A stretch of DNA of 64,000 nt from Thermodesulfobacteriota bacterium (GTDB taxonomy: Bacteria; Desulfobacterota; Desulfobacteria; Desulfobacterales; JAUWMJ01), in the NCBI GenBank assembly GCA_034189135.1, contig JAXHVO010000059.1, forward strand, positions 7,336 through 71,335. Reading direction: 5' to 3'. The position numbers were made by a program, and so were the translations under genes. Below, one piece after another: positions 1-64,000 of this stretch. How positions within the stretch are numbered: the stretch's first letter is position 1; each line of letters starts with the position of its first letter. The notes below the pieces were generated by a model, which was not told where the DNA came from, searched no databases, and saw only the letters and a list, made by a program, of their open reading frames with translations.

Positions 1-100
1 TCGACCCTTGAAATTAGAGAGTAGGAATAGGGAAAAGACAAACTGAGTTTACCGGGAAAAGGCCAAAGCTGGTCCTTATAATTTCAACGTTTTCCAAACG
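1..100 (+). repeat. Family-2 GAAA-rich intergenic repeat, copy 2d (left end cut by window edge)
   Basis: CTTGAAATTAGAGAGTAGGAATAGGGAAAAGACAAACTGAGTTTACC aligns with copy 2a (11556-11653) in the same orientation. It lies upstream of fliH. Confidence 0.5.
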
Positions 101-170
101 CTTACAAAACCTCATTCTGGTCTTCAATTTAGAAGATTGACGTATTAAAGGACACAGGATTATTAATATA

Positions 171-887
171 ATGTCTTCAAATCAGGAAAATGCTTTTAAG
201 CTTCACTACTTTCCCACCATTCCTGTCAATTATTCAACTGAAAATACAAGAATTTTTAATAAAGGAAATAAATTTGAACGCAGTCATCATAAGAAGGGAT
301 CTGAAGTAGTTCAGAAAAATATTTCAAAAGACAATACAGCTGATGGAATTAAAAAGGGATCCATCGATGAAACTGTCAGGGAAATAGAAGAAAAAGCATA
401 TGCAAAGGGTTTTGCCAGAGGCGAAAAGGCTGGTATCGCATCGGGAGAAAAGAAATTCGAATCCGTCATAAACAGCATAAATAAGGGCTTATACGAGCTA
501 ATAAAAATAAGGCAGCATATTTGTCTGGAGACGGAACAGGAAATAGTAAAACTTACCATGGCCATCGCCCGAAAAATTGTATGTCATGAGATAAGAGTAA
601 ATAAAGCCACTGTGGCAAATGTGGTTAAAGAGGCGATGAACAAGGTTGAAGGCAATGAAACAGTGAAGGTTAAACTCAGCATCAAAGATTTTCAGTTCAT
701 AACCAATAAAAAACCCGTCATACTGGATAAAATAACCAATATTGAAAATGTTGTTTTTGAAATGGATGAATCGATATCCGACGGGGGGTGCTTGATAGAA
801 ACGGAATCAGGAGATATTGATTCAAGGGTTGAAAAGCAGTTTCAAGCTGTCGAAGAGGCATTTAAAAGTATAAATAAACAGCACTGA
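171..887 (+). CDS. fliH: Flagellar assembly protein FliH
   Basis: 238-aa ORF directly upstream of fliI. The C-terminal GGCLIETESGDIDSRVEKQF is a typical FliH/V-ATPase E-like motif. Confidence 0.85.
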   Translation: MSSNQENAFKLHYFPTIPVNYSTENTRIFNKGNKFERSHHKKGSEVVQKNISKDNTADGIKKGSIDETVREIEEKAYAKGFARGEKAGIASGEKKFESVINSINKGLYELIKIRQHICLETEQEIVKLTMAIARKIVCHEIRVNKATVANVVKEAMNKVEGNETVKVKLSIKDFQFITNKKPVILDKITNIENVVFEMDESISDGGCLIETESGDIDSRVEKQFQAVEEAFKSINKQH

Positions 888-976
888 AAACAAAAACAGT
901 ATAAAGGCAGAAGCGAAAAATAACTGAAGAACTCAGGCCGAAACCGCCAACTTGAACCGATGAACCATGAGCAGCG

Positions 977-2296
977 ATGAACTTATCAATTGACCTGGAA
1001 AAATATCATAGGAAATTAAAAAATACATCTACCATTTTATCTGTTGGAAGTGTGACCAATGTAACCGGTTTGGTTGTTGAAGCCATGGGCCCCGTGGCAA
1101 AGATTGGTACTGTTTGCGATATTTTTACCAAAGGGGATCAAAAGAAGGTGGGGGCGGAAGTCTTGGGGTTTAAGGACAGCAAAGTTAAGCTGATGCCGTT
1201 TGAAGAAATAAGGGGAATAGGTCCTGGAAGCCGTGTGGTTGCAAGACCGGAAAAGTCGTCTGTTGCGGTGGGGCAAGGGCTTCTTGGACGAGTGATAGAT
1301 GGAGTCGGTAATCCGATTGATAATAAAGGAAAAATCCAAAAAGAAAAGGAGTACCCCATATACGCGGATCCGGTTAACCCGCTGTCAAGAAAGAGAATCA
1401 CACGGTTTCTCGACATTGGGATAAGAGCAGTGAACGGATTGTTGACCGTGGGTTGTGGTCAGCGAATGGGTATTTTTTCCGGATCCGGTGTGGGGAAAAG
1501 CGTATTGCTGGGCATGATCGCAAGAAATACAAAGGCGGATGTGAATGTGATTGCGCTGATTGGGGAGAGAGGAAGGGAAGTCAACGAATTCATCGAAAAA
1601 GAGCTGGGCGAAGAGGGGCTTGAAAGGTCGGTCATTGTCGTGGCAACTTCGGACCACTTGCCTTTGATAAGGATGAGGGGCGCGTTTATCGCCACTGCAA
1701 TAGCAGAGTATTTTCGGGATCAGGGGAAGCACGTTAATCTTATGATGGATTCTGTAACCCGGTTTGCCATGGCGCAAAGAGAAATCGGTCTTGCGCTTGG
1801 AGAGCCGCCGACGATGAAAGGCTATACACCGTCGGTTTTTACCATGCTTCCCAAATTGCTGGAAAGGGCAGGTACTTCTTCAGCCAGAGGAACAATAACC
1901 GGCCTGTACACGGTTCTGGTAGAGGGTGATGATACAAATGAACCGATTGCAGATGCATTGAGGTCCATACTGGATGGGCATATCGTCTTAAAAAGAGAAC
2001 TTGCCATGCAAAATCATTATCCTGCCATAGATATCTTAAGCAGCGTAAGCCGCGTGATGGACGATATCATTTCTTCCTCGCAGAAAGAAAATGCAAACAG
2101 GTTAAAAGCAGTAATGGCTACTTACCAAAAGTCAGAAGATTTGATAAATATCGGCGCATATGTTGCCGGCAGCAACCCAAAGATAGATTATGCCATAGAA
2201 ATGAATGACCGGGTAAACGGATATTTAATGCAGGGAATCGAAGATTGCGTTGCATATGATGAAAGCGCAAAACAGCTTGAAGAATTGTTTAAATGA
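977..2296 (+). CDS. fliI: Flagellum-specific ATPase FliI
   Basis: 439 aa with Walker A GSGVGKS and Walker B LMMDSVTR. Similar to the F1/T3SS ATPase family and lies in fliH-fliI-fliJ order. Confidence 0.95.
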   Translation: MNLSIDLEKYHRKLKNTSTILSVGSVTNVTGLVVEAMGPVAKIGTVCDIFTKGDQKKVGAEVLGFKDSKVKLMPFEEIRGIGPGSRVVARPEKSSVAVGQGLLGRVIDGVGNPIDNKGKIQKEKEYPIYADPVNPLSRKRITRFLDIGIRAVNGLLTVGCGQRMGIFSGSGVGKSVLLGMIARNTKADVNVIALIGERGREVNEFIEKELGEEGLERSVIVVATSDHLPLIRMRGAFIATAIAEYFRDQGKHVNLMMDSVTRFAMAQREIGLALGEPPTMKGYTPSVFTMLPKLLERAGTSSARGTITGLYTVLVEGDDTNEPIADALRSILDGHIVLKRELAMQNHYPAIDILSSVSRVMDDIISSSQKENANRLKAVMATYQKSEDLINIGAYVAGSNPKIDYAIEMNDRVNGYLMQGIEDCVAYDESAKQLEELFK

Positions 2297-2374
2297 CATT
2301 GGAAACCAATCTTTTAATTTGGCGTAGAAATTAGCACTATCAAAAACGAAAAATCAACCAACCCCCATCCAATC

Positions 2375-2824
2375 ATGTACAAATTCAGCCTTCAATCACT
2401 TCTGGATCATAGGAAGCATTTAGAGGAAACCCTGGACAAAGAGTTGGGAAGAATTAAGCGAGAAGTAATTTATGAAAAGAGAAGGCTGAAAAATATCATA
2501 ACAGCAAAGACAAAATGTAAAGCAGAGCTGGAGAAAAAGCAGGGTGAGGCTAACAAGGTCAATGAAGTCATACTTTGCTTTAATTATCTTGGTAAATTGG
2601 CAAAAGACATTGATGAACAAAAAAAGCGCCTTAAGGGTGTGGAAAAAAAATACAATATAAAGCGCGGTGAGTTAATTGAAGCGATGAAGAACAGAAAAAC
2701 CTTAGAGAGGTTGAAAGAAAAAGAGATGAAAGCATTTAACTACTCGAACATGAAAGTCGAACAGGACATGATGAACGAGATGGCGGCAAATCGATTTATC
2801 AGAAAAACTTCCAAACCGGGATAG
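2375..2824 (+). CDS. fliJ: Flagellar export chaperone FliJ
   Basis: 149-aa coiled-coil protein starting MYKFSLQSLLDHRK, positioned after fliI. Confidence 0.8.
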   Translation: MYKFSLQSLLDHRKHLEETLDKELGRIKREVIYEKRRLKNIITAKTKCKAELEKKQGEANKVNEVILCFNYLGKLAKDIDEQKKRLKGVEKKYNIKRGELIEAMKNRKTLERLKEKEMKAFNYSNMKVEQDMMNEMAANRFIRKTSKPG

Positions 2825-3038
2825 AGAGGTTTTAACAAAACCGGAAAATCTTTCCGCCAATGATGGAAAATATTGCCGACCAATCAAGTGGCCATGAGAA
2901 AAAACCCGAATGGGGTTACCACCGATCGAATTTCAGCAAAAAACAAAACCCGCCATATATCTGCAAAAACAACAAGTTAGAATGTTTCTAAAAATAAATA
3001 AAACCATCTTGCCTGATAATTTCTCATAATTAGTATTG

Positions 3039-3054
3039 TGGCACAATACCTGCA
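3039..3054 (+). promoter_or_regulatory. sigma54 (-24/-12) promoter candidate upstream of fliK
   Basis: TGGCACAATACCTGCA has GG and GC exactly 10 nt apart. It lies 50 nt upstream of the fliK ATG. Confidence 0.65.
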
Positions 3055-3103
3055 AAGTTACCTGGTAACACCACTGCCAAAGAAAAATTAAGGAAAATAC
3101 AGC

Positions 3104-4711
3104 ATGCAGCCAAATCTTCAAACAGAGTTTCAACTTATCAATAATCAGCAGGGAAACACGGGTATAGGTCCCAAAGGCAATTCTTCAAAAGAAAATATTG
3201 GGATTATAAGCGAGAATGAATGTTTTATTGGAATGCTAAATCGGATAGAAAGAATATCGGAAAAAAATACCATTAATTTAGCAAAGCTACATGAAATGAG
3301 TCAAACAGAAGATAATATGCTGGGTATGGCAGTAAAAATCGAGCAGGAGACCGCTTCTCTGACAAACGATTTGACCCTAACAGAACAAAGACCGGCGGAA
3401 TTGTTGCTGGGATCTGATAAAAATGAAACAGGAAATGAAGAGAATATCAGGCTATGGGGATATTGTGGGAATACCAACCATGAAAATAGCTCCGTAGAAA
3501 AAAATAATATGGTTGTCGCAGCGAAAACCGAAAGCAACTCAGGCACGAAGAACTCAGCGCTGAGCGAAATGATAAATATTTCTGTTAAGGTAGAGGAAAA
3601 TGAAGCAAAAGCAGGGCAGGGGGAATTAGAAAAAAATAGTGCAGAGGTTCAAATATTAAAGAGATCAGAGGAAAGTGCTGGCAAAGAGTCAGCGGCTCAA
3701 ATCTCCAAGGGAGTAGAAGGAACTGTTGGTAAAGAAACAGGGGCTCAATTATTAAAGGATTTGGGAGCTGATATTGCTAAAACAATTAAGAATTCAAACA
3801 CCAAAAGCCCAAATATGGGTAAAGACATTAAACATACTGCAGATAAAGGGGATGCGGAAAAGACAGCCGTTTCAGACAGGATAGTGATAGAGGGCAAAAC
3901 TGTCCATACAGGTGTGGAAGAAGCAAAAATAGTTCACCGCCAGGATCATTTTAATGACGAACTGAAAAGCAGTGAAGCAAGTAAAAAAGATCTGGTATTA
4001 AAAATAGTCTCAGCTGCTAAGGAAGAAGAACAGGAAGCAGACTCCTTCCAAAGGGATAATACATCGGGCGAAAAATCGTCACCACAGGATAAGGAATTTA
4101 TTCGTCTTAAGGAAATCGGGTTGAAAATAAAAGCATCCGTCACTGAGTCTTCTGCTGGAAAAATGATTCACCTGGAATCCGAGAGCAAAGATAGTGGAAT
4201 CATACCCTCTGAAAATATATCGGGAGATAAGAGTCTGGAAGAAATGACGCCGGGAAGAGAAAACAGGCTGGCTTCAACCATTTCACGTACCGGCACTTTG
4301 AAGCAGATCGTACAAAAAGCGGCCTTAAATCTAAAAAATGGAAAATCTCAGGTCAGGATAGATCTCAAGCCGGAATTTCTCGGTTCAGTGCGTATGAAGA
4401 TAGCCACCGAGAACCAGATGGTAACGGTAAGGATATTAACTGAGCTTCCGGTTGTTAAGGAAATGATTGAAAGTAATCTAGGCCAGTTAAAATCGGATCT
4501 GCAAAGCCACGGCATGGAAATTGATAGACTTGATGTTTCGGTAGCCAGTGATTCACAGCAACATAGAAAAGGCTTTGAAAAAGCGGATTTTTTATCAGAA
4601 AAAGAAAACAGTGATAATGAGAATCATCATACTGTTTTAGCTGATGAAACAGGGACAGCAAGTCTGCTAAAGGAAAGCACAGCAGTAAATGGTCTCGATT
4701 TTTTTGCTTAA
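3104..4711 (+). CDS. fliK: Flagellar hook-length control protein FliK
   Basis: 535 aa with a low-complexity middle region. The C-terminal Flg_hook-type segment reads VRIDLKPEFLGSVRMKIATENQMVTVRILTE. The gene precedes flgD-flgE. Confidence 0.85.
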   Translation: MQPNLQTEFQLINNQQGNTGIGPKGNSSKENIGIISENECFIGMLNRIERISEKNTINLAKLHEMSQTEDNMLGMAVKIEQETASLTNDLTLTEQRPAELLLGSDKNETGNEENIRLWGYCGNTNHENSSVEKNNMVVAAKTESNSGTKNSALSEMINISVKVEENEAKAGQGELEKNSAEVQILKRSEESAGKESAAQISKGVEGTVGKETGAQLLKDLGADIAKTIKNSNTKSPNMGKDIKHTADKGDAEKTAVSDRIVIEGKTVHTGVEEAKIVHRQDHFNDELKSSEASKKDLVLKIVSAAKEEEQEADSFQRDNTSGEKSSPQDKEFIRLKEIGLKIKASVTESSAGKMIHLESESKDSGIIPSENISGDKSLEEMTPGRENRLASTISRTGTLKQIVQKAALNLKNGKSQVRIDLKPEFLGSVRMKIATENQMVTVRILTELPVVKEMIESNLGQLKSDLQSHGMEIDRLDVSVASDSQQHRKGFEKADFLSEKENSDNENHHTVLADETGTASLLKESTAVNGLDFFA

Positions 4712-4743
4712 AAAAAGATAAATCAAGAAAGGAAATTTAGAAA

Positions 4744-5418
4744 ATGTCAGTTTACCCTGTAGATGCATCAAATTCAAACACCAGTGCGGTGACTACTTCA
4801 AAGGATGATGCACTGGACAAGGACGATTTTATGAACCTGCTTGTTGCCCAATTGCAAAATCAGGACCCGCTGAATCCCATGGACAGTACGGCATTTACCA
4901 GTCAACTGGCTGAATTCAGTTCTCTGGAACAGCTTAGCAATGTAAATGAAAACCTTGAATATCTCCAGATGTACCAGTCATCCATAAATAATGCACAGGC
5001 GGTTTCATTCATCGGAAAGAATATAGATGCATTGGGAAACTCCATTCAACTGGAAAGCTCAGAAGATGAAGAGATTCATTTTGAACTAAGTCAGGATTCG
5101 AGTTCCGTGTATATAAATATTTATAACGCGACAGGCGATCTTGTCAAAGTTATAGAACACGGACCCATGGGAGAAGGGAGGCAAAGCGTTGAGTGGGATG
5201 GTACGGATAACGGTGGAAATACTCTTCCCGCAGGAATTTACGAGTTTGAAGTAATGGCTGCGGACGCCAACGGTAATAAAGTACAGACAACCACCTATAT
5301 CAGTGAGAGAGTGACAGGCGTCACCTTTAAGAATGGAGTGACTTATCTGCTGGCAGGGGGAATGGAAATTCCCATCGGTGACGTGATACAAGTGGCGGAA
5401 ATGAACGAAAATGACTAA
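4744..5418 (+). CDS. flgD: Flagellar hook capping/assembly protein FlgD
   Basis: Canonical N-terminal motif DKDDFMNLLVAQLQNQDPLNPMD and a FlgD Ig-like C-terminus. RBS AAGGAA. Confidence 0.95.
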   Translation: MSVYPVDASNSNTSAVTTSKDDALDKDDFMNLLVAQLQNQDPLNPMDSTAFTSQLAEFSSLEQLSNVNENLEYLQMYQSSINNAQAVSFIGKNIDALGNSIQLESSEDEEIHFELSQDSSSVYINIYNATGDLVKVIEHGPMGEGRQSVEWDGTDNGGNTLPAGIYEFEVMAADANGNKVQTTTYISERVTGVTFKNGVTYLLAGGMEIPIGDVIQVAEMNEND

Positions 5419-5499
5419 AATGAGCCACAGCCAATGAAATAAAAATGGTGATAAATACAAAATTTTAAAAAATTAATTTAAATACATGAGGAGGGAAAC

Positions 5500-6750
5500 A
5501 TGATAGGTTCATTATTTGCAGGAATATCCGGGCTGAATGCAAATGCCACAGCCATGACTGTAATCGGAGACAACATAGCAAATGTAAACACCACCGGTTT
5601 TAAGTCGAACAGGGCGTCGTTTGCCAATGTGTTGAGCACGTCCTTGCAAGGTTCGGGTGGAAGCGATATTGGCAGAGGGGTCGCATTCTGGGGTTCAACC
5701 CCGTCATGGAGCCAGGGATCGGTTGAAAATACAGCCAACGCAACGGACATGGCCATAAACGGGCGTGGTTTTTTTATGGTAAATGACGAAAGCGGCCAAA
5801 CTTTATTTACCAGGGCCGGAGAATTTGCTTTTGACAGGAACGGTGATTTACGAAATCCGGATGGTCTCGCGGTTCAAGGATACGAAGTCACCGCCGTAGC
5901 TCCGGATGGAACATTAACCCTGGGTGCAATCATGAACATTGGTGTTCCCAGCGAGAGTACCTCACCTCCTGTTGCTACGGACGAGTTCACCATGGATATC
6001 AACCTCGATGCTGGCGCTGCAGTGACCGATACCTACTCCACATCACAGGTGTTTTACGATTCTCTGGGCAATGCGGTTCCGGTGACTTTTACATTTACGA
6101 GAGCTGCAGCGGTAGCTCCTGCCACCGCAACCTGGAATGTTGCAGCTGCGATTCCAGCATCAGCAGGAACAGGTGCTGCGGTTAGTGTTCCATCAATCGG
6201 ATTCGATGCAAACGGAAATATGATAGTACCTGCAGCTGATGCGACAGTCACCTTAACTTTAACAAATGGCGCTGCAAGTCCGCAGGCGATAAACTGGATG
6301 CTTTACGATCCAGCCGGTCCAAGCTTAGGTGATATTACAGGATATTCATCTACTTCCGTCACTACATTTCAGACTCAGAACGGATTCCCCGCAGGATCAC
6401 TCAGGGGTGTTTCAGTGGATGAATTGGGTGTGGTCACCGGGGCCTATTCCAACGGGCAGATGACCCCTCTTTACCAGGTTGCCCTGGCAGATTTTCCCAG
6501 TTATTATGGACTAAACAAGATGGGGAACAACCTGTATGCAGAATCGCTTGCATCGGGGCAAGCCCTGCCTGGCGTGGCACAAAGTGGCAGGCTGGGAAGT
6601 ATCAGCCCAAGTGCAGTGGAAATGTCAAATGTTGATCTTGCCCAGGAGTTTGTTAAAATGATTACCACTCAAAGGGCCTTTCAGGCAAATTCCAGGGTCA
6701 TTACCACCAGTGACGAAGTACTCAATGAATTGATTAATATTAAGCGATAA
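5500..6750 (+). CDS. flgE: Flagellar hook protein FlgE
   Basis: N-terminal GISGLNANATAMTVIGDNIANVNTTGFK and C-terminal QRAFQANSRVITTSDEVLNELINIKR. RBS GAGGAGGG. Confidence 0.95.
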   Translation: MIGSLFAGISGLNANATAMTVIGDNIANVNTTGFKSNRASFANVLSTSLQGSGGSDIGRGVAFWGSTPSWSQGSVENTANATDMAINGRGFFMVNDESGQTLFTRAGEFAFDRNGDLRNPDGLAVQGYEVTAVAPDGTLTLGAIMNIGVPSESTSPPVATDEFTMDINLDAGAAVTDTYSTSQVFYDSLGNAVPVTFTFTRAAAVAPATATWNVAAAIPASAGTGAAVSVPSIGFDANGNMIVPAADATVTLTLTNGAASPQAINWMLYDPAGPSLGDITGYSSTSVTTFQTQNGFPAGSLRGVSVDELGVVTGAYSNGQMTPLYQVALADFPSYYGLNKMGNNLYAESLASGQALPGVAQSGRLGSISPSAVEMSNVDLAQEFVKMITTQRAFQANSRVITTSDEVLNELINIKR

Positions 6751-6780
6751 GAGAATAGGTTCAGCTCATGGGTAATGGTT

Positions 6781-6853
6781 GGCAGCTCATCGTCCCTTCA
6801 CAAAAGCGATTGAAAGACTGAAATCCTTTTTTGTGACGGGGCGATGAGCTGCC
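6781..6853 (+). other. Long stem-loop 31 nt downstream of flgE
   Basis: GGCAGCTCATCGTCCC pairs with GGGGCGATGAGCTGCC (16 bp, one G-U). An inner TCACAAAA/TTTTGTGA stem adds 8 bp. No U-tract follows. Confidence 0.6.
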
Positions 6854-7110
6854 AGTTATGAGTCCTTTCAGCTATAAGCGATCATCAGACGTCAAAGAGT
6901 TGACAATTTTAAATAAAAATTGACACTCGTATCACTGGTTTTTATTCTTTTCCCAGCCAATCACCGCTAAATATCATTTATTCCCACCTTCGGTTTGATG
7001 CAATTCCCTTGGTCTTTGATAATTATAGGCAAATACTTTCCTATAAGTTCAAACTGTTATGGACCACTGGTCATAGTCTTACCATATTCAAACCATGATA
7101 CCATTTCATA

Positions 7111-7126
7111 TGGCACAATACTTGCT
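7111..7126 (+). promoter_or_regulatory. sigma54 promoter candidate upstream of fliL
   Basis: TGGCACAATACTTGCT with correct GG-N10-GC spacing, 68 nt upstream of fliL. It is nearly identical to the fliK promoter. Confidence 0.65.
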
Positions 7127-7193
7127 AAATTAGATGCAAACGAGAATATTCATCCAACTAAATGATTATCCCAACAATGGAGGATAAAGGATA

Positions 7194-7652
7194 ATGTCCA
7201 ATAAAATATTGCTCATACTCATTGGTGTTATTTTGCTGATCGTGATTGCGATGGGCGGGGGTTTTTTTATGATGTGGAGTAAGATGTCTTCTATGAATGT
7301 CGTCAACAGTGAAGAAGCGGATAACGAAATAGAAGAAGTGGTTGAAACAATGGGGCCGACTAAAAAGCTGGAAACATTCATAGTAAACTTGGGGGATAAA
7401 GGCGGAAAACGCTATTTGCGAGTCTCAATGGATTTAGAGCTGGAAAATGGGGAGTCAGCTAAAGTCGTGGATAAAAGGCTTCCGAAATTGAGAGATGCGG
7501 TTTTAATGATATTACCCACCAAAAAATATGAAGATATCGGTACGGTTCAGGGGAAAAGTGCTCTAAGAAATGAAATACTTACAAAACTAAACGAATTAAT
7601 GGAGCCGGAAGCAATTAAAAATATCTATTTCACTGAATTCGTTGTTCAGTAA
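7194..7652 (+). CDS. fliL: Flagellar basal-body-associated protein FliL
   Basis: 152 aa with an N-terminal TM helix and the FliL-type motif FIVNLGDKGGKRYLRVSMDLEL. RBS GGAGGA. Confidence 0.9.
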   Translation: MSNKILLILIGVILLIVIAMGGGFFMMWSKMSSMNVVNSEEADNEIEEVVETMGPTKKLETFIVNLGDKGGKRYLRVSMDLELENGESAKVVDKRLPKLRDAVLMILPTKKYEDIGTVQGKSALRNEILTKLNELMEPEAIKNIYFTEFVVQ

Positions 7653-7666
7653 AAGGCTAACCAAGC

Positions 7667-8653
7667 ATGGCTGATCAGATATTATCACAGGAAGAAATCG
7701 ATGCACTTCTTTCCGCAATGGATAAAGGGGAAGTCGATATCAATGAGGGGAAAAAAGGCGCTGCCGAAGCTGAAGTCAAACCTTACAGTCTAACTTCACA
7801 GAATCGAATGCTGCACGATCAGTTTAATGCGCTCGAGGAGGTATATGACAAATTTTGTACATTAATGGACTCATCATTGACCACCACGCTTCAACAGCCT
7901 GTTGAAATAGAGTTTGTTTCAACGGAAATGATTAAATATGGAGAATTTATAAGTGCTTTTACAAACCCAACCGCCTTTGGGATTTTTAACATGGAACCTC
8001 TGATCGGTTCAGCCATACTTGCCATAGAGCCTAAGCTGGTATTTTCTCTGATAGATTGTATGTTCGGTGGAAATGGAAAACCCACAGAACAAATAAAAGA
8101 ATTTACCATGATAGAGCAGAGAATGATTAAAAGAATCATAAATGAAGCTCTGAAAAAACTAGAGGAAGCTTGGAAAGTGGTGTATTCACTTAAATTCTCT
8201 CTAAAAAAAATCGAATCAAAACCTGAATTTGTACACCTGGTTAACCCAAACGAACTGATGCTTATCATTCTGTTTTCCATTAAGGGAGAAGTCTTTAGCG
8301 GGAATATTCATCTGGGCATTTCTTCTCTTATGTTGGAGCCGATTAAAGAATATCTGTCTTCAAGATATATGACTGAAAAGGATATGGAAAACACATGGAG
8401 CTCTCAGATAAAGAATTTGCTGAAAAATACCAATGTGACCCTAATCGCAGAACTGGGGAAAACCAACAAGACGGTTGGCGATTTGCTGGCTCTAAAACTT
8501 GACGATGTGATTAATCTCTCCACAGGCACTCAGGATTTGATAAGAGTGAATGTCGAAGGTGTTCCAAAATATCAAGGTTTTCCCGGAACTGTAAAAGGAA
8601 ATAATGCAGTTGAAATCACAGGGTTGATTCAACAAATTAGAGGAGAAAAATAG
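7667..8653 (+). CDS. fliM: Flagellar motor switch protein FliM
   Basis: N-terminal CheY-P-binding motif LSQEEIDALLSA. 328 aa, followed by fliN. Confidence 0.95.
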   Translation: MADQILSQEEIDALLSAMDKGEVDINEGKKGAAEAEVKPYSLTSQNRMLHDQFNALEEVYDKFCTLMDSSLTTTLQQPVEIEFVSTEMIKYGEFISAFTNPTAFGIFNMEPLIGSAILAIEPKLVFSLIDCMFGGNGKPTEQIKEFTMIEQRMIKRIINEALKKLEEAWKVVYSLKFSLKKIESKPEFVHLVNPNELMLIILFSIKGEVFSGNIHLGISSLMLEPIKEYLSSRYMTEKDMENTWSSQIKNLLKNTNVTLIAELGKTNKTVGDLLALKLDDVINLSTGTQDLIRVNVEGVPKYQGFPGTVKGNNAVEITGLIQQIRGEK

Positions 8654-8655
8654 GA

Positions 8656-9057
8656 ATGACTGCAGAAGATGAAAAAAGCCAAACGGGGAGCCCAAGCAGC
8701 GAAGCATCCGCCGGTGAGACTGAAAATCAGCTAAATGTTGAGCAACAAGCGCCATATGAATTTTCAGGCATTGATCACTCAAAGGAAGCGGTATCTGAAA
8801 GCAATATGGAGTTTCTTCTTGATATTCCATTAGAGATTTCAATTGAACTCGGCAGAACCCGAATGTTGATAGATCAGCTGTTAAAACTCAGTCAGGGATC
8901 TGTGATTGAACTTTCAAAATATGCCGGTGAGACACTCGAAATACTGGCAAATCAAAAGGTCATTGCCAAAGGCGAAGTCGTTGTTGTTAATGAAAAATAT
9001 GGTATCCGTTTGACTGAAATCGTAAGCCCAATGGAACGGGTAGCGAGGCTTGGATGA
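8656..9057 (+). CDS. fliN: Flagellar motor switch protein FliN
   Basis: C-terminal SpoA/FliN domain LDIPLEISIELGRTRMLIDQLLKLSQGSVIEL. Confidence 0.9.
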   Translation: MTAEDEKSQTGSPSSEASAGETENQLNVEQQAPYEFSGIDHSKEAVSESNMEFLLDIPLEISIELGRTRMLIDQLLKLSQGSVIELSKYAGETLEILANQKVIAKGEVVVVNEKYGIRLTEIVSPMERVARLG

Positions 9058-9434
9058 GTATTTATCCTGAAATTATTCCAACAGCAATAAAAATGCTGAC
9101 CGCACTGGGAATGGTTCTGGGGGGAATGCTGGTTGTATATTATTTTTCAAAGCGGATATTGAAGAGGCAGGCGGGACATTCAAAAGGAAGAATGATCAAA
9201 GTTCTGGAAAGCAGTTATATTGGCGTAAAAAAAAATATCTCTCTTGTAGAGATTCCGGGGGCAATTCTTGTTTTGGGAATTACCAACGATCACATATCCC
9301 TTCTTTCAAAAATAGAAAATCAAGAAGTAATAAATGGTTGTAAAGAAGTTGACCAAGAAAAAGAAATGCTTTCATTTTCCGATCGCTTACATCATTTTTC
9401 TTCAAAGTTAAAAGGGATGAAAAGTGTCAGGTAA
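9054..9434 (+). CDS. fliO: Flagellar biosynthesis protein FliO
   Basis: 126 aa with a single N-terminal TM. The conserved stretch is LESSYIGVKKNISLVEIPGAILVLGITNDHISLL. ATGA overlap with fliN, and the gene precedes fliP. Confidence 0.75.
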   Translation: MSIYPEIIPTAIKMLTALGMVLGGMLVVYYFSKRILKRQAGHSKGRMIKVLESSYIGVKKNISLVEIPGAILVLGITNDHISLLSKIENQEVINGCKEVDQEKEMLSFSDRLHHFSSKLKGMKSVR

Positions 9435-10224
9435 CCCGACAAAAAAAAGGATTTCTGCTACGACAAAACTGCTTGTCCTGAGTCTGGTGATATTTGCGGG
9501 CTTTTTTTTTCTGATGCCGACTCACTGCTTTGCGCAAACACCAAGTGCCGGTTCGCCTTTTTTCAGTATCAATGTGGAGCAACAAGAAGATCCGGGGCAG
9601 GTTTCGGTTGTTCTTCAGATATTTTTATTACTTACGGTCCTTTCTATCGCTCCGGCACTTTTAATCATGATGACTTCCTTTACCAGGATTGCCATCGTAC
9701 TTTCCGTACTTCGACAGGCAATCGGTACCCATTCAATGCCTCCGAACCAGATTGTACTCGGCTTGGCACTTTTTCTGACTTTTTTCATAATGGCTCCTGT
9801 CTGGGACAAAGTAAACACCGAGGCAATTCAACCATATTTGAAAAAGGAAATCACCCAAAAACAGGCGCTGGAGAATGCATTTAAACCAATAAGATCTTTT
9901 ATGTTCAAGCAAACAAGGGAAAAGGATCTTGCCATGCTGGTTAAAATTTCAAACACGGCAAGGCCGAAAAATATGGATGACGTTCCCACCAGTGTTTTGA
10001 TTCCTTCATTCATCTTAAGCGAATTAAAAACAGCATTTCAGATGGCTTTTATGCTCTATGTGCCTTTTTTAGTGATCGATATGGTGGTGGCAAGTGTCCT
10101 TCTTTCAATGGGAATGATGATGCTGCCGCCCATTATGATTTCTTTGCCTTTTAAGCTGATGCTGTTTGTTCTTGCAGATGGCTGGTATTTGATTGTGGGG
10201 TCCTTGGTAAAGAGTTTTGGATAG
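9424..10224 (+). CDS. fliP: Flagellar export-gate protein FliP
   Basis: Polytopic membrane protein with the FliP motifs TSFTRIAIVLSVLRQAIG and FKTAFQMAFMLYVPFLVIDMVVASVL. GTG start overlapping fliO. Confidence 0.93.
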   Translation: MSGNPTKKRISATTKLLVLSLVIFAGFFFLMPTHCFAQTPSAGSPFFSINVEQQEDPGQVSVVLQIFLLLTVLSIAPALLIMMTSFTRIAIVLSVLRQAIGTHSMPPNQIVLGLALFLTFFIMAPVWDKVNTEAIQPYLKKEITQKQALENAFKPIRSFMFKQTREKDLAMLVKISNTARPKNMDDVPTSVLIPSFILSELKTAFQMAFMLYVPFLVIDMVVASVLLSMGMMMLPPIMISLPFKLMLFVLADGWYLIVGSLVKSFG

Positions 10225-10293
10225 ATACCCCCCGACATTTGTCGATAACCATAAACTGTCTTTTTTAACTTGTTTGTTTGCCTGTCACGTAGG

Positions 10294-10383
10294 TGTTTCG
10301 GGTTACGAGTGGTGTGTTGTGAGTTATTAATGGGAAATAATCCTTTTTTATAACCCATATCCCGCAACCCGTAACCCGCAACA
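10294..10383 (+). other. Imperfect long hairpin in the unusual 241-bp fliP-fliQ gap
   Basis: GTTTCGGGTTACGAGTGG...GAGTTAT faces ATAACCC...CGCAACCCGTAACCCGCAAC, with a perfect 9-bp core CGGGTTACG/CGTAACCCG. The GGTTTCGGGTTACGGGG motif recurs at 51999-52015. Confidence 0.5.
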
Positions 10384-10465
10384 ATATCGCATGACACAAA
10401 AAGAAGCTGTTGTTCTAAATACAGCGGACAAGTTGAAGGATGATTATAATGAAAGGTTAAAGAAC

Positions 10466-10735
10466 ATGACACCCGAATTAATCACCGGTTATTTTATTGA
10501 AGCAATAAAAATGGCTATTTTACTGTCAGCACCGATGTTGCTGTCCGGTCTAATTATCGGACTTATGGTGAGTATCTTTCAGGCAGCAACGCAGATAAAT
10601 GAAATGACCATGACTTTTATTCCCAAAATGCTGGCGGTGGCTGTTGCACTGATCATTTCTTTTCCTTGGATGCTTCAGGTCATGATCGATTTTATGAAGA
10701 ATATGATAACCGGCCTTCCTTCATATGTTGGATGA
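10466..10735 (+). CDS. fliQ: Flagellar export-gate protein FliQ
   Basis: 89-aa product from the internal ATG at 10466 (RBS GAAAGG), which is typical FliQ length. The track ORF start at 10391 adds 25 non-conserved residues. Confidence 0.88.
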   Translation: MTPELITGYFIEAIKMAILLSAPMLLSGLIIGLMVSIFQAATQINEMTMTFIPKMLAVAVALIISFPWMLQVMIDFMKNMITGLPSYVG

Positions 10736-10744
10736 GACATTGCA

Positions 10745-11521
10745 ATGGCAACTTTTACTTTCCCCCTTATAAAACTTCAGATGTTTTTTCTTATCTTTTT
10801 ACGCGTAAGTGCAATATTGATGAGCATTCCTGTTTTTGACAGTAAAGCCATTCCGGTTATATTTAAAGCCGGGCTGGTTTTTTCTATCAGTATAATGCTG
10901 TTCCCCTTAATAAAAATGGATGAAATACCGAATTTTTCCCATATAATCACCTTCGCCATAGGTGCAGCCGGCGAAATTTTGTTTGGGTTAATTATCGGGA
11001 TGTTCGTGAGGATGATATTTGCCGGAATTCAATTGGCAGGTCAGCTGGCAGGATATCAGATGGGGCTTGCTATTGCAAATGTTCTTGATCCTACCACAAG
11101 CGGGCAGTTCCCGATTATTTCACAGATATATAACCTGATCGCAATGCTGATTTTTATAACCATAAATGCACATTACTGGTTTTTAAACGCGCTGAAAGAA
11201 AGCTTTACGCTGGTTCCTCCCCTGGGATTTCAATTCAGCAACTCCCTTATAGATCAATTGGTCAGTCTTTCCGGTAATATTTTCGTGATTGCCGTTAAAG
11301 TAGGGGCTCCAATCATAGTGGTGCTGCTGTTAACCAGCGTGGCATTCGGGCTTATCGCACGTACCGTGCCCCAAATGAATGTTTTTATCGTGGCCATGCC
11401 TTTAAAAATTGCAGTTGGACTTTTATTTTTAATTTTAAGTATTCCCTATTTGGTTGTTTTTCTCAGGCAGATATTCCACCATTTCGGGAGCAGTATTATT
11501 TTTATAATGAAAGCGATGTAG
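10745..11521 (+). CDS. fliR: Flagellar export-gate protein FliR
   Basis: 258-aa polytopic membrane protein following fliQ, with FliR-like GAAGEILFGLIIGM and QLAGQLAGYQMGL. Confidence 0.9.
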   Translation: MATFTFPLIKLQMFFLIFLRVSAILMSIPVFDSKAIPVIFKAGLVFSISIMLFPLIKMDEIPNFSHIITFAIGAAGEILFGLIIGMFVRMIFAGIQLAGQLAGYQMGLAIANVLDPTTSGQFPIISQIYNLIAMLIFITINAHYWFLNALKESFTLVPPLGFQFSNSLIDQLVSLSGNIFVIAVKVGAPIIVVLLLTSVAFGLIARTVPQMNVFIVAMPLKIAVGLLFLILSIPYLVVFLRQIFHHFGSSIIFIMKAM

Positions 11522-11555
11522 GTGCATAACCTCGCAACGAAATTCAGTAGTCGTT

Positions 11556-11653
11556 TACGGTTTGAAACTTGAAAATAGAAAGTAGAAATTAGGGAGAGAT
11601 GAAACGAGTTTGCGAATTGAAAGCCAAATTTCCAATTTCTATTTTCTAATTTC
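11556..11653 (+). repeat. Family-2 GAAA-rich intergenic repeat, copy 2a
   Basis: ACGGTTTGAAACTTGAAAATAGAAAGTAGAAATTAGGGAGAGATGAAACGAGTTTGCG...AAGCCAAATTTCCAATTTCTATTTTC. The purine arm pairs with the pyrimidine arm. It lies in the fliR-flhB gap. Confidence 0.7.
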
Positions 11654-11732
11654 TTCGTTTAATAAAAGCTTAAAAATTTATTGTTAACTATAATCTGTCA
11701 TTTTTATCTTGTTTGGTTATTAACTAATTCTT

Positions 11733-12809
11733 ATGGCTGAAGAAAGTTTTCAGGAAAAAACTGAGCAACCGACACCTAAAAAAATCGCAGATGCGAGGAA
11801 GAAGGGGACGGTTGCCCAAAGCAGAGAAATTCCATCGGCAATCATATTGCTGACTTCTCTCGGAATTTTCTTTTTCTCTGGAAGCTGGATGTTTTCAAGC
11901 CTGTCGGATTTTATGGGGGGGATATTTCGAAATATCGGTACATTTAAAATTTATGATATTACCACTGCAAGCACACTATCGACTATAATCTTAAAGAATG
12001 TATTATCAATTATACTTCCTTTTATGCTGGCAGTGGTGGTTGCCGGCATAATGGCAAATATCCTACAGATCGGCTTTTTGTTTAGCCCGGAAGCGTTTTC
12101 TCCCAAACTGTCCAAATTCAATCCTTTAAAGGGTATAAAAAAACTCTTTTCCTTAAAATCGTTTGTTGAGCTTATTAAATCCTTAATCAAGATAACTTTT
12201 GTGGGTGGGATTGCTTATTTAACCATAAAGATGGAAATAAAGACCATTCCGATCTTAATGCAAATGGGCATTAAGGATATTGTATCATTTGTCGGTATTA
12301 CTTCTTTTAAAATTTGCCTGTATGTATCCATGGCTCTGATAATTATGGCTGTTTTGGATTATATTTATCAGAAGTATGAGCATATTAAGGGTTTAAAAAT
12401 GACCAAACAGGAAGTTAAAGATGAAAATAAGCAGACAGAAGGAGATCCTAAAGTAAAAGCCAGAATTAGAAGTATTCAGTTAGAAATATCCAGGCGTCGA
12501 ATGATGGAGTCCGTTCCTGAAGCAGACGTGGTGATTACCAACCCCACTCATCTGGCCATTGCACTTAAGTTTGATGCTGAAAAAATGATTGCTCCAAAGA
12601 TAATGGCCAAAGGCGCTGGGAAAATAGCTGAGCGGATCAGAGAAATTGCCGATGAAAATCATGTGCCGATAGTGGAAAATAAACCTCTGGCCCGGACGCT
12701 TTTTAAAATCGCTGAGATAGGCGATTATATTCCTGCAGAACTTTATCAGGCCGTTGCAGAGGTTCTGGCTTATGTGTACCGGTTGAAAGGAATGGCAACC
12801 GGCGCATGA
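11733..12809 (+). CDS. flhB: Flagellar export switch protein FlhB
   Basis: N-terminal EKTEQPTPKKIADARKKG and the autocleavage site NPTH (VVITNPTHLAIAL). Confidence 0.95.
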   Translation: MAEESFQEKTEQPTPKKIADARKKGTVAQSREIPSAIILLTSLGIFFFSGSWMFSSLSDFMGGIFRNIGTFKIYDITTASTLSTIILKNVLSIILPFMLAVVVAGIMANILQIGFLFSPEAFSPKLSKFNPLKGIKKLFSLKSFVELIKSLIKITFVGGIAYLTIKMEIKTIPILMQMGIKDIVSFVGITSFKICLYVSMALIIMAVLDYIYQKYEHIKGLKMTKQEVKDENKQTEGDPKVKARIRSIQLEISRRRMMESVPEADVVITNPTHLAIALKFDAEKMIAPKIMAKGAGKIAERIREIADENHVPIVENKPLARTLFKIAEIGDYIPAELYQAVAEVLAYVYRLKGMATGA

Positions 12810-13100
12810 CCTACAGAAAGATGACCAACCCGGAATAGATGCCATCCACCACAGGGGTGACATTGATTGACCTCCCAACCCGCACCACATTTCCAAACAG
12901 AAATACGTCATGCATGTTAACATCGGCAGCCAATTGTCGATGTGATGTGGCCAGGTGCCTAAAGGTTTTTCGTCAATAAATTATCACCTACCGTCAAACA
13001 ATTAACGCCTTGGATCATCCCCGTTTGAAAAATATTATTAACCTCAGATTATTATCAATCAAAATAAGGCGTTATTGAAATTATTAAGTTCCTTCAATGT

Positions 13101-13116
13101 AGGCACGAAACATGCA
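13101..13116 (+). promoter_or_regulatory. sigma54 promoter candidate upstream of flhA
   Basis: AGGCACGAAACATGCA with GG-N10-GC spacing, about 220 nt upstream of flhA. A second, mis-spaced GGCAC...TTTGC lies at about 13153. Confidence 0.5.
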
Positions 13117-13335
13117 TAATGCTATGTAGTGTTTGCCGGAAAATAGCAACACGGCACCCATCTTTGCCTCTGGCTGCAGCGAGGCAGGGACACATACAGA
13201 GTCAAAAGGGAAAAAACTCATTGCAGATAACTCATAGCAAAAGGATTAAACTCTTCAGATGGTGAGCTATCAGCTGTAAGCTGTGAGCCGATAAATTACG
13301 GAGTAATTTATTCAGAGAAAGAAAGGCATGAACAT

Positions 13336-15438
13336 ATGGAAGTGGTCAGTCAATCAAGGTTAGCGGCGCAAATTCCAATTATATCGAAAAACAGCGATAT
13401 AATAATTGCGTTTGTTGTCGTTAGTATTCTGGCATTTATGGTGATACCTTTGCCTCCGGTACTGCTCGACTTGCTCCTTTCGTTTAATATTACCTTTTCC
13501 CTGACCATTCTTCTTGTTGGTATGTACATCATAAAGCCCCTTGAATTTTCCGCATTCCCCAGTGTGCTCCTCATTGTCACATTGTTCAGGCTATCGCTCA
13601 ATGTGGCTTCAACCAGAATCATTCTTCTTCATGGGAACGAAGGAACAATGGCTGCCGGAAAGGTGATCAAAGCATTTGGAGGCTTTGTGGTCGGAGGAAA
13701 CTACCTGGTAGGAATTATCGTTTTTTTGATTCTGGTAATCATTAATTTTGTAGTTATAACAAAAGGAGCCGGAAGAATAGCAGAGGTTGCGGCCAGGTTT
13801 ACTTTGGATGGAATGCCGGGCAAACAGATGAGCATCGATGCGGATCTCAACGCCGGTTTAATCAGTGAAGAAGAAGCCAGGAAGAGAAGGGAGCAGATCA
13901 CCCAGGAGGCGGAATATTACGGTGCGATGGACGGAGCCAACAAATTTGTTCGCGGAGATGCCATCGCTGGAATAATTATTACCCTGATAAATATAATTGG
14001 CGGACTGGCAATCGGCGTATTTCAAAATTCAATGAGTTTCGCCCACGCGGCGCAGAATTATACCTTGCTCACCATAGGGGACGGACTGGTGACACAGGTC
14101 CCCGCTCTTATCGTATCGACTGCAGCCGGAGTTATTGTAAGCAGGGCAGGATCAGAAAAAAGTCTGGGAAAAGAAATGACCATGCAGATATTATTTCAGT
14201 ATCGAGCCGTTGCCGTTGCTTCAGCAGTCCTTTTTGGATTTGCGCTTGTCCCGGGACTGCCAGGAATTCCTTTCCTGCTTTTAGCAATGGGAGCAGCAGG
14301 TCTTGCCTTTATGGTGTTCAAGGCGGGTAAGAAAAGCCTTGCAAAAGAAGAAGCCGATAAGATGCTGCAAGAAAAAGCCGGGCCGGAAGAAAAGCCGGTA
14401 TCTCTTCCGCTCCTTGACGTACTTGGTCTCGAAGTCGGCTATGGGATTATTCACCTGGTAGATATGGAACAGGACGGCCAGCTTCTGGATCGAATTAAAT
14501 CTATTAGACGTCAGGTCGCACAGGAAATCGGCATTATTGTTCCACCCATTCATATCCAGGATAACATGCAGTTAAAGCCGGGAGAATATTCAATATTATT
14601 GAAGGGAAATGTAGTCGGAACCGGCGAGCTGATGACCAATTATTGTCTTGCCATGGATCCTGGAACTGTTCAGGGAAAGCTGGACGGGGTACAAACAAAA
14701 GAACCGACTTATGGACTGCCTGCAATCTGGATCAAGGAAAGCAAAAAAGAAGACGCCATAGCCAAAGGGTACACAGTCGTTGATCCAGCTACGGTTTTAA
14801 CTACCCATATCTCTGATGTGGTCAGGCGTTTTTCACATGAGTTGCTGGGGAGACAGGAGGTGCAGCAGATGCTGGACATGCTGAAAAACTCCCATCCAAA
14901 AGTTGTGGAAGAACTGATTCCGAATATGCTCTCACTCGGGGGCGTGGTGAAGGTTCTGCAGAACTTGCTGAAGGAACAGGTGCCTGTTAGAGATTTTCTC
15001 GCTATACTGGAGACGCTGGCTGATTGGGCGCCAATGGTAAAGGATATAGATATGCTGACGGAATATGTGCGGCATTCCCTGGCCAGAACCATTACCAACC
15101 TTCATCAAACCGATAAAGGCAAAATACCGGCGATTACATTGGGACACAGTATAGAAGAGTCCGTATCAGAAGCGATTCAGAGAACTGATCAGGGAAGCTT
15201 TGTTGCCATGGAACCGGATCTTGTACAAAAAATCGTTAATGCCCTTACCGGTTATATGGAAAGAATATCATCATTAAATTATCAACCGGTTATTTTATGT
15301 TCTGCCCAGATCAGGCTGCATTTCAAGAAGCTGATTGATCGTTTTATTTCAAATCTGGCTGTTATTTCATATGACGAACTGTCAAGTAATATTGAAATAG
15401 AGTCCTTGGGAATTGTGGAGTTATCAGATGCAGATTAA
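13336..15438 (+). CDS. flhA: Flagellar export-gate protein FlhA
   Basis: 700 aa with FHIPEP-family motifs such as GGNYLVGIIVFLILVIINFVVITKGAGRIAEVAARFTLDGMPGKQMSIDADL. Confidence 0.97.
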   Translation: MEVVSQSRLAAQIPIISKNSDIIIAFVVVSILAFMVIPLPPVLLDLLLSFNITFSLTILLVGMYIIKPLEFSAFPSVLLIVTLFRLSLNVASTRIILLHGNEGTMAAGKVIKAFGGFVVGGNYLVGIIVFLILVIINFVVITKGAGRIAEVAARFTLDGMPGKQMSIDADLNAGLISEEEARKRREQITQEAEYYGAMDGANKFVRGDAIAGIIITLINIIGGLAIGVFQNSMSFAHAAQNYTLLTIGDGLVTQVPALIVSTAAGVIVSRAGSEKSLGKEMTMQILFQYRAVAVASAVLFGFALVPGLPGIPFLLLAMGAAGLAFMVFKAGKKSLAKEEADKMLQEKAGPEEKPVSLPLLDVLGLEVGYGIIHLVDMEQDGQLLDRIKSIRRQVAQEIGIIVPPIHIQDNMQLKPGEYSILLKGNVVGTGELMTNYCLAMDPGTVQGKLDGVQTKEPTYGLPAIWIKESKKEDAIAKGYTVVDPATVLTTHISDVVRRFSHELLGRQEVQQMLDMLKNSHPKVVEELIPNMLSLGGVVKVLQNLLKEQVPVRDFLAILETLADWAPMVKDIDMLTEYVRHSLARTITNLHQTDKGKIPAITLGHSIEESVSEAIQRTDQGSFVAMEPDLVQKIVNALTGYMERISSLNYQPVILCSAQIRLHFKKLIDRFISNLAVISYDELSSNIEIESLGIVELSDAD

Positions 15439-16780
15439 GAGGTTTGAAGCGAAGAGTATGACAGAGGCCTTAAGGTTGATTAAAAAGGAACTGGGGTCTG
15501 AAGCGGTTATTTTATCGGCACGGAGTCTGAAAAAAGAAAGCCGTTTATTGGGGGCTTTGAAAAAAAGCGGTGTTGAAGTCACCGCAGCGACGGACCATTT
15601 ACCTTACCAACCGAAACAGAAAAGTGCATTGGTCAAAAGAGACTTTTATACGGATAAAAACGATCAGTTCAATTTTAACATGCAGGTGAAAAGGGAGGAT
15701 CAACATATAATATCATCTTTGCGGAGTAAATTAATATCTCAAGATATAAATGAAGATATAGCCGATAGACTGGCAAAAGAACTGAAAGAGATCCTTCCCA
15801 CAAAAAGTATCATGAATGAAATGATGGTGCAAGAGGCGTTGGATTCAATTATCAGCGGTATGGGAGTAAGGTTTGACCCCATAAAAGTTAATTTGGGGAG
15901 TCGCAAGGTCATAGCATTAATCGGACCTTCCGGCGCTGGAAAGACAACCACCGCTGTCAAGCTGGCGACTGCCTGGAAATTTGAAAAGAAAAGAGATGTT
16001 GCCCTGGTTATCATGGATGGTCACAGGATCGGTGCGGTGGATCAAATGAAGACTTATTCAAGAATTATAGGGGTGCCGGTGGCAATTGTTTCCGGTAGAA
16101 ACGAGTTGAGAGAAGCCATAAAAAAATTAAGATATAAGGATCTGGTGATTATAGATACTCCTGGATTGAACTGGCAAAATGACCTGCAGCTTGAAAAGTT
16201 TTATAAATGTTTTGAGAAGATGAAAAAAATTGAAACCCATCTTGTTCTCAGTGCAACCACCAAAGAGAAAGATTATATCAATATTGCAGAAAAATTGAAT
16301 AAGTTTGAAATCAACAGGTTGATATTTACCAAAATCGATGAGAGCAGCACCCACGGAAACATACTCAGCCACTTAATTAGAACGAAAATACCGGTTTCAT
16401 GTTTTACCTGCGGGCAAGAGATTCCTGAAAGTATTGAAGAGGCGTCTATGGATAGATTGCTCGGTTTGATTATAAACAAAGCAAAAGAAAAAAGATATGG
16501 GACCGGGTTTGTTAAAAAAATAGAAACCGTGGACAGTGAAGTGAAAACAGAAAGTGATATAAAAGAATATTTTGTGGCAAACCAAAATTCAGATGTTTTT
16601 CACCGACCCGGCTGCAAATGGACGAGGATGATAAAGCAGGATAATATTGTTGTTTTTAAAAGTGTGGCAGAGGCTGAAGAAAAAAGGTTTAAGCCATGCA
16701 GATATTGCAGGCCTAAACCGGAAGTAGAATATGAGTGCCTGCAATATGGTATGAGCAAAAGAAAAATCGCAAGCGGTTAA
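15428..16780 (+). CDS. flhF: SRP-type GTPase FlhF with an extra C-terminal Ada-like zinc-finger domain
   Basis: Begins MQIKRFEAKSMTEALRLIKKELG (canonical FlhF B-domain start). The ATG at 15428 overlaps the flhA stop. G domain motifs GPSGAGKTTT and DTPG are present. The tail VFHRPGCKW...FKPCRYCRP matches the Ada_Zn_binding pattern. Confidence 0.9.
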   Translation: MQIKRFEAKSMTEALRLIKKELGSEAVILSARSLKKESRLLGALKKSGVEVTAATDHLPYQPKQKSALVKRDFYTDKNDQFNFNMQVKREDQHIISSLRSKLISQDINEDIADRLAKELKEILPTKSIMNEMMVQEALDSIISGMGVRFDPIKVNLGSRKVIALIGPSGAGKTTTAVKLATAWKFEKKRDVALVIMDGHRIGAVDQMKTYSRIIGVPVAIVSGRNELREAIKKLRYKDLVIIDTPGLNWQNDLQLEKFYKCFEKMKKIETHLVLSATTKEKDYINIAEKLNKFEINRLIFTKIDESSTHGNILSHLIRTKIPVSCFTCGQEIPESIEEASMDRLLGLIINKAKEKRYGTGFVKKIETVDSEVKTESDIKEYFVANQNSDVFHRPGCKWTRMIKQDNIVVFKSVAEAEEKRFKPCRYCRPKPEVEYECLQYGMSKRKIASG

Positions 16781-16908
16781 TAGGTAGGGAAGAGGCGCTT
16801 GTTTTTGTCTTTTGCTGCGGAGCGACCGGAAATGAAGCCTGTTCGGCTAAACCGAGAGATGTGTTCATACAATAAATTAATAGGGTTGTTTGAGGAGCTA
16901 TTCGCATT

Positions 16909-17808
16909 ATGGGGCTGAAAGATAATGAAAATAAAGTGATTAGTCTTTCCAAAAGAATAGGAGAGAGCTCGGGAATGAAGAAAAGTACGCATTCAGATAA
17001 AAAATGCAAAAAAGAAACAAGAGTCATTGCCATCACAAGTGGTAAGGGTGGAGTGGGGAAAACAAATATTGTGGCAAATCTTGGACTTGCATTGAGCAAG
17101 CTGGGGAAAAAAGTGATTATTCTGGACGCGGATCTTGGCCTGGGAAATCTGGATGTGTTGCTGGGCCTGGCCCCGAAGTATAACCTGTCCCATGTGATTT
17201 CCGGTGAGAAAAGTATGCGGGAAATCATCCTCAAAGGGCCCGGAGATGTAGAGATACTTCCTGCCTCCTCGGGGATCCAGGAACTTACCCAATTATCTGA
17301 ACAACAGAAGATACAAATCTTAACAAAACTGGATTTATTGATAGATTCCGTTGATGTCTTGTTAATAGACACCGCCGCAGGAATTTCCACCAATGTGCTG
17401 GATTTCAATGCGACTGCTCAGGAAATATTAATCGTTGTATCGCCGGAGCCCACTTCCCTGACTGATGCCTATGCTTTAATGAAAGTGCTTTCTCTGAAAT
17501 ATGCGGAAAAGCATTGTAAATTGGTGGTGAATCAGGCTGCAAGTGATCAGGAGGGCAGAGAGATATACAGGCAGTTGAACATAGTGGCTGAGAGATTTCT
17601 GGATATTTCGGTGGAATATTTCGGATGCATTTTAATGGATGAGAAGGTGACAAAGAGTATAAGACGGCAGAAAATTGTACTCGAATTATATCCGGATAGT
17701 CCGGCGAGCAGATGTTTTGGGATGTTAGCGAAAAAAGTAAAAAATATGAAGAGCTTAAAATCAACAAAAGGAGATTCCAATTTATTCTGGAAGCATCTTG
17801 CCTCTTAG
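16909..17808 (+). CDS. flhG: MinD/ParA-type ATPase FlhG (FleN)
   Basis: Deviant Walker A ITSGKGGVGKT, followed by ILDADLGLGNLDVLLG. Lies downstream of flhF. The start is uncertain (alternative ATG at 16975). Confidence 0.88.
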   Translation: MGLKDNENKVISLSKRIGESSGMKKSTHSDKKCKKETRVIAITSGKGGVGKTNIVANLGLALSKLGKKVIILDADLGLGNLDVLLGLAPKYNLSHVISGEKSMREIILKGPGDVEILPASSGIQELTQLSEQQKIQILTKLDLLIDSVDVLLIDTAAGISTNVLDFNATAQEILIVVSPEPTSLTDAYALMKVLSLKYAEKHCKLVVNQAASDQEGREIYRQLNIVAERFLDISVEYFGCILMDEKVTKSIRRQKIVLELYPDSPASRCFGMLAKKVKNMKSLKSTKGDSNLFWKHLAS

Positions 17809-17991
17809 TCCTTTAGCGCTAAAGGCCGTTAAGATCGTTGCGCTGGGCGGGACTCAAAGATTCAAGAGATCCATCTTCGCCTGTTATGACGACAATATCG
17901 AAGGCGGACCCTGATCAGCGTTACCAGCATAGGAAGCGCGTATCAAAAAAGTGCTTTTTAAGCGTGGCATTCCTAAATGGAATAAAATATC

Positions 17992-18750
17992 ATGCAACTG
18001 GCGGAAGAACAAAAAACTGGTTTTAATAAGTGCAATCGTTTAAACAGGGAGCAGACAATTATGCGGTATCTGCCTCATGTAAAACGTATCGTTCAAAGAA
18101 TAGCGGTCCATCTTCCTCAAAGCGTAGAAATCGAAGATCTATTAAATGTCGGGGTTATTGGATTAATACAGGCCATAGAGAGGTATAATCCGGACCGGGA
18201 TAATAAATTTATGACCTATGCGGCATTCAGGATCAGAGGTGCTGTATTAAGTGAGCTTAGGTCAAGAGACTATATCTCAAGAACAAACAGGAGAAAAGTA
18301 AGAGAGCTGGAAAAAACTTATTTAAAGCTCGAACAAAAAAAAGGCGAAGAGGTTGAAGATCATGAAGTGGTAAAAGAAATGGGGATTGGTTTTGAGGAGT
18401 TTCACAAAATTAAACAAATGTCGACTATTTCCATCATAAGTCTTGATGAGATGGGATACTCCTCTGATAAGAAAAGAGATTCCCTGTCGGAAATGTTTAT
18501 TAATAACAGGGAGGAAGATGCCCTGAATCAGACAGGAATTAAAGAGATAAAAGCAGCCATTGCCAAAACAATCGATGAATTACCGCAAAAGGAAAAACTG
18601 GTCATTTCTTTATACTACATGGATGAACTTACCATGAAGGAAACGGGAAAGGTATTAGGTATAACAGAGTCAAGGGTTTCTCAGCTGCATTCAAAAGCCA
18701 TTACCCGCTTAAGGGCAAAACTCAGAAGGAAAAAGCTGGTTGAAGAATAG
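17992..18750 (+). CDS. fliA: Flagellar sigma factor FliA (sigma28)
   Basis: 252 aa. Sigma70 region 2 reads FMTYAAFRIRGAVLSELR and region 4 HTH reads MKETGKVLGITESRVSQLHSKAITRLR. Lies in flhF-flhG-fliA order. Confidence 0.92.
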   Translation: MQLAEEQKTGFNKCNRLNREQTIMRYLPHVKRIVQRIAVHLPQSVEIEDLLNVGVIGLIQAIERYNPDRDNKFMTYAAFRIRGAVLSELRSRDYISRTNRRKVRELEKTYLKLEQKKGEEVEDHEVVKEMGIGFEEFHKIKQMSTISIISLDEMGYSSDKKRDSLSEMFINNREEDALNQTGIKEIKAAIAKTIDELPQKEKLVISLYYMDELTMKETGKVLGITESRVSQLHSKAITRLRAKLRRKKLVEE

Positions 18751-18889
18751 AAAAACTGAAAGAAGAGGAGGCTGGGATACCGGGATGCCTGGAGGCAAAA
18801 AGGCCAAGAGGGCCGGCGCTTTTTAGAAAAGATATTCAACCTCAAAGCCCACATGCTTTCAGACTTTATGGCTCCAGCATAGGCACGTT

Positions 18890-19165
18890 ATGGTTGAAAA
18901 TCTAAATATTCAAAAAGTATTGGCACCCATATCGTTAACATCCAGGGTAAAAAAGGCCAGCAGGGAAAAGAATAAAAACCGGCAAAAAACCTTTGATGAG
19001 GAATTAAAGAAAAAAAAAGAACATAAGGAAGGGCGGTCTGTTGCTCAATCAAAGACAGATAAAGAAACAAGTATAAGGAAAGAAGAATCTCTAACAGAAA
19101 ACCAGAATGAAAATAGTGAAAGTGTAGAAAGCAAACAGGGTAAGCGGATAGATATTCATATTTAG
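18890..19165 (+). CDS. Hypothetical Lys/Glu-rich small protein
   Basis: 91-aa highly charged ORF co-directional with the operon, ending 19 nt before the strong RBS of the next ORF. It has a weak RBS and no recognisable domain. The hydrophobic antisense ORF 18888-19169 is likely a mirror artefact. Confidence 0.35.
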   Translation: MVENLNIQKVLAPISLTSRVKKASREKNKNRQKTFDEELKKKKEHKEGRSVAQSKTDKETSIRKEESLTENQNENSESVESKQGKRIDIHI

Positions 19166-19184
19166 GCAAAAAAAGGAGTTAAAA

Positions 19185-19691
19185 ATGGGATTTAATGCAA
19201 CGCATGTATTTGAGACGAGTCTGGATGTGGTAGGGATTACACTTAGCTGTGTGATTATTTCCTATCTTATTTATAACAGAATAAAATACAATCAGCTGGT
19301 ATTAAGCAGAAAATATAATAAAAGTATGAGCACGTTTAAATCTGAAGTTGCGGTTAAGATGATTAAGCAACAAACAGAAAGAAGCTTTGATACCATTTGC
19401 GATATTATAAATAAGGAACAACGGAAATTCAAAAGACTGATGGAAAAGGAAGAACTTGAAAACGCAAAATATCTGATGATGATGATGGAGAAAGGCCACC
19501 TCCTTAAAAAAGTAATCAATGTAAAAGCCATGGATGAAGTGCAGCCGGGTATTACTGCAGATCCCTATGACGAAATATCCAAGATGGCCGGTTCCGGTAT
19601 GGGTGTGGAAAAAATATCCAAAAAAGTGGGGATGCCGCCAGGAGAAGTTGAACTGTATTTAAAGCTCAATAAAAATTATACTTTTAATTAG
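19185..19691 (+). CDS. Hypothetical membrane-anchored protein with a C-terminal HTH-like tail
   Basis: RBS AAGGAG 8 nt upstream and an N-terminal TM helix (VVGITLSCVIISYLIY). The C-terminus GMGVEKISKKVGMPPGEVELYLKLNK resembles tails of DUF2802-type flagellar-cluster proteins; this comparison is from memory and is not verified. Confidence 0.55.
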   Translation: MGFNATHVFETSLDVVGITLSCVIISYLIYNRIKYNQLVLSRKYNKSMSTFKSEVAVKMIKQQTERSFDTICDIINKEQRKFKRLMEKEELENAKYLMMMMEKGHLLKKVINVKAMDEVQPGITADPYDEISKMAGSGMGVEKISKKVGMPPGEVELYLKLNKNYTFN

Positions 19692-19698
19692 ATGGAGG

Positions 19699-20030
19699 AT
19701 CGGGGAGTTTTTCAATCTGTACTCAGTTCGTTCGGGGAAGCGCCCATTGGCCCGTATCAGCCTTAACAATCATTTCGAGAAACTGGCGTACGGTCCGCCT
19801 AGGCGGACTGAGATTCGATTTGAACCAGCCCCAAGGGACAGAATCCCACGGCAGCGTTGATCGTCTCTGCCTGTGTGTATTTAACTGAGAAGATAGGGGG
19901 CGTGTACAGAGTGCTGGGATTATTTGTTAAGGCTGATACGGGCCAATGGGCGCTTCCCCGAACGAACCACTAACAATCATTAAAGCTCAAACGGTTCATA
20001 AAAAAGGCCTAGGCAAAAATTGCCCGGTGG
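19699..20030 (+). repeat. Family-1 palindromic element, copy A
   Basis: 44-nt arms 19726-19769 and 19924-19967 are perfect reverse complements (44/44). They flank a 154-bp core. Outer arms are GATCGGGGAGTTTTTCAATC... and ...AAAATTGCCCGGTGGC. Confidence 0.85.
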
Positions 20031-20089
20031 CTTTATACGGGAAACAAGCAAGGGCGCCTAAATGCTTAAAATTAAATATCTATCAGCTT

Positions 20090-20105
20090 TGGTACATCTT
20101 TTGCA
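20090..20105 (+). promoter_or_regulatory. sigma54 promoter candidate upstream of flgF
   Basis: TGGTACATCTTTTGCA with GG-N10-GC spacing, 46 nt upstream of the flgF ATG. Confidence 0.55.
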
Positions 20106-20150
20106 TAATAAATTAAACAGGTTAAAAAACAAAAATGCCGGAGGTGGAAG

Positions 20151-20903
20151 ATGAGCGGCGGGATATACATGTCGGCAGCCGGAGCAATGGCTTACGAAAA
20201 AAGAATGCAGATAATTTCTAATAATCTTGCGAATATAAATACATCAGGTTTTAAAAAGGATAAAGGACATTTTCAAATTATCGATTCCCCTGAATCGATA
20301 CAGGAAGATCTTGAAAAAGATTCAGTTTCAACAGAGAAGCCGCAGCCTCCATTATGGCTTCAATTTGAAACAAAAACTGATTTTTCCGCTGGATCGTTGA
20401 AGCATACCGGGAATCCTTTAGACCTTGCGCTTGAAGGAGATGGGTTTTTTTGCATCAAAACAGAGCAGGGAACCCAGTATACCCGAAACGGAAATTTTTC
20501 ATTAAACCAGGATGGAATGCTGGTGACTATGGATGGATTGCCCGTTCTGGGAGATGGAGGGCCGATTAATATTGAAGGGGATACTTTAAGCGTAGATGTA
20601 AAAGGTAATATATCGATAGATGGAAACGTGGTTGATACACTTAAAATTGTCGACTTCCCACAGCAGGATGTTTTAAAAAAAACAGGAAATAGTCTGTTTG
20701 CTATTGCGGATAAAAAAGCAGTTGAGCGCAGGGCTGAAAATACCGGGGTGAGCCAGGGCTTTATCGAACTTTCAAATGTTAATGCGATAAGGATGATGAC
20801 TGAGATGATAGAAGTGCTCAGGGGATATGAGTCGTACCAAAAAGCGATCAAAACGGCCGATGAGGCAAGTGCAAAGGCAATTAATGATGTTGGAAGAGAG
20901 TGA
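20151..20903 (+). CDS. flgF: Flagellar basal-body rod protein FlgF
   Basis: N-terminal IISNNLANINTSGFKKD and C-terminal GFIELSNVNAIRMMTEMIEVLRGYESYQK. RBS GGAGGTGG. Confidence 0.9.
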   Translation: MSGGIYMSAAGAMAYEKRMQIISNNLANINTSGFKKDKGHFQIIDSPESIQEDLEKDSVSTEKPQPPLWLQFETKTDFSAGSLKHTGNPLDLALEGDGFFCIKTEQGTQYTRNGNFSLNQDGMLVTMDGLPVLGDGGPINIEGDTLSVDVKGNISIDGNVVDTLKIVDFPQQDVLKKTGNSLFAIADKKAVERRAENTGVSQGFIELSNVNAIRMMTEMIEVLRGYESYQKAIKTADEASAKAINDVGRE

Positions 20904-20919
20904 CAAATAAGGGGGTAAC

Positions 20920-21708
20920 ATGATCAGAAGCATATGGACGGCAGCCACGGGAATGCAGGCCCAGACATTAAATATTGATGTGATTGCGAATAATCTGGCC
21001 AATGTGAATACAGCGGGTTTTAAAAGGAGCAGATCGGATTTCCAGGATTTATTATATGAAACTTTAAGGCCTGCGGGTGTCTCTTCTTCAGAAGGAACGC
21101 AGGTTCCTGTGGGGGTGCAATTGGGGCATGGAACAAGGTCGGCAGCAGTAAATAAGATATTTTTACAGGGGGATTTTCAGAAAACAGACAACGAACTTGA
21201 TCTGGCTGTGGAAGGTGATGGTTTTTTTCAGATCCTGCAGCCAAATGGTGAAATTGCATACACACGTGCCGGCGCTTTTAAACTGGATAGTGAAGGAAGG
21301 ATGGTTACTTCTGACGGGTTTTCCCTGGAACCGGAAATCTCCATACCCACAGACACAGTTACCCTGTCGGTGGGAATAGATGGTACTGTTTCAGTGGTGC
21401 AGTCCGGGGCGACCGAGGCAACTGAGATAGGAACCATTGAGCTTGCGCGGTTCATTAATCCCGCCGGAATGCATACCATCGGCAGGAACCTGTATGTACC
21501 CACCGCAGCATCCGGTGATGTGGTAACGGGAACCGCAGGCGAAGATGGGTTTGGCACCATTGCACAGGGATATCTGGAGATGTCGAATGTGAGTGTGGTA
21601 GATGAAATGGTAAATATGATCACTGCGCAGAGAGCTTATGAAATAAACAGCAAAACAATTCAGGCGGCTGATGATATGCTGCAAATGGCAAATAATATTA
21701 AACGATAG
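20920..21708 (+). CDS. flgG: Flagellar distal rod protein FlgG
   Basis: [35 protein letters not shown] at the N-terminus and [25 protein letters not shown] near the C-terminus. Confidence 0.95.
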
Positions 21709-21741
21709 TGTCTGAGCAAAGACAGAAGGAAAAAAAGGATC

Positions 21742-22752
21742 ATGACATCCCCTAGTGTTAAAACTGGAATAAACCATATTTTTAAGCATCCCATACCGCT
21801 TGTTGTCCTTGGCCTTTTAGTGTTGGCAATTCCAGGATGCCTTTATGCAGAAAGCATAACATCAATAAATGTTTATAAAAAGACAACTGTAGAAAAAGAC
21901 GAAATACTGTTAGGAAAAATAGCGGACATAGAAAGTGAAGATCATGTGCTGCTTGACAGACTTAAAAATATTGTGATCGGAAGATCACCACTTCCGGGAA
22001 AGTCTCGCTATCTTGGAAGGGAATATATCAAACTGCGATTAAAACAAAATGATATCGAGTTTTCAAGGCTGGCACTTAAGATTCCTGAAAAAATTAAAGT
22101 ATCAAGGGGTTTTGTTAAAATCAGCAGGGAAGAAATACAAAGGATTGTTATAGATTATATCTATGAAAAACAGTTTTGGGATGAAGATAATGCAAGAATA
22201 ACGGATATTCAAATCGCTCACATTCCGTTTCTTCCAAAGGGAAAAATAAGCTACAAAGTGGTCCCGCCAAAAACGATGCAGGGAAAGGGCACGATCCCAT
22301 TGTCAATACTTTTTCTGGTGGATGGAGAATTTTATAAAAAGGTAAAAGCAGTCGCTAAAATTAAACTATTTAAAGAAGTGGTGGTTACCAAAAAACCACT
22401 GGGAAGGTACCGAACAATCACCCAAGAAGATGTCTACATGCAAAAAATGGACATCACCAATCTACCCAACGATATTATTACCAATTATAAAGATGCATTG
22501 GGGAAAAGAGTCAGGAGAAATATCTGGGCCAAAGTGGTTTTAAGGGCTGAACATATTGAATTCCCTCCTCTGGTAAAACGGGGAGATACAGTGCTGATCG
22601 TTGCAGAATCAGAAAAGATGAAAATTACAGCTCTGGGGGAAGTCAGAAAAGCAGGAAGGCGGGGTGAAAGAGTAAAGGTTGTAAACCTTAACTCCAACAA
22701 GAGGATATTTGCCCGTATTATCGATGAAAACACGGTCAAAGTCGAATTTTAG
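21742..22752 (+). CDS. flgA: P-ring assembly chaperone FlgA
   Basis: Signal peptide, SAF-like region and a C-terminal FlgA motif GDTVLIVAESEKMKITALGEVRKAGRRGERVKVVNLNSNK. Confidence 0.85.
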   Translation: MTSPSVKTGINHIFKHPIPLVVLGLLVLAIPGCLYAESITSINVYKKTTVEKDEILLGKIADIESEDHVLLDRLKNIVIGRSPLPGKSRYLGREYIKLRLKQNDIEFSRLALKIPEKIKVSRGFVKISREEIQRIVIDYIYEKQFWDEDNARITDIQIAHIPFLPKGKISYKVVPPKTMQGKGTIPLSILFLVDGEFYKKVKAVAKIKLFKEVVVTKKPLGRYRTITQEDVYMQKMDITNLPNDIITNYKDALGKRVRRNIWAKVVLRAEHIEFPPLVKRGDTVLIVAESEKMKITALGEVRKAGRRGERVKVVNLNSNKRIFARIIDENTVKVEF

Positions 22753-22821
22753 CCAACCAAACTTTTTTCATGTTTTGGTGATAACTATTTTTGCAGGTAT
22801 GCCCCCACAGGAGAATATAAC

Positions 22822-23604
22822 ATGGCTTTAAAATACAAGAGACTGATCAACCATCTATTTCACCTGTTCATTTTATTCTTTGTTTTTGCCTATCTGGTAG
22901 GTTGTGCCGGCAGCCTGAAGAATTTGAAGTCCGCTGGAACAAAAAAAGAACAACAGAAGAAAATTGTTTATAAACTCGATAAAACGCCTGAAGTAAAAAA
23001 AGTCCATCATGAAGGGTCTCTCTGGCGGGATGACAGTCCGATGAATAATTTATTCATAAGCCAAAAAGCCAGAAAAGTCGGAGATATTGTCACCGTCAAT
23101 ATTGTGGAAGCCTCCAGCGCTTCGAATCAAGCGGGTACAAAAACGGAAAGGGGATCATCCTTGAGCGGGGGCATAGATACCTTATTCGGTTTTGAAAACG
23201 AATTTAACCACGATGATAAGTATAAAGATATCAGAAAATATTTTAACCCCTTTTCATCAGCGGGTGGTCCAACCATAAAGGGATCAATAGACAGTGAGTT
23301 TGATGGATCGGGGACAACGGCAAGAAGCGGCAATTTGAACGCTTATATAACCGCGAGGGTAACCGAAGTCATGCCGGGAGGTAACCTTCAGATTATCGGT
23401 GTACGTGAGGTTGAGATCAACAACGAAAAGCTGATTATTACCCTAAGCGGGGTGATCAGGCCCAGGGATATTTCTCCTGAAAATGTGGTACTGTCCACAT
23501 ACATTTCTGACGCAAAAATCAGCTACAGTGGATCAGGAGTCATCAATGACCGCCAGCGACCGGGCTGGCTGGCAAACCTGATTAATGCGGTATGGCCGTT
23601 TTAA
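22822..23604 (+). CDS. flgH: Flagellar L-ring lipoprotein FlgH
   Basis: Lipobox YLVGC. FlgH motifs GSLWRDDS, KARKVGDIVTVNIVE and GNLQIIGVREVEINNE. Confidence 0.93.
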   Translation: MALKYKRLINHLFHLFILFFVFAYLVGCAGSLKNLKSAGTKKEQQKKIVYKLDKTPEVKKVHHEGSLWRDDSPMNNLFISQKARKVGDIVTVNIVEASSASNQAGTKTERGSSLSGGIDTLFGFENEFNHDDKYKDIRKYFNPFSSAGGPTIKGSIDSEFDGSGTTARSGNLNAYITARVTEVMPGGNLQIIGVREVEINNEKLIITLSGVIRPRDISPENVVLSTYISDAKISYSGSGVINDRQRPGWLANLINAVWPF

Positions 23605-23689
23605 GCGATTGGCAGAGCGTCCCTTTAGGACTTGAGGAGCCATGCGACTACGGCGAATTTAACGCTCAGAGCAAAGCGTTTCTCGAAAG

Positions 23690-23705
23690 TGGCACTCTTC
23701 GAGCA
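23690..23705 (+). promoter_or_regulatory. Weak sigma54 promoter candidate upstream of flgI
   Basis: TGGCACTCTTCGAGCA has correct spacing, but the -12 element is AGC rather than TGC. It lies in the 156-bp flgH-flgI gap. Confidence 0.35.
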
Positions 23706-23760
23706 AAGCGGTCATCGAGGGAAGCTCACATTTTTTTCAGCCCGGTCGGGGTAGGTTTAT

Positions 23761-24870
23761 ATGGTAAGAAATATGATTAAAAAAATCGGACTCATCTCAG
23801 TGATATTGGTCTTTCTGTGGGGAAGTGCAGATGCCGTCAGAATTAAGGATATAACTGAAATAAAAGGGGTACGTTCCAATCAGCTCATCGGATATGGTTT
23901 GGTGGTGGGACTGGACGGAACGGGTGACGGTAAAAAGTCAAAATTTACCATTCAGTCAGTGGGGGGTATGCTTGAAAAAATGGGGGTGACGGTAAACAGT
24001 AACGATATCAAAGGTGACAACGTTGCTGCCGTGATGCTTACGGCCGAACTTCCCCCCTTTGCAAGGGTCGGAAGCAGAGTTGATGTTATCGTCAGCTCCA
24101 TCGGCGGAGCAAAAAACCTCCAGGGCGGAACACTTTTGTTGACGCCCCTTAAGGCGCCTGATGGAAAAATTTATGCGGTGGCCCAGGGGCCTGTTAGTAC
24201 CGGAGGCTTTTCAGCCGAAGGTACTTCAGGCAGCGGGGTACAAAAAAACTTTCCCACAGTGGGAAGGTTGGTAGGCGGTGCCTTGATAGAAAGGGAGATA
24301 CAGATCGACTTTGACCAAAAGGAAACATTGTCACTGGCGTTACACCATCCCGATTTTACTACAGTATCCCGCATTGCAATGGCGATAAATGAAGCTTTGC
24401 TGGAAAATGTGGCCTATACTCCGGATGCCGGAACTGTAAAAATTAAAGTTCCGGAAAAATATTCAGAGAACTTGGTAAGCCTGATAACGCTAATTGAAGG
24501 TCTGGGGGTTACACCGGATATTGCTTCCAAGGTGGTGATCAATGAACGAACCGGAACAGTCATTATGGGTGAGAATGTCAGGATTTCGACCATTGCCATC
24601 GCACATGGAAACCTGAGCGTCCAGATCAGGGAAACAGAGGATGTTTCCCAGCCCCTTCCATTCTCCAAGGGACAGACGGAAGTGACGCCTGAGTCGGATG
24701 TCCTTGTTCGGGAAGGGAAAAACCCCATCTTTTTGGTAAAATCCGGGGTGAGTATTGGAGAGTTGGTAAGAGGCTTGAATGCACTGGGAGTTTCCCCCAG
24801 GGATCTGATATCCATTTTTCAGGCTTTGAAAGCGGCAGGCGCGCTTCAAGCTAAGTTGGAGATCATATAA
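23761..24870 (+). CDS. flgI: Flagellar P-ring protein FlgI
   Basis: Signal peptide followed by VRIKDITEIKGVRSNQLIGYGLVVGLDGTGD. The C-terminus reads LISIFQALKAAGALQAKLEII. Confidence 0.96.
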   Translation: MVRNMIKKIGLISVILVFLWGSADAVRIKDITEIKGVRSNQLIGYGLVVGLDGTGDGKKSKFTIQSVGGMLEKMGVTVNSNDIKGDNVAAVMLTAELPPFARVGSRVDVIVSSIGGAKNLQGGTLLLTPLKAPDGKIYAVAQGPVSTGGFSAEGTSGSGVQKNFPTVGRLVGGALIEREIQIDFDQKETLSLALHHPDFTTVSRIAMAINEALLENVAYTPDAGTVKIKVPEKYSENLVSLITLIEGLGVTPDIASKVVINERTGTVIMGENVRISTIAIAHGNLSVQIRETEDVSQPLPFSKGQTEVTPESDVLVREGKNPIFLVKSGVSIGELVRGLNALGVSPRDLISIFQALKAAGALQAKLEII

Positions 24871-25223
24871 TGCCTGATCCGATCAATTTGTCGAATATAC
24901 CGGTCAAAACCATTAGTCTGAGCAATGAAATACAAAGGGTGAAACATTCGATTAAATCCGGGGGAGCTGCATTTTCCGGTCAAAGAGATGCGGAGTTGAA
25001 AGACACATGTTGTGAGCTCGAGTCTCTTTTTATTAATTACCTCTTACAGGAAATGCGACAAACCATTGATAAATCAGGATTTATATCAGGAGGTCGAGCT
25101 GAGGAAATCTACACTTCCATGCTGGATACCCATATGGCAAAACAGTTCGCCCAAAAAGGTGGAATCGGTATTTCTTCCATATTGATGCAACAGCTCAAAC
25201 AAAATGAAAATGTAAAAAAATAG
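24870..25223 (+). CDS. flgJ: Rod-binding protein (FlgJ N-terminal-domain-only homolog)
   Basis: 117 aa with the Rod_binding motif CCELESLFINYLLQEMRQT. No muramidase domain. The ATG overlaps the flgI stop. Confidence 0.8.
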   Translation: MPDPINLSNIPVKTISLSNEIQRVKHSIKSGGAAFSGQRDAELKDTCCELESLFINYLLQEMRQTIDKSGFISGGRAEEIYTSMLDTHMAKQFAQKGGIGISSILMQQLKQNENVKK

Positions 25224-25224
25224 C

Positions 25225-25251
25225 TAAAGGTTTTGTCATTTAGGCCGATAT
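25225..25251 (+). promoter_or_regulatory. sigma28 (FliA) promoter candidate upstream of flgM
   Basis: CTAAAG-N(15 from TAAA)-GCCGATAT matches the TAAA-N15-GCCGATAA consensus. Confidence 0.7.
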
Positions 25252-25390
25252 TAGAATTGTAAGTTTCATTAAAAATACAACACTCTCTTTCTTGCCGTCA
25301 GGGAATGGGAAAGCTAAAATGAGCTATCCTGGTGGTAGAAAAAAATAAAATGGGGGCAACAGACATTAGATTTAAAAGGAGGTTTCATCA

Positions 25391-25699
25391 ATGAAAATAA
25401 CCGATAACAATTCTTCTTTAAATATCCGGAATTATGTTAATAATATTCAGGATGGCAAAAAGTTAGACGGTTCAGCCAAACCGGACGCGTCTCGGCAGGT
25501 GAAGGGGGATAAAGTTGTACTATCACCCAAGGCAAAAGAGGTACAGGAAGCGACAAAGCTCATCAAAGAGCTTCCCGATATCAGGGAAGAAAAAGTGGCG
25601 AAGCTGAAAGAGCAGGTCGATCAGGGAACATACAAAATTGATGGGGAAAAAATTGCCTTCAAGATGTTAAAAGAATCTATCCTTGATGAACTGTTATAA
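25391..25699 (+). CDS. flgM: Anti-sigma28 factor FlgM
   Basis: 102 aa. The C-terminal REEKVAKLKEQVDQGTYKIDGEKIAFKML is a typical FlgM signature. RBS AAAGGAGG. Confidence 0.88.
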   Translation: MKITDNNSSLNIRNYVNNIQDGKKLDGSAKPDASRQVKGDKVVLSPKAKEVQEATKLIKELPDIREEKVAKLKEQVDQGTYKIDGEKIAFKMLKESILDELL

Positions 25700-25828
25700 A
25701 TGCATGTTTATATCGCTTTCCATGAATATGTTCCGCAATATGAAATTGCGGTATATGTGGATGCAGAAAAGGAACGTTTGGTTTACGAAATGGATTTTTG
25801 ACAACCACTATAAAGATTAGGGATCCCT

Positions 25829-26329
25829 ATGGAAATATTATTAAAAGAACTGCTTAAACTTCTTGAAGACGAAATAGACATTTCTCGATCCCTGCTTCCT
25901 GTTTTTAAGCAAGAAAAAGAAGCGTTTTTAACTTCAGATCTAAACGAATTAAATAAGGCTTTGGCAGAAAAAGAAGGTCTTCTTTTTAATATGCGTTCCG
26001 TTGAAAAAAAAAGAACGCATGTAATGAATAAGATTTCAGAATCCTTAAAAGTTCTTCCACATGAGCTTACCTTGACAAAATTGGCTCAATCGGTCAAAGA
26101 GCCATACTCCATCCGTCTTAAAAATTGCGGCTTACAACTGTTAAAATTAACCCAAAACATAAGTCACGCCAATACCGGCAATAAGAGTATGTTTGCCCAT
26201 TCCCTTAATTTCGTAAAAGGCGCATTAACTTTATTGCAAAACATTATTGCTCCGGGCCAGGTTTATCATCGAACCGGCAGGGTACAACCCGGCCATCAGG
26301 GCGGCAATGTTCTGTCGGGTGAAGTATAA
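25829..26329 (+). CDS. flgN: Flagellar chaperone FlgN family protein
   Basis: 166-aa helical protein starting MEILLKELLKLLEDEIDISRSLL, positioned after flgM. Confidence 0.75.
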   Translation: MEILLKELLKLLEDEIDISRSLLPVFKQEKEAFLTSDLNELNKALAEKEGLLFNMRSVEKKRTHVMNKISESLKVLPHELTLTKLAQSVKEPYSIRLKNCGLQLLKLTQNISHANTGNKSMFAHSLNFVKGALTLLQNIIAPGQVYHRTGRVQPGHQGGNVLSGEV

Positions 26330-26441
26330 AAGACAGATAGAAGACACAAATTAAAAAGCAGACTTCTGACTTCTGTTCAGGCATGATTAAAGCTTTGATA
26401 TTCCGTAAAATTCCGGGTAAAAAAATTGAAGGATATCAGAA

Positions 26442-29186
26442 ATGACCAAAAAAGATCAAAAGCTTATTAAAATTTTAAACCAAATTGGAGAGGATATAGA
26501 TTCGTTCAGCATTGGTGACACCGATGAGTGGAAACACATTCATGGTGAACTGGAAAAGGTTAAAAAAGACCTGCCCAAAAACAAATCCAAGGTAACTGAA
26601 ATTTTAAACCTTTGTCTTAGCGGGTTAGAGCGAATATGTCAAAAAACCACCGATGATTTCCTTTCTTTGGTATCCGCCATATCAGAAGCATTGATTGGTT
26701 CAGAAAAGTATATAAAGGATAAAAAAGCAGGAAAACCCCTGTTAAGTGAATCGGGGAAAGCACTGAAAAAAATTTTAGACGAGCAGTCTAAAAATGACAG
26801 GGGGTCTTCTCCCCAAACAGAAAACAAAGAAAAAAGTGAAAAATTATCTCTTGATGAAGCGGCGGTTGCGCTAATCCAGCTTGAAGCAGGAGATGACAGA
26901 GGACTAAATGATTTAAGGGAGTGTTTGGAAAAAATGGCCGCTGATGAATCGTATCCTGAATCTTCCCGCCAATACATTACCGATGCTGCCGAGAAAATAA
27001 CCATGATCCTGAAAGAAGGGTCAACTGATGCTGATGCAGCGATGGAAGAAGTGGGCGACCTCTTGGAAGAAGCAATGAATGTAGCCGGAGATTACGGCAG
27101 GGAAGGAAATGAGAAATCGGTTCCGGCAGGAAGTGCTGTTTCGGCCAAAAAACAGGGGAATGATCAGGGCGATGCGCCCCAAATCAAAGATGAGAAACAT
27201 AGGGCTGAAAGGACGGAGACGGAAAAGCCGGACAGCGAAACTGAACATAAGGAACACATTGAACGAGTTGGAAAAACTGCTGGGCAGAAGGATGATCCGC
27301 AACCTGCAAAAGAACCTGAGCAAGATTACATGCCTGAAGATGCTGACGTTGAATTGATCGCCGAATTTATTGCTGAAGGAAATGATTTATTTGAAAGCGC
27401 TGAAGAGGCACTGCTAACACTTGAAACAGATCCGGACGATTTGGAATCTGTCGATAAAATTTTTCGGGCTTTTCACACCGTAAAGGGAACTTCAGCATTT
27501 TTAGAACTCACCCTGCTTGCCGAAATGGGTCACCATGCTGAGTCACTTTTAAGCCGTGTGCGTGACGGAGAAATACGTTACAGCGGAGGATATGCCGATT
27601 TATCACTTCGCGCACTGGATATGTTAAAGGGAATACTACGGTCTGTTAAGGATGCCATTGGCGGAAAGCCCCTTTTAAAACCGGCTGGTTATGACGAATT
27701 AATGAAGGTTCTCAAAGACCCTGAAGCAGCCGGTGTTTCCGCTGATGAAGATGTGATCGATGAACCCAGGGTGGGAGATATTCTGGTTGCCCAGGGAAAA
27801 ATTGAGAGAGAAGAGCTGGAAAAAATTGCCGACACCTGTAAAGATGAAAAGATTGGTACCCAGCTAATAAAATCAAAGGCAGCCACTGCTGCTGATGTGG
27901 GCCAGGCACTTAGAACTCAGAAAAAAATGAAAAGCGGAGGCCGGGTGGTTGAATCATCGGTACGGGTTGGCACCAGAAGGTTGGACCGTCTGATCGATAT
28001 GGTGGGAGAGCTTGTAATTGCGCATTCCATGGTAGCTCAGGACGAGCTGATTGTGGACGGCAGTAATATTGAACTCCAAAAAAAAGTCTCTCTAACTAGC
28101 AAGATTGTTCGAGAGCTTCAGGATATAAGCATGTCTATGAGGATGGTTCCCCTTAAATCGACTTTTAATAAAATGGCCCGGCTTGTGCGTGATATATCAC
28201 GAAAGATCGGTAAAAAGGTGAACTTTGTGACCGAAGGTGAAGATACGGAAATCGATCGGAACCTGGTGGATGTCATCAATGATCCGCTGGTACATATGGT
28301 AAGAAATGCAGTGGATCATGGAATTGAACCGCCGGAAGCACGGAAAAAGAATGGTAAAGATGAAACCGGTGTGGTTAAACTGACCGCTTATCATTCAGCC
28401 GGAAGTGTGGTGGTGGAAATATCAGACGACGGTAAGGGTCTTGATCGGAAGGCCCTCATTGCCAAAGCAAAAGAAAAAGGTTTTATCAGCGACTCCCCCG
28501 ATTTTAATGATAATACCTTAACCGACAAAGAAGTGTTTAATATGATTTTTGAGCCAGGATTTTCCACTGCTGAGGCCGTAACCGATGTATCAGGACGCGG
28601 TGTGGGTATGGATGTGGTCAGAAAAAATATAGAATCCTTGCGGGGGCAGGCTGAAATAAAATCTGAACTGGGAAAGGGAAGCGTTTTCAGAATGAGCCTT
28701 CCTCTGACTCTTGCAATTATCGACGGGATGGTTGTTCGGGTGGGAAATGAAACCTATGTCATCCCAACAGGTTCTATCATAAGGTCTATTAAACCAGACT
28801 CCAAAAATATCACCAATGTATTTGAAAAAGGCGAAATGTTATCACTTCAAGGGGAGCTTATCCCTTTGATAAACATGTCCGCTTTATACGACATTGCAAG
28901 TACACCCAAAGACGAAGACATGTCGCTGGTTGTTATTGTTGAAGATGAAGAAAAACAGGCAGGACTTTTAATAGATGAGCTTATCGGCCGGCAGCAGGTA
29001 GTTATAAAAACACTGGGTGGCACCATGAAAAGTACACCTGGGATTTCGGGCGGTGCGATTATGCCCAGCGGAAGGGTTGGACTGATTATTGATGTGGCAG
29101 GACTTTTAAAGTTTTCTAATGAGGTGCAGGAAAAAGAGGAAGGGGATGGACCAGGGGCGGCAGGAACGCAGGTGCTTGCGGCATGA
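26442..29186 (+). CDS. cheA: Chemotaxis histidine kinase CheA (atypical N-terminus and P2 region)
   Basis: Hpt motif FRAFHTVKGTSAFLEL. N-box NAVDHGIE, G1 DDGKGLD, G2 GRGVGMDVV and a C-terminal CheW-like domain are present. About 300 extra residues precede Hpt. Confidence 0.95.
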   Translation: MTKKDQKLIKILNQIGEDIDSFSIGDTDEWKHIHGELEKVKKDLPKNKSKVTEILNLCLSGLERICQKTTDDFLSLVSAISEALIGSEKYIKDKKAGKPLLSESGKALKKILDEQSKNDRGSSPQTENKEKSEKLSLDEAAVALIQLEAGDDRGLNDLRECLEKMAADESYPESSRQYITDAAEKITMILKEGSTDADAAMEEVGDLLEEAMNVAGDYGREGNEKSVPAGSAVSAKKQGNDQGDAPQIKDEKHRAERTETEKPDSETEHKEHIERVGKTAGQKDDPQPAKEPEQDYMPEDADVELIAEFIAEGNDLFESAEEALLTLETDPDDLESVDKIFRAFHTVKGTSAFLELTLLAEMGHHAESLLSRVRDGEIRYSGGYADLSLRALDMLKGILRSVKDAIGGKPLLKPAGYDELMKVLKDPEAAGVSADEDVIDEPRVGDILVAQGKIEREELEKIADTCKDEKIGTQLIKSKAATAADVGQALRTQKKMKSGGRVVESSVRVGTRRLDRLIDMVGELVIAHSMVAQDELIVDGSNIELQKKVSLTSKIVRELQDISMSMRMVPLKSTFNKMARLVRDISRKIGKKVNFVTEGEDTEIDRNLVDVINDPLVHMVRNAVDHGIEPPEARKKNGKDETGVVKLTAYHSAGSVVVEISDDGKGLDRKALIAKAKEKGFISDSPDFNDNTLTDKEVFNMIFEPGFSTAEAVTDVSGRGVGMDVVRKNIESLRGQAEIKSELGKGSVFRMSLPLTLAIIDGMVVRVGNETYVIPTGSIIRSIKPDSKNITNVFEKGEMLSLQGELIPLINMSALYDIASTPKDEDMSLVVIVEDEEKQAGLLIDELIGRQQVVIKTLGGTMKSTPGISGGAIMPSGRVGLIIDVAGLLKFSNEVQEKEEGDGPGAAGTQVLAA

Positions 29187-29362
29187 TGGGAGAGAACTGG
29201 CTCATAGTGGATGGTTGACGGCCGATGAAGACAGCTAAAATGATAAAAGTATCCGTTATTGCTTTCAACTGTGCTGTTCAAGGAAAAGTTAAGGCCCAAT
29301 GGTGATAGGCGGAAGGAAGAAAATGACATGCTCTGCATATCTACAGGAGAAGAAAGGAACAA

Positions 29363-30178
29363 ATGGCATTGGTTTCGTTTGAGCTAAATGACAGGCAGTT
29401 TAAAAAAATAAGCCGGATTGTTTACCAATACAGCGGCATTGCATTGAAAAGGGGTAAGGAAGCTCTGGTCAGGGCACGTCTTGCCAAACGACTACGTATT
29501 TTAGGAATGACAGATGTTGAAGAGTATATGACGCACATCGAAAGTACTGAGGGGGCCAACGAACTGAGGGCGATGCTTGATATAATGACAACCAACAAGA
29601 CCAGTTTTTTCCGTGAGGTAGAGCATTTCAAATATATGGAAAGGGAGATATTGCCAAGGCTGAAAAACAACAGGATGAGGTTTTGGAGTGCTGCCTGTTC
29701 TTCAGGAGAAGAGCCTTATTCGATCGCAATTTCGCTTATGGAAAAACTGCGGGGAGTTGAGTCAAAGGATGTCCTTATTCTGGCGACCGATATATCGTCT
29801 GGAATGCTTAAAAAGGTCAAAGACGCTGTTTACAGCGAGGAAAACATCCGTGACCTTCCCAAAGCGTTTTTGCATAAATATTTTACCAAAGTTTCCAAGA
29901 ATCCGAGCACGTTTTATAAGGTAAAAGATAATGTCCGTTCAATTGTTCGGGTGGCCTGGTTAAATCTCATGGAAAATTGGCCCATGAAAGGAACTTTTAA
30001 TGTGATTTTCTGTCGCAATGTGATGATTTATTTTGACCGGCCCACCCAGGAAAAATTGATAAATCGATTCTATGATTACCTGGAGCCGGGTGGGCATCTT
30101 TTTGTCGGTCATTCGGAAGGATTGTCCGGTGTTCAGCATAATTTTAATTATATAAAACCGGCAACCTATCGGAAATAG
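29363..30178 (+). CDS. cheR: Chemotaxis methyltransferase CheR
   Basis: CheR N-domain plus SAM-binding motifs RFWSAACSSGEEPYSIA and FCRNVMIYFD. Confidence 0.93.
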   Translation: MALVSFELNDRQFKKISRIVYQYSGIALKRGKEALVRARLAKRLRILGMTDVEEYMTHIESTEGANELRAMLDIMTTNKTSFFREVEHFKYMEREILPRLKNNRMRFWSAACSSGEEPYSIAISLMEKLRGVESKDVLILATDISSGMLKKVKDAVYSEENIRDLPKAFLHKYFTKVSKNPSTFYKVKDNVRSIVRVAWLNLMENWPMKGTFNVIFCRNVMIYFDRPTQEKLINRFYDYLEPGGHLFVGHSEGLSGVQHNFNYIKPATYRK

Positions 30179-30235
30179 ACATTGTAGCTCAGCTTAATTT
30201 TAGCCAGAAACGATTCAAATACACGGTTTGCATAT

Positions 30236-30709
30236 ATGAGACATATAATTGTAGTCGGCGACATGAAGACCGGAAACAGAGAAGACTTTTTGATCACCCA
30301 CGCCTTGGGCAGCTGTCTGGGATTGATGGTTTATGACCCGCAGGAAAAAATCGGCGGTCTTTTACATGCCATGCTTCCATTGTCAAAAATTAACAGGGAT
30401 AAAGCCCAGGCCAATCCTTACATGTTCGTTGATACGGGAGTTCCAGCCCTGTTTCAAGCACTGTACGAAATGGGTGCAGAAAAATCGAGATTGGTGGTTA
30501 AGGCAACCGGTTGTGGGAACCCCATGGGTAGGAATGAAATGTTTAAAATAGGCCATCGGAACTACACTGTGCTGAAAAAACTTTTATGGAAAAATAATAT
30601 CCTCCTTAATGCAGAAGATGTCGGCGGAACAAAAAGCCGTACGGTTAATTTTGATATTTCAACCGGTAAAACAATAATTAGCAGTAACGGACAAAAAGAG
30701 GAACTCTAA
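30236..30709 (+). CDS. cheD: Chemoreceptor glutamine deamidase CheD (copy 1)
   Basis: HALGSCLGLMVYDPQEKIGGLLHAMLP contains the catalytic Cys/His pattern of the CheD family. Confidence 0.9.
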   Translation: MRHIIVVGDMKTGNREDFLITHALGSCLGLMVYDPQEKIGGLLHAMLPLSKINRDKAQANPYMFVDTGVPALFQALYEMGAEKSRLVVKATGCGNPMGRNEMFKIGHRNYTVLKKLLWKNNILLNAEDVGGTKSRTVNFDISTGKTIISSNGQKEEL

Positions 30710-30714
30710 AGACA

Positions 30715-31569
30715 ATGGATTCAAATATTATTGCAAAGGTAGAGGCGTTCCCCAGCCTGCCCGGTGCAACCACAAAACTGATTTCCCTGCTTGATGATTC
30801 CAATGCTGCCGTGGTCGAGATAGAAGAAATCTTACGTATGGATCCAGGTCTTACCGCCAATGTCTTAAAGCTGTCAAACTCTGCTTACTTCGGGTTTCCA
30901 TCTAAAATAGGGTCTGTACACAAGGCAATTGTCCTGCTGGGTGTAAAAAGATTAATGCAAATTGTGATGACATCCTGTGTAAACTCCCTGATGAGTAAAT
31001 TTGTTCCGGGTTACGACTTGCCGCCGGGTGAAATGTGGCGTCATTCAATTGCAGTATCTGTTGCCGCAGAAGGCCTGATTGCTGAGCTGAATACTTCTGA
31101 AGCTGATGAAATATTTACTGCCGCACTTCTTCATGACGTGGGCAAGCTTGTTATGGGGGAGCTCATGAAGGACGATATTAATAAAATTGACAAAATAGTA
31201 TCCCAGGATGTTTCATTTGAAGAAGCAGAGCATATCGTCTTTGGAATCGACCATGCCCAAATAGGTGCAAAAATACTTGAAAACTGGGGATTGCCCGCAG
31301 AAATTGTAAGTGCTGTAAGATGGCACCACGATCCTGATGCTGCCGATGAATCAAGCACGTTAATCGATATCGTTCATGTGGCAAATGTTTTATGTTTAAT
31401 GATCGGTATCGGTGTGGGCAGAGAGGGCCTCCAGTACAGACCGTCACCGGTGGTGACCCAAAGGCTGGGGATAAAGCCGGCGAACCTTGAAAAGGTTGCC
31501 AGTTATACACTGGATTGGGTCAGTGATTTGACGGATGTTTATGAAATAAACCAGGAAGTTGATGCTTGA
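30715..31569 (+). CDS. HDOD domain signalling protein (copy 1)
   Basis: FPSLPGATTKLISLLDDSN...ILRMDPGLTANVLKLSNSAYFG and LLHDVGKLVM are HDOD hallmarks. Confidence 0.88.
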   Translation: MDSNIIAKVEAFPSLPGATTKLISLLDDSNAAVVEIEEILRMDPGLTANVLKLSNSAYFGFPSKIGSVHKAIVLLGVKRLMQIVMTSCVNSLMSKFVPGYDLPPGEMWRHSIAVSVAAEGLIAELNTSEADEIFTAALLHDVGKLVMGELMKDDINKIDKIVSQDVSFEEAEHIVFGIDHAQIGAKILENWGLPAEIVSAVRWHHDPDAADESSTLIDIVHVANVLCLMIGIGVGREGLQYRPSPVVTQRLGIKPANLEKVASYTLDWVSDLTDVYEINQEVDA

Positions 31570-31582
31570 GGAGAGGGTAATA

Positions 31583-31972
31583 ATGGCTCTAAATATACTG
31601 ATTGTCGATGACAGCGCTGTGATGAGAAAGATGATTATTAAAACCATGGGTATGTGCGGCATTCCGATCGGAGAGATAAAGCAGGCTGGCAACGGCAGGG
31701 AAGGACTGGAAGAGTTGACAAAAAGCTGGATTGATATCGTTATCCTGGACATCAATATGCCGGTAATGAACGGCGAGGAAATGATGGATGCCATGCAGCA
31801 ACGTGCTGAAACAAGCGACATTCCGGTTGTGGTCATCTCCACAGAAGGAAGCAGCACCCGTATTGATCGTCTAAAGGAAAAAGGCGCGAGGTTTATTCAA
31901 AAACCTTTTACACCGGAAATAATCAGGGATACCATATCCGAAGTCACAGGAGTAGGAGAAGGTGATGAATGA
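31583..31972 (+). CDS. cheY: Chemotaxis response regulator CheY
   Basis: Single REC domain with ILIVDDS, ILDINMPVMNG and FIQKPF. Start chosen at ATG 31583 behind RBS GAGAGGG. Confidence 0.9.
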   Translation: MALNILIVDDSAVMRKMIIKTMGMCGIPIGEIKQAGNGREGLEELTKSWIDIVILDINMPVMNGEEMMDAMQQRAETSDIPVVVISTEGSSTRIDRLKEKGARFIQKPFTPEIIRDTISEVTGVGEGDE

Positions 31973-32459
31973 GAAAATAGACGATATAATTTTAAAAACA
32001 GCTGCAGAGACTTTAGAAAAACTGGCGTTTATGTTTGCATCTTTGTATGACCCTGAGGAAGCAATTGAAAAAGATCCTGACACAGGGGTGTGCGTTTCAT
32101 TTACCGGTCCTTTTTCAGGGACACTCGGGATGAAAGTATCAGGGGAGGTTCTGGGCGAAATTGCGGTAAACATGCTCGGCGCTGATGACGAAGATGACAT
32201 TACACTGGATGATAAAAATGATGCCCTGAAAGAAACCATCAATGTGATTTGTGGAAATATTTTGCCGGCAATTGGCGGGAAGCAGGCGGTTTTCAACATC
32301 GGTGTGCCGAAGATTATTCCTGCAGGTGAAAATATAACGGGCAAAGACGGGGAAGACCCTGTGTCAGATGTAAAGCTTTCCCTCGATGAGGGAAGATGCG
32401 ATCTCGTATTATTCGTAAAGGGTAATATCCCTGAAGCGGGTGAATCGTTCAGCGGATGA
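31965..32459 (+). CDS. cheX: CheX/CheC-like CheY-P phosphatase
   Basis: About 164 aa overlapping the cheY stop. The N-terminus ILKTAAETLEKLAFMFAS and the stretch ALKETINVICGNI are typical of the CheX/CheC fold family. Confidence 0.65.
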   Translation: MNEKIDDIILKTAAETLEKLAFMFASLYDPEEAIEKDPDTGVCVSFTGPFSGTLGMKVSGEVLGEIAVNMLGADDEDDITLDDKNDALKETINVICGNILPAIGGKQAVFNIGVPKIIPAGENITGKDGEDPVSDVKLSLDEGRCDLVLFVKGNIPEAGESFSG

Positions 32460-32534
32460 ATGGTTGAGCGGATTAATTGACGAAAGATTTTAATTCCTGC
32501 TTAACTGTTTATCCAAGTCTGAAAGAAGAGATGA

Positions 32535-33572
<1,038 letters not shown>

Positions 33573-33580
33573 GGAAATCT

Positions 33581-33641
33581 ACCACGGATTTTCACGGAGA
33601 TACACTGAAAAAATCTGTGATATTCCGTGTCCCTCCGTGGT
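33581..33641 (+). other. Interrupted hairpin between cheB and flgK
   Basis: ACCACGGA...CACGGA...CAC pairs with GTG...TCCGTG...TCCGTGGT (8+6+3 bp) around an AAAAAAT loop. Confidence 0.4.
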
Positions 33642-33659
33642 GAATAGAGGTAAACAGAT

Positions 33660-35042
33660 ATGTCAAACATCATCGGATTGCTTGATCTGGGAAGGGGAGC
33701 GCTTCTTGCCCACCAACAGGCGATAAGTATCACAGGGCATAATATCGCCAATGTGAATACGCCAGGCTATTCCCGCCAACGGGTGAATTTGTCAACAAAC
33801 CCGGGATTAACCAGTAGCCCCGGTCAGATAGGGGCAGGTGTCAAGGCTTCGGATATTCAAAGGATTTACGATCAATTTTTAGGCTCACAAATCAATGCCG
33901 AAAGCTATAACCTGGGAAAATGGGAAGCGCAAACAAGCTCGCTTGAAAGAGTGGAAATCGTCTTTGATGAAACCACCGGATTCGGATTGAATCAGGCAAT
34001 GGGAGATTTCTTCAATGCCTGGCAGGACCTGACCAATAACCCGGAAGGTCATACAGAAAGGCAAATGCTTGTGGCAAAAAGCGAGATCATGGCCGAGACA
34101 TTTAATAAAATATCGTCCGATTTAAACCAGCTGCAAAACGACATGGACAGCAGCATTGAGGGAGCGGTTAGCGAAATCAACACCATGGCCGGACAAATTT
34201 CCGATCTTAACGCCAAGATAAGCGATATTGAAAAAAGCGGACAAAATGCAAACGATCTGAGAGATAAGCGGGATTTATATCTCAAAGAACTTTCTTCAAT
34301 GATAGATATCAGTACTTTTGAAGGAAACGATGGACAGGTTACTGTTTTAGTCGGTAACGGAAAACCCCTGGTTCAACCACCATACTCCTTAAGCTTATCA
34401 ACTGTCACCAATGCTTCCGGTCACCAGAATGTTGTCTGGGTCGATCGTGACGGAAACAACGTGGACATCACCAATGATATTTCCGGCGGAAAGTTAAAAG
34501 GCTGGCTTGAAGTCAGGGATGTGGCCATTGAAGATTATAAAACCAGGCTGGATAATGTGGCTTCAAGTATAATTGCCGAAGTGAACAACCTTCATGGTTT
34601 GGGATTTGATCTGAACGGAATAGCCGGAGGGGCATTTTTTACCGGTACATCGGCCTCGGATATTGCAATCGATACAAATATCGTCAACAACGTCAACCTG
34701 ATCGCAGCATCAGGAACAGGAGCACCGGGAGACAACAGCAATGCCATAGCCATTGCCAACCTGCAAAACAGTCTCCTCATGAGTGGAGGGACAGCCACCT
34801 ATGATGATTTTTATAATTCCTTGGTCAGTGACGTGGGAATCGCTGTGCAGTTCGCCCAGACCAATTACGATCATCAAACAGCCATGGTTGCAAATCTGGA
34901 TAATTATCGAGAATCAATTTCCGGTGTCAGCCTTGACGAAGAAATGGTAAACCTTGTCAAATTTCAGCACGCTTACGATGCCGCAGCCAAGCTAATCACT
35001 GCCGTGGATGAAATGATGAATACCGTTATGAATATGGTATAA
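33660..35042 (+). CDS. flgK: Hook-associated protein 1 FlgK
   Basis: N-terminal GRGALLAHQQAISITGHNIANVNTPGYSRQ and C-terminal LVKFQHAYDAAAKLITAVDEMMNTVMNM. Confidence 0.93.
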   Translation: MSNIIGLLDLGRGALLAHQQAISITGHNIANVNTPGYSRQRVNLSTNPGLTSSPGQIGAGVKASDIQRIYDQFLGSQINAESYNLGKWEAQTSSLERVEIVFDETTGFGLNQAMGDFFNAWQDLTNNPEGHTERQMLVAKSEIMAETFNKISSDLNQLQNDMDSSIEGAVSEINTMAGQISDLNAKISDIEKSGQNANDLRDKRDLYLKELSSMIDISTFEGNDGQVTVLVGNGKPLVQPPYSLSLSTVTNASGHQNVVWVDRDGNNVDITNDISGGKLKGWLEVRDVAIEDYKTRLDNVASSIIAEVNNLHGLGFDLNGIAGGAFFTGTSASDIAIDTNIVNNVNLIAASGTGAPGDNSNAIAIANLQNSLLMSGGTATYDDFYNSLVSDVGIAVQFAQTNYDHQTAMVANLDNYRESISGVSLDEEMVNLVKFQHAYDAAAKLITAVDEMMNTVMNMV

Positions 35043-35202
35043 TAGTTGTTTGTTGCTGAAAGGATATTAATAATAAAAAAAATCTAAAGTAAATATTATA
35101 AGCCAGGTAGAAGTTTTAAGGTTGGGATTTTAGGCGGTCGGAGGCTTTAATGCTTCCTATATTGCCGGCCTCTCAGCTTCCTGGCTTCAATGGGGGTATA
35201 CC

Positions 35203-36096
35203 ATGCGAGTAACGAATAAAATGATGACGGATACTGTGTCTGCCAATCTCTTTAAGCAGGCCAATCGGCTATTAGCTGCGCAGGAAGTGGTGGCCACCGA
35301 AAAAATCATTAACAGACCATCCGATGATCCCATAGGAATGGAAAAGATTCTGGATTATCGCAAAGCCATTTCTTCCATAGAGCAGTATCACAGGAATTTG
35401 ACTCAGGGAAAAATGTGGGTTGAGCACAGTGAAGTTGTTTTGGATGAGGTAAATGACATGCTCAGACAAGCAAAGGAGATCGCTGTTGTTCAGTCTGAAG
35501 GAAGTTCACCAAGGAGTGACAGAGCCATCGCTGCTGAACAGGTAAAAACAATATATGACCAGGTCATGCAGCTGGCAAACACCAAACTCGGTGACCGGTA
35601 TATGTTTGCCGGTCATGAAACAGGGGCGGTTCCCTTTACCCGTGATGCGGCATATAATGCAACCTACCATGGCGATGCGGGCGAGATTCGCATCATTATA
35701 GGAGAAAATACGGATTTGGCGGTAAATGCCGATGGGATGCAGGTTTTTAATAACGGAACAGATACTTTTGATGTGTTAAGGCAGCTTAAGGATGCTTTGG
35801 AGAATCCGGTTTATAACCAGGCAGATATTTCAAATCAGATCCAGTCACTTGTTGATGCAAGTTCTCAGGTGGAAAGCGCAAGGTCCGACGGTGCGGCCAA
35901 TTACACGCGTCTGGAGCTCACCGAAAGCAAACTGGAAGTATTCAAACTAAATGTTAAGAATATGCTGTCAAACACCGAAGACGCAGACATGGCTCAGGCG
36001 ATTATCACCTTAAAAAACGAAGAAACCGCATATGAAACAGCCCTTGCGGCCGCAGCCGAGGTGATTCAGCCGAGCCTTATTAATTTTCTTAAATAG
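35203..36096 (+). CDS. flgL: Hook-associated protein 3 FlgL
   Basis: Flagellin-like N-terminus MRVTNKMM and a C-terminal helical region, positioned after flgK. Confidence 0.88.
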   Translation: MRVTNKMMTDTVSANLFKQANRLLAAQEVVATEKIINRPSDDPIGMEKILDYRKAISSIEQYHRNLTQGKMWVEHSEVVLDEVNDMLRQAKEIAVVQSEGSSPRSDRAIAAEQVKTIYDQVMQLANTKLGDRYMFAGHETGAVPFTRDAAYNATYHGDAGEIRIIIGENTDLAVNADGMQVFNNGTDTFDVLRQLKDALENPVYNQADISNQIQSLVDASSQVESARSDGAANYTRLELTESKLEVFKLNVKNMLSNTEDADMAQAIITLKNEETAYETALAAAAEVIQPSLINFLK

Positions 36097-36209
36097 AGGG
36101 AGCTCTTCAAGTCAGTCAGTGGCACTCTTTAAGGCCCGAAGAACTGCTCAACAAGTTTCGTGTTTCCGTGATTGTTTTTTATTTTTAATAAAAAAATAGC
36201 AAACAGAAA

Positions 36210-36671
36210 ATGAAAAGATTAATCAACCCGATTTTTCTTATAATTTTTTTCTCCCTTTTTGCTGAAGCGGGACTGTGTATCAGCGGAGAAGATATTATAA
36301 AACTGAAAAAAGCCGGGGTCAGCGATACAACCGTGCAATTAATGGTTAAAGAAAAGACCATAGAGACATGTGCGTTTACTGTGGAAGAAATAGTGAATCT
36401 AAAAAAGGCGAAAGTCAGCGATGGAACGATCCAGGTGCTGATAACAGAAGGCTCGTTTACAAAAAATGCCGAAACCATTGTTTACGGCAAAGATATCAGA
36501 CCCATTAAATTTGCCACAGTGAAAGATATTATCAAGCTTAAAAATTCCGGGCTCAGTGAAAAAACAATACAGGCCATTATTTCCGTCACCGGAAAGACAA
36601 GGGACGATTCTCAGCGTGAAAAGGCCTGGGAAATGTTGAAGAGCATGGAAATCCATATTGAAAAAAAGTGA
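36210..36671 (+). CDS. Secreted protein with three tandem repeats of about 25 aa
   Basis: Signal peptide MKRLINPIFLIIFFSLFAEAG. The repeats are DIIKLKKAGVSDTTVQLMV, EIVNLKKAKVSDGTIQVLI and DIIKLKNSGLSEKTIQAII. The stop overlaps the next start (GTGA). Confidence 0.7.
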   Translation: MKRLINPIFLIIFFSLFAEAGLCISGEDIIKLKKAGVSDTTVQLMVKEKTIETCAFTVEEIVNLKKAKVSDGTIQVLITEGSFTKNAETIVYGKDIRPIKFATVKDIIKLKNSGLSEKTIQAIISVTGKTRDDSQREKAWEMLKSMEIHIEKK

Positions 36672-37180
36672 TCCGTAATTTTAAGAACAAGGAAACTGAA
36701 AATTACTACCTTGAACCGGGATATATATTCCTGGCTGAAAAACCCACCTCTATATCCACAGTGCTTGGATCATGCGTTTCCGTGTGCCTCTATGACCGCA
36801 AAAAAAAAATCGGCGGGATGAATCATTTTCAAATTCCTTTTGTAACTGATTCAACCCAGGCAACTGCAAGATTCGGGAATGTGGCTACCATTACCCTAAT
36901 CCGCATGATGATCCATGGCGGTTCCAAAATAAAAAATCTGGAAGCCCAGGTATTGGGCGGGGCATACAACAGTAAGGTGTCAGCCAAAGACATCGGTTTT
37001 GAGAATATCATGGCGGCAAAAAAAATTCTTGCCCGGGAGCGGATACGTGTCACCTCAGAAGATATTCGGGGAGGCAAAGGAAGAAAGATCGTTTTTAATA
37101 CATCAACAAACGATGTTGCCGTATTTAAAGTCGATAAACTCAGAGAGTCGGACTGGTATCCCTATAAGAGCAATAGATAG
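36668..37180 (+). CDS. cheD: CheD paralog (copy 2)
   Basis: VLGSCVSVCLYDRKKKIGGMNHFQIP matches the CheD catalytic pattern. GTG start is translationally coupled to the upstream ORF. Confidence 0.82.
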   Translation: MIRNFKNKETENYYLEPGYIFLAEKPTSISTVLGSCVSVCLYDRKKKIGGMNHFQIPFVTDSTQATARFGNVATITLIRMMIHGGSKIKNLEAQVLGGAYNSKVSAKDIGFENIMAAKKILARERIRVTSEDIRGGKGRKIVFNTSTNDVAVFKVDKLRESDWYPYKSNR

Positions 37181-37361
37181 TTTAACATCGGGCATTATTC
37201 ACTCACACTCCCAAAAGCATATTAAGCTGCTTACGTTCGATCAAAACCCGACAGCAGCAAACAACGACATCTTAAATCACGCCTTGCTTTCAAAGATATC
37301 AATAAAACTTGCCAATCAATTGACACGTCTTGCCAATAATTTGGCACTTTCACTTTGAAGC

Positions 37362-37449
37362 AAAAAAAAATAAAAACCCTGCCGGGGGGATGGCAGGGTT
37401 TTAAGGAGGCGGGAATGAAGGAAAGGAGAGAAACTTCATTCCGTTTGAT
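37362..37449 (-). ncRNA. Predicted sigma54-dependent small RNA (about 88 nt) with anti-SD motifs
   Basis: Lies downstream of a perfect minus-strand sigma54 promoter. Hairpin 1 is GGAAUGAAG/CUUCAUUCC with loop UUUCUCUCCUUUC. The linker is CGCCUCCUUAA. The terminator hairpin is AACCCUGCC/GGCAGGGUU followed by UUUAUUUUUUUUU. No ORF is present. Confidence 0.45.
37375..37402. terminator. Bidirectional Rho-independent terminator
   Basis: 9-bp GC-rich stem AACCCTGCC/GGCAGGGTT. The + side has TTTT. The - side has a much stronger T-tract (complement of the A9-T-A5 run at 37362-37376). Confidence 0.7.
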
Positions 37450-37459
37450 TTAATAAGTA

Positions 37460-37475
37460 TGCAACTTTAGTGCCA
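37460..37475 (-). promoter_or_regulatory. sigma54 promoter (minus strand) driving the predicted sRNA
   Basis: The minus strand reads TGGCACTAAAGTTGCA, a perfect TGGCAC-N5-TTGCA consensus. Confidence 0.65.
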
Positions 37476-37542
37476 AGTAAGTTTGGAAGTTGTAAGGTCT
37501 AAAAACGGGAAACCTGGGTGACAAACAAAACAATCGATGTGG

Positions 37543-37877
37543 GATCGGAGAGTATTTCAATCTCCACTCAGTTCGTCCGGAGGAGCGCCCATTTGCCCGT
37601 ATCAGCCTTAACAAATAAGTCCGGCACTCTGTACACGCCCCCTATCTTCTCAGTTAAACCCATACAGGCAGAGACGATCAACGTTGTCGTGGGATTCTGT
37701 CCTTTGGGGCTGGTTCAAATTGAATCTAAGCGAGATAGCTGCCGAACGCCGGTTTCTCGAAATGATTGTTAAGACTGATACGGGCAAATGGGCGCTCCTC
37801 CGGACGAACTACTAACAATCATTAAAGCTCAAACGGTTCATAAAAAAGACCATTGATAAGAAACTCACCGAGCCATC
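37543..37877 (+). repeat. Family-1 palindromic element, copy B (core inverted)
   Basis: Arms 37571-37614 and 37767-37810 pair 43/44. The outer arms are oriented as in copy A, but the 152-bp core is the reverse complement of the A/D core. Confidence 0.85.
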
Positions 37878-37909
37878 AATTATTTTATATACAATAATCG
37901 AATTTGGAA

Positions 37910-37925
37910 CGGCACAAAGATTGCA
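37910..37925 (+). promoter_or_regulatory. sigma54 promoter candidate upstream of cheW
   Basis: CGGCACAAAGATTGCA with GG-N10-GC spacing. Confidence 0.6.
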
Positions 37926-37944
37926 GATGTTTATCATTATTCAC

Positions 37945-37972
37945 TAAAGTTTTTAACAGAATATCCCGATAC
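37945..37972 (+). promoter_or_regulatory. sigma28 promoter candidate upstream of cheW
   Basis: CTAAAGTTT...N16...CCCGATAC. It shares the CTAAAG(T/G)TTT -35 region with the flgM and OMP promoters. Confidence 0.5.
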
Positions 37973-38064
37973 AAATAAAAAGACAATGCTAGTATGAAAG
38001 GGCAAAAACCTGAAACCGATGAATGCAAAAATATATCAATCATCAATATGGGAGGTATAAGAAA

Positions 38065-38577
38065 ATGACGGAAACAACAAAAACAATGGATCAGGCGGTA
38101 AGAGCAATGGCCGACAAGGAAGGTAAATACCTGACATTTACCCTGGCGAACGAGGAGTATGGCATCGGTATTCTTAAGATAAAAGAGATTATCGGTATGA
38201 TGCCGATTACCACGGTGCCGCGAACACCTGAGTTTGTGAAAGGGGTGATCAACCTCAGGGGAAAGGTGATACCGGTCATGGATCTGAGGTTACGATTCGG
38301 CATGGAAGCCATGGAATACAATGACAGGACCTGTATCATTGTGGTGGAAATCGAAAGTCAGGCAGGAACGGTCCAAATAGGGGCGGTGGTAGATTCCGTA
38401 TCTGAGGTATTGAATGTCGGTGGTAATGATATAGAAGAAACCCCGTCATTCGGGGCAAAGCTTGATACGGAATATATACTTGGCATGGCCAAGATGGAAG
38501 GCGGTGTGAAGATTCTGCTTGATATTGATAAAGTGTTAAACGATGAGGAAATTGCTGCTCTGGAAAAGGCAGCATAG
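38065..38577 (+). CDS. cheW: Chemotaxis coupling protein CheW
   Basis: CheW domain YLTFTLANEEYGIGILKIKEIIGM...VINLRGKVIPVMDLR. Start at ATG 38065 behind RBS GGAGG. Confidence 0.93.
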   Translation: MTETTKTMDQAVRAMADKEGKYLTFTLANEEYGIGILKIKEIIGMMPITTVPRTPEFVKGVINLRGKVIPVMDLRLRFGMEAMEYNDRTCIIVVEIESQAGTVQIGAVVDSVSEVLNVGGNDIEETPSFGAKLDTEYILGMAKMEGGVKILLDIDKVLNDEEIAALEKAA

Positions 38578-38689
38578 AATAAAACGTTTTGACCGGTTGA
38601 GTAAATGAGCGGCTGAACTGTTGAAGGATAAGACGACATAACCGCTCAACGACTCATCTGCTCAAACAAACAAGGAAGAGGTGATAACA

Positions 38690-40567
38690 ATGTTTAAGAA
38701 TATGAAAATAAGTACCAAAACAAGTTTGGTTATCGCCGTTGCCTTGATTTCGATTTCAGTTATTTTAGGTTTTGTCTCAGTTATGCAGTTGATGCGAAAC
38801 GGGAAGCTGGCTGTTGCCCAGATAGAAAGGCTAGGCACTGATAACATTGAAAGGATAAAGGCGGACGGAAAAAGCCAAATACAAGCCTTTCGTGAGGAAC
38901 GCATGTTGCGGGAAAAGGAATACCTGAAGTCACAGGTTCAGACAACTATGAGTGTCCTTAAGAAAGCCTTAAAAGATGCCACATCCTTAGACAGCGGAAG
39001 TGTACTAACTGAACAGGTTAAAAAGGCCATCATACTTGAACAACAGGAGAGCATCGCGGGTTTTATCGGCGCACTTCGCTATGGTCCCGAAAATAAGGAT
39101 TACTTCTGGATCAACGACATGCATCCGAAGATGGTCATGCATCCTTATAAACCGCAGCTGAACGGTAAAGATCTCTCTGAAAGCAAGGACCCGAACGGCA
39201 AAAGGCTATTTGTGGAATTTGTCAAAGTCTGTCGTGAACAGGGTGAAGGATTCGTGGATTATTACTGGCCCAAGTACGGTGCAGACCAGCCGCAACCCAA
39301 ACTTTCATTTGTAAAGCTTTTTAAAGAATGGAACTGGGTGGTGGGCACCGGAGTATATATCGATGATATCGACAAAATAGTGAATATCAAAAGGGGAGAA
39401 TTGGAGAACGAAATAAAAGCGGTTATGGCTGATATGAACAAACAGGTTGATTCAACCAAACGAGAATTTCAAAAAAATGTCCGACAGGTCATTATGCTAA
39501 CAAGTGTAATTTCGCTGATTGCTTTGGCGGTGGTATTGGCCGGGTCTTATTTGTTTGCCAAATGTAATATAACAAAACCGATCAGCCGAATCATAGAGGG
39601 GATGAATGAAAGCGCCGAGCAGGTGGCATCCGCATCCGGGCAGGTTTCATTTTCCAGTCAGTCTCTGGCGGAAGGCTCATCGGAGCAGGCGGCCTCCATT
39701 GAAGAAACATCAGCATCCTTGGAAGAGATGTCCTCCATGACAAAGCAGAATGCCGAGAATTCAAAACAGGCGGATGCTCTAATGCAGGAGTCAAACCAGA
39801 CGGTAGGCCGTGCCAGCACATCGATGACAAATCTTAAGGATTCCATGATCGATATCACAAACGCAAGCCGGGAGACATCCAACATTATAAAGACCATTGA
39901 TGAAATTGCCTTCCAGACCAATCTTCTGGCACTGAATGCAGCAGTAGAAGCAGCCAGAGCCGGTGAAGCCGGAGCCGGATTTGCTGTGGTGGCCGAAGAG
40001 GTTCGAAATCTGGCCATGCGCTCTGCAGATGCCGCTAAGAACACTGCTGAACTGATAGAAGACACGGTTAAGAAAGTAAAAAATGGATCCGAGCTGGTAA
40101 ATACGACTTCTGATGCTTTTGCTGAAGTGGCTGCCAGTTCCGCCAAGGTTGCCGAATTGATCGGAGAGATTGCTGCAGCGTCAAACGAACAGGCGCAGGG
40201 AATTGATCAGGTCAATGTAGCGGTCACCGAAATGGACAAGGTCACCCAGTCGAATGCCGCCGGAGCAGAGGAATCCGCGTCAGCTTCGGAACAGATGAAT
40301 GCACAGGCGGAAGAGATGAAGCGTATGGTGAATGAGCTCGTAGCGATGGTCGGCGGAAGTGCAAAAGGAGCCGGAGATGGGGCAGGATCATTCGGGTGGA
40401 GAAAAATGATTCCAGGCGATGGAGCAGGAAAAAGACCAGAAATATCCCAAAAGGCTCCTGCTGAAACACCGGGCAAGGGAGTAAAGAAGATTGTGCATCA
40501 CCAGGCAAAGGAAGTTAATCCCAAACGGGTCATTCCTTTGGATGATGCGGAATTTAAAGATTTCTAA
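38690..40567 (+). CDS. Methyl-accepting chemotaxis protein with a periplasmic Cache-type sensor
   Basis: Two TM helices flank the Cache-like segment [25 protein letters not shown]...[12 protein letters not shown]. The MCP signalling domain reads [37 protein letters not shown]. The C-terminus is EFKDF. Confidence 0.93.
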
Positions 40568-40581
40568 ATTTAAAGATTAAA

Positions 40582-41682
40582 ATGGGATTGGCGTTAATAA
40601 AGAAAAAGAGTGGTAATTCTGCCGGAGAAGACCTGTCGGAAATTCTGAAAAGCAGCGATGAAAAGCGGCACTTTTATCTACTTATAATAAGGGCGCTGCT
40701 GGTATTTATTAAGGATTTTTCACTGGATTTAAAGGAAATAGACTCTGAAGAGTTCAAAAGGAAGATAGATGGTTTAGCCGAAAAACTCTTATCTGATGAG
40801 AGGACCAAAAAGCTGCAATCGGGTTTTGAAAAAAACAAAAAAAACATAGTTACCTATATTAAAAAGCAGAAAGAATATTTGAAAGATCGTGAGGACGAGT
40901 TTAAAGAAATTATTGATCTGCTGACAAAAGCGATGGCAGTGGCTGATCACGACAACCAGGTTTATAATGAAAAGATTTATCAGCAGAGCGAGAAGCTGGA
41001 AAAACTAACTTTGCTTGACGATATAAGGAAAATAAAGAATGAGCTGATAATACAAGTTGAAAATATAAGAAGGACTGTAAGGAAAAAGGATTTACATGAT
41101 AGCGAGAAGCTGGAAAAATTGTCCCAAAAGGTAAATTCTCTTAATGTTGAGCTTGAAAAGGCAAAGGAAGAATCTGTAAAAGACGGCCTGACCGGTATTT
41201 ATAACCGGAGAGCCTTTGACATATATATCAGGAAGCTGGTTGAGCGAAACACTGTTACAAAGGCACCTTTTTCATTACTGCTTTTAGATATAGACGATTT
41301 TAAGAAAATTAATGATAATTTCGGTCACCAGACCGGAGATCGTTTGCTGGTAGCCACAGCCCGCAAGTGCAAAGAATTTATAAGAAGTGATGACTTTTTG
41401 GCTCGTTACGGTGGAGAAGAGTTTGTTGTTGTTCTGCCTGGGGCTTCACTGAGAAATGCCGCAAAAAAGGGTAAAATTATTTGTAAAGAGATAGCAAAAG
41501 CCAGATATGCTTTAGAGGGGAGCAAAGAAGATACCATCATTTCAATTACTCTTAGCATTGGCGCCAGTATTCACAAAAAAGGTGATACAGTGGAAACTGT
41601 GATAGAGCGTGCAGATAAAGCCCTTTATGCTGCAAAGCAATCTGGGAAAAATCGGATCATATCTGAAAAAGAAATTAAATAA
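40582..41682 (+). CDS. Diguanylate cyclase (coiled-coil N-terminus plus GGDEF domain)
   Basis: DGLTGIYNRRAF, LLLLDIDDFKKINDNFGH and the active site RYGGEEF. Confidence 0.9.
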   Translation: MGLALIKKKSGNSAGEDLSEILKSSDEKRHFYLLIIRALLVFIKDFSLDLKEIDSEEFKRKIDGLAEKLLSDERTKKLQSGFEKNKKNIVTYIKKQKEYLKDREDEFKEIIDLLTKAMAVADHDNQVYNEKIYQQSEKLEKLTLLDDIRKIKNELIIQVENIRRTVRKKDLHDSEKLEKLSQKVNSLNVELEKAKEESVKDGLTGIYNRRAFDIYIRKLVERNTVTKAPFSLLLLDIDDFKKINDNFGHQTGDRLLVATARKCKEFIRSDDFLARYGGEEFVVVLPGASLRNAAKKGKIICKEIAKARYALEGSKEDTIISITLSIGASIHKKGDTVETVIERADKALYAAKQSGKNRIISEKEIK

Positions 41683-41704
41683 TAAAAAAGAGGTTAAAAT
41701 ACAC

Positions 41705-41731
41705 TAAAGTTTTAGGAAAATATACCGATAA
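41705..41731 (+). promoter_or_regulatory. sigma28 promoter candidate upstream of the FadL-like OMP gene
   Basis: CTAAAGTTT-(N15 from TAAA)-ACCGATAA, a 7/8 match to the -10 consensus. Confidence 0.65.
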
Positions 41732-41810
41732 AAAAATAGAGGAATAAAGAAGATTACAGAAAAGATGTGGCCTCAAAGATTAAACACTAAGAGAAGAGAG
41801 AGGAAAAATC

Positions 41811-43069
41811 ATGAAAAAGTCATCAATGACCATTTTTGTAATCTGTTTGGTTTTAGGATTATCTGCACAGGGTTATGCGATTAACGGACCACTGATAGAC
41901 GGTCAGGGTACCAGGATTATGGGTATGGGAGCAACCAATATTGCGGTTACCGATGACAGTAATACCATAGCCAACAACCCCGGAGCCATTTTTGCTCATG
42001 ATGAGGGTGTTATCGATTTGGATATAGGTCTTGTTGCCCCTCATCCGGATTTTAAAAACGCTCTTAATGATGAAGACGGACAAAACCTTCTCTGTCCCCT
42101 TCTTGCTGTCAGTTTCTTATCCACACCTTTAAATGAAAAATTTAAACTGGGCTTCGGCCTTTTTCCGATGGGTGGTTTGGCATCAGAATACCGGCTTACT
42201 AATGCTAATTATGGGGATCAGGTTACGAGTCAAACTTATCTTTTTTGAAAATGTTGCCTGCAGTCGGATACAAGGTTAATGAAAATTTTTCTGTGGGACT
42301 TTCATTTGGCATCGGATACCAGAGCATGAGGTTGAAAATGCCTTATCAGGTTCATTCGGGCGCTTTGGCAGGTAATGTTATGGTTGCCGACATGCGCATG
42401 GAGGGTTCTGATTATTGCAGCAATTTAGGTATTCTTTATAAGGTTAACGATGCCGTAAAAATTGGTTTCGTATACAAGTCAGAGACAAAGATAAATATGT
42501 CAGGAGATGCAAACGTGGATGCATCTGCACTGGGAGCCGGTACGGCAAAGTATGATGTGGAAGCAACCTATAAATGGCCGCAATCAGCCGGTGTTGGTAT
42601 ATCCTATCTGGCAACCCCCAAATTACTTGTTGCGGCGGATGTTGAATGGATAAACTGGAAAAAAGCGATGCAAAGCCTTGAGTTCGAATTTTCCCAAGGT
42701 AATAGCGGATTGCTGCCTCCCGCACTCAACGATGAATTGCCCCTTGACTGGGACGATCAATATGTTTTCAGACTTGGCGTCGAATACGAAGCGACGGAAA
42801 ACCTGGATCTTCGTTGTGGGGTTACATACGGCAAATCACCTATTCCTGATAACACGGTAATGTCTATATTATGCACAATTATCGAATGGTCGGCAACTAT
42901 CGGGCTGGGTTATAATGTCACTGAAGATGTTTCTTTTAATGCAGCCTATCTCCATTCCTTTGACCATACGCAGGATTCGGATGTAAGCTTAATCGGTAAT
43001 GAATATGATGGAAGCTCAACCGGTGTGTCAATAGATGCAATCTATATGGGATTGACTGTAAATTTTTAG
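41811..43069 (+). pseudogene. FadL/OmpP1/TodX-family outer-membrane channel, split by a frameshift in a T6 run
   Basis: ORF 41811-42248 has a signal peptide and GQGTRIMGMGATNIAVTDDSNTIANNPGAI. ORF 42245-43069 has beta-strand repeats and ends with a terminal Phe (LTVNF). One extra T at 42241-42246 would fuse them into about 420 aa. Confidence 0.7.
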
Positions 43070-43094
43070 AATGAAAAATTGAGGAGGAAATGTT

Positions 43095-44333
43095 ATGTTT
43101 AATTTAAATGAAATTTTAATAGCCTCTGCTGTTATCTCAGTAGGTGCATTTATGGTAGCGGCTGTCTTGTACATGATTTATAAAAAGACACTAACTTTTA
43201 TGCTTTGGGTAAGATTGATGCCTGGAATAATCATTCTCTGCATCGATCTTTTTACCTGGGGAAGATTTGGCGTTTATAATGTGCTGATTAGTGCAGTTAT
43301 GCCGCTCATAGGTGTTAGCCTTATGGTTGCGAACCTTATCTACGTTGCGAAGAAACTGTCTGTTCCCCTGATACGTATTATCGAGGGCTTGAGCGAAGGA
43401 TCTAACCAGGTGGCATCCGCTTCAGGACAGATTTCGTCTGCAAGCCAGTCACAGGCGGAAGGTGCTTCAGAGCAGGCTGCATCCATAGAGGAAACATCTT
43501 CTTCCCTTGAAGAGATGTCGTCCATGACCAAGCAAAATGCTGACAATGCCGGCCAGGCGGATAAGCTTATGCAGGAAGCCAATCAGGTCGTTGTTGAAGC
43601 GAATGATGCCATGGGCAAACTGACCACTTCTATGGAGAATATCTCCGAAGCAAGTGAAGAGACACAGAAAGTAGTAAAGACAATAGATGAGATAGCCTTC
43701 CAGACAAACCTGCTTGCACTGAATGCAGCAGTAGAGGCCGCCCGTGCCGGTGAAGCAGGGGCCGGTTTTGCTGTAGTAGCGGAAGAGGTAAGAAATCTTG
43801 CACTACGTTCTGCGGATGCAGCCAAAAGCACGGCAGAACTTATTGAAGGTACCGTCAAGAAAGTAAGTGATGGGTCGAAATTAGTGGAAAGGGCCAACGA
43901 AACCTTCAGCAAAGTGGAAAAGAGTGCTTCTAAGGTAGGTGAGCTGGTAGGTGAAATAGCCGCTGCATCTAATGAACAGGCCCAGGGTATTGAGCAGGTG
44001 AACACAGCGGTAGCTGAAATGGATAAGGTTGTACAGACAAATGCCGCCAATTCTGAAGAAACGGCCTCCGCATCTGAAGAGATGAATGCCCAGGCTGAAG
44101 AAATGAAGGGGTTTGTCAGGAGTCTGTCAGTTCTGGTCGGAGAGAGTGAGAATGGAAAAGATAACGAGCAGGACGAGGACGCTGCGCTCATGCAACCAAA
44201 AACCAAACCTCAGAGGCTCGCTTTCGCTGCAAAGATGAAAGCAGGCACTGGGGAAATGGCTGTTGTTCAAAAAAAAGAAGTGAAACCGAATCAGGTGATC
44301 CCTTTGGATGATGCTGATTTTCAGGATTTTTAA
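43095..44333 (+). CDS. Methyl-accepting chemotaxis protein (membrane-embedded N-terminus, no periplasmic domain)
   Basis: About four predicted TM segments precede a signalling domain highly similar to the 38690 MCP ([37 protein letters not shown]). The C-terminus is DFQDF. Confidence 0.92.
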
Positions 44334-44346
44334 TCAAACAACATGA

Positions 44347-44374
44347 CCCTAATCGAGTTTTGACTCGATTAGGG
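44347..44374 (+). terminator. Probable Rho-independent terminator after the MCP gene
   Basis: 11-bp stem CCCTAATCGAG/CTCGATTAGGG with loop TTTTGA, followed by a T-containing tail CTGTGTGTTTGCTT. Confidence 0.55.
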
Positions 44375-44428
44375 CTGTGTGTTTGCTTGAAAACAGGATA
44401 AGTAGTTACAAAAATTTACTGATTTATT

Positions 44429-45283
44429 ATGGAAACTAACAAAATATTTAATAGACTGGATTCAATCAAAGACATTCCCACTTTGCCCACCATCGTTTTT
44501 GAGCTCAATGAACTGCTCCAGGACCCGAATACACCCATCACCGATATAAGCGATATTATAGAAAAAGATCAGGCCATGTCCCTGAGAGTATTAAAACTGG
44601 TAAATTCCGCATTCTATGGGATTCAAAAAGAAGTAAATGATATAGGAAATGCGATCGTGCTGCTTGGTTTTAATACGGTACGAAATGCCATTGTTTCCCT
44701 GGGCGTAATAAAATCGTTTTCAGGGAAAAAGTCTCTGGCAGGATTCGATATCAGTGACTTCTGGAAACATTCACTTGCGGTTGCCGTTGTCAGTAAAAGC
44801 CTTGCAGAAAAGACAAAAATAGCATCACCGGACAGTTGTTTTGTGGGTGGGCTATTGCACGACATAGGAAAGGTTATACTGGCACAATATTTTCAGGATC
44901 TGTTTGAAAAAGTGTGGAATACTGCCAAAAAAGAAAGCATTTCCTTTTATGAAGCTGAAAAGAAAGAGATTTCCATAGACCACGGAAGAATAGGCGCTCA
45001 CCTTGCAGCAAACTGGGAGCTTCACCAAAGCTTTATTGATGTGATTCGCTGGCACCATGATGTGCGAAATGATTCGGAAAGCAAAAAAATGATCTTGATC
45101 ATATATTTAGCGGACATTATCGTCAACAGTTATGATGCTGATTCTGAGGGCAATATTGATTTATCTGTGATGCACCCTGCGGCTTTAAAATTTCTTAACA
45201 AGCAACTGGGAGACGTTGACAGCTGGTTTGATGAAATTAAAGACGATATTCAATCCGCATACCAGTTCTTTTTGGAAGATTAA
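44429..45283 (+). CDS. HDOD domain signalling protein (copy 2)
   Basis: IPTLPTIVFELNELLQDPN, AMSLRVLKLVNSAFYG and LLHDIGKVIL. Confidence 0.88.
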   Translation: METNKIFNRLDSIKDIPTLPTIVFELNELLQDPNTPITDISDIIEKDQAMSLRVLKLVNSAFYGIQKEVNDIGNAIVLLGFNTVRNAIVSLGVIKSFSGKKSLAGFDISDFWKHSLAVAVVSKSLAEKTKIASPDSCFVGGLLHDIGKVILAQYFQDLFEKVWNTAKKESISFYEAEKKEISIDHGRIGAHLAANWELHQSFIDVIRWHHDVRNDSESKKMILIIYLADIIVNSYDADSEGNIDLSVMHPAALKFLNKQLGDVDSWFDEIKDDIQSAYQFFLED

Positions 45284-45420
45284 CATCGAACCTATTGAAA
45301 GACGAACACCCAACGCTCAATGCAGAATAATAATTCCGCTTCGCTCGTTAAATTATTGTTAAAACGGAATTAAGCATTTTATAGAAGGTCCTGACTTTCT
45401 ACGCAGCTATCATTTCTATA

Positions 45421-45876
45421 TTAAATATAGTCACCCCGGTTGAATTTGATGGTCTCAAGTGACGATGTAACCAGTGCCTGGTTTAAAATATTCTTCAGGC
45501 CGTTATCGTCGGAAAGCGAATCCAGCACAGGCGTCAGGTTTTCCTTTTCTTTTTCCATTTGCTTAACCAGGGAATCAATTTCTTTTAAAGAAAAATGCGG
45601 ATCATTTAGTTTTTGCTGATACTCTTCCAGCACATTTAGCAGATTCTCCACCCGATCAATCATAGATGCATTTTGTGCGGGAGATAACGCATTTAATTGT
45701 ATTGGAGTAATACTACTGATGGGTGGCATCTGTTGAGGTCCTGATTTTAATTCGGCGGATTTTTCAACCTCGTTTTTCAAAACTGTCCCGAAGTCAATTC
45801 CCTGATTTTTTATATTATTACTAATTTTTCCACCGTAAAGACTTTTTTGAATATTTTCATTGTGTTCGATTTTCAT
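45421..45876 (-). CDS. Hypothetical protein (helical, no recognised domain)
   Basis: 151-aa ORF with normal composition, convergent with the che block. No motif I can name. Confidence 0.5.
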   Translation of the reverse strand: MKIEHNENIQKSLYGGKISNNIKNQGIDFGTVLKNEVEKSAELKSGPQQMPPISSITPIQLNALSPAQNASMIDRVENLLNVLEEYQQKLNDPHFSLKEIDSLVKQMEKEKENLTPVLDSLSDDNGLKNILNQALVTSSLETIKFNRGDYI

Positions 45877-46314
45877 TTTTTGGGTTCCTTTTGTTTCTTA
45901 GGGTAAAAAATTAAACCGTCACGAAAACATGACAGGAAGAAAGCAGTAACATATCGCATTTTATCTCTATGTTGGGATAAAACAAAACTATATTGGAAAT
46001 ATGCAAGAAGCATGCAAGGCGGTAAGATAATAAATATTTATTTTGCATCGGCCGTGTTACATGGAAGAGATAATGATATAACAAAATGTAATAATTGATA
46101 AAAAAATGATTTATCAGGCAAAAGGTAAAGGGCAGCAGGTTAAAAAGTTTATATCTTCTGCTTTTATAGTAATAAGCGGCAGGAAATATTTGCCTACCCA
46201 TGGCTCATCTATTTGCCAACCACTTTCATTAAATCAGAAAAAAAACAATCATTCTTGAATAATTATTTTTGGTATACCCTTTCCGCTTTCGCAAGGCAGA
46301 GCCTTTTACTTTCA

Positions 46315-47034
46315 TCACAAATTCAATCGAATTCTTTTTCTTAATAACTGCTGCTGGTATTTGTATATAAATTTTGTCAAGGATTTTTGTTCATTTTTAT
46401 CTATACTAACGAACTGTAGGGCACAGCAGTTTTTTGGTTTAAGTGAACCTTTGACCGCTCTTACGATGGTTGCTTTTTTAATTTTTGATTTAAAAAATTT
46501 TCCTTCCAGGGGAAATAACAGTTCGATATCTTCAAAGCAGTCTCCGACTTTTAAAAAATGTTTTTCTTCAATTTCTGGCATATGACCGACAAGCGCAATA
46601 AGGGTGCCGCCAAGACTGACATCAATCACATTCATTTTAAGAAGTTTTGAATTTATTCTGACATGAAGTTTGGTTCCGGCAGGAACCTCCAGCCTGAAAT
46701 CTTTTCTTCTTTGTTTCCGATTAATGAAATCAGGAAAATTGACCTTTATTTCATCATGGTGGATTTCTCCCCCGGACGTTTTAAAGGAATAGCTTAAATT
46801 ATCTTTTCCGGTAAATTTAAAATTCATTTTTAGGTTGTTTAAACCGCCGGAAGCAGGTTGGAAATCCTTGGGAGAGTCGATCATAAAGGTTCGATTTTTC
46901 TTATTGGGATATACATTGGTAATAATGGTAAGACATTCATAATTCTTGCCGGTCAGCCGCATTTTGATAAGTGTTTTATCTTTTTTTATCGTTGTAAGAA
47001 TATCGGCAATGTGTTGGCCTTCAATTTTTTCCAT
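46315..47034 (-). CDS. PilZ domain c-di-GMP-binding protein (YcgR-like architecture)
   Basis: PilZ motifs RRKDFR (RxxxR) and DVSLGG (D/NxSxxG), with an N-terminal beta-rich domain. Confidence 0.8.
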   Translation of the reverse strand: MEKIEGQHIADILTTIKKDKTLIKMRLTGKNYECLTIITNVYPNKKNRTFMIDSPKDFQPASGGLNNLKMNFKFTGKDNLSYSFKTSGGEIHHDEIKVNFPDFINRKQRRKDFRLEVPAGTKLHVRINSKLLKMNVIDVSLGGTLIALVGHMPEIEEKHFLKVGDCFEDIELLFPLEGKFFKSKIKKATIVRAVKGSLKPKNCCALQFVSIDKNEQKSLTKFIYKYQQQLLRKRIRLNL

Positions 47035-47037
47035 GAG

Positions 47038-47487
47038 CTATAACCTTGCTATACTTTCGGCAAAAGTGGAATCCTGTAAAAGCTTCTTGGCAAAATCGAG
47101 ATATTTTCCCGTGATGGCCCTGACTGCAAGTTGCAATGCATAAGGTTTAATTGGTTTTTCCAGAAGGTAATTCACATCAGATGCCAGACACATATTTACA
47201 ATATCATCGCTGGCCATTCCGGAGATAATGATGGCATCTTTGTGGGCGGATGGAAATCTTTGTTCTATGGAATCGAGAAATAAAAAGCCGCTTTTCCCGC
47301 CCAGGAAAACATCAACAACAAACACAGCAACGCCGATCTCTCTGTTAAGACAGTATAGGATCGCTTTGTCCACATCGCTGAAAGTGACTATGTTTCCCCA
47401 GGTATAAAATTTCTCAATAATACCGGCGATGACTTTGCACACACTTTGATCATCGTCAACTATAATCACATCCAGGCCGTCTGACAT
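47038..47487 (-). CDS. Stand-alone response-regulator receiver protein
   Basis: REC signature VIIVDDD, VVDVFL, IIISG and LEKP. Start set at the ATG 6 nt after RBS AAGGAG. The track ORF extends to 47511. Confidence 0.8.
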   Translation of the reverse strand: MSDGLDVIIVDDDQSVCKVIAGIIEKFYTWGNIVTFSDVDKAILYCLNREIGVAVFVVDVFLGGKSGFLFLDSIEQRFPSAHKDAIIISGMASDDIVNMCLASDVNYLLEKPIKPYALQLAVRAITGKYLDFAKKLLQDSTFAESIARL

Positions 47488-47800
47488 CATTGTCTCCTTG
47501 TTTAGCATCACGATTACTGGTTATATGGAGATATTGGGTCTGCAAGTATTAAGCTGTTTGTAATATGCTCATCCATCGGAGAGGGTTGAATAATGATGAG
47601 ATTTTCCTCCCCAAATTAAAGTAAGTGGCAAACATTTAACACCTGCGCGAGTTACCTTGCAGACGAGTTGATAATGGTGACAAAAATTTATTTAATTCTC
47701 CTGTTTGTTTATTTTTCCACCATATTTATATACCATTTATCATTAATTTGCAATAAAATCTTGTATTTTTATGGATTCAAATATTTGGTTGGCTGGAAAA

Positions 47801-49033
47801 TCAGGCAGAGAAATTGCTTATTTTTCTAATCAAATCATTGGGAAAATATTCGTTATTCAACAAGACAGTGACCCTGCTTCCGGGCTGGGCAAAAGGCAAT
47901 GATTGTCCGTTGATATCGATGATATCTATTATTTTGTCCTTAACCACCGGTCCTTTTCTCCCCAGGACTTCGACATCGGTGCCTTTAAACATTTTATTTC
48001 TAACCTCGATATATGCCAGAGACCGGCCTGCTTTTTTAATCACTTTACCAATAAACAGGTGGCTGTCTAAAGGTTTGTTTTTTTCATAATTTGGCAATAT
48101 CTGATCGGGGTCTCCCAAATAAAAACCGGTGCAATAGCCACGGTTGTTTATTGAGGCAAGTTCATCCATCCATCTCGGTTTGGTTTCATAATCTTCAGGT
48201 GATGCATAATAGCTGTCAATGGCTTCCCGGTAAACTTTTACAGTTGATGCAAGATAGTTGATTGATTTCATTCGGCCTTCTATCTTAAATGAATCTATGC
48301 CTGATTCGATAATTTGCGGGATGTGTTCAATCATGCATAAATCGCTTGAATTAAAGATATAACTGCCACGGTCATCTTCAGCCAGGGGGTAGTATTTGTC
48401 GGGTCTTAATTCTTCCACCACGGCATATTTCCACCTGCATGGGTGCGTGCACAACCCGCGGTTGCTGTCCCGATTTGTCATAAAACTGCTGAGAAGACAT
48501 CGGCCTGAATAAGAGATGCACATGGCCCCGTGAACAAAAGCCTCTATTTCCAGCGAGCTTTGCGAGGCAATCTCATTTATCTCCTTTAAAGAAAGCTCCC
48601 GTGCTACATTTACTCTTTTGACGCCCAGTTTTTCCCAGAACACTGCACTTTTATAACTGGTGGTGTTGGCCTGGGTGCTGAGATGTATGGGAATTTCAGG
48701 TATAACGTTGCCGGCCTCCATGAATACTCCGGGATCGGAGATGATGACCGCATCGGCACCAATTTCGCCGATATATGTCAGAAAATCGATGACCGCTTCT
48801 TGCTCAAAATTCCTCGGATATATATTGCAAGCCACATAAACTCTGACACCCGCTTTATGGGCATCTCTTACCGCACTTTGAAGCTCATCGTGGCTGAAAT
48901 TTCCTGAAAAATTTCTCAAACTGAACTCCTTGCCGGCAAGATAAACCGCATCCGCACCATAATGTATGGCGATTTCTAATTTTTCCGGGTTGCCCGCAGG
49001 TGATAGAAGCTCTACTTTTTTAGTCATAGACAT
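47801..49033 (-). CDS. Peptidase U32 family protein
   Basis: N-terminal VELLSPAGNPEKLEIAIHYGADAVYLAG and EAFVHGAMCISYSGRCLLS are typical of the U32 family. Confidence 0.85.
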   Translation of the reverse strand: MSMTKKVELLSPAGNPEKLEIAIHYGADAVYLAGKEFSLRNFSGNFSHDELQSAVRDAHKAGVRVYVACNIYPRNFEQEAVIDFLTYIGEIGADAVIISDPGVFMEAGNVIPEIPIHLSTQANTTSYKSAVFWEKLGVKRVNVARELSLKEINEIASQSSLEIEAFVHGAMCISYSGRCLLSSFMTNRDSNRGLCTHPCRWKYAVVEELRPDKYYPLAEDDRGSYIFNSSDLCMIEHIPQIIESGIDSFKIEGRMKSINYLASTVKVYREAIDSYYASPEDYETKPRWMDELASINNRGYCTGFYLGDPDQILPNYEKNKPLDSHLFIGKVIKKAGRSLAYIEVRNKMFKGTDVEVLGRKGPVVKDKIIDIIDINGQSLPFAQPGSRVTVLLNNEYFPNDLIRKISNFSA

Positions 49034-49238
49034 GGCTTTTTATCGCGTAAAGTTGTTGGTTTATGAAAAAATCAGCCTTGCTGATGTATTTTGAACCGCA
49101 GAATATCGAACAATGATTTACGAATGTCGAAGTAAATGATAACGAATAACCTTTGTTAATTCGATATTCCTTGTTCAAAATTCGATATTTAAATGGCGAT
49201 GCCGTTGTTTAAAAATTAAGCCTGATGAGTTCCACTTT

Positions 49239-50123
49239 TTACGAATCCATCAATATGTGCTCGATGGTTTTTTTAAGACTTTCCTGCCAGGATTTTATAC
49301 TAATTCCAAAATGTTGTTTGACCAGGCTGCAATCAAGGGCGGAAAAGGCCGGTCGTTTGGTCCGGACAGGGTACTGGTCGGTTGTTACCGCTTCTACGCT
49401 GGGCACTTTATAATTTTGGTATTGAGCTGCAATTTCAAATATCGTTTTGGCAAATTTGTGCCATGTGGTGATGCCAAGGCCGCAATAGTGGTAAGTTCCC
49501 CAGGCAGTTTTATTGTTTAGTATAATTTGTTTTGAAATATCCACGGCAGCTTCAGCCAGATCCGCCGCACAGGTTGGACAACCGTATTGATCGGAAACAA
49601 CTTTTATGACCCCTTTTTCATTGCCGAGCCGAAGCATTGTTTTTACAAAATTATTTCCGTAAGCGCCATACAGCCAGGAAGTACGCAGAATAACATGTTG
49701 CTTCAGTATAGATCTCAGTTTGTTTTCACCCTCTGCTTTACTTTTTCCGTAAATGCCAAGCGGTGATACAGGGTCCGATTCGGTGTAAGGTTGGCCTTTG
49801 CTGCCGTCAAAAACATAATCCGTTGAGACATGAATGAGCGGTATTTGCTTTTTATTACAACATACGGCAAGGTTGGCAGGTCCAATGCTGTTTACCGAAA
49901 AGGCCATTTCCGATTCGGTTTCCGCCTGATCGACATTTGTGTAGGCACTCGCATTGATAACCATTGAGGGCTTAAATTCAGTAAGAATTTTTTCAACGCA
50001 AGACGGGTCGGCGATATTAAATTCCGGAAGGTCAACAGCCAGGTATAAAAAATTATTTCTTCTGCATTCGATCACCAATTCTGAACCGAGTTGCCCGTTT
50101 GAGCCGATAATGAGGAGCTTCAT
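49239..50123 (-). CDS. rfbD: dTDP-4-dehydrorhamnose reductase
   Basis: MKLLIIGSNGQLG Rossmann motif, STDYVFDG and YGKSK catalytic motif. Confidence 0.9.
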   Translation of the reverse strand: MKLLIIGSNGQLGSELVIECRRNNFLYLAVDLPEFNIADPSCVEKILTEFKPSMVINASAYTNVDQAETESEMAFSVNSIGPANLAVCCNKKQIPLIHVSTDYVFDGSKGQPYTESDPVSPLGIYGKSKAEGENKLRSILKQHVILRTSWLYGAYGNNFVKTMLRLGNEKGVIKVVSDQYGCPTCAADLAEAAVDISKQIILNNKTAWGTYHYCGLGITTWHKFAKTIFEIAAQYQNYKVPSVEAVTTDQYPVRTKRPAFSALDCSLVKQHFGISIKSWQESLKKTIEHILMDS

Positions 50124-50683
50124 CTGCTGTTCTCCTGTGAGGGAAGCTGGTTAGGGAGAAGGTCGCAAAGCTTGAGGTTGCGTCTGTCTTTATCAGAAAC
50201 AATTGGATTTTTCTCAGGCCAGGCTATAGCGATGTCGGAATCCGCCCAATTAATACCGCATTCATCTTCCGGAGCATAGAATTCAGAACATTTATATAAA
50301 AAGTGGGCGGTTTTGCTGATCACGCAGAAGCCGTGGGCGAAACCTTGGGGAATGAAGAGCTGACGTTTGTTTTGATCGGACAGGTAAGCACCGGTCCATT
50401 GGCCGAAGGTGGGTGAACCGGATCGGATATCAACAGCCACATCAAATATTTCACCTGTTAAAACCTGGACCAGTTTTGCCTGGGGATGTTTAACCTGATA
50501 ATGCAAGCCACGCAAAGTACCTTGAACGGAAAAAGAAAGATTGTCCTGAACAAATATCTGATTGATACCGTGTTTTGAATACCTCTCCTGTTGATAGGTT
50601 TCCATGAAAAATCCACGATTGTCTTTGAATACCTCAGGTTCAATAATAAGGACACCTTCAATTGCTGTGGTGATGATATTCAT
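50120..50683 (-). CDS. rfbC: dTDP-4-dehydrorhamnose 3,5-epimerase
   Basis: IEGVLIIEPEVFKDNRGFFMETY, RGLHYQ and GFAHGF. Start at the internal ATG 50683 (RBS AAAGGAA). The longer track ORF would overlap the upstream gene. Confidence 0.9.
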   Translation of the reverse strand: MNIITTAIEGVLIIEPEVFKDNRGFFMETYQQERYSKHGINQIFVQDNLSFSVQGTLRGLHYQVKHPQAKLVQVLTGEIFDVAVDIRSGSPTFGQWTGAYLSDQNKRQLFIPQGFAHGFCVISKTAHFLYKCSEFYAPEDECGINWADSDIAIAWPEKNPIVSDKDRRNLKLCDLLPNQLPSQENSR

Positions 50684-50768
50684 TTTAATTCCTTTTTGTA
50701 TGTTCGATGTTTGGTCTATTTTTTTGTTTTCTTTCCCTTCTGCCTTCTGCCACCTTGTCTTCCGTCTT

Positions 50769-51983
50769 TCATTTAAGCGCCATGTCGGAAGATAAAATAA
50801 GTTCAACTCCGGCTTCAGTTAGCAGGGCAGCCGCCGTCCCTTCCTTTTTCTCAACAACAATGACCTGATCCGGTTTAAAACCGAGCAGCCATCTTCCCAC
50901 CAGAAATCCCTTTTTGGTTTCTGCCTGCCAATGGGGGTTGCGGACATATTCACGATGGGATATTTCTCCTCCGGCTCTGTCAATGGTTTCAAGCAAAAAC
51001 CATGGCGCCCTAGCCATGTGGGCTTCTATTTCTCCTTCCGGTTTTTTTACCGGAGTAAGACGTCGAAACTTATCAGGCTCATGAGAGTGGATTTTAACGC
51101 CGGCCATGACCACCTGAGAGAAAGTGCTCAGGATATTATTTTCCAGGTTGTGACTGATACGATGGGCGAGTTCAAGGGAACAGGAACGAAGAACGACATC
51201 CAGATCAACAATAAAACGGCCTCCAGCCATACGGCTTAGACACCTTTCGACACGCTCTACGCGGGGATGGGCTTCAACCAGGGCTATAATTTTTCGTTCA
51301 GTATCACGGTCGATGGCTTCATCCATCAGGTCACGAAGCGCCCTAAGCAACAGGTTGCCACCGGACCAGAAAATAAAGATTGACACCGCACCTGCCGCCC
51401 ACCGGTCAAGCCTGACACCATAGTATGCGCCGATCAGGCTGAAAACCACCACCAATGTGGAAAGCCCGTCAGCCAGATAGTCGCGGGCATCGGCTTGCAG
51501 GGCTTTTGAATGCAGTTTTTTCCCGGTGTGAAGCTGGTAAAAGCCGAAAGACAAAGTAATGATAAGGGAAACCACTGCAACGGGAAGTGTAATGGCAACA
51601 TCGGGTAGGATATTCGGTCCTAAAAAGGCGCGCCTGCCGACTTCATAGCCTGCCAAAATGACAGCAATTGAGGTAATTAGCGTTGCCAGGGTTTCAGCTT
51701 TGTAAAGGCCGTAGGGAAAAGAAGGGTGTTTTTTACCGGCCAGCCAGAGACCGGCACAGGCAGCGGCAGAGCCAACCACATCTGTGGCAGAATGGATGGC
51801 ATCACCGACAAGGGCTGAAGAACCGCCAAGAACGCCGGCAACACCTTTGCCTAAAGACAGCAAAAGGTTGAGTGCGACTGAAACTGCAGCCCTGCTCCGG
51901 GCCTTTTTAATTTCTATATGGGCGCCAACAGCTTTTTTGGCCTGTGGCTGGACAAGTTGAGATGATTTTTCTGTAGATTTCAT
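50769..51983 (-). CDS. Cation diffusion facilitator transporter with a C-terminal NifB/NifX-like domain
   Basis: CDF TM core with ALVGDAIHSATDVV and ADARDYLADGL. The C-terminal roughly 100 aa (HMARAPWFLLE...LLTEAGVELI) resembles the dinitrogenase FeMo-cofactor-binding fold. Confidence 0.75.
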   Translation of the reverse strand: MKSTEKSSQLVQPQAKKAVGAHIEIKKARSRAAVSVALNLLLSLGKGVAGVLGGSSALVGDAIHSATDVVGSAAACAGLWLAGKKHPSFPYGLYKAETLATLITSIAVILAGYEVGRRAFLGPNILPDVAITLPVAVVSLIITLSFGFYQLHTGKKLHSKALQADARDYLADGLSTLVVVFSLIGAYYGVRLDRWAAGAVSIFIFWSGGNLLLRALRDLMDEAIDRDTERKIIALVEAHPRVERVERCLSRMAGGRFIVDLDVVLRSCSLELAHRISHNLENNILSTFSQVVMAGVKIHSHEPDKFRRLTPVKKPEGEIEAHMARAPWFLLETIDRAGGEISHREYVRNPHWQAETKKGFLVGRWLLGFKPDQVIVVEKKEGTAAALLTEAGVELILSSDMALK

Positions 51984-52023
51984 AAAAATGACTACGCAGG
52001 TTTCGGGTTACGGGGCTCGAATT

Positions 52024-54198
52024 CTAAGCGCCTAACAACTTTCCTCCCTGATAAACGAAAAAAGCAGCAAACCACGCAATGGAAGTGTTATAGGTAATGC
52101 TGAAGAACATCCATTTAAAGGAACCGGTTTCCCGTTTGATTGCTGCAACTGTGGCAAGACACGGAAGATACAACAGAACAAAAATCATCATTGAAAGCGC
52201 AGAAAGGGGAGTCATCCCGGATGATAAAAGAGCTTCCTTTAAGGCGTCTGACTCTTCATCGGCGGCATGCAGAACAGCCATGGTGCTTACCACAATCTCT
52301 TTGGCAACAAACCCGGTGAGTAGGGCGACTCCTCCACGCCAATCAATACCTATGGGTGCAAATAAGGGTGAAATGGTTTTTCCCAGCCTGCCCATGAAAG
52401 ATTTTTCCACTTGCTCGGTTTTCTGAGCTCGGGTTAATTCCGGTATGTCGGCATCTTTTTGGCTTAACAATGTGTTATTATCCGCATTACCTGACTTGAC
52501 ATCAGTCTGGTAAGACGCTTTTATTTTTTTCATTTCACCGTTAGCATCTAAAGAATACTCTGCACTGCGGGGAAAAGCAGAAAGTGTCCACACGACCACG
52601 GAACCAATCAGTATTATCCCGCCCATTTTTTTTAAAAACATTTTGCTGCGGTCCCACATATGAATTAAAAGATTTTTTAAGATGGGAACCCGGTATGGCG
52701 GAAGCTCCATGACAAAGGGAGCGTCCGCTCCTCTTAAAAGGGTTGAACGGAAAAGGCGGCCGGTTAAAATGGAAAGGACAATTCCCACCAGATAAATAGA
52801 GAAGATAACGGTTCCGGCCTTTGCACCAAAGAAAGTTCCTGCAAGTACAATATAAACAGGCAGCTTTGCCGAACAGGACATAAAGGGAGTAATCAGGATT
52901 GTAAGGATACGGTCTTTTTCACCTTCGAGAGTCCGGGCCGACATGATGGCAGGGACATTGCACCCAAACCCCATCAGCATGGGAATAAACGATTTTCCGT
53001 GAAGGCCGATCAGATGCATGATCTTATCCATGAGAAAGGCAGCTCTTGCCATATAGCCGGTATCCTCAAAAATTGCGATGCAGAAGAAAAGAATCATAAT
53101 GTTCGGCAAAAAAATGATCACACTTCCGACACCTGCAATAATTCCGTTTAACAGGAGATCTTTAAAAAGGCTAGCAGGAATCAAACCATTCAGTGTGGAC
53201 GATAAAAAACTGATACCTGTGTCAATCCACTCCATCGGATATGCACCGAAATAAAAAGTTGCCTGAAACATGGCCCAGATAAATATAAAAAAGATGGGGA
53301 ACCCGATGAAACGGTTGGTCAAAACAAGATCAATGTTTCGGGATATATCTATGCGTTCCTTAATGGATGTTGTATGTACTTCTTTGATAATTCCGGCAAT
53401 GAATCCGTATCGTTCATCTGTCATGATGATTTCCGGTTCATCGTCGAAACGATCCCTTAAAAAAATGCGCTGCGATAAAGCTTCCTTAAGAATTTTTTCA
53501 GCCTTGTCGGCGGCCTTTTCAACAATGCGCTGCTTTACAATTTTATCGTCTTCCAACAGCTTTATGGCCGTCCACCTGGTATTATAGGGTAGTTCCTCAG
53601 CAATTTTTGACTCAATAAGGCTCTGGAGCTTTGCAATGGAATTTTCAATATCTCTGTTATACCGGACCTTACGTTCTTGAGGCATTTTAAAGCTCGATTT
53701 TGCCAGTTTAACGGCTTCTTTTAACAGAGTGTCTATGCCTTCATTTTTATTGCTGATGGTAAAAACAACCGGTACATCAAGAAGTTCGGATAGCTTGTTG
53801 GCATCGATTTTGATCCCTCTTGTTTTGGCCAGATCAGCCATATTAAGGGCGAATAGAACTTTACAATCGGTTTCCCTTAACTGGGTGGCCAGGTAGAGAC
53901 TTCTTTCAAGATTGGACGCGTCAATGATATCGATGACAAGGTCAGGACATTCTTCAAGAACAAAATCCCGCGCAATGATTTCTTCAATAGAAAAAGGGGT
54001 CAGGCTGTAAGTTCCGGGAAGATCAATAATGGTAAGATCGTATCCGAACTTGTTCACCGTACCCTCTTTTTTTTCAACAGTCACGCCGGGCCAGTTGCCG
54101 ACTTTTTGCCTGGTCCCGGTAATATTATTAAACGTTGTCGTTTTACCGGAATTGGGGTTGCCTGCAAGGGCTATGGTAAAGTTTTTTTGCTGTATCAT
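52024..54198 (-). CDS. feoB: Ferrous iron transporter FeoB
   Basis: N-terminal G domain IALAGNPNSGKTTTFN and DLPGTYSL, plus a large polytopic permease domain. Confidence 0.96.
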   Translation of the reverse strand: MIQQKNFTIALAGNPNSGKTTTFNNITGTRQKVGNWPGVTVEKKEGTVNKFGYDLTIIDLPGTYSLTPFSIEEIIARDFVLEECPDLVIDIIDASNLERSLYLATQLRETDCKVLFALNMADLAKTRGIKIDANKLSELLDVPVVFTISNKNEGIDTLLKEAVKLAKSSFKMPQERKVRYNRDIENSIAKLQSLIESKIAEELPYNTRWTAIKLLEDDKIVKQRIVEKAADKAEKILKEALSQRIFLRDRFDDEPEIIMTDERYGFIAGIIKEVHTTSIKERIDISRNIDLVLTNRFIGFPIFFIFIWAMFQATFYFGAYPMEWIDTGISFLSSTLNGLIPASLFKDLLLNGIIAGVGSVIIFLPNIMILFFCIAIFEDTGYMARAAFLMDKIMHLIGLHGKSFIPMLMGFGCNVPAIMSARTLEGEKDRILTILITPFMSCSAKLPVYIVLAGTFFGAKAGTVIFSIYLVGIVLSILTGRLFRSTLLRGADAPFVMELPPYRVPILKNLLIHMWDRSKMFLKKMGGIILIGSVVVWTLSAFPRSAEYSLDANGEMKKIKASYQTDVKSGNADNNTLLSQKDADIPELTRAQKTEQVEKSFMGRLGKTISPLFAPIGIDWRGGVALLTGFVAKEIVVSTMAVLHAADEESDALKEALLSSGMTPLSALSMMIFVLLYLPCLATVAAIKRETGSFKWMFFSITYNTSIAWFAAFFVYQGGKLLGA

Positions 54199-54231
54199 TA
54201 TTGGTCTACTTGTAACCGTTCAATGAATGAT

Positions 54232-54336
54232 GAATTTAGAAAATAGAAATTGGAAATTTTAGGCCTTCACCTCGTAACAACGTCTTATCTTATCCTAATT
54301 TCTACTTTCTGATATCAAGTTTCAAGCCGTGAACGG
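54232..54336 (-). repeat. Family-2 GAAA-rich repeat, copy 2b (between feoA and feoB)
   Basis: The reverse complement aligns with copy 2a: ...CGGCTTGAAACTTGATATCAGAAAGTAGAAATTAGG...AAAATTTCCAATTTCTATTTTCTAAATTC. Confidence 0.7.
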
Positions 54337-54343
54337 CTTCTTT

Positions 54344-54571
54344 CTATTTTACATTATCAACCGTGATAAGAGCTGCTTCTTCCACACGAAGTGATATATG
54401 ACATCCCTTTATTATCAGTTCAAGGGGATCTTTCAAGGGAGCATATTTTTCAATATATATTTCAGTACCTTTTAAAATTCCCATTTCAAGTATTCGCCTG
54501 CGCAATGCACTGTTTCCGCCGATGGTTTCAATGCTGGCGGTCTGACCTTCTTTCATTTCACTTAATAACAT
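54344..54571 (-). CDS. feoA: Ferrous iron transport protein FeoA
   Basis: 75-aa SH3-like FeoA with MLLSEMKEGQTASIETIGG and RRRILEMGILKGTEI. Confidence 0.9.
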   Translation of the reverse strand: MLLSEMKEGQTASIETIGGNSALRRRILEMGILKGTEIYIEKYAPLKDPLELIIKGCHISLRVEEAALITVDNVK

Positions 54572-54908
54572 TTATAAACTTTCCTTTTTTTATACCTTCA
54601 GTCCCGCTCCATCTGATGGGCATTACTGTCAAGACAGCAAGGGACAATAAATTATTTTTATCGCTTACCGTCTACGGCTTAACATAAACCAAGGGGTGGA
54701 AGACTTGTTTGTCAATCTCAAATTTCTAACACTTTTGCCCCATAAAAGAGTACATCGCATGAATGAACTGTAATCATACAACTACAACGGCAACAAGGTC
54801 TGGATACTGTAATATAATTCTCTTGAGGCGGTTATCAATAAAATGCAGGTAAATATTTAAAAAAACCACCACAATCGTCTCCCTGCCCTGAGATTTTATG
54901 GCCGCGAT

Positions 54909-56294
54909 TTACCTTTTTGCTAATTTGGTTACAGATTCTATATGATATGTATGGGGAAACATGTCAACAGGCTGAACCTCTATCACGCGGTATATATCTT
55001 TCATCAGGAAAATATCTCTTGCCAGGGTGGCAGGGTTGCATGAGACATAAACAATTCTGTCCGGTGCCATATCAATGACCTGTTTGACAACATCTTGGTG
55101 CATTCCCGACCTGGGTGGATCAATAATCATCACATCAGGTCGCTTGGTAATCTGCGCAAGACATTTTATGATATCCCCACAGATAAATCGGCAATTGGAA
55201 ATATGATTACTGGCACAGTTATTTTGAGCATCCTTTACCGCACTTTCATTAATTTCGATTCCGATGATTTCTTTGGCGGAATCTGAAATATAAATCGGAA
55301 TGGTGCCGGTACCGCTGTATAGATCGATTACGGTTTCATTACCGATGAGTTCGGCGAACATTTTTACCGTTTCATATAAACGCGTTGCGCCGGACGTGTT
55401 GGTTTGGAAAAAAGAGTTTGCCGATATCTCAAAGTCATGAGCGCCTATTTTATCTTTGATATGTGAAGAACCCGCCAAACAAATCTCATACTCGCCGATG
55501 GCCACGCCCGCCGGTTTTGAGGTGATATTGTTTATTACCGATGCTATTTTCGCATATTTTTTAATTAAAAGATCGGCCAGAGGCTGTACTTTTTTTCTGT
55601 TTTCATCCGCGGTTATGATATTGACCATCCACTGATCATAAAAAGACGAATGCCTTAACATAAGAAATCGCCAGAATCCCACATGGCTGCGAAGTCCGTA
55701 AACAGGAAGGTCGGAACTTTTTATGAAATTTCCCACATCATCAAGAATCAAGTTGCCCAGGTCGGGCTGAAGCAGGCATTTCCGGATATCCAATACCTTA
55801 TAAAAAGTCCCGGGCACATGAAGTCCGATGGCAAAACCGGTTTCCAGGTTTAAACCCATCTCATCCGGTAACAGCCATCTTCTGTCACTGCAGGAAAACT
55901 CCATTTTATTTCTGTAACCGAAAAGCAGCTTCGAAGGGATGGTCGGATGCACCACAGCATCCTCGATAAAGCCGATATGTTTTAAGGAATCGATCACATG
56001 CTGCTGTTTGTAGAAAATTTGTTTGCCATATTCCAAAAACTGCCACTTGCAGCCTCCGCAGAAGCCACTGAACTCGCACGGGGGATTTATCCTGTCTGGT
56101 GAGGGCTCAATCAGTTTTACAATGCGACCATTGGCAAAATTTTTCTTTTTTTTGGTTATTTGAATCGATACCAGATCTAACGGTACAGCCTGATCAACAA
56201 ATACAGCAAAGCCGTCCACACGCGCAATGCCTTTGCCGCCAAAGGCCATGTCTGTGATCTTAACATCAATAATTTGTCCTTTTTTAATTGTCAT
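54909..56294 (-). CDS. rlmD: 23S rRNA (uracil-5)-methyltransferase, RlmD/RumA family
   Basis: TRAM domain, Fe-S cysteines CEFSGFCGGCKWQ, SAM motif DLYSGTGT, and DPPRSG and VSCNPATLARD motifs. Confidence 0.85.
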   Translation of the reverse strand: MTIKKGQIIDVKITDMAFGGKGIARVDGFAVFVDQAVPLDLVSIQITKKKKNFANGRIVKLIEPSPDRINPPCEFSGFCGGCKWQFLEYGKQIFYKQQHVIDSLKHIGFIEDAVVHPTIPSKLLFGYRNKMEFSCSDRRWLLPDEMGLNLETGFAIGLHVPGTFYKVLDIRKCLLQPDLGNLILDDVGNFIKSSDLPVYGLRSHVGFWRFLMLRHSSFYDQWMVNIITADENRKKVQPLADLLIKKYAKIASVINNITSKPAGVAIGEYEICLAGSSHIKDKIGAHDFEISANSFFQTNTSGATRLYETVKMFAELIGNETVIDLYSGTGTIPIYISDSAKEIIGIEINESAVKDAQNNCASNHISNCRFICGDIIKCLAQITKRPDVMIIDPPRSGMHQDVVKQVIDMAPDRIVYVSCNPATLARDIFLMKDIYRVIEVQPVDMFPHTYHIESVTKLAKR

Positions 56295-56342
56295 TTTCTT
56301 AAATTATGTTTATCCTCTTAACCTGTTAGAATTAATTGAGGA

Positions 56343-56668
56343 GGCCGGGGGTTTCTCCTTAAAGGTTTTTGGTAAGCCGTTGCGTTTTAATGATCGTCAA
56401 CGGTTCGCCTTGGGGATGGCCTATTCGCCCGTACAAGCCTTAACAAATTATTACAGTGCTTTGCAGCCGCCCCCTATATTCTGCGTTACGCTCATACAGG
56501 CAGAGACGATCATCGCCATCGTGGGAATCTGTCTACTGGGGCTGGCTCAAATCTTATTTCAGCGAGATAGCTGCCGTACGTCAGTTCCTCGATATTATTG
56601 TTAAGGCTTGTACGGGCGAATAGGCCATCCCCAAGACGAACAGAGCAGGGATTGAAAAACTCCCCGAT
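56343..56668 (-). repeat. Family-1 palindromic element, copy C (whole element in reverse orientation)
   Basis: Arms 56403-56446 and 56598-56641 pair 43/44. The long outer arm is on the left and the short GATTGAAAAACTCCCCGAT arm is on the right. The core-to-arm relationship is the same as in copy A. Confidence 0.8.
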
Positions 56669-56701
56669 TTCTCAATTAATTATAAATACGATAAACTCAA
56701 A

Positions 56702-57424
56702 ATGAAATCAATCTGTAAAAAATTAAGTTTTTTTTCCGATAGTTTCCTGCTCAGAGGAATACTTCATATACCGTCTGCTGAGAAAGGTCCGGTTGTGATA
56801 GGATCCCACGGTCTTTTAAGCAACAGCAGTTCACCAAAACAAATTGAGCTGGCCCGAAGATGCAACGATCTGGACATTGCCTATTTTAGATTTGACCATC
56901 GAGGCTGCGGGGAAAGTGAAGGTAATTTTAAAGAAGTCACTTCGCTTGAAGCAAGGCGTATCGATATCCTGAGTGCCATTGAAACAATTCGAAACCAGGG
57001 ATATATGGGCAGCAGGATAGGACTTTTCGGGAGCAGCCTGGGAGGTGCGGCATGCATATCAACGGCAAGTGCAACTAAAATAGATTCCATGGTTGTCAAC
57101 GCAGCCCCGCTTAGAAGTCGTACGATAAAAAAGTCGGATGAAATAAAATGCCAAGCAGAATATCCAAGATTTTCCTTTGACATATCGGACCGGATTTCCG
57201 GGATTGATAATATTCTCATTTTCCACGGGGATGCCGATGATGTGGTTCCATTTTCCAATGCACTTGAGCTATACCAGAAGGCAGGGAACACTAAGAAGCT
57301 AATCATACAGAAAGACGGAGATCATTTGATGAGCAATAAGACCCACCAGAAGGAGTTCATTGGCGAAGCAGGGATATGGTTTAAGGAAAGGCTGTTTGCA
57401 ACCCAATCACCAAGATACAGTTGA
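56702..57424 (+). CDS. Alpha/beta hydrolase family protein
   Basis: 240 aa with nucleophile elbow GSSLGG, HGDADDVVP and a catalytic His region GDHLM. Confidence 0.8.
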   Translation: MKSICKKLSFFSDSFLLRGILHIPSAEKGPVVIGSHGLLSNSSSPKQIELARRCNDLDIAYFRFDHRGCGESEGNFKEVTSLEARRIDILSAIETIRNQGYMGSRIGLFGSSLGGAACISTASATKIDSMVVNAAPLRSRTIKKSDEIKCQAEYPRFSFDISDRISGIDNILIFHGDADDVVPFSNALELYQKAGNTKKLIIQKDGDHLMSNKTHQKEFIGEAGIWFKERLFATQSPRYS

Positions 57425-57458
57425 TCCCTGTTGAAGGGTGAATCGAGACAGTTATATT

Positions 57459-57797
57459 GATGGGTCGGGGAGTTTTTTAATCTCTACTCAGTTCATCCGG
57501 AGAAGCGCCCATTTGCCCGTATCAGCCTTAACAATGATTTTGAGAAACCGGCGTACGGTCCGCCTAGGCGGACTGAGATTCGATTTGAACCAGCCCCAAA
57601 GGATAGAACCTCACGGCAGCGTTAATCATCTCTGCCTGTATGGATTTAATTGAGAAGATAGGGGGCGTGTACAGAGTGCTGGAATTATTTGTTAAGGCTG
57701 ATACGGGCAAATGGGCGCTTCTCCGGATGAACCTCTATCAACCATTAAATAACAAACAATTCACCAAAAATGCCATTAATAAGAAACTCCCCGATGC
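57459..57797 (+). repeat. Family-1 palindromic element, copy D
   Basis: Arms 57491-57534 and 57689-57732 pair 44/44. The core is about 90% identical to copy A. It fills the convergent gap between the hydrolase gene and cinA. Confidence 0.85.
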
Positions 57798-57814
57798 CTC
57801 AGTTATGCTATTCT

Positions 57815-59062
57815 TTAAGCGCGTAAGAGCTCTTTCCGTAACAGGTCGAGTGCGGTCATGGCAAAGATTTTTTTATTCATTGGGCGATTGAAAGATGAAA
57901 AATGAAAGCGATGTGCGTAGACAGTGTCAGGGGTTGCCACACCGATACAGACTGTTCCCACAGGTTTGCTTTCAGTCCCGCCGTCAGGGCCGGCAATACC
58001 TGTGGTTGAAAGACCGTAAGTTGCATTAGAGATCCGCCGTGCACCTTTTGCCATCTCTTTTGCCGTCTCTTCATGTACGGCACCGTTTTTTTCCAGTGTA
58101 GAAGGGGAAACGCCAAGAACTTTTATTTTAGCATTATTTGAATAGGTGACTCCTGAAAAAAGAAAAAAATCGGAGCTGCCTGAAACATTGGTAACCAGGT
58201 GAGATATAAGACCGCCTGTGCAGCTTTCAGCAATCGCTACAGTGGCCTTTTTCTCAACCAGAAGATCAGCGACCACCCTTTCCATGGATTTACCGTTAAT
58301 AGACACTATCCTTTGGCCGAATTTGTGTGATATCCAGTCAGTTGCCTTGTCCAATAATTCATTCAGGTCATTTTCATCTTTTCCGGTTCCATAAAGTTTT
58401 ACCTGAATGACCGGGAAGTTCGCGCGCAAGCCCAGTTTCAGTTGTTTAAAAAGATTGGGAAAATCAGAAAGTTTTTCATTTACCGCCGCTTCAGTGAGGC
58501 CGAAGGTTGGGATCATCCTGTTTCGACAATAAGTTCTTATTTTTCCCTGAAGTTTTTCAATTCGAGGCAATACTTTATCCAAAAGCATTTTTCGCATTTC
58601 CGGCGGAACACCGGGAAGAAAGAAAAAAAGGCACTTATTTATTTTTAAAGAAAATCCCGGAGCCGAACCGATTGGATTGAATAAGCAATCGGATCCCTTT
58701 GGAAGCATGGCCTGTTTTTTGTTTGATGAAGTAAAAAGGCGTTTTCGGATTTTAAAAAAATTTTCAACGGAGTTTAAAGCTTCCTGGTTGATCACCAGGT
58801 TTACTCCGGCGGCTTTGGCTGCGACCTCGGAAGTTAAATCATCCGACGTGGGACCCAGACCGCCTGTTACAATGCATATGTCAGTGCGGCTGCCTATTTC
58901 TCTGAGGATGGCGGTGAGGATATGCGGGTCATCTCCCACACAACTGTGTCTGATCACGGCTATCCCTTTTTCTTCAAGCTTTTGTGAAATATGAGCTGAG
59001 TTGCTGTCAATCAGGGCGCCGGATCTGATTTCATCACCGGTTGCCAGAATTTCCGCTTTCAT
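57815..59062 (-). CDS. cinA: CinA family protein (MoCF-binding domain plus NMN amidohydrolase PncC domain)
   Basis: MKAEILATGDEIRSGALIDSN and VTGGLGPTSDDLT in the N-domain. ESCTGGLI in the C-terminal domain. Confidence 0.9.
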   Translation of the reverse strand: MKAEILATGDEIRSGALIDSNSAHISQKLEEKGIAVIRHSCVGDDPHILTAILREIGSRTDICIVTGGLGPTSDDLTSEVAAKAAGVNLVINQEALNSVENFFKIRKRLFTSSNKKQAMLPKGSDCLFNPIGSAPGFSLKINKCLFFFLPGVPPEMRKMLLDKVLPRIEKLQGKIRTYCRNRMIPTFGLTEAAVNEKLSDFPNLFKQLKLGLRANFPVIQVKLYGTGKDENDLNELLDKATDWISHKFGQRIVSINGKSMERVVADLLVEKKATVAIAESCTGGLISHLVTNVSGSSDFFLFSGVTYSNNAKIKVLGVSPSTLEKNGAVHEETAKEMAKGARRISNATYGLSTTGIAGPDGGTESKPVGTVCIGVATPDTVYAHRFHFSSFNRPMNKKIFAMTALDLLRKELLRA

Positions 59063-59130
59063 TTTTAGTAATCGTCCGGGGGTTTATGGCAAACATTAAA
59101 AAAGTTCATGGGTCCAAGGGTCACGGCTAT

Positions 59131-59950
59131 AGTAATTCTCATAAATATGTTCCGTTTTAAATGAGGAAACTGTCTGAGTGTATTAGAAATCGTTAAGAAA
59201 GAACATAAGTGCAATATGGTTAATTTATTGTAGAAGTTGTCATACTGAAATTAATTACTCAAGTTTCGCACCCCGGTTTGGCTGAAAGTAATGCCCTGAC
59301 TTCAGGTAACATATAAAATCAGATGTGAATCGAAACGGTTATATTTTTTTCTGTAAGGGGATATGTGGGTCATCTATTACCCCTTTTCGCAGTGTCCGGA
59401 TATTTGGGATAGACCATCCCTTTTATATTGTTTAGCAACGGATAGACTTTATCCCAACTATCCGGACACGCTGCAACCGATTCAATTCATGTCCCCTGGA
59501 AGAAAATAATATAACCCTAAATGAGCGTAAACAAAACTGAGAACTTGTATAAAACACCTCATTTATAGCTTTTTTTAAGCGACAAGCGGCTTGCTTGCAA
59601 CTCTTGCATCAGTGAAATATAAATTATCAAAAAACCACTCAATTTTTTTACCCTGCTGGAAAGCCGATGATACTCCATCTTCATCGTTGCCAAGGGCTCG
59701 CAGTAAATTACTACGGCTTCGCCCTTGGACGCCTTGAATCTGGGGCACCCTCGATTTTCGCTCAATTAGGGTATAACTGTCTCGATTCACACCCTTAACA
59801 CCAATCGGCGCTTTAACAATTCCGGCTCCACCGCAGATAAGGGGTGCGAAACTTGAGTAATTATAATAAGAAAGATAGTTCTTTCTTTACGATTTCTTAT
59901 ATACGAGTTTTTCATCGTTTAAAACGGAATATATTTATTAGAAACAGTAT
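59131..59950. repeat. Nested inverted-repeat non-coding island
   Basis: Outer IR 59131-59274 faces 59841-59950, including an exact 23-nt TTAATTACTCAAGTTTCGCACCCC / GGGGTGCGAAACTTGAGTAATTA pair. Inner IR is GTGAATCGAAACGGTTATA (59326) versus TATAACTGTCTCGATTCAC (59771-59789). The central hairpin is at 59389-59474. No credible ORF. Confidence 0.75.
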
Positions 59951-60055
59951 ATTCAGCACCGCATCTGTTTCCTGTCCACATTCGATGTTCGGTTTTTGTA
60001 ATTTTCTCTTCTTTACCTGCTGCTGTACGGGACATTTCCTTCTTTTGCCTTGGGA

Positions 60056-60835
60056 CTATTTTTTCGGCGGAGATAAAACAAACATGGATGGAGAAACCTC
60101 CACATCAGCCAGATACCTTTCAATATCAAGCATAAAGCCGGAGCCATCATTATTTGAAATGACCAGCTTTAAGGGCACTTGATAGCCTTTAATATGCTGC
60201 ATCGTTTTAAATGCTGCGCGATATTTGAGAGAGCCAGCCGGTTTGAATATCTCAATCGCTTGGATATCTGACTTGTTTTCCTCCAGATAAATTTTTTCAA
60301 CCGTCCCCTGCCATCTTTTCTTTAATACCAGTATATAGCCTTTTTCCGATTTGTTTTTTATTAAATCGGCTGAGGTGTGTTTGTAAATGGGTATGCGGCC
60401 GGATAGGAGGGAAACCACATCGCTGGATCGAATCGGGATGGAAACCAGACGATCAAGACTGGCATCGGTTGAGCGGATTTTTTTAAAAAACGGCGGGTGG
60501 GTGGTTAAATCAAGATAATAAAGAAAACTTCCATCCGTTGATAATTTAATTACAGGATGCCTGGAAGCCAGAACAACAATCCGTAAACTGGCCGGATTGG
60601 CACCTGCCCACGCCACACGTTCATGTATTCCGGGGTTATCATTTTGCCACAGCCTTATGCTACCGATGCCTTTAAAGGTTTTAAGATTTTGATTTTTTGT
60701 GTTCAGAGACGAAAGCAGGTTGGCAGCTTCAACCTGATCTGCTGATTTTTCCGGTATGCTGACGGTAAGGCTTGTGCAGGAAGAAAAAAGCAAACAGGCG
60801 GCAGCAAGGGAAAATATTAAAGGTGTAAACTTCAT
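60056..60835 (-). CDS. LolB-like / DUF4292-type outer-membrane lipoprotein
   Basis: Lipobox LLFSSC. The roughly 240-aa beta-rich body lies downstream of the TPR lipoprotein gene. The family name is an inference. Confidence 0.6.
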   Translation of the reverse strand: MKFTPLIFSLAAACLLFSSCTSLTVSIPEKSADQVEAANLLSSLNTKNQNLKTFKGIGSIRLWQNDNPGIHERVAWAGANPASLRIVVLASRHPVIKLSTDGSFLYYLDLTTHPPFFKKIRSTDASLDRLVSIPIRSSDVVSLLSGRIPIYKHTSADLIKNKSEKGYILVLKKRWQGTVEKIYLEENKSDIQAIEIFKPAGSLKYRAAFKTMQHIKGYQVPLKLVISNNDGSGFMLDIERYLADVEVSPSMFVLSPPKK

Positions 60836-60867
60836 TGGGCATTTAAAAATTACTGTAATTAGTTACG

Positions 60868-60995
60868 GAATGTTGAAATTTGGAAATTTGGCTTTAATGC
60901 TTTGGTGCGATTAATAAACGCATCCACCTGGTAAACTCACTTCATTTCTCCCCAATTGTTTTTTTCAGTTTCATGTTACAAGCCGTGAGTGGCTA
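60868..60995 (-). repeat. Family-2 GAAA-rich repeat, copy 2c (divergent, with an insertion)
   Basis: The reverse complement reads ...CACGGCTTGTAACATGAAACTGAAAAAAACAATTGGGGAGAAATGAAGTGAGTTTACC...AAGCCAAATTTCCAAATTTCAAC. It shares the conserved blocks of copy 2a. Confidence 0.55.
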
Positions 60996-61034
60996 AAAAA
61001 TATTTTACGGTTTCCAATTTCCGTTTTATTTGGA

Positions 61035-62777
61035 TTAGGGCTTTTCTTTGGTCAGTGCTTTAATTTTTTTTTCAAGCTGCGTTTTATCTTTTTTCTTATT
61101 TTTTAAAGAACGTTGGTAAAATTTAAGTGCATTGACCCGATCGTTGGTTTTAAGATAAGCATCTCCAAGATGTTCCAGCATAATCGGGTCATCGGGAACC
61201 AGTTCCACGGCTTTTGTTAAAAAATGTATGGCTTGGTCAAACAGCCCCTTTTTAAAATAGACCCATCCCAGGCTGTCGGTAATGTATCCGTCATCAGGTT
61301 TATATTTTAATGCTTGTTTAATCAGGCGCTCAGCTTCATCAAGGTTTATTCCCAAATCCGCATAGGTATAACCAAGATAGTTCAATGCATTTGCATGTTC
61401 CGGGTTAAGCTTTATGACCGCCTTCATTGCTTTAATGGAATCTTCTTTTTTGTTCCATTTATCATAGACCACACCCAGGCGAAAAAGAAACTTTTCCTCG
61501 CCGGGGGAAATCTCAATGGCTTTTTTAAGGGTGGTTTCAGCCGCTGTGAAATTTTGGATATCTTCATAAAATGTAGAAAGATAATATAACAATTCAGCAT
61601 CATCAGGCGTCTTATTAATGGCTTGTTTTAAATGATCGATGGCCTTTTGAATATCTCCATTTTCCTGGTACAGGTAAGCGATATGCAAGATTGCATCCTG
61701 GTAAAATCTGGAATCGGATGTGACCTTTTTAAAGTGCATCATTGCTTTATCATTATCTTTTTTGCCGTAAAAAGCGATTCCTGCAATATGGTGTATGTTG
61801 GGGTTGTCCGGGGCGCCTGTAAGCATTCCTTCCAGAATAATTGTGGCGGTACCATACTTTTTTTTATCTATATAAAGTTGTAAGATATTTAATATTATAG
61901 CGAATTTGGACTTGCTCCTTTTCCCCAGATCGGCAAATAGCTTTTGCGCCTCATTCACTTTTCCTTTTTCATGGCAATAAACACCAAGTTCTAAAGTGGC
62001 ACGGATATTATCCGGATTTTTTTTCAAGATATCTTTATAAATGTTATAAATTTTTTCAGTATCCTGTTTTTTCCCTTGGGTGCGGTAAAGGTTCAGTAGC
62101 TCGAATTTTGGCTCTACCGATTCCGGTTGCAGGGATAGGGCCTTTTTAAGCTGTTTTTCGGCTTCTTTAAAATTGCCTTGCTGGGAGTGGATTTTTCCCA
62201 GGAAAAATCGACCCGGATACGAGGCAGGAAAATGATGAACGAGCTGTCGGAAAACACTGAGTGCTTCAGACATTTCATTATCTTTTATATATAGCCCTCC
62301 AAGAATCAAATATATATTTTCCCTGCGGCTATCAATTTGGATCACTTTTTTATAGGCTGCTTTTGCCGCAACGGTACTTTTTAGGTTGTGATGGATTTTC
62401 CCTGAAAGAATAAGTGTTTCAACATCGTCAGGATAACTTTGAAGAATTTTGTTTATTATTGCCAAGGCCTTATGTTTATTGTTTTTCTGCGCATAGAACA
62501 ACGCAAGTTCCCTTTTAAGATACACAGAGTCGGGGTCAATGCGGATCGCTTTCTCCAAGTATTCGATTGCTGTGTCAAAGTTCCCTTTTTTGCGTGCGAT
62601 TTGTGATTTGGTAAAAAAATAGTAGCTACTGTCAGGTGCGTAAGAGGCAGGTGGCTTTTGTAAAGAAGGTGGTGCTTTCTTTTCAACAGATGTACACGCT
62701 GAATAAAAGGAGATCATTATGATAATAATGATAAATACAAATATATTGTTTTTCATTTTACATTTAATTCCTGTCAT
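61035..62777 (-). CDS. Tetratricopeptide-repeat (TPR) lipoprotein
   Basis: Many TPR units, such as AIEYLEKAIRIDPD and ALKFYQRSLK. N-terminal signal with FYSAC. The start may be the ATG at 62756. Confidence 0.85.
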   Translation of the reverse strand: MTGIKCKMKNNIFVFIIIIIMISFYSACTSVEKKAPPSLQKPPASYAPDSSYYFFTKSQIARKKGNFDTAIEYLEKAIRIDPDSVYLKRELALFYAQKNNKHKALAIINKILQSYPDDVETLILSGKIHHNLKSTVAAKAAYKKVIQIDSRRENIYLILGGLYIKDNEMSEALSVFRQLVHHFPASYPGRFFLGKIHSQQGNFKEAEKQLKKALSLQPESVEPKFELLNLYRTQGKKQDTEKIYNIYKDILKKNPDNIRATLELGVYCHEKGKVNEAQKLFADLGKRSKSKFAIILNILQLYIDKKKYGTATIILEGMLTGAPDNPNIHHIAGIAFYGKKDNDKAMMHFKKVTSDSRFYQDAILHIAYLYQENGDIQKAIDHLKQAINKTPDDAELLYYLSTFYEDIQNFTAAETTLKKAIEISPGEEKFLFRLGVVYDKWNKKEDSIKAMKAVIKLNPEHANALNYLGYTYADLGINLDEAERLIKQALKYKPDDGYITDSLGWVYFKKGLFDQAIHFLTKAVELVPDDPIMLEHLGDAYLKTNDRVNALKFYQRSLKNKKKDKTQLEKKIKALTKEKP

Positions 62778-62806
62778 ATTTTTAAGCTTCTATCCGGAAA
62801 AGGCGG

Positions 62807-63790
62807 CTATTTTTTTGGTTTTTTATACAAATATGAAGCAAAGTCGGGGATTTCTTTTTTAAAAAAATCCCTAATTTTCTTTATAATATTATTTTCCACC
62901 TGACGAACACGCTCTCTCGATATTCCATAACGATCTCCTATTTCCTGTAATGTAACCGGGCTGTCTGAGAAGATTCGCAGATCGAATATTTCCATCTCTC
63001 TTTCAGTCATCTCTTTTCTGAATTCAGAAATTTTATTGTGAAGGAGGGTTTCAATCTGCTTTTTGGCCACCTGGTCTTCGATGGAATCAGAATCAGGGGT
63101 GATAAATTCAATTCTTTCTGTATCAGATTCATCTTTATAAGGTGCGTCCAGGGATAGGTCCCAACCGTCAAGCCGCTGTTCCATATCCAGGATTTCTTTT
63201 TCGGTCACTCCCAGATTTTGGGAAAGGAGTTTGGGCTTAGGATCAAACCCCTGATCAATCAGTTTTTGCTTTTCTTTTTTCAGTTTAAAAAACAGTTTTC
63301 GCTGGCCTTGAGTGGTACCAATTTTGACCAGGCGCCAGTTGTCCATAATAAATTTAAGAATATATGCCTTAATCCAGAAAGAGGCATAATAAGAAAATTT
63401 TACATTCTTGTAGGGATCGAATTTCCTGACCGCATGTATCAGGCCGATATTTCCTTCCTGAATAAGATCTAAAAGATTTTGCATCCAGACTCTTTGAAAA
63501 TCGAGTGCAATTTTTACAACCAGTCTTAAATTGGAGGTGACCAGAGCATAGGCAGCCTGTCTGTCTCCATGCTCCTGAACTGCAATGCCGTATTCTTTTT
63601 CCTGCTCACGGGTGAGGAGTTTGTAGCTGCTGATCTCCGCCAGGTATCGCTGAAGGGGGTCAAACTTTACTATCGCCTTATCCGTTTTTTTAGGAATTTT
63701 ATTTGAAGCTTTAGCTTTTTTTTGAGAGGAAGGATCTTTTTTTAAAGCGGTTTGCTTATTTTTTTTCTTATTTACGATTTTTTTACTCAT
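62807..63790 (-). CDS. rpoH: RNA polymerase sigma factor, RpoH (sigma32)-like
   Basis: RpoH-box-like QRKLFFKLKKEK, region 2 FDPYKNVKFSYYASFWIKAYI, and region 4 LQEIGDRYGISRERVRQVENNIIKKIR. About 40 aa of Lys-rich N-terminal extension. Confidence 0.75.
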   Translation of the reverse strand: MSKKIVNKKKNKQTALKKDPSSQKKAKASNKIPKKTDKAIVKFDPLQRYLAEISSYKLLTREQEKEYGIAVQEHGDRQAAYALVTSNLRLVVKIALDFQRVWMQNLLDLIQEGNIGLIHAVRKFDPYKNVKFSYYASFWIKAYILKFIMDNWRLVKIGTTQGQRKLFFKLKKEKQKLIDQGFDPKPKLLSQNLGVTEKEILDMEQRLDGWDLSLDAPYKDESDTERIEFITPDSDSIEDQVAKKQIETLLHNKISEFRKEMTEREMEIFDLRIFSDSPVTLQEIGDRYGISRERVRQVENNIIKKIRDFFKKEIPDFASYLYKKPKK

Positions 63791-63852
63791 GGCAGCTTAT
63801 ACATTTATTATAGACACTGGAAAAATAATATGATAATTTGTTAAATAAAAAT

Positions 63853-63929
<77 letters not shown>

Positions 63930-64000
63930 ACTAAAATGAAACCGGATCTTCCAAAAGTATCGTTTCATAAAGGTCTCAAATCCAGCAGGTAAAGATCGGG

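Follow-up and report, generated by a model that had tools for sequence, protein, structure and literature searches.

The window, i.e. the whole stretch of 64,000 nt that was analysed, contains four copies (c1-c4; Table 1) of a short repeat with inverted arms, located in the gaps between fliR and flhB (c1), between feoA and feoB (c2) and between a TPR gene and a 259-aa ORF (c3), as well as upstream of fliH (c4). As noted in a first-pass annotation of this DNA, all four lie between co-directional protein genes and in the sense orientation to both neighbours. The gene assignments given there are borne out by NCBIfam (fliH, fliR, flhB, feoB and the TPR protein) and by the ORFs (feoA being a 75-aa ORF at 54344-54571 on the minus strand), apart from the 'LolB-like' label of the 259-aa ORF, to which NCBIfam gives no support.

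Four copies had been claimed, and exactly these four were recovered, with no extra window match, by an independent HMM trained on 40 copies of other genomes and free of window sequence; a second HMM, made from the window copies, likewise detected no fifth copy in the 64,000-nt window. The window copies align end to end with the model of foreign copies, and their terminal inverted repeats (TIRs) are degenerate yet recognisable. The borders first proposed for them were too short, since the degenerate TIRs had been overlooked; the true ends lie ~10 nt further 5' and ~20 nt further 3'. The internal order described earlier, i.e. the motif ACGGYTTGAAAC (4 matches versus 0.7 expected) followed by a purine arm, an GGGAGARATGAAR block and a pyrimidine arm, was found again. 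The fliR-flhB and feoA-feoB junctions, regarded as normally tight, have indeed been enlarged by insertion, and c2 makes up 129 nt of the 145-nt feoA-feoB spacer.

Table 1. Repeat copies of the window, their parts and an empty target site (positions are those of the window; minus-strand features are read from the higher to the lower position).
Feature	Position	Strand	Remarks
c1	11547-11673	+	fliR-flhB gap; complete but degenerate MITE; HMM E=1e-21
c1 5' TIR GTAGTCGTTTACGG	11547-11560	+	
c1 heptamer purine arm	11569-11593	+	
c1 SD-like GGGAGAG	11592-11598	+	
c1 ATG	11599-11601	+	then remnant codons MKRVCEL to 11619
c1 pyrimidine arm	11624-11653	+	
c1 degenerate 3' TIR	11654-11673	+	
c1 left TSD remnant GAAATTCA	11539-11546	+	partner AAAATTTA at 11673-11680; 6/8, 1-nt offset
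c2	54212-54340	-	feoA-feoB gap; best-preserved hairpin; HMM E=2e-22
c2 5' TIR GAAGCCGTTCACGG	from 54340	-	3 nt past the feoA stop codon
c2 3' TIR ...TTGAACGGTTAC	to 54212	-	13 nt ahead of the feoB ATG (54198)
c2 TSD remnant AAATAGAA / AAGTAGAC			6/8
c3	60855-60996	-	gap between TPR gene and 259-aa ORF; decayed MITE; HMM E=2e-13
c3 TSD remnant AATATTTT / AGTAATTT			6/8
c4	<1-105	+	upstream of fliH (ATG 171); HMM 2-105, E=1e-3
c4 3' TIR ...CCAAACGCTTAC	to 105	+	
Empty orthologous target site	30158-30200	+	BLAST of reconstructed empty site spans the junction unbroken

The only public contig with the FlhB of the window is a 4-kb Logan contig (SRR24907505_421289, here L001), which corresponds to window positions 11624-15741 and begins inside the 3' arm of c1. 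A contig end at this place indicates that the repeat breaks short-read assemblies, and such repeats disrupt the genome assemblies of sulfate reducers from seep and hydrothermal habitats.

A family scan, in which a 21-mer of the 3' arm was compared with one genome per species, returned at least 120 stretches. The matches listed originate mostly from Desulfobacterota MAGs of seeps and hydrothermal sediments (Seep-SRB2, Eth-SRB1 and Ca. Desulfaltia), and the few matches in unrelated taxa are probably due to chance. The loci fetched from the matches listed hold ~130 elements of 68-459 nt, the complete copies among them representing 72 distinct sites after de-duplication, and the termini of the TIRs (GTAGCCGTTCACGG.../...CCGTGAACGCTTAC) are conserved in 81 complete copies. 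In intact cassettes the TIRs are ~22 nt long (GTAGCCGTTCACGGCTTGAAAC ... reverse complement of GTAAGCGTTCACGGAACGTTGAAA). The 5' half of an element consists of GTAGCCGTTCACGGCTTGAAAC, the tandem heptamers GAAATTG GAAAGTA GAAATTT and GGGAGAGATGAAAC..., after which a variable segment follows, and the 3' half of ...AACAGTACAAAAGCATGAAGG, complementary heptamers (CCAAATTTCCAATTTCTATTTTC) and AACGTTCCGTGAACGCTTAC. The purine and pyrimidine arms are, in other words, inverted tandem heptamers (GAAATTG/GAAAGTA/GAAATTA) placed just inside the TIRs.

Direct 8-bp target duplications (TSDs) border many of these elements: they are perfect (8/8) in 18 of 79 copies and match at 7/8 in a further 14 (32/79 at 7/8 or better), with poor TSDs in the other 47, while a shifted control gave 0/77 at 6/8 or better. 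The target context is AT-rich and palindromic (~TAA-N8-TTA). Furthermore, filled and empty versions of the same junction were found among relatives: (i) L116 is filled and L094 empty, with flanks that are 84% identical, (ii) L098 is filled and both L039 and L040 are empty, and (iii) a junction that is empty in the window itself (30158-30200) holds a 107-nt copy in two other MAGs (L058 and L069). The filled site of L116 (7372-7515, versus ~2790-2815 in L094) has no 8-bp duplication, which would mean either the loss of one TSD or a different route of arrival for this copy.

Copies may also lie close together. In L074 (3500-7700) they occupy successive junctions of the rimM-trmD-rplS-rnhB housekeeping operon, and in L061 (1-6700) the murJ, rpsT and holA-lptE-leuS junctions, with several copies per 8 kb. 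The AUK013 MAG (L027, L029, L043, L045, L051, L059, L084 and L090) holds a 105-nt variant with the 5' end GCAGCCG..., which is always preceded by the same ~40 nt and followed by the same ~20 nt, the outer ends being different. Several of these copies are antisense to nearby ORFs. They were considered as parts of a larger element, which was rejected as the common unit is only ~165-185 nt.

The longest copies (~455-459 nt; L071 and L118) carry, between the heptamer arms, a 117-aa ORF (MKRVYELDVYKLAEELSD...NSTKA), which is the only ORF of the element; no transposase gene is present inside. Its product belongs to PF05635 (23S_rRNA_IVP; E=5e-23) and TIGR02436 ('four helix bundle protein'; E=3e-23), and among solved structures the X. 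campestris XCC0516 pentamer (PDB 2GSC) is the nearest. Perfect 8-bp TSDs border nine of the full-length copies. Shorter copies contain remnants of the ORF that form a graded series, with N- and C-terminal fragments of every length; AACAGTACAAAAGCATGA, for instance, represents the last five codons and the stop of the 117-aa gene. Internal deletions thus keep the SD, the ATG and the first and last codons between the arms. One deletion junction, GGGAAGA/ACAGT, occurs at at least 12 sites with unrelated flanks, which indicates that short forms multiplied as such.

The window copies belong to this series of remnants. Alignment to consensus copies revealed that c1, c2 and c4 have a single deletion junction in common, at which ...GAGTTTACGAG is joined to GTGAAGGCC. 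Copy c3 retains ~27 nt from the start of the ORF, with a stop now at codon 3, and joins codon ~9 to the ...NAFINSTKA tail (tblastn remnant at 60930-60898). Copy c4 is strongly decayed and its 5' end is lost to the window start. No intact PF05635 ORF was detected within the window.

A wider family was obtained by a metagenome scan with the ORF, which yielded 80 loci of 45-97% protein identity. Inverted tandem repeats flank the ORF in these relatives as well, a period of 7 being the best in 51/65 upstream and 59/65 downstream flanks, and the heptamer varies by lineage (GAAATTG, GAAACTG, GATACTT or AACGTCC). The GTAnnCGTTCACGG ends are found in the closest relatives only, among them the nine with perfect 8-bp TSDs. 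Intact ORFs show a median dN/dS of 0.15, i.e. they are under purifying selection. A homologue on a Pseudanabaena plasmid (38% identity) is co-oriented in an operon and has no heptamer arms, so this architecture is not universal for PF05635.

Taken together, the TIRs, the 8-bp TSDs, the empty orthologous sites and the ORF-bearing parent identify the elements as MITEs, and the parent cassette as a DNA element whose insertion duplicates 8 bp of the target. The earlier interpretation, in which a function in RNA was set against random MITE scatter, is partly supported: the elements are MITEs, but they are not scattered at random.

Four copies are too few for a test of the orientation bias. Complete copies in the relatives' loci fetched from the matches listed were classified, with genes called by our own long-ORF heuristic. 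Among the 72 sites, 33 are sense and 2 antisense in co-directional gaps, 9 are divergent, none is convergent and 28 are unclassifiable. The ratio of sense to antisense (33:2) corresponds to p=4e-8, and the lack of convergent positions (0/44 classified sites) to p~0.002, given that 13% of background gaps in the loci censused are convergent. This census strongly confirms the co-orientation with transcription that had been predicted from the window copies. A looser set, including partial copies, gave 91 versus 24 with respect to the 3'-side gene. Of 65 ORF-bearing relatives, 58 have an upstream gene of the same orientation (p=4e-11), usually at a distance of 30-100 nt; 2 ORF-bearing relatives are in divergent and 8 in convergent gaps. 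Copies therefore persist almost only inside transcription units and in the sense orientation. The short copies (up to 200 nt) have the same bias when taken alone (25:2), and in their case it is not explained by gene expression, since the gene is absent. Gene conversion, in-situ deletion, a cost at the RNA level and a targeting mechanism are all possible causes of the bias of the ORF-less MITEs.

In four cassettes (L130, L131, L188 and L198) the TIR modules (CGG-CTTGAAA and CGG-AACGYTGAAA types) are swapped relative to the ORF. All four are co-oriented with their neighbours by the ORF, and polarity thus follows the cargo and not the ends.

For the whole element an end-to-end stem of ~50 bp, made up of the TIRs and the heptamer arms, is predicted. 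The pairing of the arms that had been proposed for the window copies was recovered in c1 and c2 and was absent from c3 and c4. Copy c2 has the sole convincing fold among them (MFE -36.6 kcal/mol, z=-4.1); c1 reaches -25.1 kcal/mol, with z=-1.5 for the sense and z=-3.7 for the antisense strand, and the folds of c3 (z=+0.5) and c4 are no more stable than those of shuffled sequences. In a set of 80 copies the sense strand has the better fold in 58, and its mean advantage over the antisense strand is 3.8 kcal/mol; this is only suggestive, as these copies are related and the modelled advantage could be inherited from one ancestor. A comparison of duplex energies did not discriminate true from mismatched arm pairs, because the heptamers are common to different loci. 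The sense RNA is richer in G than in C and the antisense RNA richer in C than in G. Neither a sigma-70 promoter nor an intrinsic terminator scored above shuffles in c1, the consensus MITE or the full-length cassette, and an explanation based on outward promoters is therefore unsupported.

We consider it likely that the four repeats of the window are old, ORF-deleted MITEs of the ~455-nt transposase-less cassette, and that this cassette spreads and persists in the following manner. It would be mobilised in trans by a transposase of the IS66 family, as suggested by an IR that starts with GTAAGCG and by the 8-bp duplication. Having no promoter of its own, it would be read as an extra cistron of the host operon. 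In the sense orientation its ends would fold into the ~50-bp stem and loop the insert out of the mRNA, and this stem would probably be cut by RNase III, by analogy with the intervening sequences (IVSs) of 23S rRNA and with Correia elements. Insertions in the antisense orientation would produce untranslated C-rich RNA, would be polar (Rho polarity) and would be purged. The MITEs would share or inherit the sense bias of their parent.

The link with IS66 was derived from the ends. IRs of the IS66 family begin with GTAAGCG and are bordered by 8-bp direct repeats (PMC11946415); this signature is present in the reverse complement of the 3' end, which is GTAAGCGTTCACGGAACGTTGAAA, and the 5' end has the variant GTAGCCG. 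The IR of ISPsk01 (GTAAGCGTCCGGCGAAC...; PMC12888890) is identical to that of our elements at 13 of its first 17 positions. No transposase with matching GTAAGCGTTCACGG ends was found in the loci examined, and a scan of 1.3 Mb of fetched sequence for TnpC motifs, a weak test given the very small sample (~1% of each genome), gave no match. Paired ends lying 0.7-6 kb apart, which might have marked an autonomous partner, turned out to be separate MITEs around rimM-trmD-rplS-rnhB and murJ...leuS, and 'solo' ends to be copies with a degenerate partner.

One alternative is that the short copies arose by in-situ deletion or gene conversion at occupied sites, so that their bias is inherited from read-through-dependent, ORF-bearing ancestors. 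The unequal lengths of copies at orthologous sites (229 versus 199 nt and 204 versus 173 nt), the continuous series of ORF remnants and the same bias in ORF-bearing copies are in agreement with such an origin. However, the recurrent GGGAAGA/ACAGT junction is accompanied by clean TSDs as well as by unrelated flanks, three window copies have one junction at three loci, and the distribution of the MITEs (9 divergent and 0 convergent) differs from that of the ORF-bearing relatives (2 and 8, respectively). We regard this origin of the short copies as somewhat unlikely.

Alternatively, the bias might be made by the insertion machinery (transcription-coupled or asymmetric capture near gene starts) and not by later selection. 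The youngest copies (TSD of at least 7/8) include no antisense insertion, convergent gaps, where insertion should be harmless, are free of copies, and on the sense strand the 5' end of the TSD is rich in purines. Against this, the flanking target motif TAA-N8-TTA is palindromic and the four cassettes with swapped TIRs are still co-oriented by the ORF; moreover, DDE transposons are not known to sense the direction of transcription. A bias of this origin is accordingly judged unlikely.

In the first-pass annotation the hairpins were suggested to act at the RNA level, e.g. by processing or stabilising transcripts. On that reading they would be host-serving cis-regulatory RNAs, used for differential expression within operons and spread by their usefulness. 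Their strict sense orientation in transcription units, the better folding of the sense strand (by 3.8 kcal/mol on average), the very stable c2 and the precedents of Correia and ERIC elements, i.e. MITEs with effects on mRNA (PMC10969869), would fit such a role, but it appears quite improbable. The hairpin is lost in two of the four window copies (c3 and c4), and the same junction may be filled or empty among relatives, the window included. The 'conserved block' GGGAGARATGAARYGAGTTTRC is not an RNA motif but the SD, start codon and first codons of the parent gene in a decayed state. No Rfam 15 family was hit at the gathering score, and at E<=1 only chance matches to miRNA hairpins appeared. Finally, the adjoining genes have no function in common, as they belong to flagella, iron uptake, the ribosome and the cell envelope.

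Single-strand Y1 transposases are not known to make 8-bp target duplications, and a REP/RAYT origin was rejected on account of the clean 8-bp TSDs. Despite termini in which GTAG precedes a short palindrome (GCCGTTCACGGC) and an inverted end pair that, like that of REPINs (PMC3116915), folds into a long hairpin, it is thus extremely improbable that these are REP/REPIN-type palindromes moved by a RAYT (IS200/IS605-like), the more so as the IR fits the IS66 signature (PMC11946415).

The decayed-cassette reading can be compared with several known systems. Like the MICs and MITEs of IS families, the elements have TIRs, a TSD of fixed length, no transposase and many dispersed copies, with a passenger gene that the long form (MIC) carries and the short form (MITE) lacks. 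They differ from IS66-type MICs and MITEs in their PF05635 passenger and long subterminal heptamer arrays, and from MITEs in general in their strong sense bias within transcription units. REP, BIME and REPIN sequences are also intergenic, palindromic and often located within operons, and have a hairpin beside a GTAG-like head; however, RAYTs move REPINs without duplicating the target, whereas our elements have 8-bp TSDs and an ORF-bearing parent.

In the 23S rRNA IVSs of Leptospira and Coxiella, a PF05635 ORF (S23p) is likewise enclosed by inverted repeats that form a long stem. In Coxiella, the IVS has a PF05635-family ORF preceded by variable tandem heptamers, a stem cut by RNase III and deletions in the ORF (PMC4990558). 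Heptamers just upstream of the ORF, decay by deletion and the sense orientation in a highly transcribed unit are features that our elements have in common with it (PMC4990558). Unlike IVSs, they reside in spacers of protein operons and not in helix 25 or 45 of 23S rRNA, and an rRNA context was not found in any of the 12 loci with long non-coding flanks. A further difference lies in the explicit TIRs and 8-bp TSDs, which are unreported for IVSs in the literature searched. Excision by RNase III is proven for IVSs, whereas here the ~50-bp stem is a prediction.

Correia elements (CREE/nemis) of Neisseria are MITEs of ~100-150 nt that are co-transcribed with their neighbours and have hairpin-forming TIRs (PMC2649163, PMC10969869); our elements resemble them in these respects, their co-transcription being presumed. 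In mRNA, the Correia TIR hairpins are cut by RNase III, which alters the fate of the transcript (PMC10969869, PMC2649163). The two differ in the TA duplication, promoter creation and IHF site of Correia elements, which contain no gene remnant, and there is no sequence similarity between them. By analogy with IVSs and Correia elements, processing of the stem at the RNA level is plausible. The Avd accessory proteins of DGRs belong to the same four-helix-bundle fold family as the cassette protein (PMC10053308; 2GSC match), but, unlike in DGRs, no reverse transcriptase, template repeat or variable repeat was found beside the cassettes.

The window copies themselves are probably inert relics. According to the fold predictions, the mRNAs of fliR-flhB and feoA-feoB would still contain a stable hairpin, contributed by c1 and c2, respectively; seen as a repeat of a single genome, the element is an ordinary decayed MITE, and its four copies probably do little.

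At the level of the family, the TIRs, 8-bp duplications and empty sites constitute sequence-level evidence that a cassette with an IVS-protein gene is transposable. In the literature searched, no description of a transposable PF05635 cassette was found, and the finding bears on the origin and mobility of IVSs, a question open since the early 1990s. A broader reading, which we put forward tentatively as possible rather than probable, is that PF05635 genes with inverted tandem heptamers belong to a widespread class of cassettes that insert by DNA transposition and live as parasites of transcription units. Such cassettes would depend on read-through by the host for their expression and would be harmless because their long terminal stem is excised from the transcript; TIRs and the 8-bp TSD were seen for one clade of this class. 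The 23S IVSs would then be its rRNA-resident members and the PF05635 genes of cas operons hitch-hikers. PF05635 genes inside cas loci, beside cas4 and cas6, have been read as functionally linked (PMC3936711), for which insertion of a cassette into the operon is an alternative explanation. Caution is thus advisable, as PF05635 genes located within operons (e.g. cas loci) are not necessarily partners of their neighbours. The rule of sense insertion in transcription units also makes RNase III excision and Rho polarity testable by simple reporters.

Other features of the window were recorded as well. A second, unrelated repeat family of ~240 nt is present at 19726-19967, 37570-37810, 56403-56641 and 57491-57732; its copies are 75-91% alike, have perfect or near-perfect inverted arms of 44 nt (GTTCGTTCGGGGAAGCGCCCATTGGCCCGTATCAGCCTTAACAA...) and probably represent another MITE. 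Two stretches lying 3787 nt apart (39587-40567 and 43374-44333) are ~71-79% identical, and correspond to the 3' parts of paralogous genes (ORFs 38681-40567 and 43095-44333). Finally, two near-identical sigma-54-type -24/-12 motifs occur at 3039-3054 (TGGCACAATACCTGCA) and 7111-7126 (TGGCACAATACTTGCT); each is followed, 50-70 nt downstream, by the start of a flagellar ORF (3104 and 7194, respectively).

Follow-up and report, generated by a model that had tools for sequence, protein, structure and literature searches.

The flhF locus

The window, by which we mean the whole stretch of 64,000 nucleotides that was analysed, carries a flagellar gene cluster in the order fliP, fliR, flhB, flhA, flhF, flhG, fliA, flgF, flgG, flgA and flgH. 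The genes described here all lie on the forward strand. The 700-residue ORF of flhA (13336–15438) has an equivalent at a second locus, L019, that matches PF00771 (FHIPEP). It is followed by flhF (15428–16780; 450 amino acids and a stop codon), whose ATG at 15428 lies inside the 3′ end of flhA, giving an overlap of 11 nucleotides. Downstream are flhG (16909–17808), encoding a MinD/ParA-type ATPase with matches to the Pfam families ParA, CbiA and AAA_31, and a fliA-type sigma factor gene (17992–18750) with Sigma70_r2 and Sigma70_r4 matches. A FipA-like ORF at 19185–19691 has a hydrophobic N-terminal segment and a sub-threshold match to PF10975 (DUF2802; 27 bits, under the cutoff of 33.5).

The flagellar cluster of L019 has a gene order identical to that of the window, and for the ORF that is syntenic with the FipA-like ORF a DUF2802 match is on record there, unmarked. 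Across the clade the synteny of flhF, flhG and the DUF2802 gene is kept in full. The FlhG proteins of this clade have a divergent N-terminal segment, with KDPSNKVIxL where a literal DQAxxLR otherwise stands.

FlhF is a GTPase that positions the flagellum. The ORF at 15428–16780, taken from the list of open reading frames, encodes this SRP-type GTPase for flagellar placement, as the sequence-only reading had proposed, because it passes both family profiles, shares the fold of known FlhF structures and sits in a flhA-flhF-flhG-fliA setting. The FlhF equivalog profile TIGR03499 scores 187.6 bits, above its cutoff of 174.15, PF00448 (SRP54) matches residues 160–348 with an E-value of 4.9e-36, and a Foldseek comparison of the predicted model with the FlhF structures 2PX0 and 8R9R gives a TM-score of 0.85. 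The GTPase motifs are intact (G1 GPSGAGKTT at 166, DGHR at 197, DTPG at 243 and TKID at 301) and the N-terminus MQIKRFEA is shared by all FlhF homologues compared.

Domain architecture of the protein

With canonical FlhF (Bacillus subtilis 2PX0/2PX3, Shewanella putrefaciens 8R9R, Vibrio and Pseudomonas) the protein has in common the B-N-G body, the GTPase motifs, the genomic context and a structured N-terminus. Canonical FlhF stops at the G domain (PMC12826062), whereas here about 100 more residues follow, in which a linker leads to a zinc module and then to a basic peptide. The FlhF of this lineage has five parts: its N-terminal domain is joined by a disordered linker to the NG domain, and a second disordered linker of about 30 residues joins NG to a 50-residue ADA_N-like module; the basic peptide comes last.

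The structured N-terminal part of the B domain (residues 1–56; 15428–15595) is modelled by AF2 as beta-alpha-beta-beta with a pLDDT of about 90, and its mean pairwise identity among homologues is 71%. By position only, it matches the place of the FliG-interaction domain (FID) that has been put forward for gamma-proteobacterial FlhF (PMC12826062). The B-domain linker (residues 57–90; 15596–15697) is disordered, with a pLDDT below 50 and a mean identity of 12%. The NG domain, an SRP-type GTPase by its PF00448 match, motifs and structural match, spans residues 91–349 (15698–16474). Between it and the zinc module lies a flexible linker (residues 350–379; 16475–16564) with a pLDDT below 50 over residues 352–379, a mean identity of 10% and a length that varies among homologues. 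A linker of about 30 residues had been expected from the sequence, and this agrees with an SRP54 domain that ends at residue 348 and a folded tail that starts at about residue 380.

The ADA_N-like zinc module itself (residues 380–429; 16565–16714) is recognized by PF02805 and by Foldseek and is modelled with a pLDDT of 82–91. The last 21 residues form a disordered C-terminal peptide (residues 430–450; 16715–16777; pLDDT below 50, mean identity 18%), which ends at residues 444–450 in a basic motif, (K/R)(K/R)(K/R)-hydrophobic-(S/A)-S-(Y/G), that is semi-conserved by alignment column counts. In the AF2 model of the full protein the pTM is 0.58, the segments that connect the tail to NG have a pLDDT below 50 and their connection is placed without confidence. 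Since the linkers are poorly modelled while the module is modelled well, the module is predicted to be tethered to the body of FlhF and independent of it.

A zinc module of the Ada type

The sequence-only reading had pointed to a peptide at 16592–16714 on the forward strand as an Ada-type zinc finger. This peptide is, exactly as described, D389–P429 of the 450-residue ORF. When profile searches were run as had been suggested, both PF00448 and PF02805 (Ada_Zn_binding) were significant. PF02805 matches residues 380–429 with 39.1 bits (E=7.7e-10) in the full protein; for the tail by itself the score is 42.8 bits. The curated cutoff is 23, and the match spans profile positions 16–64 of 65.

Structure comparison gives the same answer. 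An AlphaFold model of the tail superposes on the E. coli N-Ada structures 1U8B and 1ZGW at 1.8–1.9 Å, with 29% identity in an alignment of 51 columns, and Foldseek returns Ada N-domains from the PDB with a probability of 0.99–1.0 and no non-Ada fold with a meaningful probability. A phmmer search of the tail against the PDB finds Ada chains only, at an E-value of about 3e-4. The likeness of the tail to Ada is confirmed as far above chance.

The ligand pattern of the tail is His-x3-Cys...Cys-x2-Cys. Its predicted ligands are H392 (codon 16601–16603), C396 (16613–16615), C424 (16697–16699) and C427 (16706–16708), which align with C38, C42, C69 and C72 of Ada; in the phmmer alignment, too, H392 stands opposite Cys38. 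Among 120 FlhF homologues C396 and C427 are invariant (120/120 each), and H392 and C424 are each found in 119/120. The H/C/C/C ligand set that had been suggested is borne out by these alignments, and we infer that these four residues hold one structural Zn(II) in each module. A second regex match in the window, at 48437–48535 on the reverse strand, is without the flanking consensus of the module and looks like chance.

Conservation and distribution of the fusion

A survey of orthologues finds the tail on approximately 180 FlhF homologues, with NG identities that reach down to about 27%, and the fusion is therefore not unique to the window. Mean identities are 54% for the tail, 50% for the G domain, 33% for the N domain and 10–18% for the segments that flank the tail. 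Judged by sequence identity, purifying selection acts more strongly on the zinc module than on the GTPase domain. The GC content of the tail (39.3%) is close to that of the body (39.7%), and no compositional mark of a recent acquisition was seen in this comparison.

In 15 of 16 loci from GTDB metagenome-assembled genomes (MAGs), and also in a 5.18-Mb long-read contig, flhF and its tail form a single intact ORF. The 16 loci come from a scan that was derived from a seven-sequence tail alignment and, because it rested on one narrow pattern, [YR]FVAN[KQR]NSD, they undercount the true distribution and say nothing on absence from cultured species. Short fragments were all that a word-indexed profile search for the tail retrieved, and the wider module family was seen by exhaustive phmmer.

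One explanation of the tail would be that it is an artefact, produced by a frameshift, a misassembly or a read-through from a separate small gene. Some databases do contain tail-only ORF calls of 71–125 residues, which speak for this. However, the one of these that was examined, P0127, starts 145 bp from the end of its contig and is a truncated flhF, so it was rejected as a separate tail gene. More generally, the collinear single ORF recurs in the approximately 180 independent sequences, the GTDB loci and the long-read contig, and purifying selection on the tail is strong. On these grounds we reject a frameshift or misassembly and regard an artefact of any such kind as extremely improbable. 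A missing PF02805 match or a frameshifted or misassembled fusion had been named beforehand as counting against the domain, and neither was found. In one further sequence, P0134, a 1.4-kb contig joins the C-terminus of FlhA straight to the tail, perhaps through a deletion or as a chimera.

Beyond this window, the zinc tail is kept as a trait of the lineage in FlhF of the Desulfobacterales type, from bacteria of the sulfate-reducer type. The named carriers of the FlhF tail in this survey are all uncultured MAGs. Literature searches found no published description of a zinc module or a C-terminal extension on FlhF, which agrees with the earlier impression that none had been described. Public protein sets do annotate the fusion automatically, either with PF02805 and PF00448 or as an ‘Ada metal-binding domain-containing protein’. 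The pairing of FlhF with a zinc module is a real but modest new combination, in which both parts are known domain types.

Relation to Ada and to the ADA_N-like class

The tail and the N-domain of E. coli Ada (PF02805; 1ADN, 1EYF, 1U8B, 1ZGW) have in common the fold, the four ligand positions and the motifs F-x-RP-x-C and F-(R/K)-P-C-x-x-C-x-P. There are also clear differences. The zinc domain is C-terminal on a GTPase in FlhF and N-terminal in Ada, the first helix of Ada is absent from the tail (profile positions 1–15 are unmatched), and the first ligand is His in place of the methyl-accepting Cys38. This cysteine is the nucleophile of Ada and its methyl acceptor (PMC10814553). His stands at the Cys38 position in 119/120 FlhF tails and in all 172 module copies from 73 unrelated proteins. 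In Ada an AraC-type HTH comes after the zinc domain, and the full protein also has an O6-MeG methyltransferase domain behind it; profile searches for an HTH or MGMT domain after the module of FlhF gave no match, and only the 21 disordered residues follow it. Both features that we looked for in a functional Ada, the nucleophilic Cys38 and an HTH behind the zinc domain, are thus lacking from the tail. As the whole subclass has His where Ada has Cys38, the module is probably neither a methyl acceptor nor an alkylation sensor.

ADA_N-like domains form an X-group in ECOD (Pei et al. 2025, PMC12353581), in a class that has been catalogued without an assigned function. They are short, mostly C-terminal add-ons to unrelated proteins, with zinc sites that are either conserved or decayed (PMC12353581). 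Carriers of ADA_N-like domains and of the related NCBIfam ‘sunset’ model (NF051437) include the ribosomal proteins L4, L17, L20 and S2, ArfC, Cwp27, ComEC and nucleases (PMC12353581; NCBIfam exception models). The carriers given in PMC12353581 do not include FlhF, and a literature search on the sunset domain yielded no pertinent paper.

The FlhF tail is homologous to the Ada N-domain, stands at a C-terminus and has a fully conserved zinc site, as expected for an ADA_N-like domain. Like sunset-type domains it is short, C-terminal and of the form H-x3-C...C-x2-C, a pattern read from the matches and not from the definition of the curators. NF051437 itself scores 15.1 bits on the FlhF tail, under the cutoff of 27 bits. 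The closest non-FlhF relatives carry the identical ligand pattern, and 8 of 10 that were tested match NF051437, five of them above the cutoff (e.g. 134.7 bits for P0152 and 41.6 bits for P0171). Given a match confined to profile positions 16–64, the missing first helix and HTH and the exchange of Cys38 for His, the FlhF tail is a shortened His-variant within the ADA_N-like class, near the sunset class, and not a functional Ada. The earlier proposal of an Ada-type zinc domain stands for homology and fold, as supported by PF02805, phmmer and Foldseek. As candidate functions it had named binding to DNA, membrane or a partner, and redox or metal sensing; methyl transfer in the manner of Ada is unlikely.

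Other copies of the module are found in quite different settings. One is fused to a staphylococcal-type nuclease (P0152), another adjoins an Exo_endo_phos gene (L018) and the module is abundant in extracytoplasmic tandem arrays. In FlhF, unlike in those arrays, the module is cytoplasmic and present as a single copy.

Possible functions of the module

Our preferred reading, to which we assign a probability of roughly 0.4, is that the module is a tethered, zinc-stabilised and non-catalytic docking unit whose zinc-proximal face binds a phosphate-rich polyanion. FlhF is in any case a molecular tether that holds FliG by its N-terminal domain and a polar landmark by NG (PMC12826062). The module would give it a further point of attachment, and this could influence where and when FlhF accumulates. 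The polyanion would most likely be a nucleic-acid backbone, with anionic phospholipid head groups as the alternative, and its binding would couple FlhF to the nucleoid, RNA or the membrane. The lead towards a polyanion comes from the DNA complexes of Ada (1U8B and 1ZGW), which is the only characterised homologue and docks on the DNA backbone, from the sister copies on a nuclease, beside an Exo_endo_phos gene and on ComEC and ribosomal proteins, and from the net charge of the module, about +3 to +5. Residues that are invariant in FlhF specifically (N387-S388-D389, K397-W398, K403 and R425) flank the ligands and align with T33-G35, R43-A44 and K70 of Ada, which suggests that the face used by the FlhF module may be the DNA-docking face of Ada. 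That said, an acidic residue, D389, is invariant beside the predicted metal site. In net charge, too, FlhF tails do not exceed generic copies (+2.9 against +3.1, p=0.24), a comparison that does not discriminate between the ligand hypotheses. Nor is the class confined to nucleic-acid contexts, as an N-terminal hydrophobic stretch is found in about 41 of the 73 non-FlhF carriers by a crude heuristic, and the N-termini of several carriers clearly resemble signal peptides.

A specific protein interface explains conservation so high and so particular to FlhF at least as readily as non-specific binding to a backbone does, and a conserved partner protein is nearly as likely as a polyanion ligand, if still distinctly short of probable. 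The module would then be a pure protein–protein interaction zinc finger that docks on a specific flagellar or polar protein, candidates being FlhG, the FipA-like DUF2802 protein three genes downstream, FliF/FliG or a lineage-specific landmark that replaces HubP/FimV. The near-invariant surface positions A384, N385, N387, D389, K397 and K403, which are absent from generic module copies, and the loss in FlhF of the class-typical Gly at position 420 all favour such a partner, as do a conservation exceeding that of the G domain, the fully kept synteny with flhG and the DUF2802 gene, and the several protein contacts through which FlhF is known to act (PMC12826062; PMC11620751). However, no particular partner is singled out by positive evidence, and the spread of the module class over unrelated proteins argues for a generic ligand, from which the FlhF copies could have specialised. 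It is rather unlikely that the tail is an intramolecular regulator that folds onto NG or the NG homodimer and tunes GTP-dependent dimerisation or FlhG-stimulated hydrolysis. With its 30 or so residues the linker could span the distance to NG, and the divergent FlhG N-terminus hints that regulation may differ in this clade. Zinc occupancy or the oxidation of thiols might then provide a switch for redox or metal sensing in a strict anaerobe; zinc-thiolate sites can serve as redox switches, and a Cys3His site is chemically oxidisable. Against this, AF2 gives no confident link between tail and NG, and a redox switch makes little sense in extracytoplasmic tandem arrays. Very unlikely, finally, is a methylphosphotriester acceptor of the Ada type that would couple DNA alkylation damage to flagellar assembly, even though the homology to N-Ada in sequence and fold speaks for it and ADA_N-like domains in general have been speculated to sense alkylated DNA (PMC12353581). 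The nucleophile is replaced by His in nearly every FlhF tail and in all sister copies, His-Cys3 is less negative than Cys4 and should lower thiolate nucleophilicity, and both the first helix and the HTH partner of Ada are missing.

A bolder reading draws on Ffh/SRP54, which has a structurally similar NG core and, like the FlhF of this lineage, combines the NG GTPase with a flexibly linked C-terminal binding domain. The M domain of Ffh is Met-rich and helical and binds RNA and signal peptides. Its fold is unrelated to that of the ADA_N-like module, and the likeness is architectural only. By this analogy FlhF might be a nucleic-acid-binding SRP-type GTPase, with the zinc module in the place of the M domain and tied to RNA, mRNA, ribosomes or the chromosome. 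A physical link would then join the assembly site to the making of early flagellar components, at the level of synthesis or of transcription. Just as unconventional, and independent of the analogy, would be a Cys3His site that is a redox or zinc switch and tunes flagellation to oxidative or metal stress in a strict anaerobe. We consider such readings a long shot.

Significance

The significance of the fusion is limited by its known domain types, by a combination that is already flagged automatically and by named carriers that in this survey are all uncultured MAGs. For the ADA_N-like or ‘sunset’ module, FlhF provides a cytoplasmic, single-copy and functionally interpretable host. Only for a few gamma-proteobacteria, in which contacts with HubP/FimV, FipA and FliG have been mapped, is it understood how FlhF reaches the pole and stays there. 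A long-kept and strongly conserved extra module points to an additional contact in flagellar placement, of a kind that is undescribed for FlhF, and its 50 residues are a defined handle for finding that contact.

The FlhF body and its gene neighbourhood

The sequence-only reading took this protein for an FlhF, and its body is one. It scores 187.6 bits against the NCBIfam model TIGR03499 (FlhF), above the equivalog cutoff of 174.15, matches Pfam SRP54 over residues 160-348 (E=4.9e-36) and has intact GTPase motifs: GPSGAGKTT (166), DGHR (197), DTPG (243) and TKID (301). The top PDB matches of an AlphaFold2 model of the whole protein (input alignment of 73 sequences, mean pLDDT 77) are the FlhF structures of B. 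subtilis (2PX0) and S. putrefaciens (8R9R), with a TM-score of 0.85 each. The protein is otherwise a canonical FlhF and appears catalytically competent.

The gene lies in a canonical polar-flagellum cluster, with fliP, fliR, flhB, flhA, flhF, flhG, fliA, a FipA-like ORF, flgF, flgG, flgA and flgH. The ORF list of the window gives the frame as 15413-16780 (+). All homologues compared open with MQIKRFEA, therefore the ATG at 15428 is the real start and the protein has 450 residues. This start overlaps the 3′ end of flhA (13336-15438) by 11 nt (15428-15438), which suggests translational coupling; an equal overlap is found at the syntenic locus L019 (flhA end 6011, flhF start 6001).

Some neighbouring genes deserve a mention. 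Two ORFs 3′ of fliA there is a FipA-like ORF (19185-19691, +; 168 aa), which has a hydrophobic segment near its N-terminus and matches DUF2802 below threshold (27 bits against 33.5). Syntenic FipA-like ORFs occur in L019 (9512-10015, with an unmarked DUF2802 match on record) and in a further syntenic locus, L017 (2869-3361). FipA homologues are reported to be widespread in gamma-proteobacteria (PMC11620751); the family may range more widely, given that a FipA-like gene is conserved in the flagellar clusters of Desulfobacterales. Between fliA and this gene is a small K/E-rich ORF (18890-19165, +; 91 aa); L019 and L017 have unannotated ORFs of similar size there (85 and 98 aa, respectively), neither with a family match on record. 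The N-terminus of FlhG (16909-17808, +), as in the 16 GTDB loci with a tailed flhF (L001-L016), carries a conserved (K/N)DPSNKVIxL..R, not the literal DQAxxLR FlhF-activator motif; this segment may be functionally equivalent or may mark an altered regulatory interface.

An Ada-type module at the C-terminus

An Ada-type domain had been proposed for the FlhF C-terminus, and Pfam PF02805 matches there at 39.1 bits in the whole protein (E=7.7e-10) and 42.8 bits with the tail alone, well above the gathering cutoff of 23. The match spans residues 380-429, profile positions 16-64 of 65; the interval first noted, 16592-16714, encodes D389-P429 and holds exactly the peptide quoted. Only Ada N-terminal chains (1ADN, 1WPK, 1U8B, 1ZGW; E about 3e-4) were found by a phmmer search of all PDB sequences. 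In this alignment H392 (16601-16603, +) lies opposite Cys38, and C396 (16613-16615, +), C424 (16697-16699, +) and C427 (16706-16708, +) lie opposite Cys42, Cys69 and Cys72. The suggested H/C/C/C set of metal ligands is retained among the best 120 of 1199 relatives (H392 119/120, C396 120/120, C424 119/120, C427 120/120), where A384, N385, S388, W398, I402, K403, F410, A416, P423 and P429 are near-invariant as well.

The tail-only AlphaFold2 model (pLDDT about 84-91 over its residues 1-50) has a beta-beta-alpha-beta-alpha order and superposes on N-Ada from DNA complexes at 1.8-1.9 Å (51 columns, 29% identity), and the model matched no further PDB fold with meaningful probability. Both flanks (352-379 and 430-450) fall below pLDDT 50 and are predicted to be disordered. 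The tail is thus shown to be a module that is conserved and folds independently, keeps its His-Cys3 ligand set invariant and sits on a flexible C-terminal tether. The otherwise variable, disordered C-terminal peptide has a semi-conserved basic end, (K/R)(K/R)(K/R)-hydrophobic-(S/A)-S-(Y/G), which reads KRKIASG here (residues 444-450; 16757-16777, +) and KIKLSSYR in many relatives. It may be a short linear motif that engages a partner, a protease or the membrane.

Reality and range of the fusion

A fusion such as this could result from misassembly or a frameshift, as the sequence-only reading cautioned. However, one intact ORF of 473-497 aa runs from MQIKRF through the tail in 15 of 16 loci from GTDB species representatives, and a 5.18-Mb long-read metagenome contig likewise has a single intact tailed flhF with identical synteny. 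The tail is present in 181/184 FlhF-like sequences, the other three having a truncated or degenerate C-terminus, and its carriers go down to about 27% NG identity to the query. Mean pairwise identity is 0.71 in the N-terminal domain, 0.12 in the B linker, 0.33 in the N domain, 0.50 in the G domain, 0.10 in the second linker, 0.54 in the tail and 0.18 in the C-terminal peptide; the tail is therefore under tighter constraint than the GTPase domain, while its flanks drift freely. GC content does not differ between tail (39.3%) and body (39.7%); the window as a whole has 42%. These observations together exclude misassembly or a frameshift: the fusion is genuine, old and under selection. The one tail-only ORF call inspected starts 145 bp from a contig end. 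P0134, a 125-aa NCBI protein from a contig of 1453 bp, lacks the entire FlhF body: FlhA's C-terminal residues run straight into an FlhF tail that shares 82% identity with the tail in the window. It reflects a deletion in nature or a chimeric assembly.

The majority of the best 120 relatives from the whole-protein search (36-92% identity) are labelled PF02805+PF00448. The GTDB scan relied on a single narrow peptide pattern and is no measure of absence in cultured species. Every named carrier is a MAG, assigned to Desulfobacterales, Desulfosarcinaceae, Desulfobacteraceae, Desulfosarcina sp., Thermodesulfobacteriota or 'Deltaproteobacteria'; further carriers are the Olavius Delta 1 symbiont and one bin labelled Ignavibacteria. 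The FlhF (481 aa) and tail of the latter (L015, CAVQMC010000002.1, 'uncultured Ignavibacteria bacterium') closely resemble those of the Olavius symbiont locus (L011), so that the bin label is probably wrong or the contig mis-binned. The closest relative, P0001, is 92% identical. No locus from the GTDB scan exceeds 57% tail identity; the source species therefore appears not to be among the GTDB representatives.

A promiscuous module family

The module is not confined to FlhF. An exhaustive phmmer search with the 73-residue tail against 1.84 billion representative proteins matched 1346 clusters (E<=1e-3). These include proteins of FlhF length that match C-terminally and many unrelated proteins with 2-7 tandem copies. 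Some carriers have signal-peptide-like N-termini (P0150, P0167, P0171); P0152 joins four copies to a staphylococcal nuclease, P0170 is a kinase-like membrane protein, and P0142 and P0144 are stand-alone proteins of 66-75 aa. P0142 (L018, 4001-4228) has a signal-peptide-like N-terminus and adjoins an Exo_endo_phos+LTD gene, and the tandem-array variant P0151 has H-x-C instead of C-x2-C. By a crude heuristic, about 41/73 non-FlhF carriers have an N-terminal hydrophobic stretch.

Eight of ten module proteins tested match the curated 42-aa NCBIfam 'sunset' domain (NF051437), whose exception models cover 'sunset domain variants' of ribosomal proteins L17, L20, L4 and S2 and of ArfC; the FlhF tail scores 15.1 bits, below the cutoff of 27. 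Pei et al. (2025) grouped modules of this kind in ECOD as 'ADA_N-like domains' and describe them as mostly C-terminal (RplD, Cwp27, ArfC, ComEC, LGFP proteins), with functions still to be established (PMC12353581). FlhF is absent from the examples of carriers given there. FlhF tails differ from generic copies in their own invariant A384, N385, N387, D389, K397 and K403 and in lacking the class-typical Gly at position 420, but net charge is alike (+2.9 and +3.1, p=0.24).

Proposed role

PF02805 membership does not make the tail a functional Ada. Ada binds its zinc through C38, C42, C69 and C72, of which Cys38 acts as the nucleophile and takes over the methyl of a methylphosphotriester (PMC10814553). 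This position, the defining feature, is His in the FlhF tail and throughout the module subclass (172/172 copies in 73 non-FlhF proteins). In addition, no counterpart of Ada's first helix was matched, and Pfam and NCBIfam profile searches of the whole protein found no HTH or methyltransferase domain after the tail, thus Ada-style methyl transfer is unlikely. We propose instead that the tail holds one structural Zn(II), is non-catalytic and would provide an additional docking point on a protein already seen as a molecular tether, in which the N-terminal FliG-interaction domain, the linker and NG join FliG to a polar landmark (PMC12826062).

With modest confidence, the predicted ligand is a phosphate-rich polyanion: the backbone of a nucleic acid or else the head groups of anionic lipids. 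This is because the DNA backbone is what the sole characterised relative docks on, sister copies are linked to or adjoin nucleases, ComEC and ribosomal proteins, the module is basic, and the FlhF-specific invariant residues, aligned with Ada T33-G35, R43-A44 and K70, flank the metal ligands. To our knowledge, the FlhF of C. jejuni has no such tail. Its reported binding to flagellar promoters (PMC7105676) means that a nucleic-acid link of FlhF would not be without precedent, although this is only a lead. Nearly as likely as a polyanion is a specific protein partner, such as FlhG, a FipA-like protein or a lineage-specific landmark, which the very high FlhF-specific conservation would favour. A further possibility is a switch, either intramolecular or redox.

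Both kinds of domain are already known, the module class is catalogued as a promiscuous C-terminal add-on, and public pipelines label tailed FlhF proteins PF02805+PF00448 or 'Ada metal-binding domain-containing protein'. The sequence-only reading was aware of no described zinc-finger extension on FlhF; full-text literature searches likewise found no paper describing an FlhF with an Ada-type tail, and a 2025 review of FlhF and FlhG gives B-N-G alone (PMC12826062). The architecture is no categorical surprise, but a solid lead for flagellar placement outside the gamma-proteobacteria and for the function of ADA_N-like modules.

What the first reader, a model, noticed from the sequence alone, without database searches (positions are those of the whole stretch)
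19699..20030. Four-copy palindromic intergenic element (about 335 bp) whose 44-bp arms co-vary between copies
The copies are A 19699-20030, B 37543-37877, C 56343-56668 (reverse) and D 57459-57797. Each has a short outer arm (GATCGGGGAGTTTTTCAATC...), a 44-nt inner arm, a 152-154-bp core, the reverse-complement inner arm, and a longer outer arm ending ...AAGAAACTCnCCGA. Inner arms pair 44/44 in A and D and 43/44 in B and C. The arms differ between copies: GTTCGTTCGGGGAAG in A, GTTCGTCCGGAGGAG in B, GTTCATCCGGAGAAG in D and GTTCGCCTTGGGGATGG in C. Every difference is mirrored in that copy's partner arm. Either pairing is under selection or the two arms are continually homogenised against each other. 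The core keeps conserved blocks (TTTGAACCAGCCCCAA, GATCGTCTCTGCCTGTAT, GAGAAGATAGGGGGCG). It splits into two subtypes: A and D carry the perfect palindrome GTCCGCCTAGGCGGAC where B and C have GCAGCTATCTCGCT. There is no transposase or credible ORF, and all copies are intergenic. I do not recognise it as a known RNA family or MITE.
Basis: seen in the sequence. Interest (0 to 1): 0.7.

Follow-up and report, generated by a model that had tools for sequence, protein, structure and literature searches.

The report
Transposable mini-element with a flipping core
The four repeats are copies of a small gene-less mobile element of Desulfobacteraceae whose 240-bp centre is found in either orientation; its two 44-bp arms are most likely kept identical by DNA copying between them, so it is an unusual variant of an ordinary kind of mobile DNA rather than a new RNA.

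Summary
Four copies exist, the 44-nt arms pair 44/44 or 43/44, and arm differences between copies are mirrored.

With 28 more copies from metagenomes the covariation holds: 98.1% of cells paired against 88.7% in shuffles, and 21 pairs changed on both sides.

The element is a MITE-type transposable element of about 336 bp.
- It has imperfect terminal inverted repeats (GAGGGGTCGGGGAGTTT...).
- It makes an 8-bp duplication of an AT-rich target (9 of 23 perfect).
- Copies A, B and D are absent from the same sites in related genomes. Only C is shared with relatives.

- In B the whole inner module (arms plus core) is inverted relative to the outer arms.
- Across all copies the two orientations occur 16:16, which needs at least 8 independent flips.
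- Copy A has lost its right end.

Arm mismatches show no G·U bias. Mirrored changes are as often transversions as transitions. Mirrored changes also arose in place at orthologous loci. This points to DNA-level arm-to-arm conversion and occasional crossover, not RNA selection.

There is no Rfam hit, no ORF, no sigma-70 consensus and no recombinase nearby. A recombinase-driven mobile switch is not excluded.

The parts
19694..20009 (+). Copy A, orientation state 1, right end truncated (about 26 bp of the long outer arm and its terminal repeat are lost). Short outer arm 19694-19725, arm 19726-19769, core 19770-19923, arm 19924-19967, remnant of the long outer arm 19968-20009.
   Evidence: Related genomes L034 and L036 have an empty site here, and the sequence from 20010 onward is native flank. 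L040 and L041 carry an 80-bp remnant at the same junction.
37539..37877 (+). Copy B, state 2: the inner module is inverted relative to the outer arms. Short outer arm 37539-37570, arm 37571-37614, core 37615-37765 (reverse complement of the A/C/D core), arm 37766-37809, long outer arm 37810-37877. The flanking 8-mers are degenerate (CAATCGAT / AATTATTT).
   Evidence: (I1, I2, I9). The element is absent from the cheD-cheW spacer of relatives L043-L046.
56338..56673 (-). Copy C, state 1, on the minus strand. Long outer arm 56338-56402, arm 56403-56446, core 56447-56597, arm 56598-56641, short outer arm 56642-56673.
   Evidence: It is retained at the orthologous site, in the same state, in L008, L012 and L028, at 92.6-95.3% identity over the element.
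56330..56337 (.). Target-site duplication of copy C, left: AATTAATT.
56674..56681 (.). Target-site duplication of copy C, right: AATTAATT.
57459..57800 (+). Copy D, state 1. Short outer arm 57459-57490, arm 57491-57534, core 57535-57688, arm 57689-57732, long outer arm 57733-57800. Flanking AGTTATAT (57450-57457) and AGTTATGC (57801-57808) match 6 of 8.
   Evidence: It is absent between the hydrolase gene and cinA in L008 and L028.

Best explanation
What it is
It is a family of about 336-bp non-autonomous transposable elements (MITE type) confined, as far as these searches reach, to a clade of Desulfobacteraceae.

Each copy has:
- imperfect terminal inverted repeats of about 20 bp (GAGGGGTCGGGGAGTTTYTC);
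- a short (about 30 bp) and a long (about 65 bp) outer arm;
- an inner module of two 44-bp inverted arms around a 151-154-bp core.

How it moves
A transposase supplied from elsewhere, not identified, inserts it into AT-rich 8-bp targets resembling AATTAATT and duplicates them. The duplication is shown. The transposase is inferred.

What happens inside
The two arms act on each other as DNA. Events without crossover (templated repair or gene conversion) copy one arm onto the other. This keeps them identical while they drift in sequence. It is most effective in the outer 24 bp. Crossovers between the arms flip the module.
- Shown: both orientations occur, flips are recurrent, and mirrored changes arose in place.
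- Inferred: the enzymology. It could be RecA-type recombination between the arms, repair of a hairpin or cruciform heteroduplex, or template switching.

The orientation of the module relative to the outer arms looks neutral (16:16).

The core and the inner 20 bp of each arm are conserved as sequence. Whole copies evolve 2-5 times more slowly than third codon positions at orthologous sites. So some sequence-specific role is likely, such as protein binding or an effect on neighbouring genes. That role is not identified.
For: Mobile element
- 8-bp direct duplications are perfect in 9 of 23 copies and match at 6 or more of 8 positions in 16 of 23. They include non-palindromic ones (AACTATTC, ATATAGAT, AATTATTT, GATTAGTT). 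None of 10,000 permutations reached the observed mean.
- Related genomes have empty sites for D, A and B.
- At least 16 copies lie in one assembly, CAJHXW01.
- All copies are intergenic, in every gene arrangement.
- Decayed copies exist: L005, L024, L011 10538-10660 and the L040 remnant.

Flipping
- B's core is the reverse complement of that in A and D at 91% identity.
- States are 12:12 among 24 complete non-redundant copies, and 16:16 with partial copies.
- A neighbour-joining tree needs at least 8 changes of state. The closest paralogues, L004 and L026 (95.2% identical), differ in state.
- The bases just outside the arms do not flip. So the exchange lies within the arms.

Arm homogenisation at the DNA level
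- 98.1% of cells are paired, against 88.7 +/- 0.5 in shuffles. 95 cells changed on both sides, against 19 in shuffles. Slid controls reach at most 45%.
- Unmirrored differences are 10 of G·U type on one strand, 7 on the other and 13 of other kinds. That is what random mutation gives.
- Mirrored variants are about 15 of transition type and 16 of transversion type. This is my tally from the pair types.
- The outer terminal repeats of the same copies are imperfect and do not co-vary.
- At least 5 mirrored changes arose in place at orthologous loci: winC / L012 / L008 at arm positions 7-9, L007 / L015 at position 6, and L018 / L021 at position 16.
- Copy A has lost a terminal repeat and so is probably immobile, yet its arms are 44/44.

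Not an RNA and not coding
- Rfam gives nothing, even at E = 10.
- The core folds no better than shuffles: z = -0.6 and -0.2.
- There is no 3-base periodicity and no conserved ORF.

Precedent
Arm-to-arm gene conversion with rare spacer inversion is described for large palindromes. See the title and abstract of PMC3723533, listed.
Against: - No locus has been seen in both orientations. Three orthologous sets all keep their state. So inversion in place is inferred from paralogues only.
- Homogenisation is uneven. The outer 24 bp carry 28 extra mirrored states and 8 unmirrored cells. The inner 20 bp carry 3 and 22. A simple uniform conversion model does not predict this. The conserved inner half could be a protein recognition site.
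- Copies at orthologous sites are constrained. For C, the core is 94-98% identical against 68-76% at third codon positions. For the other two sets, the element is 94-95% identical against 81-91%. This hints at a function the model does not name.
- 44 bp is close to the lower limit for efficient RecA-dependent exchange (my own knowledge).
- The autonomous partner element was not found.
Confidence: 0.62

Rival explanations
1. A mobile inverton. The inner module is a site-specific invertible switch. A dedicated serine or tyrosine recombinase encoded elsewhere binds the conserved inner 20 bp of each arm and flips the core. The core carries a promoter or other orientation-dependent signal. The MITE spreads this switch around the genome.
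For: - Both orientations occur equally often, and flips are recurrent.
- The inner 20 bp of the arms and the core are conserved as sequence while the outer arm halves drift.
- Copies are constrained at orthologous sites.
- The core length (151-154 bp) is in the range of known switches (my own knowledge).
Against: - Orientation is stable across three orthologous sets, down to about 86% genome identity.
- No sigma-70-type promoter is conserved in the core.
- Copies also sit between convergent gene ends. A and B sit upstream of native sigma-54-like and sigma-28-like promoters that relatives also have.
- Among the 17 ORFs scanned against Pfam (flanks of A-D and 44.4-60.8 kb) there is no recombinase.
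- Site-specific recombination does not explain homogenisation of a 24-bp stretch outside the conserved site.
Confidence: 0.14
2. A structured RNA. The element is transcribed, and the 44-bp stem is kept by selection on RNA pairing. It could serve as an RNase III processing site, a stabiliser or terminator of neighbouring mRNAs, or the closing stem of a small RNA made from the core.
For: - Compensated changes in the stem are very strong.
- One local hairpin in the core is replaced by a different hairpin at the same place: CAGC-TATCTC-GCTG against GTCCGCC-N2-3-GGCGGAC.
- Many copies lie right after gene ends.
- Flipping would turn G·U into A·C. That could by itself enforce strict Watson-Crick pairs (inference).
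Against: - Rfam gives no match at E up to 10.
- There is no G·U enrichment on either strand.
- Transversion-type swaps are as common as transition-type swaps.
- The core is no more stable than shuffles on either strand, and its predicted helices have no double-sided changes.
- Half the copies would present the antisense core to any outside promoter.
Confidence: 0.1
3. Nested elements. The 240-bp inner unit is an independent small transposon with 44-bp terminal repeats. It inserted, in either orientation, into a specific site of an older MITE of about 95 bp. The two 'states' are then separate insertion events.
For: - The inner unit is a self-contained inverted-repeat structure.
- A pentamer, CAATC, occurs on both sides of it in some copies.
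- Remnants with only the outer parts exist: L040, and L011 10538-10660.
Against: - A metagenome scan keyed on the inner arm found the unit only inside the outer arms. It was never alone, apart from decayed copies.
- The imperfect extensions just outside the arms (CTCTGCTCT / CGCTGACAATC) keep their side in both states.
- Closely related copies differ in state while sharing the same outer arms.
- The remnants are deletion products with ragged ends.
Confidence: 0.04

Closest known systems
Bacterial MITEs, for example Correia elements of Neisseria, ERIC/IRU, RUP and Nezha (my own knowledge)
   Same: Small, without an ORF, bounded by terminal inverted repeats, flanked by target duplications, dispersed in intergenic DNA, and present or absent between related genomes.
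   Different: - The duplication is 8 bp in an AT-rich target. Correia elements duplicate TA.
- There is a second, much longer and nearly perfect internal inverted repeat, and a module that occurs in both orientations.
- I know of no bacterial MITE described with a flipping centre. Full-text searches found none.
Invertons, or site-specific DNA switches: fimS, hin, the Bacteroides fragilis Mpi-controlled promoters, and the Clostridioides difficile flgB switch of 154 bp between 21-bp repeats (my own knowledge)
   Same: A segment of about 150 bp between inverted repeats is found in either orientation. Several copies share repeat sequences. One copy lies upstream of a flagellar operon.
   Different: - No recombinase and no promoter were found.
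- Orientation is stable at orthologous loci.
- The repeats are 44 bp, and their outer halves drift and are homogenised.
- The whole thing is itself transposable.
Large palindromes with arm-to-arm gene conversion, such as human Y-chromosome P6 (PMC3723533), and small hairpin-associated inversions in plastid genomes (papers listed)
   Same: The arms are kept near-identical by conversion within one molecule while they diverge between lineages. The spacer occasionally inverts. No RNA is needed.
   Different: The scale is 44 bp against kilobases. The organism is a bacterium. The palindrome sits inside a mobile element.
Foldback-type transposons of eukaryotes (my own knowledge)
   Same: Long internal or terminal inverted repeats around a middle segment. 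They are prone to recombination.
   Different: They are unrelated in sequence, host and size. Here the long repeat is internal to separate short terminal repeats.

Membership tests
MITE (non-autonomous transposable element with terminal inverted repeats) | Terminal inverted repeats at both ends | tested here: met
   GAGGGGTCGGGGAGTTTYTC at the left end and its imperfect complement at the right end in nearly all complete copies.
MITE (non-autonomous transposable element with terminal inverted repeats) | Target-site duplication of fixed length | tested here: met
   The duplication is 8 bp. 9 of 23 are perfect and 16 of 23 match at 6 or more of 8 positions. 0 of 10,000 permutations reached the observed mean.
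MITE (non-autonomous transposable element with terminal inverted repeats) | Small, with no transposase or other conserved ORF | tested here: met
   About 336 bp. There is no conserved open frame and no codon periodicity.
MITE (non-autonomous transposable element with terminal inverted repeats) | Insertion polymorphism: empty sites in relatives | tested here: met
   D is absent in L008 and L028. A is absent in L034 and L036. B is absent in L043-L046.
MITE (non-autonomous transposable element with terminal inverted repeats) | A cognate autonomous IS with the same terminal repeats | tested here: inconclusive
   No terminal-repeat match outside known copies in the window and 31 loci. The complete genome and ISfinder could not be searched.
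Inverton (site-specific invertible switch) | Inverted repeats flanking a segment that is found in both orientations | tested here: met
   Both states occur among copies, 16:16.
Inverton (site-specific invertible switch) | Both orientations at one and the same locus, within or between populations | tested here: not met
   Three orthologous sets keep one state each. Read-level heterogeneity could not be tested.
Inverton (site-specific invertible switch) | A cognate invertase | tested here: inconclusive
   None among the 17 window ORFs scanned against Pfam, which cover the flanks of all four copies and part of 44.4-60.8 kb. Most ORFs between 0 and 44 kb were not scanned. One acting in trans cannot be excluded.
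Inverton (site-specific invertible switch) | A promoter or other orientation-dependent signal inside the segment | tested here: inconclusive
   No conserved sigma-70 consensus in the cores. Other promoter classes were looked for only by eye.
Structured non-coding RNA | Match to a described family | tested here: not met
   Rfam 15 at gathering threshold and at E up to 10 gave no match.
Structured non-coding RNA | Covariation with wobble intermediates on the transcribed strand | tested here: not met
   G·U-type cells number 10 on one strand and 7 on the other, with 13 of other kinds. Transversion-type swaps are as common as transition-type swaps.
Structured non-coding RNA | Core folds better than chance, with supported helices | tested here: not met
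   z = -0.61 and -0.21. The core helices have no double-sided changes.

The most novel reading that the evidence does not exclude
The inner module is a self-contained, recombinase-operated switch or regulatory cassette that travels on a MITE. A transposon would then seed phase-variable, or at least orientation-selectable, control points next to genes, here flagellar, chemotaxis and housekeeping genes. Hosts would retain some of them under purifying selection, as with copy C.
Probability: 0.12. Interest if true: 0.8.

Novelty: new variant of a known kind. Interest (0 to 1): 0.42.

Why it matters
- It gives a compact bacterial example of concerted evolution between the two arms of an inverted repeat. 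It shows that perfect 'compensatory' covariation can arise without any RNA. This is a useful caution for screens that find RNA structures by covariation.
- It defines a previously undescribed MITE family, with its target preference, in an environmentally important group of sulfate reducers. The family breaks short-read assemblies: many contigs end inside copies.
- If the flipping proved to be enzyme-driven and regulatory, it would be the first transposable inverton.

Tried and rejected
- **Rfam.** Searched at the gathering threshold on the window and three loci, and at E up to 10 on copies A and C. Nothing was found except an unrelated tRNA.
- **Protein coding.** One bottom-strand frame is open in many copies and reads as a hydrophobic stretch (IQAETIIA.VG.CLLGL). 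But it has no conserved start, frame-shifting indels, variable stops, and equal variability at the three codon positions (0.102, 0.096, 0.092). Rejected.
- **Structured RNA in the core.** Folding is no better than shuffles on either strand. The alignment folds are weak on both strands, at -10.7 and -13.2 kcal/mol.
- **Sigma-70 promoter in the core.** No conserved site.
- **Sigma-54 and sigma-28 motifs in the element.** Looked for by eye only, and none was convincing. Native sigma-54-like and sigma-28-like promoters lie outside copies A and B.
- **Nested independent inner transposon.** Rejected, because the inner unit never occurs alone and the bases next to the arms do not flip.
- **Autonomous partner or recombinase.** No terminal-repeat match outside known copies. 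None of the 17 ORFs scanned against Pfam is a transposase or recombinase.
- **Plasmid, phage and viral collections.** No true match.
- **Literature.** No description of such an element.
- **Flipping tied to transposition rather than time in place.** The three closest paralogue pairs all differ in state and 0 of 4 orthologous contrasts do. Given tree lengths this is not significant. Left open.
- **Chance hits discarded.** L001 (Zobellia), L023 (inside a coding region) and L047-L049.

Full report
**1. The observation**

A repeat search recovers the 44-nt inverted arms:
- 100% complementary in A (19726-19769 / 19924-19967) and D (57491-57534 / 57689-57732);
- one mismatch each in B (37571-37614 / 37766-37809) and C (56403-56446 / 56598-56641).

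The spacers are 151-154 bp. The conserved 20-mer of the arm occurs 8 times in the window, against 0.00 in shuffles. The arm sequences differ between copies, and each difference is mirrored in the partner arm.

**2.

In B the whole inner unit is inverted. B 37571-37730 is the reverse complement of A 19808-19967 and of D 57573-57732 at 91%, while B's outer arms are collinear with those of A and D. I call the A/C/D arrangement state 1 and the B arrangement state 2.

**3. More copies**

- A scan of one genome per species found one real hit, a Desulfobacteraceae MAG (L002), plus a chance hit.
- A metagenome scan gave 29 loci. One of them, L023, is a chance match inside a coding region.
- Many loci come from a single assembly, CAJHXW01, which holds at least 16 copies.
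- A profile search found no further copies in the window.
- Plasmid, phage and viral collections hold none.

**4. It is a transposable element**

I aligned 24 non-redundant complete copies, with state-2 modules flipped in silico. They align end to end. The ends are GAGGGGTCGGGGAGTTTYTC... and ...GAGAAACTCCCCGACCCCTC, which form an imperfect terminal inverted repeat.

The 8 bases on either side are direct repeats:
- perfect in 9 of 23 copies;
- matching at 6 or more of 8 positions in 16 of 23;
- including non-palindromic ones such as AACTATTC, ATATAGAT, AATTATTT and GATTAGTT;
- no permutation out of 10,000 reached the observed mean.

The target is AT-rich and resembles AATTAATT.

Relatives give empty sites for three of the four window copies.
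- *D.* L008 and L028 are collinear with window 50.8-63.8 kb at about 86% identity. They lack D between the hydrolase gene and cinA.
- *A.* L034 and L036 (83-85% identical to the window) lack A. Their sequence shows that TAGGCAAAAATTGCC... after window position 20009 is native flank, so A has lost its right terminal repeat. L040 and L041 carry, at exactly the same left junction, an 80-bp remnant. In it the tip of the left repeat is fused to the long outer arm and the inner module is gone.
- *B.* The cheD-cheW spacer of relatives L043-L046 lacks B.
- *C.* Only C is shared, with L008, L012 and L028, in the same state.

All copies are intergenic. They lie between tandem, divergent and convergent genes, with no orientation bias. 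No transposase, recombinase or additional terminal repeat is present in the held DNA. The autonomous partner is therefore unknown.

**5. The module flips**

- Complete non-redundant copies split 12:12 between the states. With partial copies the split is 16:16.
- On a neighbour-joining tree of the normalised copies, at least 8 changes of state are needed.
- The closest paralogues differ in state: L004 and L026 (95.2% identical), L013 and L020 (90.5%), L016 and B (91.4%).
- The bases immediately outside the arms keep their side in both states. The exchange therefore lies within the arms.
- The inner unit was never found without the outer arms. This argues against an independent nested transposon.
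- Orthologous sets do not differ in state: C / L008 / L012, L007 / L015, and L018 / L021. Flipping is therefore slow on the scale of species divergence. It has not been seen at a single locus.

**6. The arms**

On the 24-copy alignment:

| Measure | Observed | Shuffles (0 of 500 reach the observed value) |
|---|---|---|
| Cells forming a standard pair | 98.1% | 88.7 +/- 0.5% |
| Pairs changed on both sides | 21 | 10.3 |
| Cells changed on both sides | 95 | 19.2 |

Sliding the partner columns by 1-3 drops pairing to 32-45%.

The pattern does not look like selection on RNA.
- The unmirrored differences are 10 of G·U type on one strand, 7 on the other and 13 of other kinds. Random mutation gives this.
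- The mirrored variants are about as often transversion-type (C-G to G-C, A-T to T-A and so on) as transition-type. This is my tally.
- The imperfect outer terminal repeats of the same copies are not homogenised.

Mirrored changes arose in place at orthologous loci.
- Arm positions 7-9 differ among C, L012 and L008 on both arms. The change includes an adjacent double change.
- Position 6 differs between L007 and L015.
- Position 16 differs between L018 and L021.

Independent compensatory point mutations at exactly matching sites are very unlikely over such short divergence. Copying of one arm from the other is the economical explanation.

Copy A is probably immobile, and it differs by 13% or more from every other copy. 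Its arms are still 44/44.

The process is uneven.

| Arm region | Extra mirrored states | Unmirrored cells |
|---|---|---|
| Outer 24 bp | 28 | 8 |
| Inner 20 bp | 3 | 22 |

In the inner 20 bp there is a recurrent C-to-T change at position 36. So the outer half behaves as 'identity kept, sequence free'. The inner half behaves as 'sequence kept'.

**7. The core**

- Rfam gives no match, even at E = 10.
- Folding energy is no better than shuffles on either strand, with z = -0.6 and -0.2.
- Predicted core helices have no double-sided changes.
- There is no conserved ORF and no codon periodicity.
- There is no conserved sigma-70 consensus.
- One local hairpin (CAGC-TATCTC-GCTG) is replaced in four copies by another (GTCCGCC-N2-3-GGCGGAC) at the same place.

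**8. Constraint at orthologous sites**

| Comparison | Element | Core | Third codon positions of flanking genes |
|---|---|---|---|
| C against L012 | 95.3% | 98.0% | 74-76% |
| C against L008 | 92.6% | 94.0% | 68-73% |
| L007 against L015 | 95.0% | 94.0% | 81-91% |
| L018 against L021 | 93.9% | 92.7% | about 83% |

Short adjacent non-coding flanks are 84-91% identical. Retained copies are therefore clearly constrained relative to synonymous-like sites, but only somewhat more than neighbouring intergenic DNA.

At C the element fills almost the whole divergent spacer. It leaves 43 and 28 bp to the two start codons. The promoters of both genes must therefore lie in or at the element ends (inference). 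An outward TTGAAA or TTGAGG lies about 16-17 bp from each end, next to the AT-rich duplication. This is compatible with hybrid promoters but was not tested.

A and B sit upstream of native promoters that relatives also have. One is sigma-54-like: TGGTACATCTTTTGCAT, read by eye, before flgF. The other is sigma-28-like: TAAAGTTT-N11-CCCGATAC before cheW. Those two copies are therefore not needed to express the downstream genes.

**9. Mechanism**

*Shown*
- The element is mobile and duplicates 8 bp.
- The module occurs in both orientations.
- Flips are recurrent.
- The arms are homogenised in place.
- There is no RNA-type signature.

*Inferred*
- The two arms interact as DNA, by recombination between the inverted repeats or by repair or template switching on a folded strand.
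- Non-crossover outcomes copy one arm onto the other.
- Crossover outcomes invert the core.
- Events seem to start at or near the outer base of the arms, which would give the outer-to-inner gradient.

The same pair of outcomes is described for much larger palindromes (PMC3723533, title and abstract seen) and for hairpin-associated small inversions in plastid DNA (papers listed).

The main rival is a site-specific switch served by a recombinase acting in trans. The conserved inner arm halves and the constraint on the core keep it alive. Stable orientation at orthologous loci, the lack of a promoter, and the homogenised 24-bp outer halves speak against it.

**10. Verdict**

This is a new MITE family with an unusual, recombination-prone inner palindrome. 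It is an interesting variant of a known kind of element, not a new class of RNA. It is also a clean example of covariation produced by DNA copying rather than by selection on structure.

Noticed in passing
window 59128-59951: An ORF-less stretch of about 825 bp. It is bounded by a 42-nt imperfect inverted repeat (59128-59169 / 59910-59951). A second, nested inverted repeat lies inside it (ACTCAAGTTTCGCACCCC 59259-59276 / GGGGTGCGAAACTTGAGT 59841-59858). The orthologous spacer in L008 is only about 263 bp, so this looks like another, unidentified insertion. Rfam gives only a chance miRNA hit.
   Followed up: partly
window 37373-37460: A terminator-like hairpin that could act in both directions lies after cheD (37373-37402). 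It is followed by a block, AAGGAGGCGGGAATGAAGGAAAGGAGAGAAACTTCATTCCGTTTGATTTAATAA. This block is almost identical in relatives L043, L045 and L046, while the sequence further upstream of the hairpin and further downstream toward cheW diverges. It could be a 12-codon ORF (MKERRETSFRLI) with a strong ribosome-binding site, or a 9-bp hairpin.
   Followed up: no
window about 37945-37975, and the flgF upstream region near 20086-20102: Native promoter-like motifs conserved in relatives. One is sigma-28-like, TAAAGTTT-N11-CCCGATAC, upstream of cheW. The other is sigma-54-like, TGGTACATCTTTTGCAT, upstream of flgF. Both were read by eye and their coordinates are approximate. Copies B and A lie upstream of them.
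   Followed up: partly
L040 9760-9840 and L041 5375-5439: At exactly the insertion junction of window copy A (after AATTAGAT) these relatives carry an 80-bp remnant. The tip of the left terminal repeat is fused to the long outer arm, and the whole inner module is deleted. The closer relatives L034 and L036 are empty at this site. This means either a hot-spot hit twice or an old insertion lost precisely.
   Followed up: partly
L011 10194-10660: Two elements lie head to tail and share one AATTAATT. The second is a decayed copy in which the core and most of both arms are deleted (GTTTGTCCGGAGAATCGACCATTCGC|TGACAAAC). This shows that the inner palindrome is prone to deletion.
   Followed up: yes
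window 11546-11675 and 54210-54341: An AT-rich intergenic inverted-repeat pair: 83 nt at 76% and 50 nt at 82%. One member lies in the fliR-flhB spacer and the other upstream of feoB. It could be a shared regulatory motif or another small repeat family (I7 and I15).
   Followed up: no
window 39587-40567 and 43374-44333: Paralogous 3' halves, 74-79% identical, of two chemoreceptor-like genes (628 and 412 aa). They lie in a segment of about 7 kb between cheD and the HDOD gene that relative L040 lacks.
   Followed up: no
arm position 36 (for example window 37774 in B): A recurrent one-sided C-to-T change at the same arm position (AAGCC to AAGTC) in at least five independent copies. L007 and L015 share it, so it has stayed unconverted since they split. 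It could be a mutation hot-spot, such as a methylated cytosine.
   Followed up: partly
L032 and L042 (Logan contigs of SRR24907505): Independent assemblies of the same organism break inside the long outer arm of A and of B, where the two copies share an identical stretch of about 37 nt. Many metagenome contigs likewise end inside copies. The family therefore fragments short-read assemblies.
   Followed up: partly

Follow-up and report, generated by a model that had tools for sequence, protein, structure and literature searches.

A predicted MshEN_N module takes the place of the P2 domain in a chemotaxis kinase CheA of the Desulfobacterales

The window analysed here is a stretch of 64,000 nucleotides from a Thermodesulfobacteriota bacterium of the Desulfobacterales (assembly GCA_034189135.1, contig JAXHVO010000059.1, positions 7,336 to 71,335). 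It contains a cheA gene (26442-29186, forward strand), whose neighbours encode CheR, CheD, CheY, CheX, CheB, CheW and MCPs according to Pfam; the gene order is kept in relatives. Between cheD and cheY lies a gene for an HDOD protein (30715-31569, forward strand). It is a regular companion: of 44 long related loci, 37 have an HDOD gene behind cheD, three genes downstream of cheA. A second HDOD protein is encoded at 44429-45283, a GGDEF diguanylate cyclase with a GGEEF active site and an RxxD I-site (RSDD) at 40582-41682 on the forward strand, and a PilZ-domain protein of 239 residues with the RxxxR and DxSxxG motifs at 46315-47034 on the reverse strand. An earlier reading of the DNA, made from the sequence only, had counted one GGDEF cyclase, one PilZ protein and two HDOD proteins in the locus, and Pfam and the motifs agree with that count. 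A distance of 11-17 kb separates the GGDEF and PilZ genes from cheA; relatives were compared within 10-kb flanks.

The cheA product has 914 residues. By the open reading frame list and Pfam, its order is an N-terminal extension, P1 (Hpt), an MshEN_N-like module, P3, P4 and P5; the presence of P1, P3, P4 and P5 in Pfam and the che gene cluster mark it as a CheA. The extension (residues 1-295, 26442-27326, forward strand) is partly acidic and of low complexity and matched no Pfam family. By tblastn it was found in 26 of the 44 long related loci, and in 64 complete relatives the phospho-accepting histidine is located at a median of about residue 290. P1 (residues 303-425, 27348-27716, forward strand; Pfam Hpt at 304-385) carries this histidine in FHTVKG. 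An AF2 model of residues 296-575 builds it from five helices, at model positions 8-34, 39-58, 62-79, 88-111 and 122-130, with a pLDDT above 90. On the far side of the module, a short flexible linker (residues 494-504, 27921-27953, forward strand; pLDDT below 50 for residues 500-508) leads to the P3 dimerisation domain (residues 505-566, 27954-28139, forward strand), which is H-kinase_dim in Pfam and a helical hairpin in the model. The P4 kinase domain (residues 614-756, HATPase_c) and the CheW-like P5 domain (residues 762-890, CheW) follow at 28281-29111 on the forward strand.

By these Pfam domain bounds, residues 443-493 fall between P1 and P3, where a P2 domain normally sits. P2 is an alpha/beta domain of about 70-90 residues. 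No P2 family matched this CheA in Pfam at E<=10, the model of residues 296-575 consists of helices only, without any beta strand, and the 98 residues from the phospho-histidine to the module are filled by P1 and a short linker. P2 is therefore absent, and the MshEN_N module stands in its place. The earlier reading had put the segment at the P2 position and had named a structural model as a way to reveal an ordinary P2 fold; the position was borne out, and the model displays a four-helix module instead.

Nucleotides 27768-27920 of the forward strand translate into RVGDILVAQGKIEREELEKIADTCKDEKIGTQLIKSKAATAADVGQALRTQ, CheA residues 443-493. This is letter for letter the peptide quoted in the sequence-only reading, which had seen in it two 24-residue halves resembling the c-di-GMP-binding MshEN motif, and the matches that it listed residue by residue for both halves are correct. 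In the hhalign register against MshEN_N, motif I corresponds to residues 443-466 (RVGDILVAQGKIEREELEKIADTC, 27768-27839, forward strand). Its head, R-V-G-D, is canonical; its tail retains L459 but has A463 for leucine and C466 for glutamine. The spacer KDE (27840-27848, forward strand) has three residues, as had been noted before, compared with five in Vibrio cholerae MshE, and hhalign sets a gap of two residues here. Motif II, placed by the hhalign register and the conservation in relatives, comprises residues 470-493 (KIGTQLIKSKAATAADVGQALRTQ, 27849-27920, forward strand). It has lysine for arginine at position 1, keeps G472, has K479 for the turn glycine and ends in a canonical tail of V486, L490 and Q493. 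The glycine at position 3 is thus present in both motifs (G445 and G472).

The motif had been given by Wang et al. (2016, PMC5013675) in a relaxed form, [RKPN]hGxxhhxx[GAS]hhxxxxhxxxhxx[QNKRYWST]. The tandem scores 19 of 22 against it and 12 of 22 against the strict motif. No other site in the six frames of the 64 kb scores as high against the relaxed motif; the runner-up score is 17, mostly from nonsense frames rich in hydrophobic residues. Shuffling the CheA 300 times never gave 19 (mean maximum 14.9, standard deviation 0.8, highest 18). The resemblance is thus not due to chance. In the set of ligand contacts, made up of the (R/K/L)-L-G heads and the tail residues L17, L21 and Q24 of both motifs, 10 of 12 are retained if conservative replacements are counted. 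The two altered ones are both in motif I and correspond, in the numbering of V. cholerae MshE, to L29 (here A463) and Q32 (here C466).

Beyond the motif, a profile of 32 CheA inserts was aligned by hhalign with one of 16 MshEN_N domains from proteins other than CheA. The probability was 98 %, E was 3e-13, and the score was 60 over 54 columns, versus 9.4 +/- 2.3 (maximum 17.4) for column-shuffled controls. Searched against 1.84 billion representatives, the insert profile yielded 1627 matches at E<=1e-3, T2SSE ATPases among them; in the latter (labels P0139, P0171 and P0204) it aligns just N-terminal of each PF05157 match. The corresponding HMM scores residues 8-50 of V. cholerae MshE at 22 bits and residues 7-59 of Thermotoga maritima TM0837 at 27.5 bits, and gave no score with the non-binders XpsE and Pseudomonas aeruginosa PilB. 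[quoted passage not shown] For a segment of 59 residues AF2 predicts a compact four-helix bundle made of two helix-turn-helix repeats (pLDDT 87; 87-96 across models). With this model as query, the best 11 Foldseek matches in the PDB are all of the MshEN type, headed by 5HTL_A, V. cholerae MshE with c-di-GMP bound (TM 0.83, rmsd 1.0 A). Since profile-profile comparison, library-wide matches and predicted fold agree, residues 443-493 constitute a genuine MshEN_N module, the unit of four helices and twice 24 residues with which MshE/PilF-type ATPases bind c-di-GMP; the MshEN_C subdomain is lacking. Its homology, fold, position and conservation, together with the absence of P2, are what this analysis establishes.

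The claim of likeness to MshEN/T2SSE_N stood for MshEN_N, by hhalign, HMM and fold, and failed for T2SSE_N itself: PF05157 matched neither the whole CheA nor residues 417-513 in a Pfam scan at E<=10. An hmmscan with this family had been put forward as a test, for which it proved unsuitable, since residues 1-79 of V. cholerae MshE and 1-76 of TM0837, run as positive controls, likewise remain without a match. PF05157 models the C-subdomain of MshEN, not the N-subdomain that binds c-di-GMP. As even proven binders cut down to the N-subdomain miss it, the negative outcome does not refute homology. It means that the C-subdomain is absent, and nothing more; only 11 residues separate the module from P3. 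PF05157 can be used neither to find nor to exclude the c-di-GMP-binding subdomain, and such modules are in consequence under-annotated.

One might still attribute the likeness to chance or to the composition of a helical linker between P1 and P3, or see in the segment a diverged P2 domain. The missing PF05157 match and the modest score against the strict motif would suit either explanation. The former, however, comes from a test that is blind to the N-subdomain, and the shuffle controls stay well under the observed scores. Nor do the close fold match to 5HTL and a model devoid of strands fit an alpha/beta domain, and some relatives contain an additional copy of exactly 24 residues. We consider the probability of this explanation practically negligible; hhalign against shuffles, the library-wide profile, Foldseek and the all-helical AF2 model led us to reject a chance match as well as a diverged P2.

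The CheA of the window belongs to a large P2-less clade that comprises Desulfobacterales, Acidobacteriota and others. At least 80 species-level representatives were found, mostly Desulfobacterales and syntenic, the cultured Desulfonema magnum included. A search with the single protein gave 529 relatives, a number that is not to be equated with insert-bearing CheAs, as the search patterns include words from P3; the presence of the insert was examined in 80 of these loci. Conservation was counted over 80 species-level relatives plus the query, i.e., 81 sequences. In motif I, R1 and G3 are invariant (81/81) and D4 nearly so (79/81). In motif II the same holds for G3 and L/I21 (81/81 each), V17 (77/81) and Q24 (79/81); position 22 is an arginine specific to the clade (R491 here, 81/81), and the turn glycine is replaced by lysine or glutamine in most members. 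The spacer has three residues in 80 of 81. A proline directly precedes the R443 position in 65 of 81, and the AF2 model keeps R443 outside helix 1. Position 21 of motif I is alanine in 41, leucine in 15 and valine in 15 of the 81, and position 24 varies between H, K, Q, Y, E and D. Because of this variability, one half-site is not under the canonical constraint. Overall, conservation is asymmetric: the head of motif I and the tail of motif II are canonical, the head of motif II and the tail of motif I relaxed.

The fusion of MshEN_N to CheA has been described before. Wang et al. (2016, Nat Commun 7:12481, PMC5013675) listed CheA among MshEN_N fusions, with an HPT-P2-MshEN_N-P3 CheA of Aeromonas veronii (EKB11881; Suppl. 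Tables 4 and 6), and reported that its residues 261-390 bind c-di-GMP in vitro with a KD of 2.6 uM. Thus catalogued fusions, one of them a binder, have been known since 2016. Like ours, the Aeromonas module has two motifs and no MshEN_C, ends some 12-13 residues ahead of the 'VRV' start of P3 and shows a basic residue at position 22 of motif II (lysine there, R491 here). In contrast to ours, it retains a P2 upstream, has near-canonical motifs with L21 and Q24 in both, and has a longer spacer; the extension of about 295 residues belongs to the CheA of the window. A homologue search with the Aeromonas fragment found just one short Aeromonas partial sequence. What the window adds is the large syntenic clade of P2-less CheAs that carry the module.

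V. cholerae MshE shares with our module the four-helix fold and the register of the R-h-G heads and h-x3-h-x2-Q tails, yet it has the C-subdomain covered by PF05157, is fused to a T2SSE ATPase and is canonical in 12 of the 12 key residues. PilF of T. thermophilus is instructive in another way. Its GSPII-C domain, the best sequence match in the PDB, displays GK-x-x-RE in motif I and proline at position 1 of motif II, both common to most clade members, and binds c-di-GMP at about 0.3-0.5 uM; in GSPII-B the arginine at position 1 is dispensable, and proline, lysine or leucine are found there in the binders GSPII-C and GSPII-B (Neissner et al. 2024, PMC11731258; 2025, PMC12002112). Unlike the CheA module, GSPII-A, -B and -C are parts of an ATPase and come with C-subdomains. 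GSPII-A resembles the module in structure and is near-consensus in its motif but does not bind, which is the main reason why sequence alone is an unreliable predictor of the module's activity. Bd2402 of Bdellovibrio bacteriovorus is a lone MshEN_N fused to a signalling domain (REC-MshEN_N). It, too, has a spacer of three residues, lysine instead of glutamine at position 24 of motif I and asparagine instead of glycine at position 10 of motif II. It differs in keeping the leucine at position 21 of motif I and in being paired with a receiver domain rather than a kinase. It binds with a KD of 0.04 uM and shows a two-residue gap at the spacer in Suppl. Fig. 3c of Wang et al. (2016, PMC5013675). As this tight binder is aligned with the same deletion, a spacer of five residues is not strictly required.

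Does this copy bind c-di-GMP? We infer binding, and any effect on kinase output, from the above comparisons and give binding an even chance. The module would take up a single c-di-GMP, with an affinity probably below that of canonical domains. R443 and K470 would stack on the two guanines, the backbone amides after G445 and G472 would read their Hoogsteen edges, V444/V486/L490 and I471/L459/(I462, A463) would form the hydrophobic clusters, and Q493 would hydrogen-bond ribose and phosphate. The two glycines at position 3 are the positions of largest mutational effect in V. cholerae MshEN, where G11L abolished detectable binding and G40I weakened it 72-fold (Wang et al. 2016, Suppl. Table 1, PMC5013675). 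In the sequence comparison both are lost in the non-binder XpsE. The frequent proline before R443 and the place of R443 outside helix 1 of the model fit an open site; in GSPII-A of PilF, by contrast, a long N-capped helix blocks it. Binding by the A. veronii module, the deviations tolerated in Bd2402 and in GSPII-B and -C, and the intact GGDEF and the PilZ protein of the locus likewise favour binding, whereas the distance of the latter two genes from cheA counts against it.

The module may, however, have lost nucleotide binding and persist as a rigid four-helix landing pad or spacer, a possibility that we take seriously but find on balance doubtful. It could then dock CheY, the neighbouring HDOD protein, CheX or the PilZ protein, or merely set the geometry of P1 and P3. 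The canonical leucine and glutamine are not conserved in the motif I tail, the turn glycine of motif II is lost, and in V. cholerae MshEN the single exchanges L29A and Q32A weaken binding 28-fold and 9-fold, respectively (Wang et al. 2016, PMC5013675). Were such losses to add up, the KD would lie well beyond physiological concentrations of c-di-GMP. Known examples of MshEN-like domains that do not bind are XpsE and GSPII-A of PilF, the latter proposed by its authors to be a protein 'landing pad'; the N-terminal domain of Xanthomonas citri PilB (fold match 7LKM) is reported to bind a PilZ protein. R491, E460 and D485 are invariant in the clade yet unconserved in the MshEN motif, which suggests an additional CheA-specific surface, and the conserved HDOD gene would supply a candidate partner. 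Against loss of binding speaks the (near-)invariance of both position-3 glycines, R443 and Q493 across several phyla: their known role is ligand contact, and the known non-binders have lost them. Moreover, the closest characterised CheA module, that of A. veronii, does bind.

The asymmetry of conservation may also be taken to mean that the pocket serves a different or asymmetric nucleotide, e.g., 3'3'-cGAMP or pGpG, with one half-site canonical for guanine and the other relaxed. cGAMP signalling is common in the former Deltaproteobacteria, and V. cholerae MshEN_N binds cGAMP measurably, if weakly (KD 3.3e-4 M). The cyclase in the neighbourhood, however, has an ordinary GGEEF motif, and no MshEN-type domain preferring another ligand was found in the literature examined, so that we regard this option as improbable.

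If c-di-GMP is indeed bound, the consequences for the kinase might be direct. Short linkers hold the module between P1, which accepts the phosphate, and the dimer formed by P3, so that ordering of the module by the ligand would change the reach of P1 to the ATP site of P4 or to CheY, and the output of the flagellar chemotaxis kinase would shift with the c-di-GMP level of the cell. That binding would control the kinase is purely conjectural. Going further, MshEN_N might functionally have replaced P2 as a hinge gated by a second messenger. c-di-GMP or another cyclic dinucleotide would directly switch the access of P1 to P4 or CheY, possibly with the neighbouring HDOD protein as a partner, and the kinase itself, not an accessory PilZ protein, would integrate the motile-sessile signal. 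We put this forward tentatively and think it rather unlikely. Our literature search, which covered journals outside subscription, found no study of a c-di-GMP effect on a chemotaxis kinase, nor any CheA of the P2-less, MshEN_N-bearing type tested for kinase control; for experiments on the binding of c-di-GMP to CheA it yielded Wang et al. (2016) alone, with the A. veronii module. c-di-GMP is fed into the chemotaxis pathway elsewhere, by PilZ chemoreceptors (Cbp1, PMC6454048) and by PlzC-CheX of V. cholerae (PMC12799141), but there PilZ domains act on receptors or a phosphatase and not through a site within CheA. With the module as the sole domain between P1 and P3, the present CheA is a simpler system than that of Aeromonas for studying direct gating by c-di-GMP. 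With its partly degenerate half-site, finally, it is a natural experiment on the extent of the 24-residue motif that is required; alanine at position 21 and cysteine at position 24 of motif I are among the features that speak against binding.

Window positions 27768-27920 (+) translate into RVGDILVAQGKIEREELEKIADTCKDEKIGTQLIKSKAATAADVGQALRTQ, which represents residues 443-493 of the 914-aa product of an ORF at 26442-29186. The protein is a CheA, since Pfam detects Hpt (aa 304-385), H-kinase_dim (aa 505-566), HATPase_c (aa 614-756) and CheW (aa 762-890), and the insert lies between P1 and P3. The tandem motif quoted in the sequence-only reading is identical to our translation, and the match is more than chance. 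[quoted passage not shown] A score of 19/22 was obtained only once, at aa 443 and with a spacer of 3 residues; the runner-up scores 17, and none of 300 CheA shuffles reached 19. The fit to the strict motif is only 12/22.

A missing match to PF05157, the Pfam T2SSE_N/MshEN model, had been named as a refutation. The match is indeed missing, both in the CheA protein and in its aa 417-513 fragment, but the test is invalid. The crystallographically defined binder V. cholerae MshE (VcMshE; residues 1-79) and TM0837 (1-76) likewise yield no match. The model starts within motif II, in its second half (Wang et al. 2016, supplement; PMC5013675), and in real ATPases its alignment begins past the N-subdomain. 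In the library proteins P0139, P0171, P0173 and P0204, the 90 positions of this “MshEN domain” model lie over the C-subdomain and leave out MshEN_N, the N-subdomain of 53 residues that binds c-di-GMP. The lack of PF05157 in CheA thus means that MshEN_N is present alone, the C-subdomain being absent. It also follows that stand-alone MshEN_N modules, such as that of CheA, escape Pfam-based annotation; they give just weak sub-threshold matches to DUF4388 and FumaraseC_C.

Four independent lines, phmmer, hhalign, profile search and predicted fold, identify the insert as an MshEN-type module, and the structural interpretation is well supported. Among all PDB sequences, the top phmmer match of CheA aa 417-513 is T. 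thermophilus PilF 303-374 (E 0.0046). An alignment of 32 inserts from CheAs sharing the segment (A1) was compared by hhalign with one of 16 non-CheA MshEN_N domains drawn from Wang et al. 2016 (supplement) and PilF (A2). The probability was 98 %, with E 3e-13 and a score of 60 over 54 columns; 200 column shuffles scored 9.4 ± 2.3 (at most 17.4), and reversing the alignment gave 10.1. The register is the one proposed earlier, and the 2-residue gap falls in the spacer. Searched against 1.84 billion representatives, the A1 profile found 1627 proteins at E≤1e-3, the annotated ones including PF05157-bearing T2SSE ATPases (P0139, P0204) and other PF05157 proteins (P0171, P0173). In P0139, P0171 and P0204 it covers about 55 residues directly N-terminal of the PF05157 match, which is the place of the c-di-GMP-binding N-subdomain. 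The CheA-insert HMM also scores V. cholerae MshE 8-50 and TM0837 7-59; XpsE and P. aeruginosa PilB, which do not bind c-di-GMP, give no score.

The strongest library matches of the profile are metagenomic proteins (P0121, P0122, P0125, P0128) that combine Hpt with 6-9 tandem MshEN_N-like stretches, some also carrying TSP3 and dockerin repeats. This architecture was not found in the literature searched; mis-joined gene calls may be among these proteins.

AF2 run on A1 predicts four helices at pLDDT 87. The best Foldseek match in the PDB is 5HTL_A, MshE with c-di-GMP (TM 0.83, rmsd 1.0 Å, 55 columns), and matches 1-11 are all MshE, PilF or PilB N-domains. With a query of only 59 residues the E-values are weak (0.19), and AF2 was possibly trained on the 5HTL fold; the fold evidence is therefore taken as corroboration. 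A model of CheA aa 296-575 from 48 homologues (mean pLDDT 90) comprises, from N to C, five P1 helices, a linker, four short helices (aa 444-450, 456-465, 471-477 and 483-497), disorder (aa 500-508) and the P3 hairpin. It contains no beta strand, and Pfam finds no P2 family match in the protein. The P2 domain is absent. That the insert is a diverged P2, or its motif a chance resemblance, is refuted.

In 77 relatives the module lies a median of 98 residues from the phospho-His (range 94-122). This spacing is 121-122, versus 98, in relatives with an extra, third motif copy before the module (loci L005, L009, L026, L033, L035, L068 and protein P0002, e.g., SPRIGEILVSQGKIDEADIDEAL-SPRIGDVLVAQG... 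in P0002). Addition of exactly one 24-residue motif implies that this unit is the building block. Residues 1-295 (26442-27326) form a long pre-P1 extension, partly acidic and of low complexity, for which Pfam has no match. Relatives are also extended: tblastn finds the extension in 26/44 long loci, and the median phospho-His position is about aa 290. In E. coli CheA it is about aa 48.

Most contact residues are conserved. When V. cholerae MshE is mapped onto CheA, motif I positions 1, 2, 3, 10, 17, 21 and 24 (R9, L10, G11, G18, L25, L29 and Q32) correspond to R443, V444, G445, G452, L459, A463 and C466, and the same positions of motif II (R38, L39, G40, G47, L54, L58 and Q61) to K470, I471, G472, K479, V486, L490 and Q493; the spacer has 5 residues in MshE versus 3 here. 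Over 81 sequences, relatives plus query, the motif I head is kept (R 81/81, V/I/L 79/81, G 81/81, D 79/81), as is the motif II tail (V 77/81, L/I 81/81, Q 79/81), and the position-3 Gly is invariant in both motifs. Variable are motif I positions 21 (A41/L15/V15) and 24 (H/K/Q/Y/E/D) and motif II positions 1 (P44/K22) and 10 (K/Q/G). With conservative replacements, the query keeps 10/12 contact positions and the clade 9-12. In VcMshEN, affinity falls 36-fold by L10A, 28-fold by L29A, 4-fold by L29V, 9-fold by Q32A and 72-fold by G40I, and G11L shows no detectable binding (Wang et al. 2016, PMC5013675).

Some deviations of the CheA module occur, and are tolerated, in validated binders. Position 1 is Pro in PilF GSPII-C and Lys and Leu in GSPII-B (PMC11731258; PMC12002112); in Bd2402 (KD 0.04 µM) the spacer is 3 residues long, motif I position 24 is Lys and motif II position 10 is Asn (PMC5013675). 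PilF GSPII-A, despite a nearly perfect motif I, does not bind, due to an elongated N-capped helix 1 and inter-subdomain contacts (PMC11731258; PMC12002112). Such a block is unlikely here, since Pro directly precedes R443 in 65/81 sequences, the model places R443 outside helix 1 and the C-subdomain is missing. GSPII-A is also a precedent for a rival explanation, a docking pad without ligand binding, whose partner might be CheY, a PilZ protein or the conserved neighbouring HDOD protein; a second precedent is X. citri PilB-PilZ. Another rival is an asymmetric-ligand site, as VcMshEN_N binds cGAMP weakly.

Wang et al. 2016 also aligned Aeromonas CheA residues 260-342 (Suppl. Fig. 3c) and reported a KD of 2.6 µM for c-di-GMP with residues 261-390 (Suppl. 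Table 6; PMC5013675), so that the idea of a chemotaxis kinase with a built-in c-di-GMP receptor is already published with in-vitro support. The Aeromonas module stops about 13 residues short of the P3 “VRV”, a position shared by the present one. Unlike the Aeromonas protein, ours lacks P2 and has a 3-residue spacer, a relaxed motif I tail and an N-terminal extension of about 295 aa. It is a P2-less, partly degenerate version of the fusion kind described in 2016: no surprise, but well suited to experiments and instructive for annotation. The chances that it binds c-di-GMP at useful affinity are about even; any such binding would probably be weaker than in Aeromonas CheA. One c-di-GMP would then bind as it does in 5HTL, flanked by the R-h-G heads and the hydrophobic tails. 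The tethers to P1 (about 17 residues) and P3 (about 11) are short, so ligand-dependent ordering would alter delivery of P1 to P4 or CheY. In the literature searched, which did not reach subscription journals, no test of an effect on kinase activity or behaviour was found.

The gene sits in a flagellar and chemotaxis cluster: FlgI, FlgM, FlgN, CheA, CheR, CheD, HDOD, CheY, CheX, CheB, FlgK, FlgL, followed by a 153-aa ORF, CheD-like, CheW, MCP, GGDEF, a split FadL-like, MCP and HDOD. The GGDEF cyclase, PilZ protein and two HDOD proteins ascribed to the locus are all present by ORFs, Pfam and motifs; the cyclase has GGEEF and an RxxD I-site, and the PilZ protein (RxxxR, DxSxxG) is encoded on the strand opposite to the cluster. 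For HDOD, c-di-GMP binding is a suggestion, and any biochemical role is putative. With one genome per GTDB species, at least 80 loci carry the module (identity 55-88 % over insert plus P3), mostly Desulfobacterales MAGs; of these 80, a Desulfobacteraceae MAG (88 %) is closest to the window. Other carriers are Acidobacteriota, Tectomicrobia, the Olavius symbionts Delta 1 and Delta 4, Desulfatirhabdium and the cultured Desulfonema magnum 4be13. The order from FlgI to FlgK is conserved in most long loci.

Two overlapping ORFs (41811-42248 and 42245-43069, +) share the outer-membrane transporter of the FadL/TodX family, matching PF03349 profile positions 10-124 and 142-418; this frameshift means that the gene is a pseudogene or that the sequence contains an error. 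The stand-alone HDOD gene (30715-31569) keeps its place between cheD and cheY in 37/44 long related loci. The second CheD-like gene (36668-37180, +) is preceded by the 153-aa ORF (36210-36671, +), which has no trusted Pfam match and is kept downstream of flgK/flgL in 25/44 relatives.
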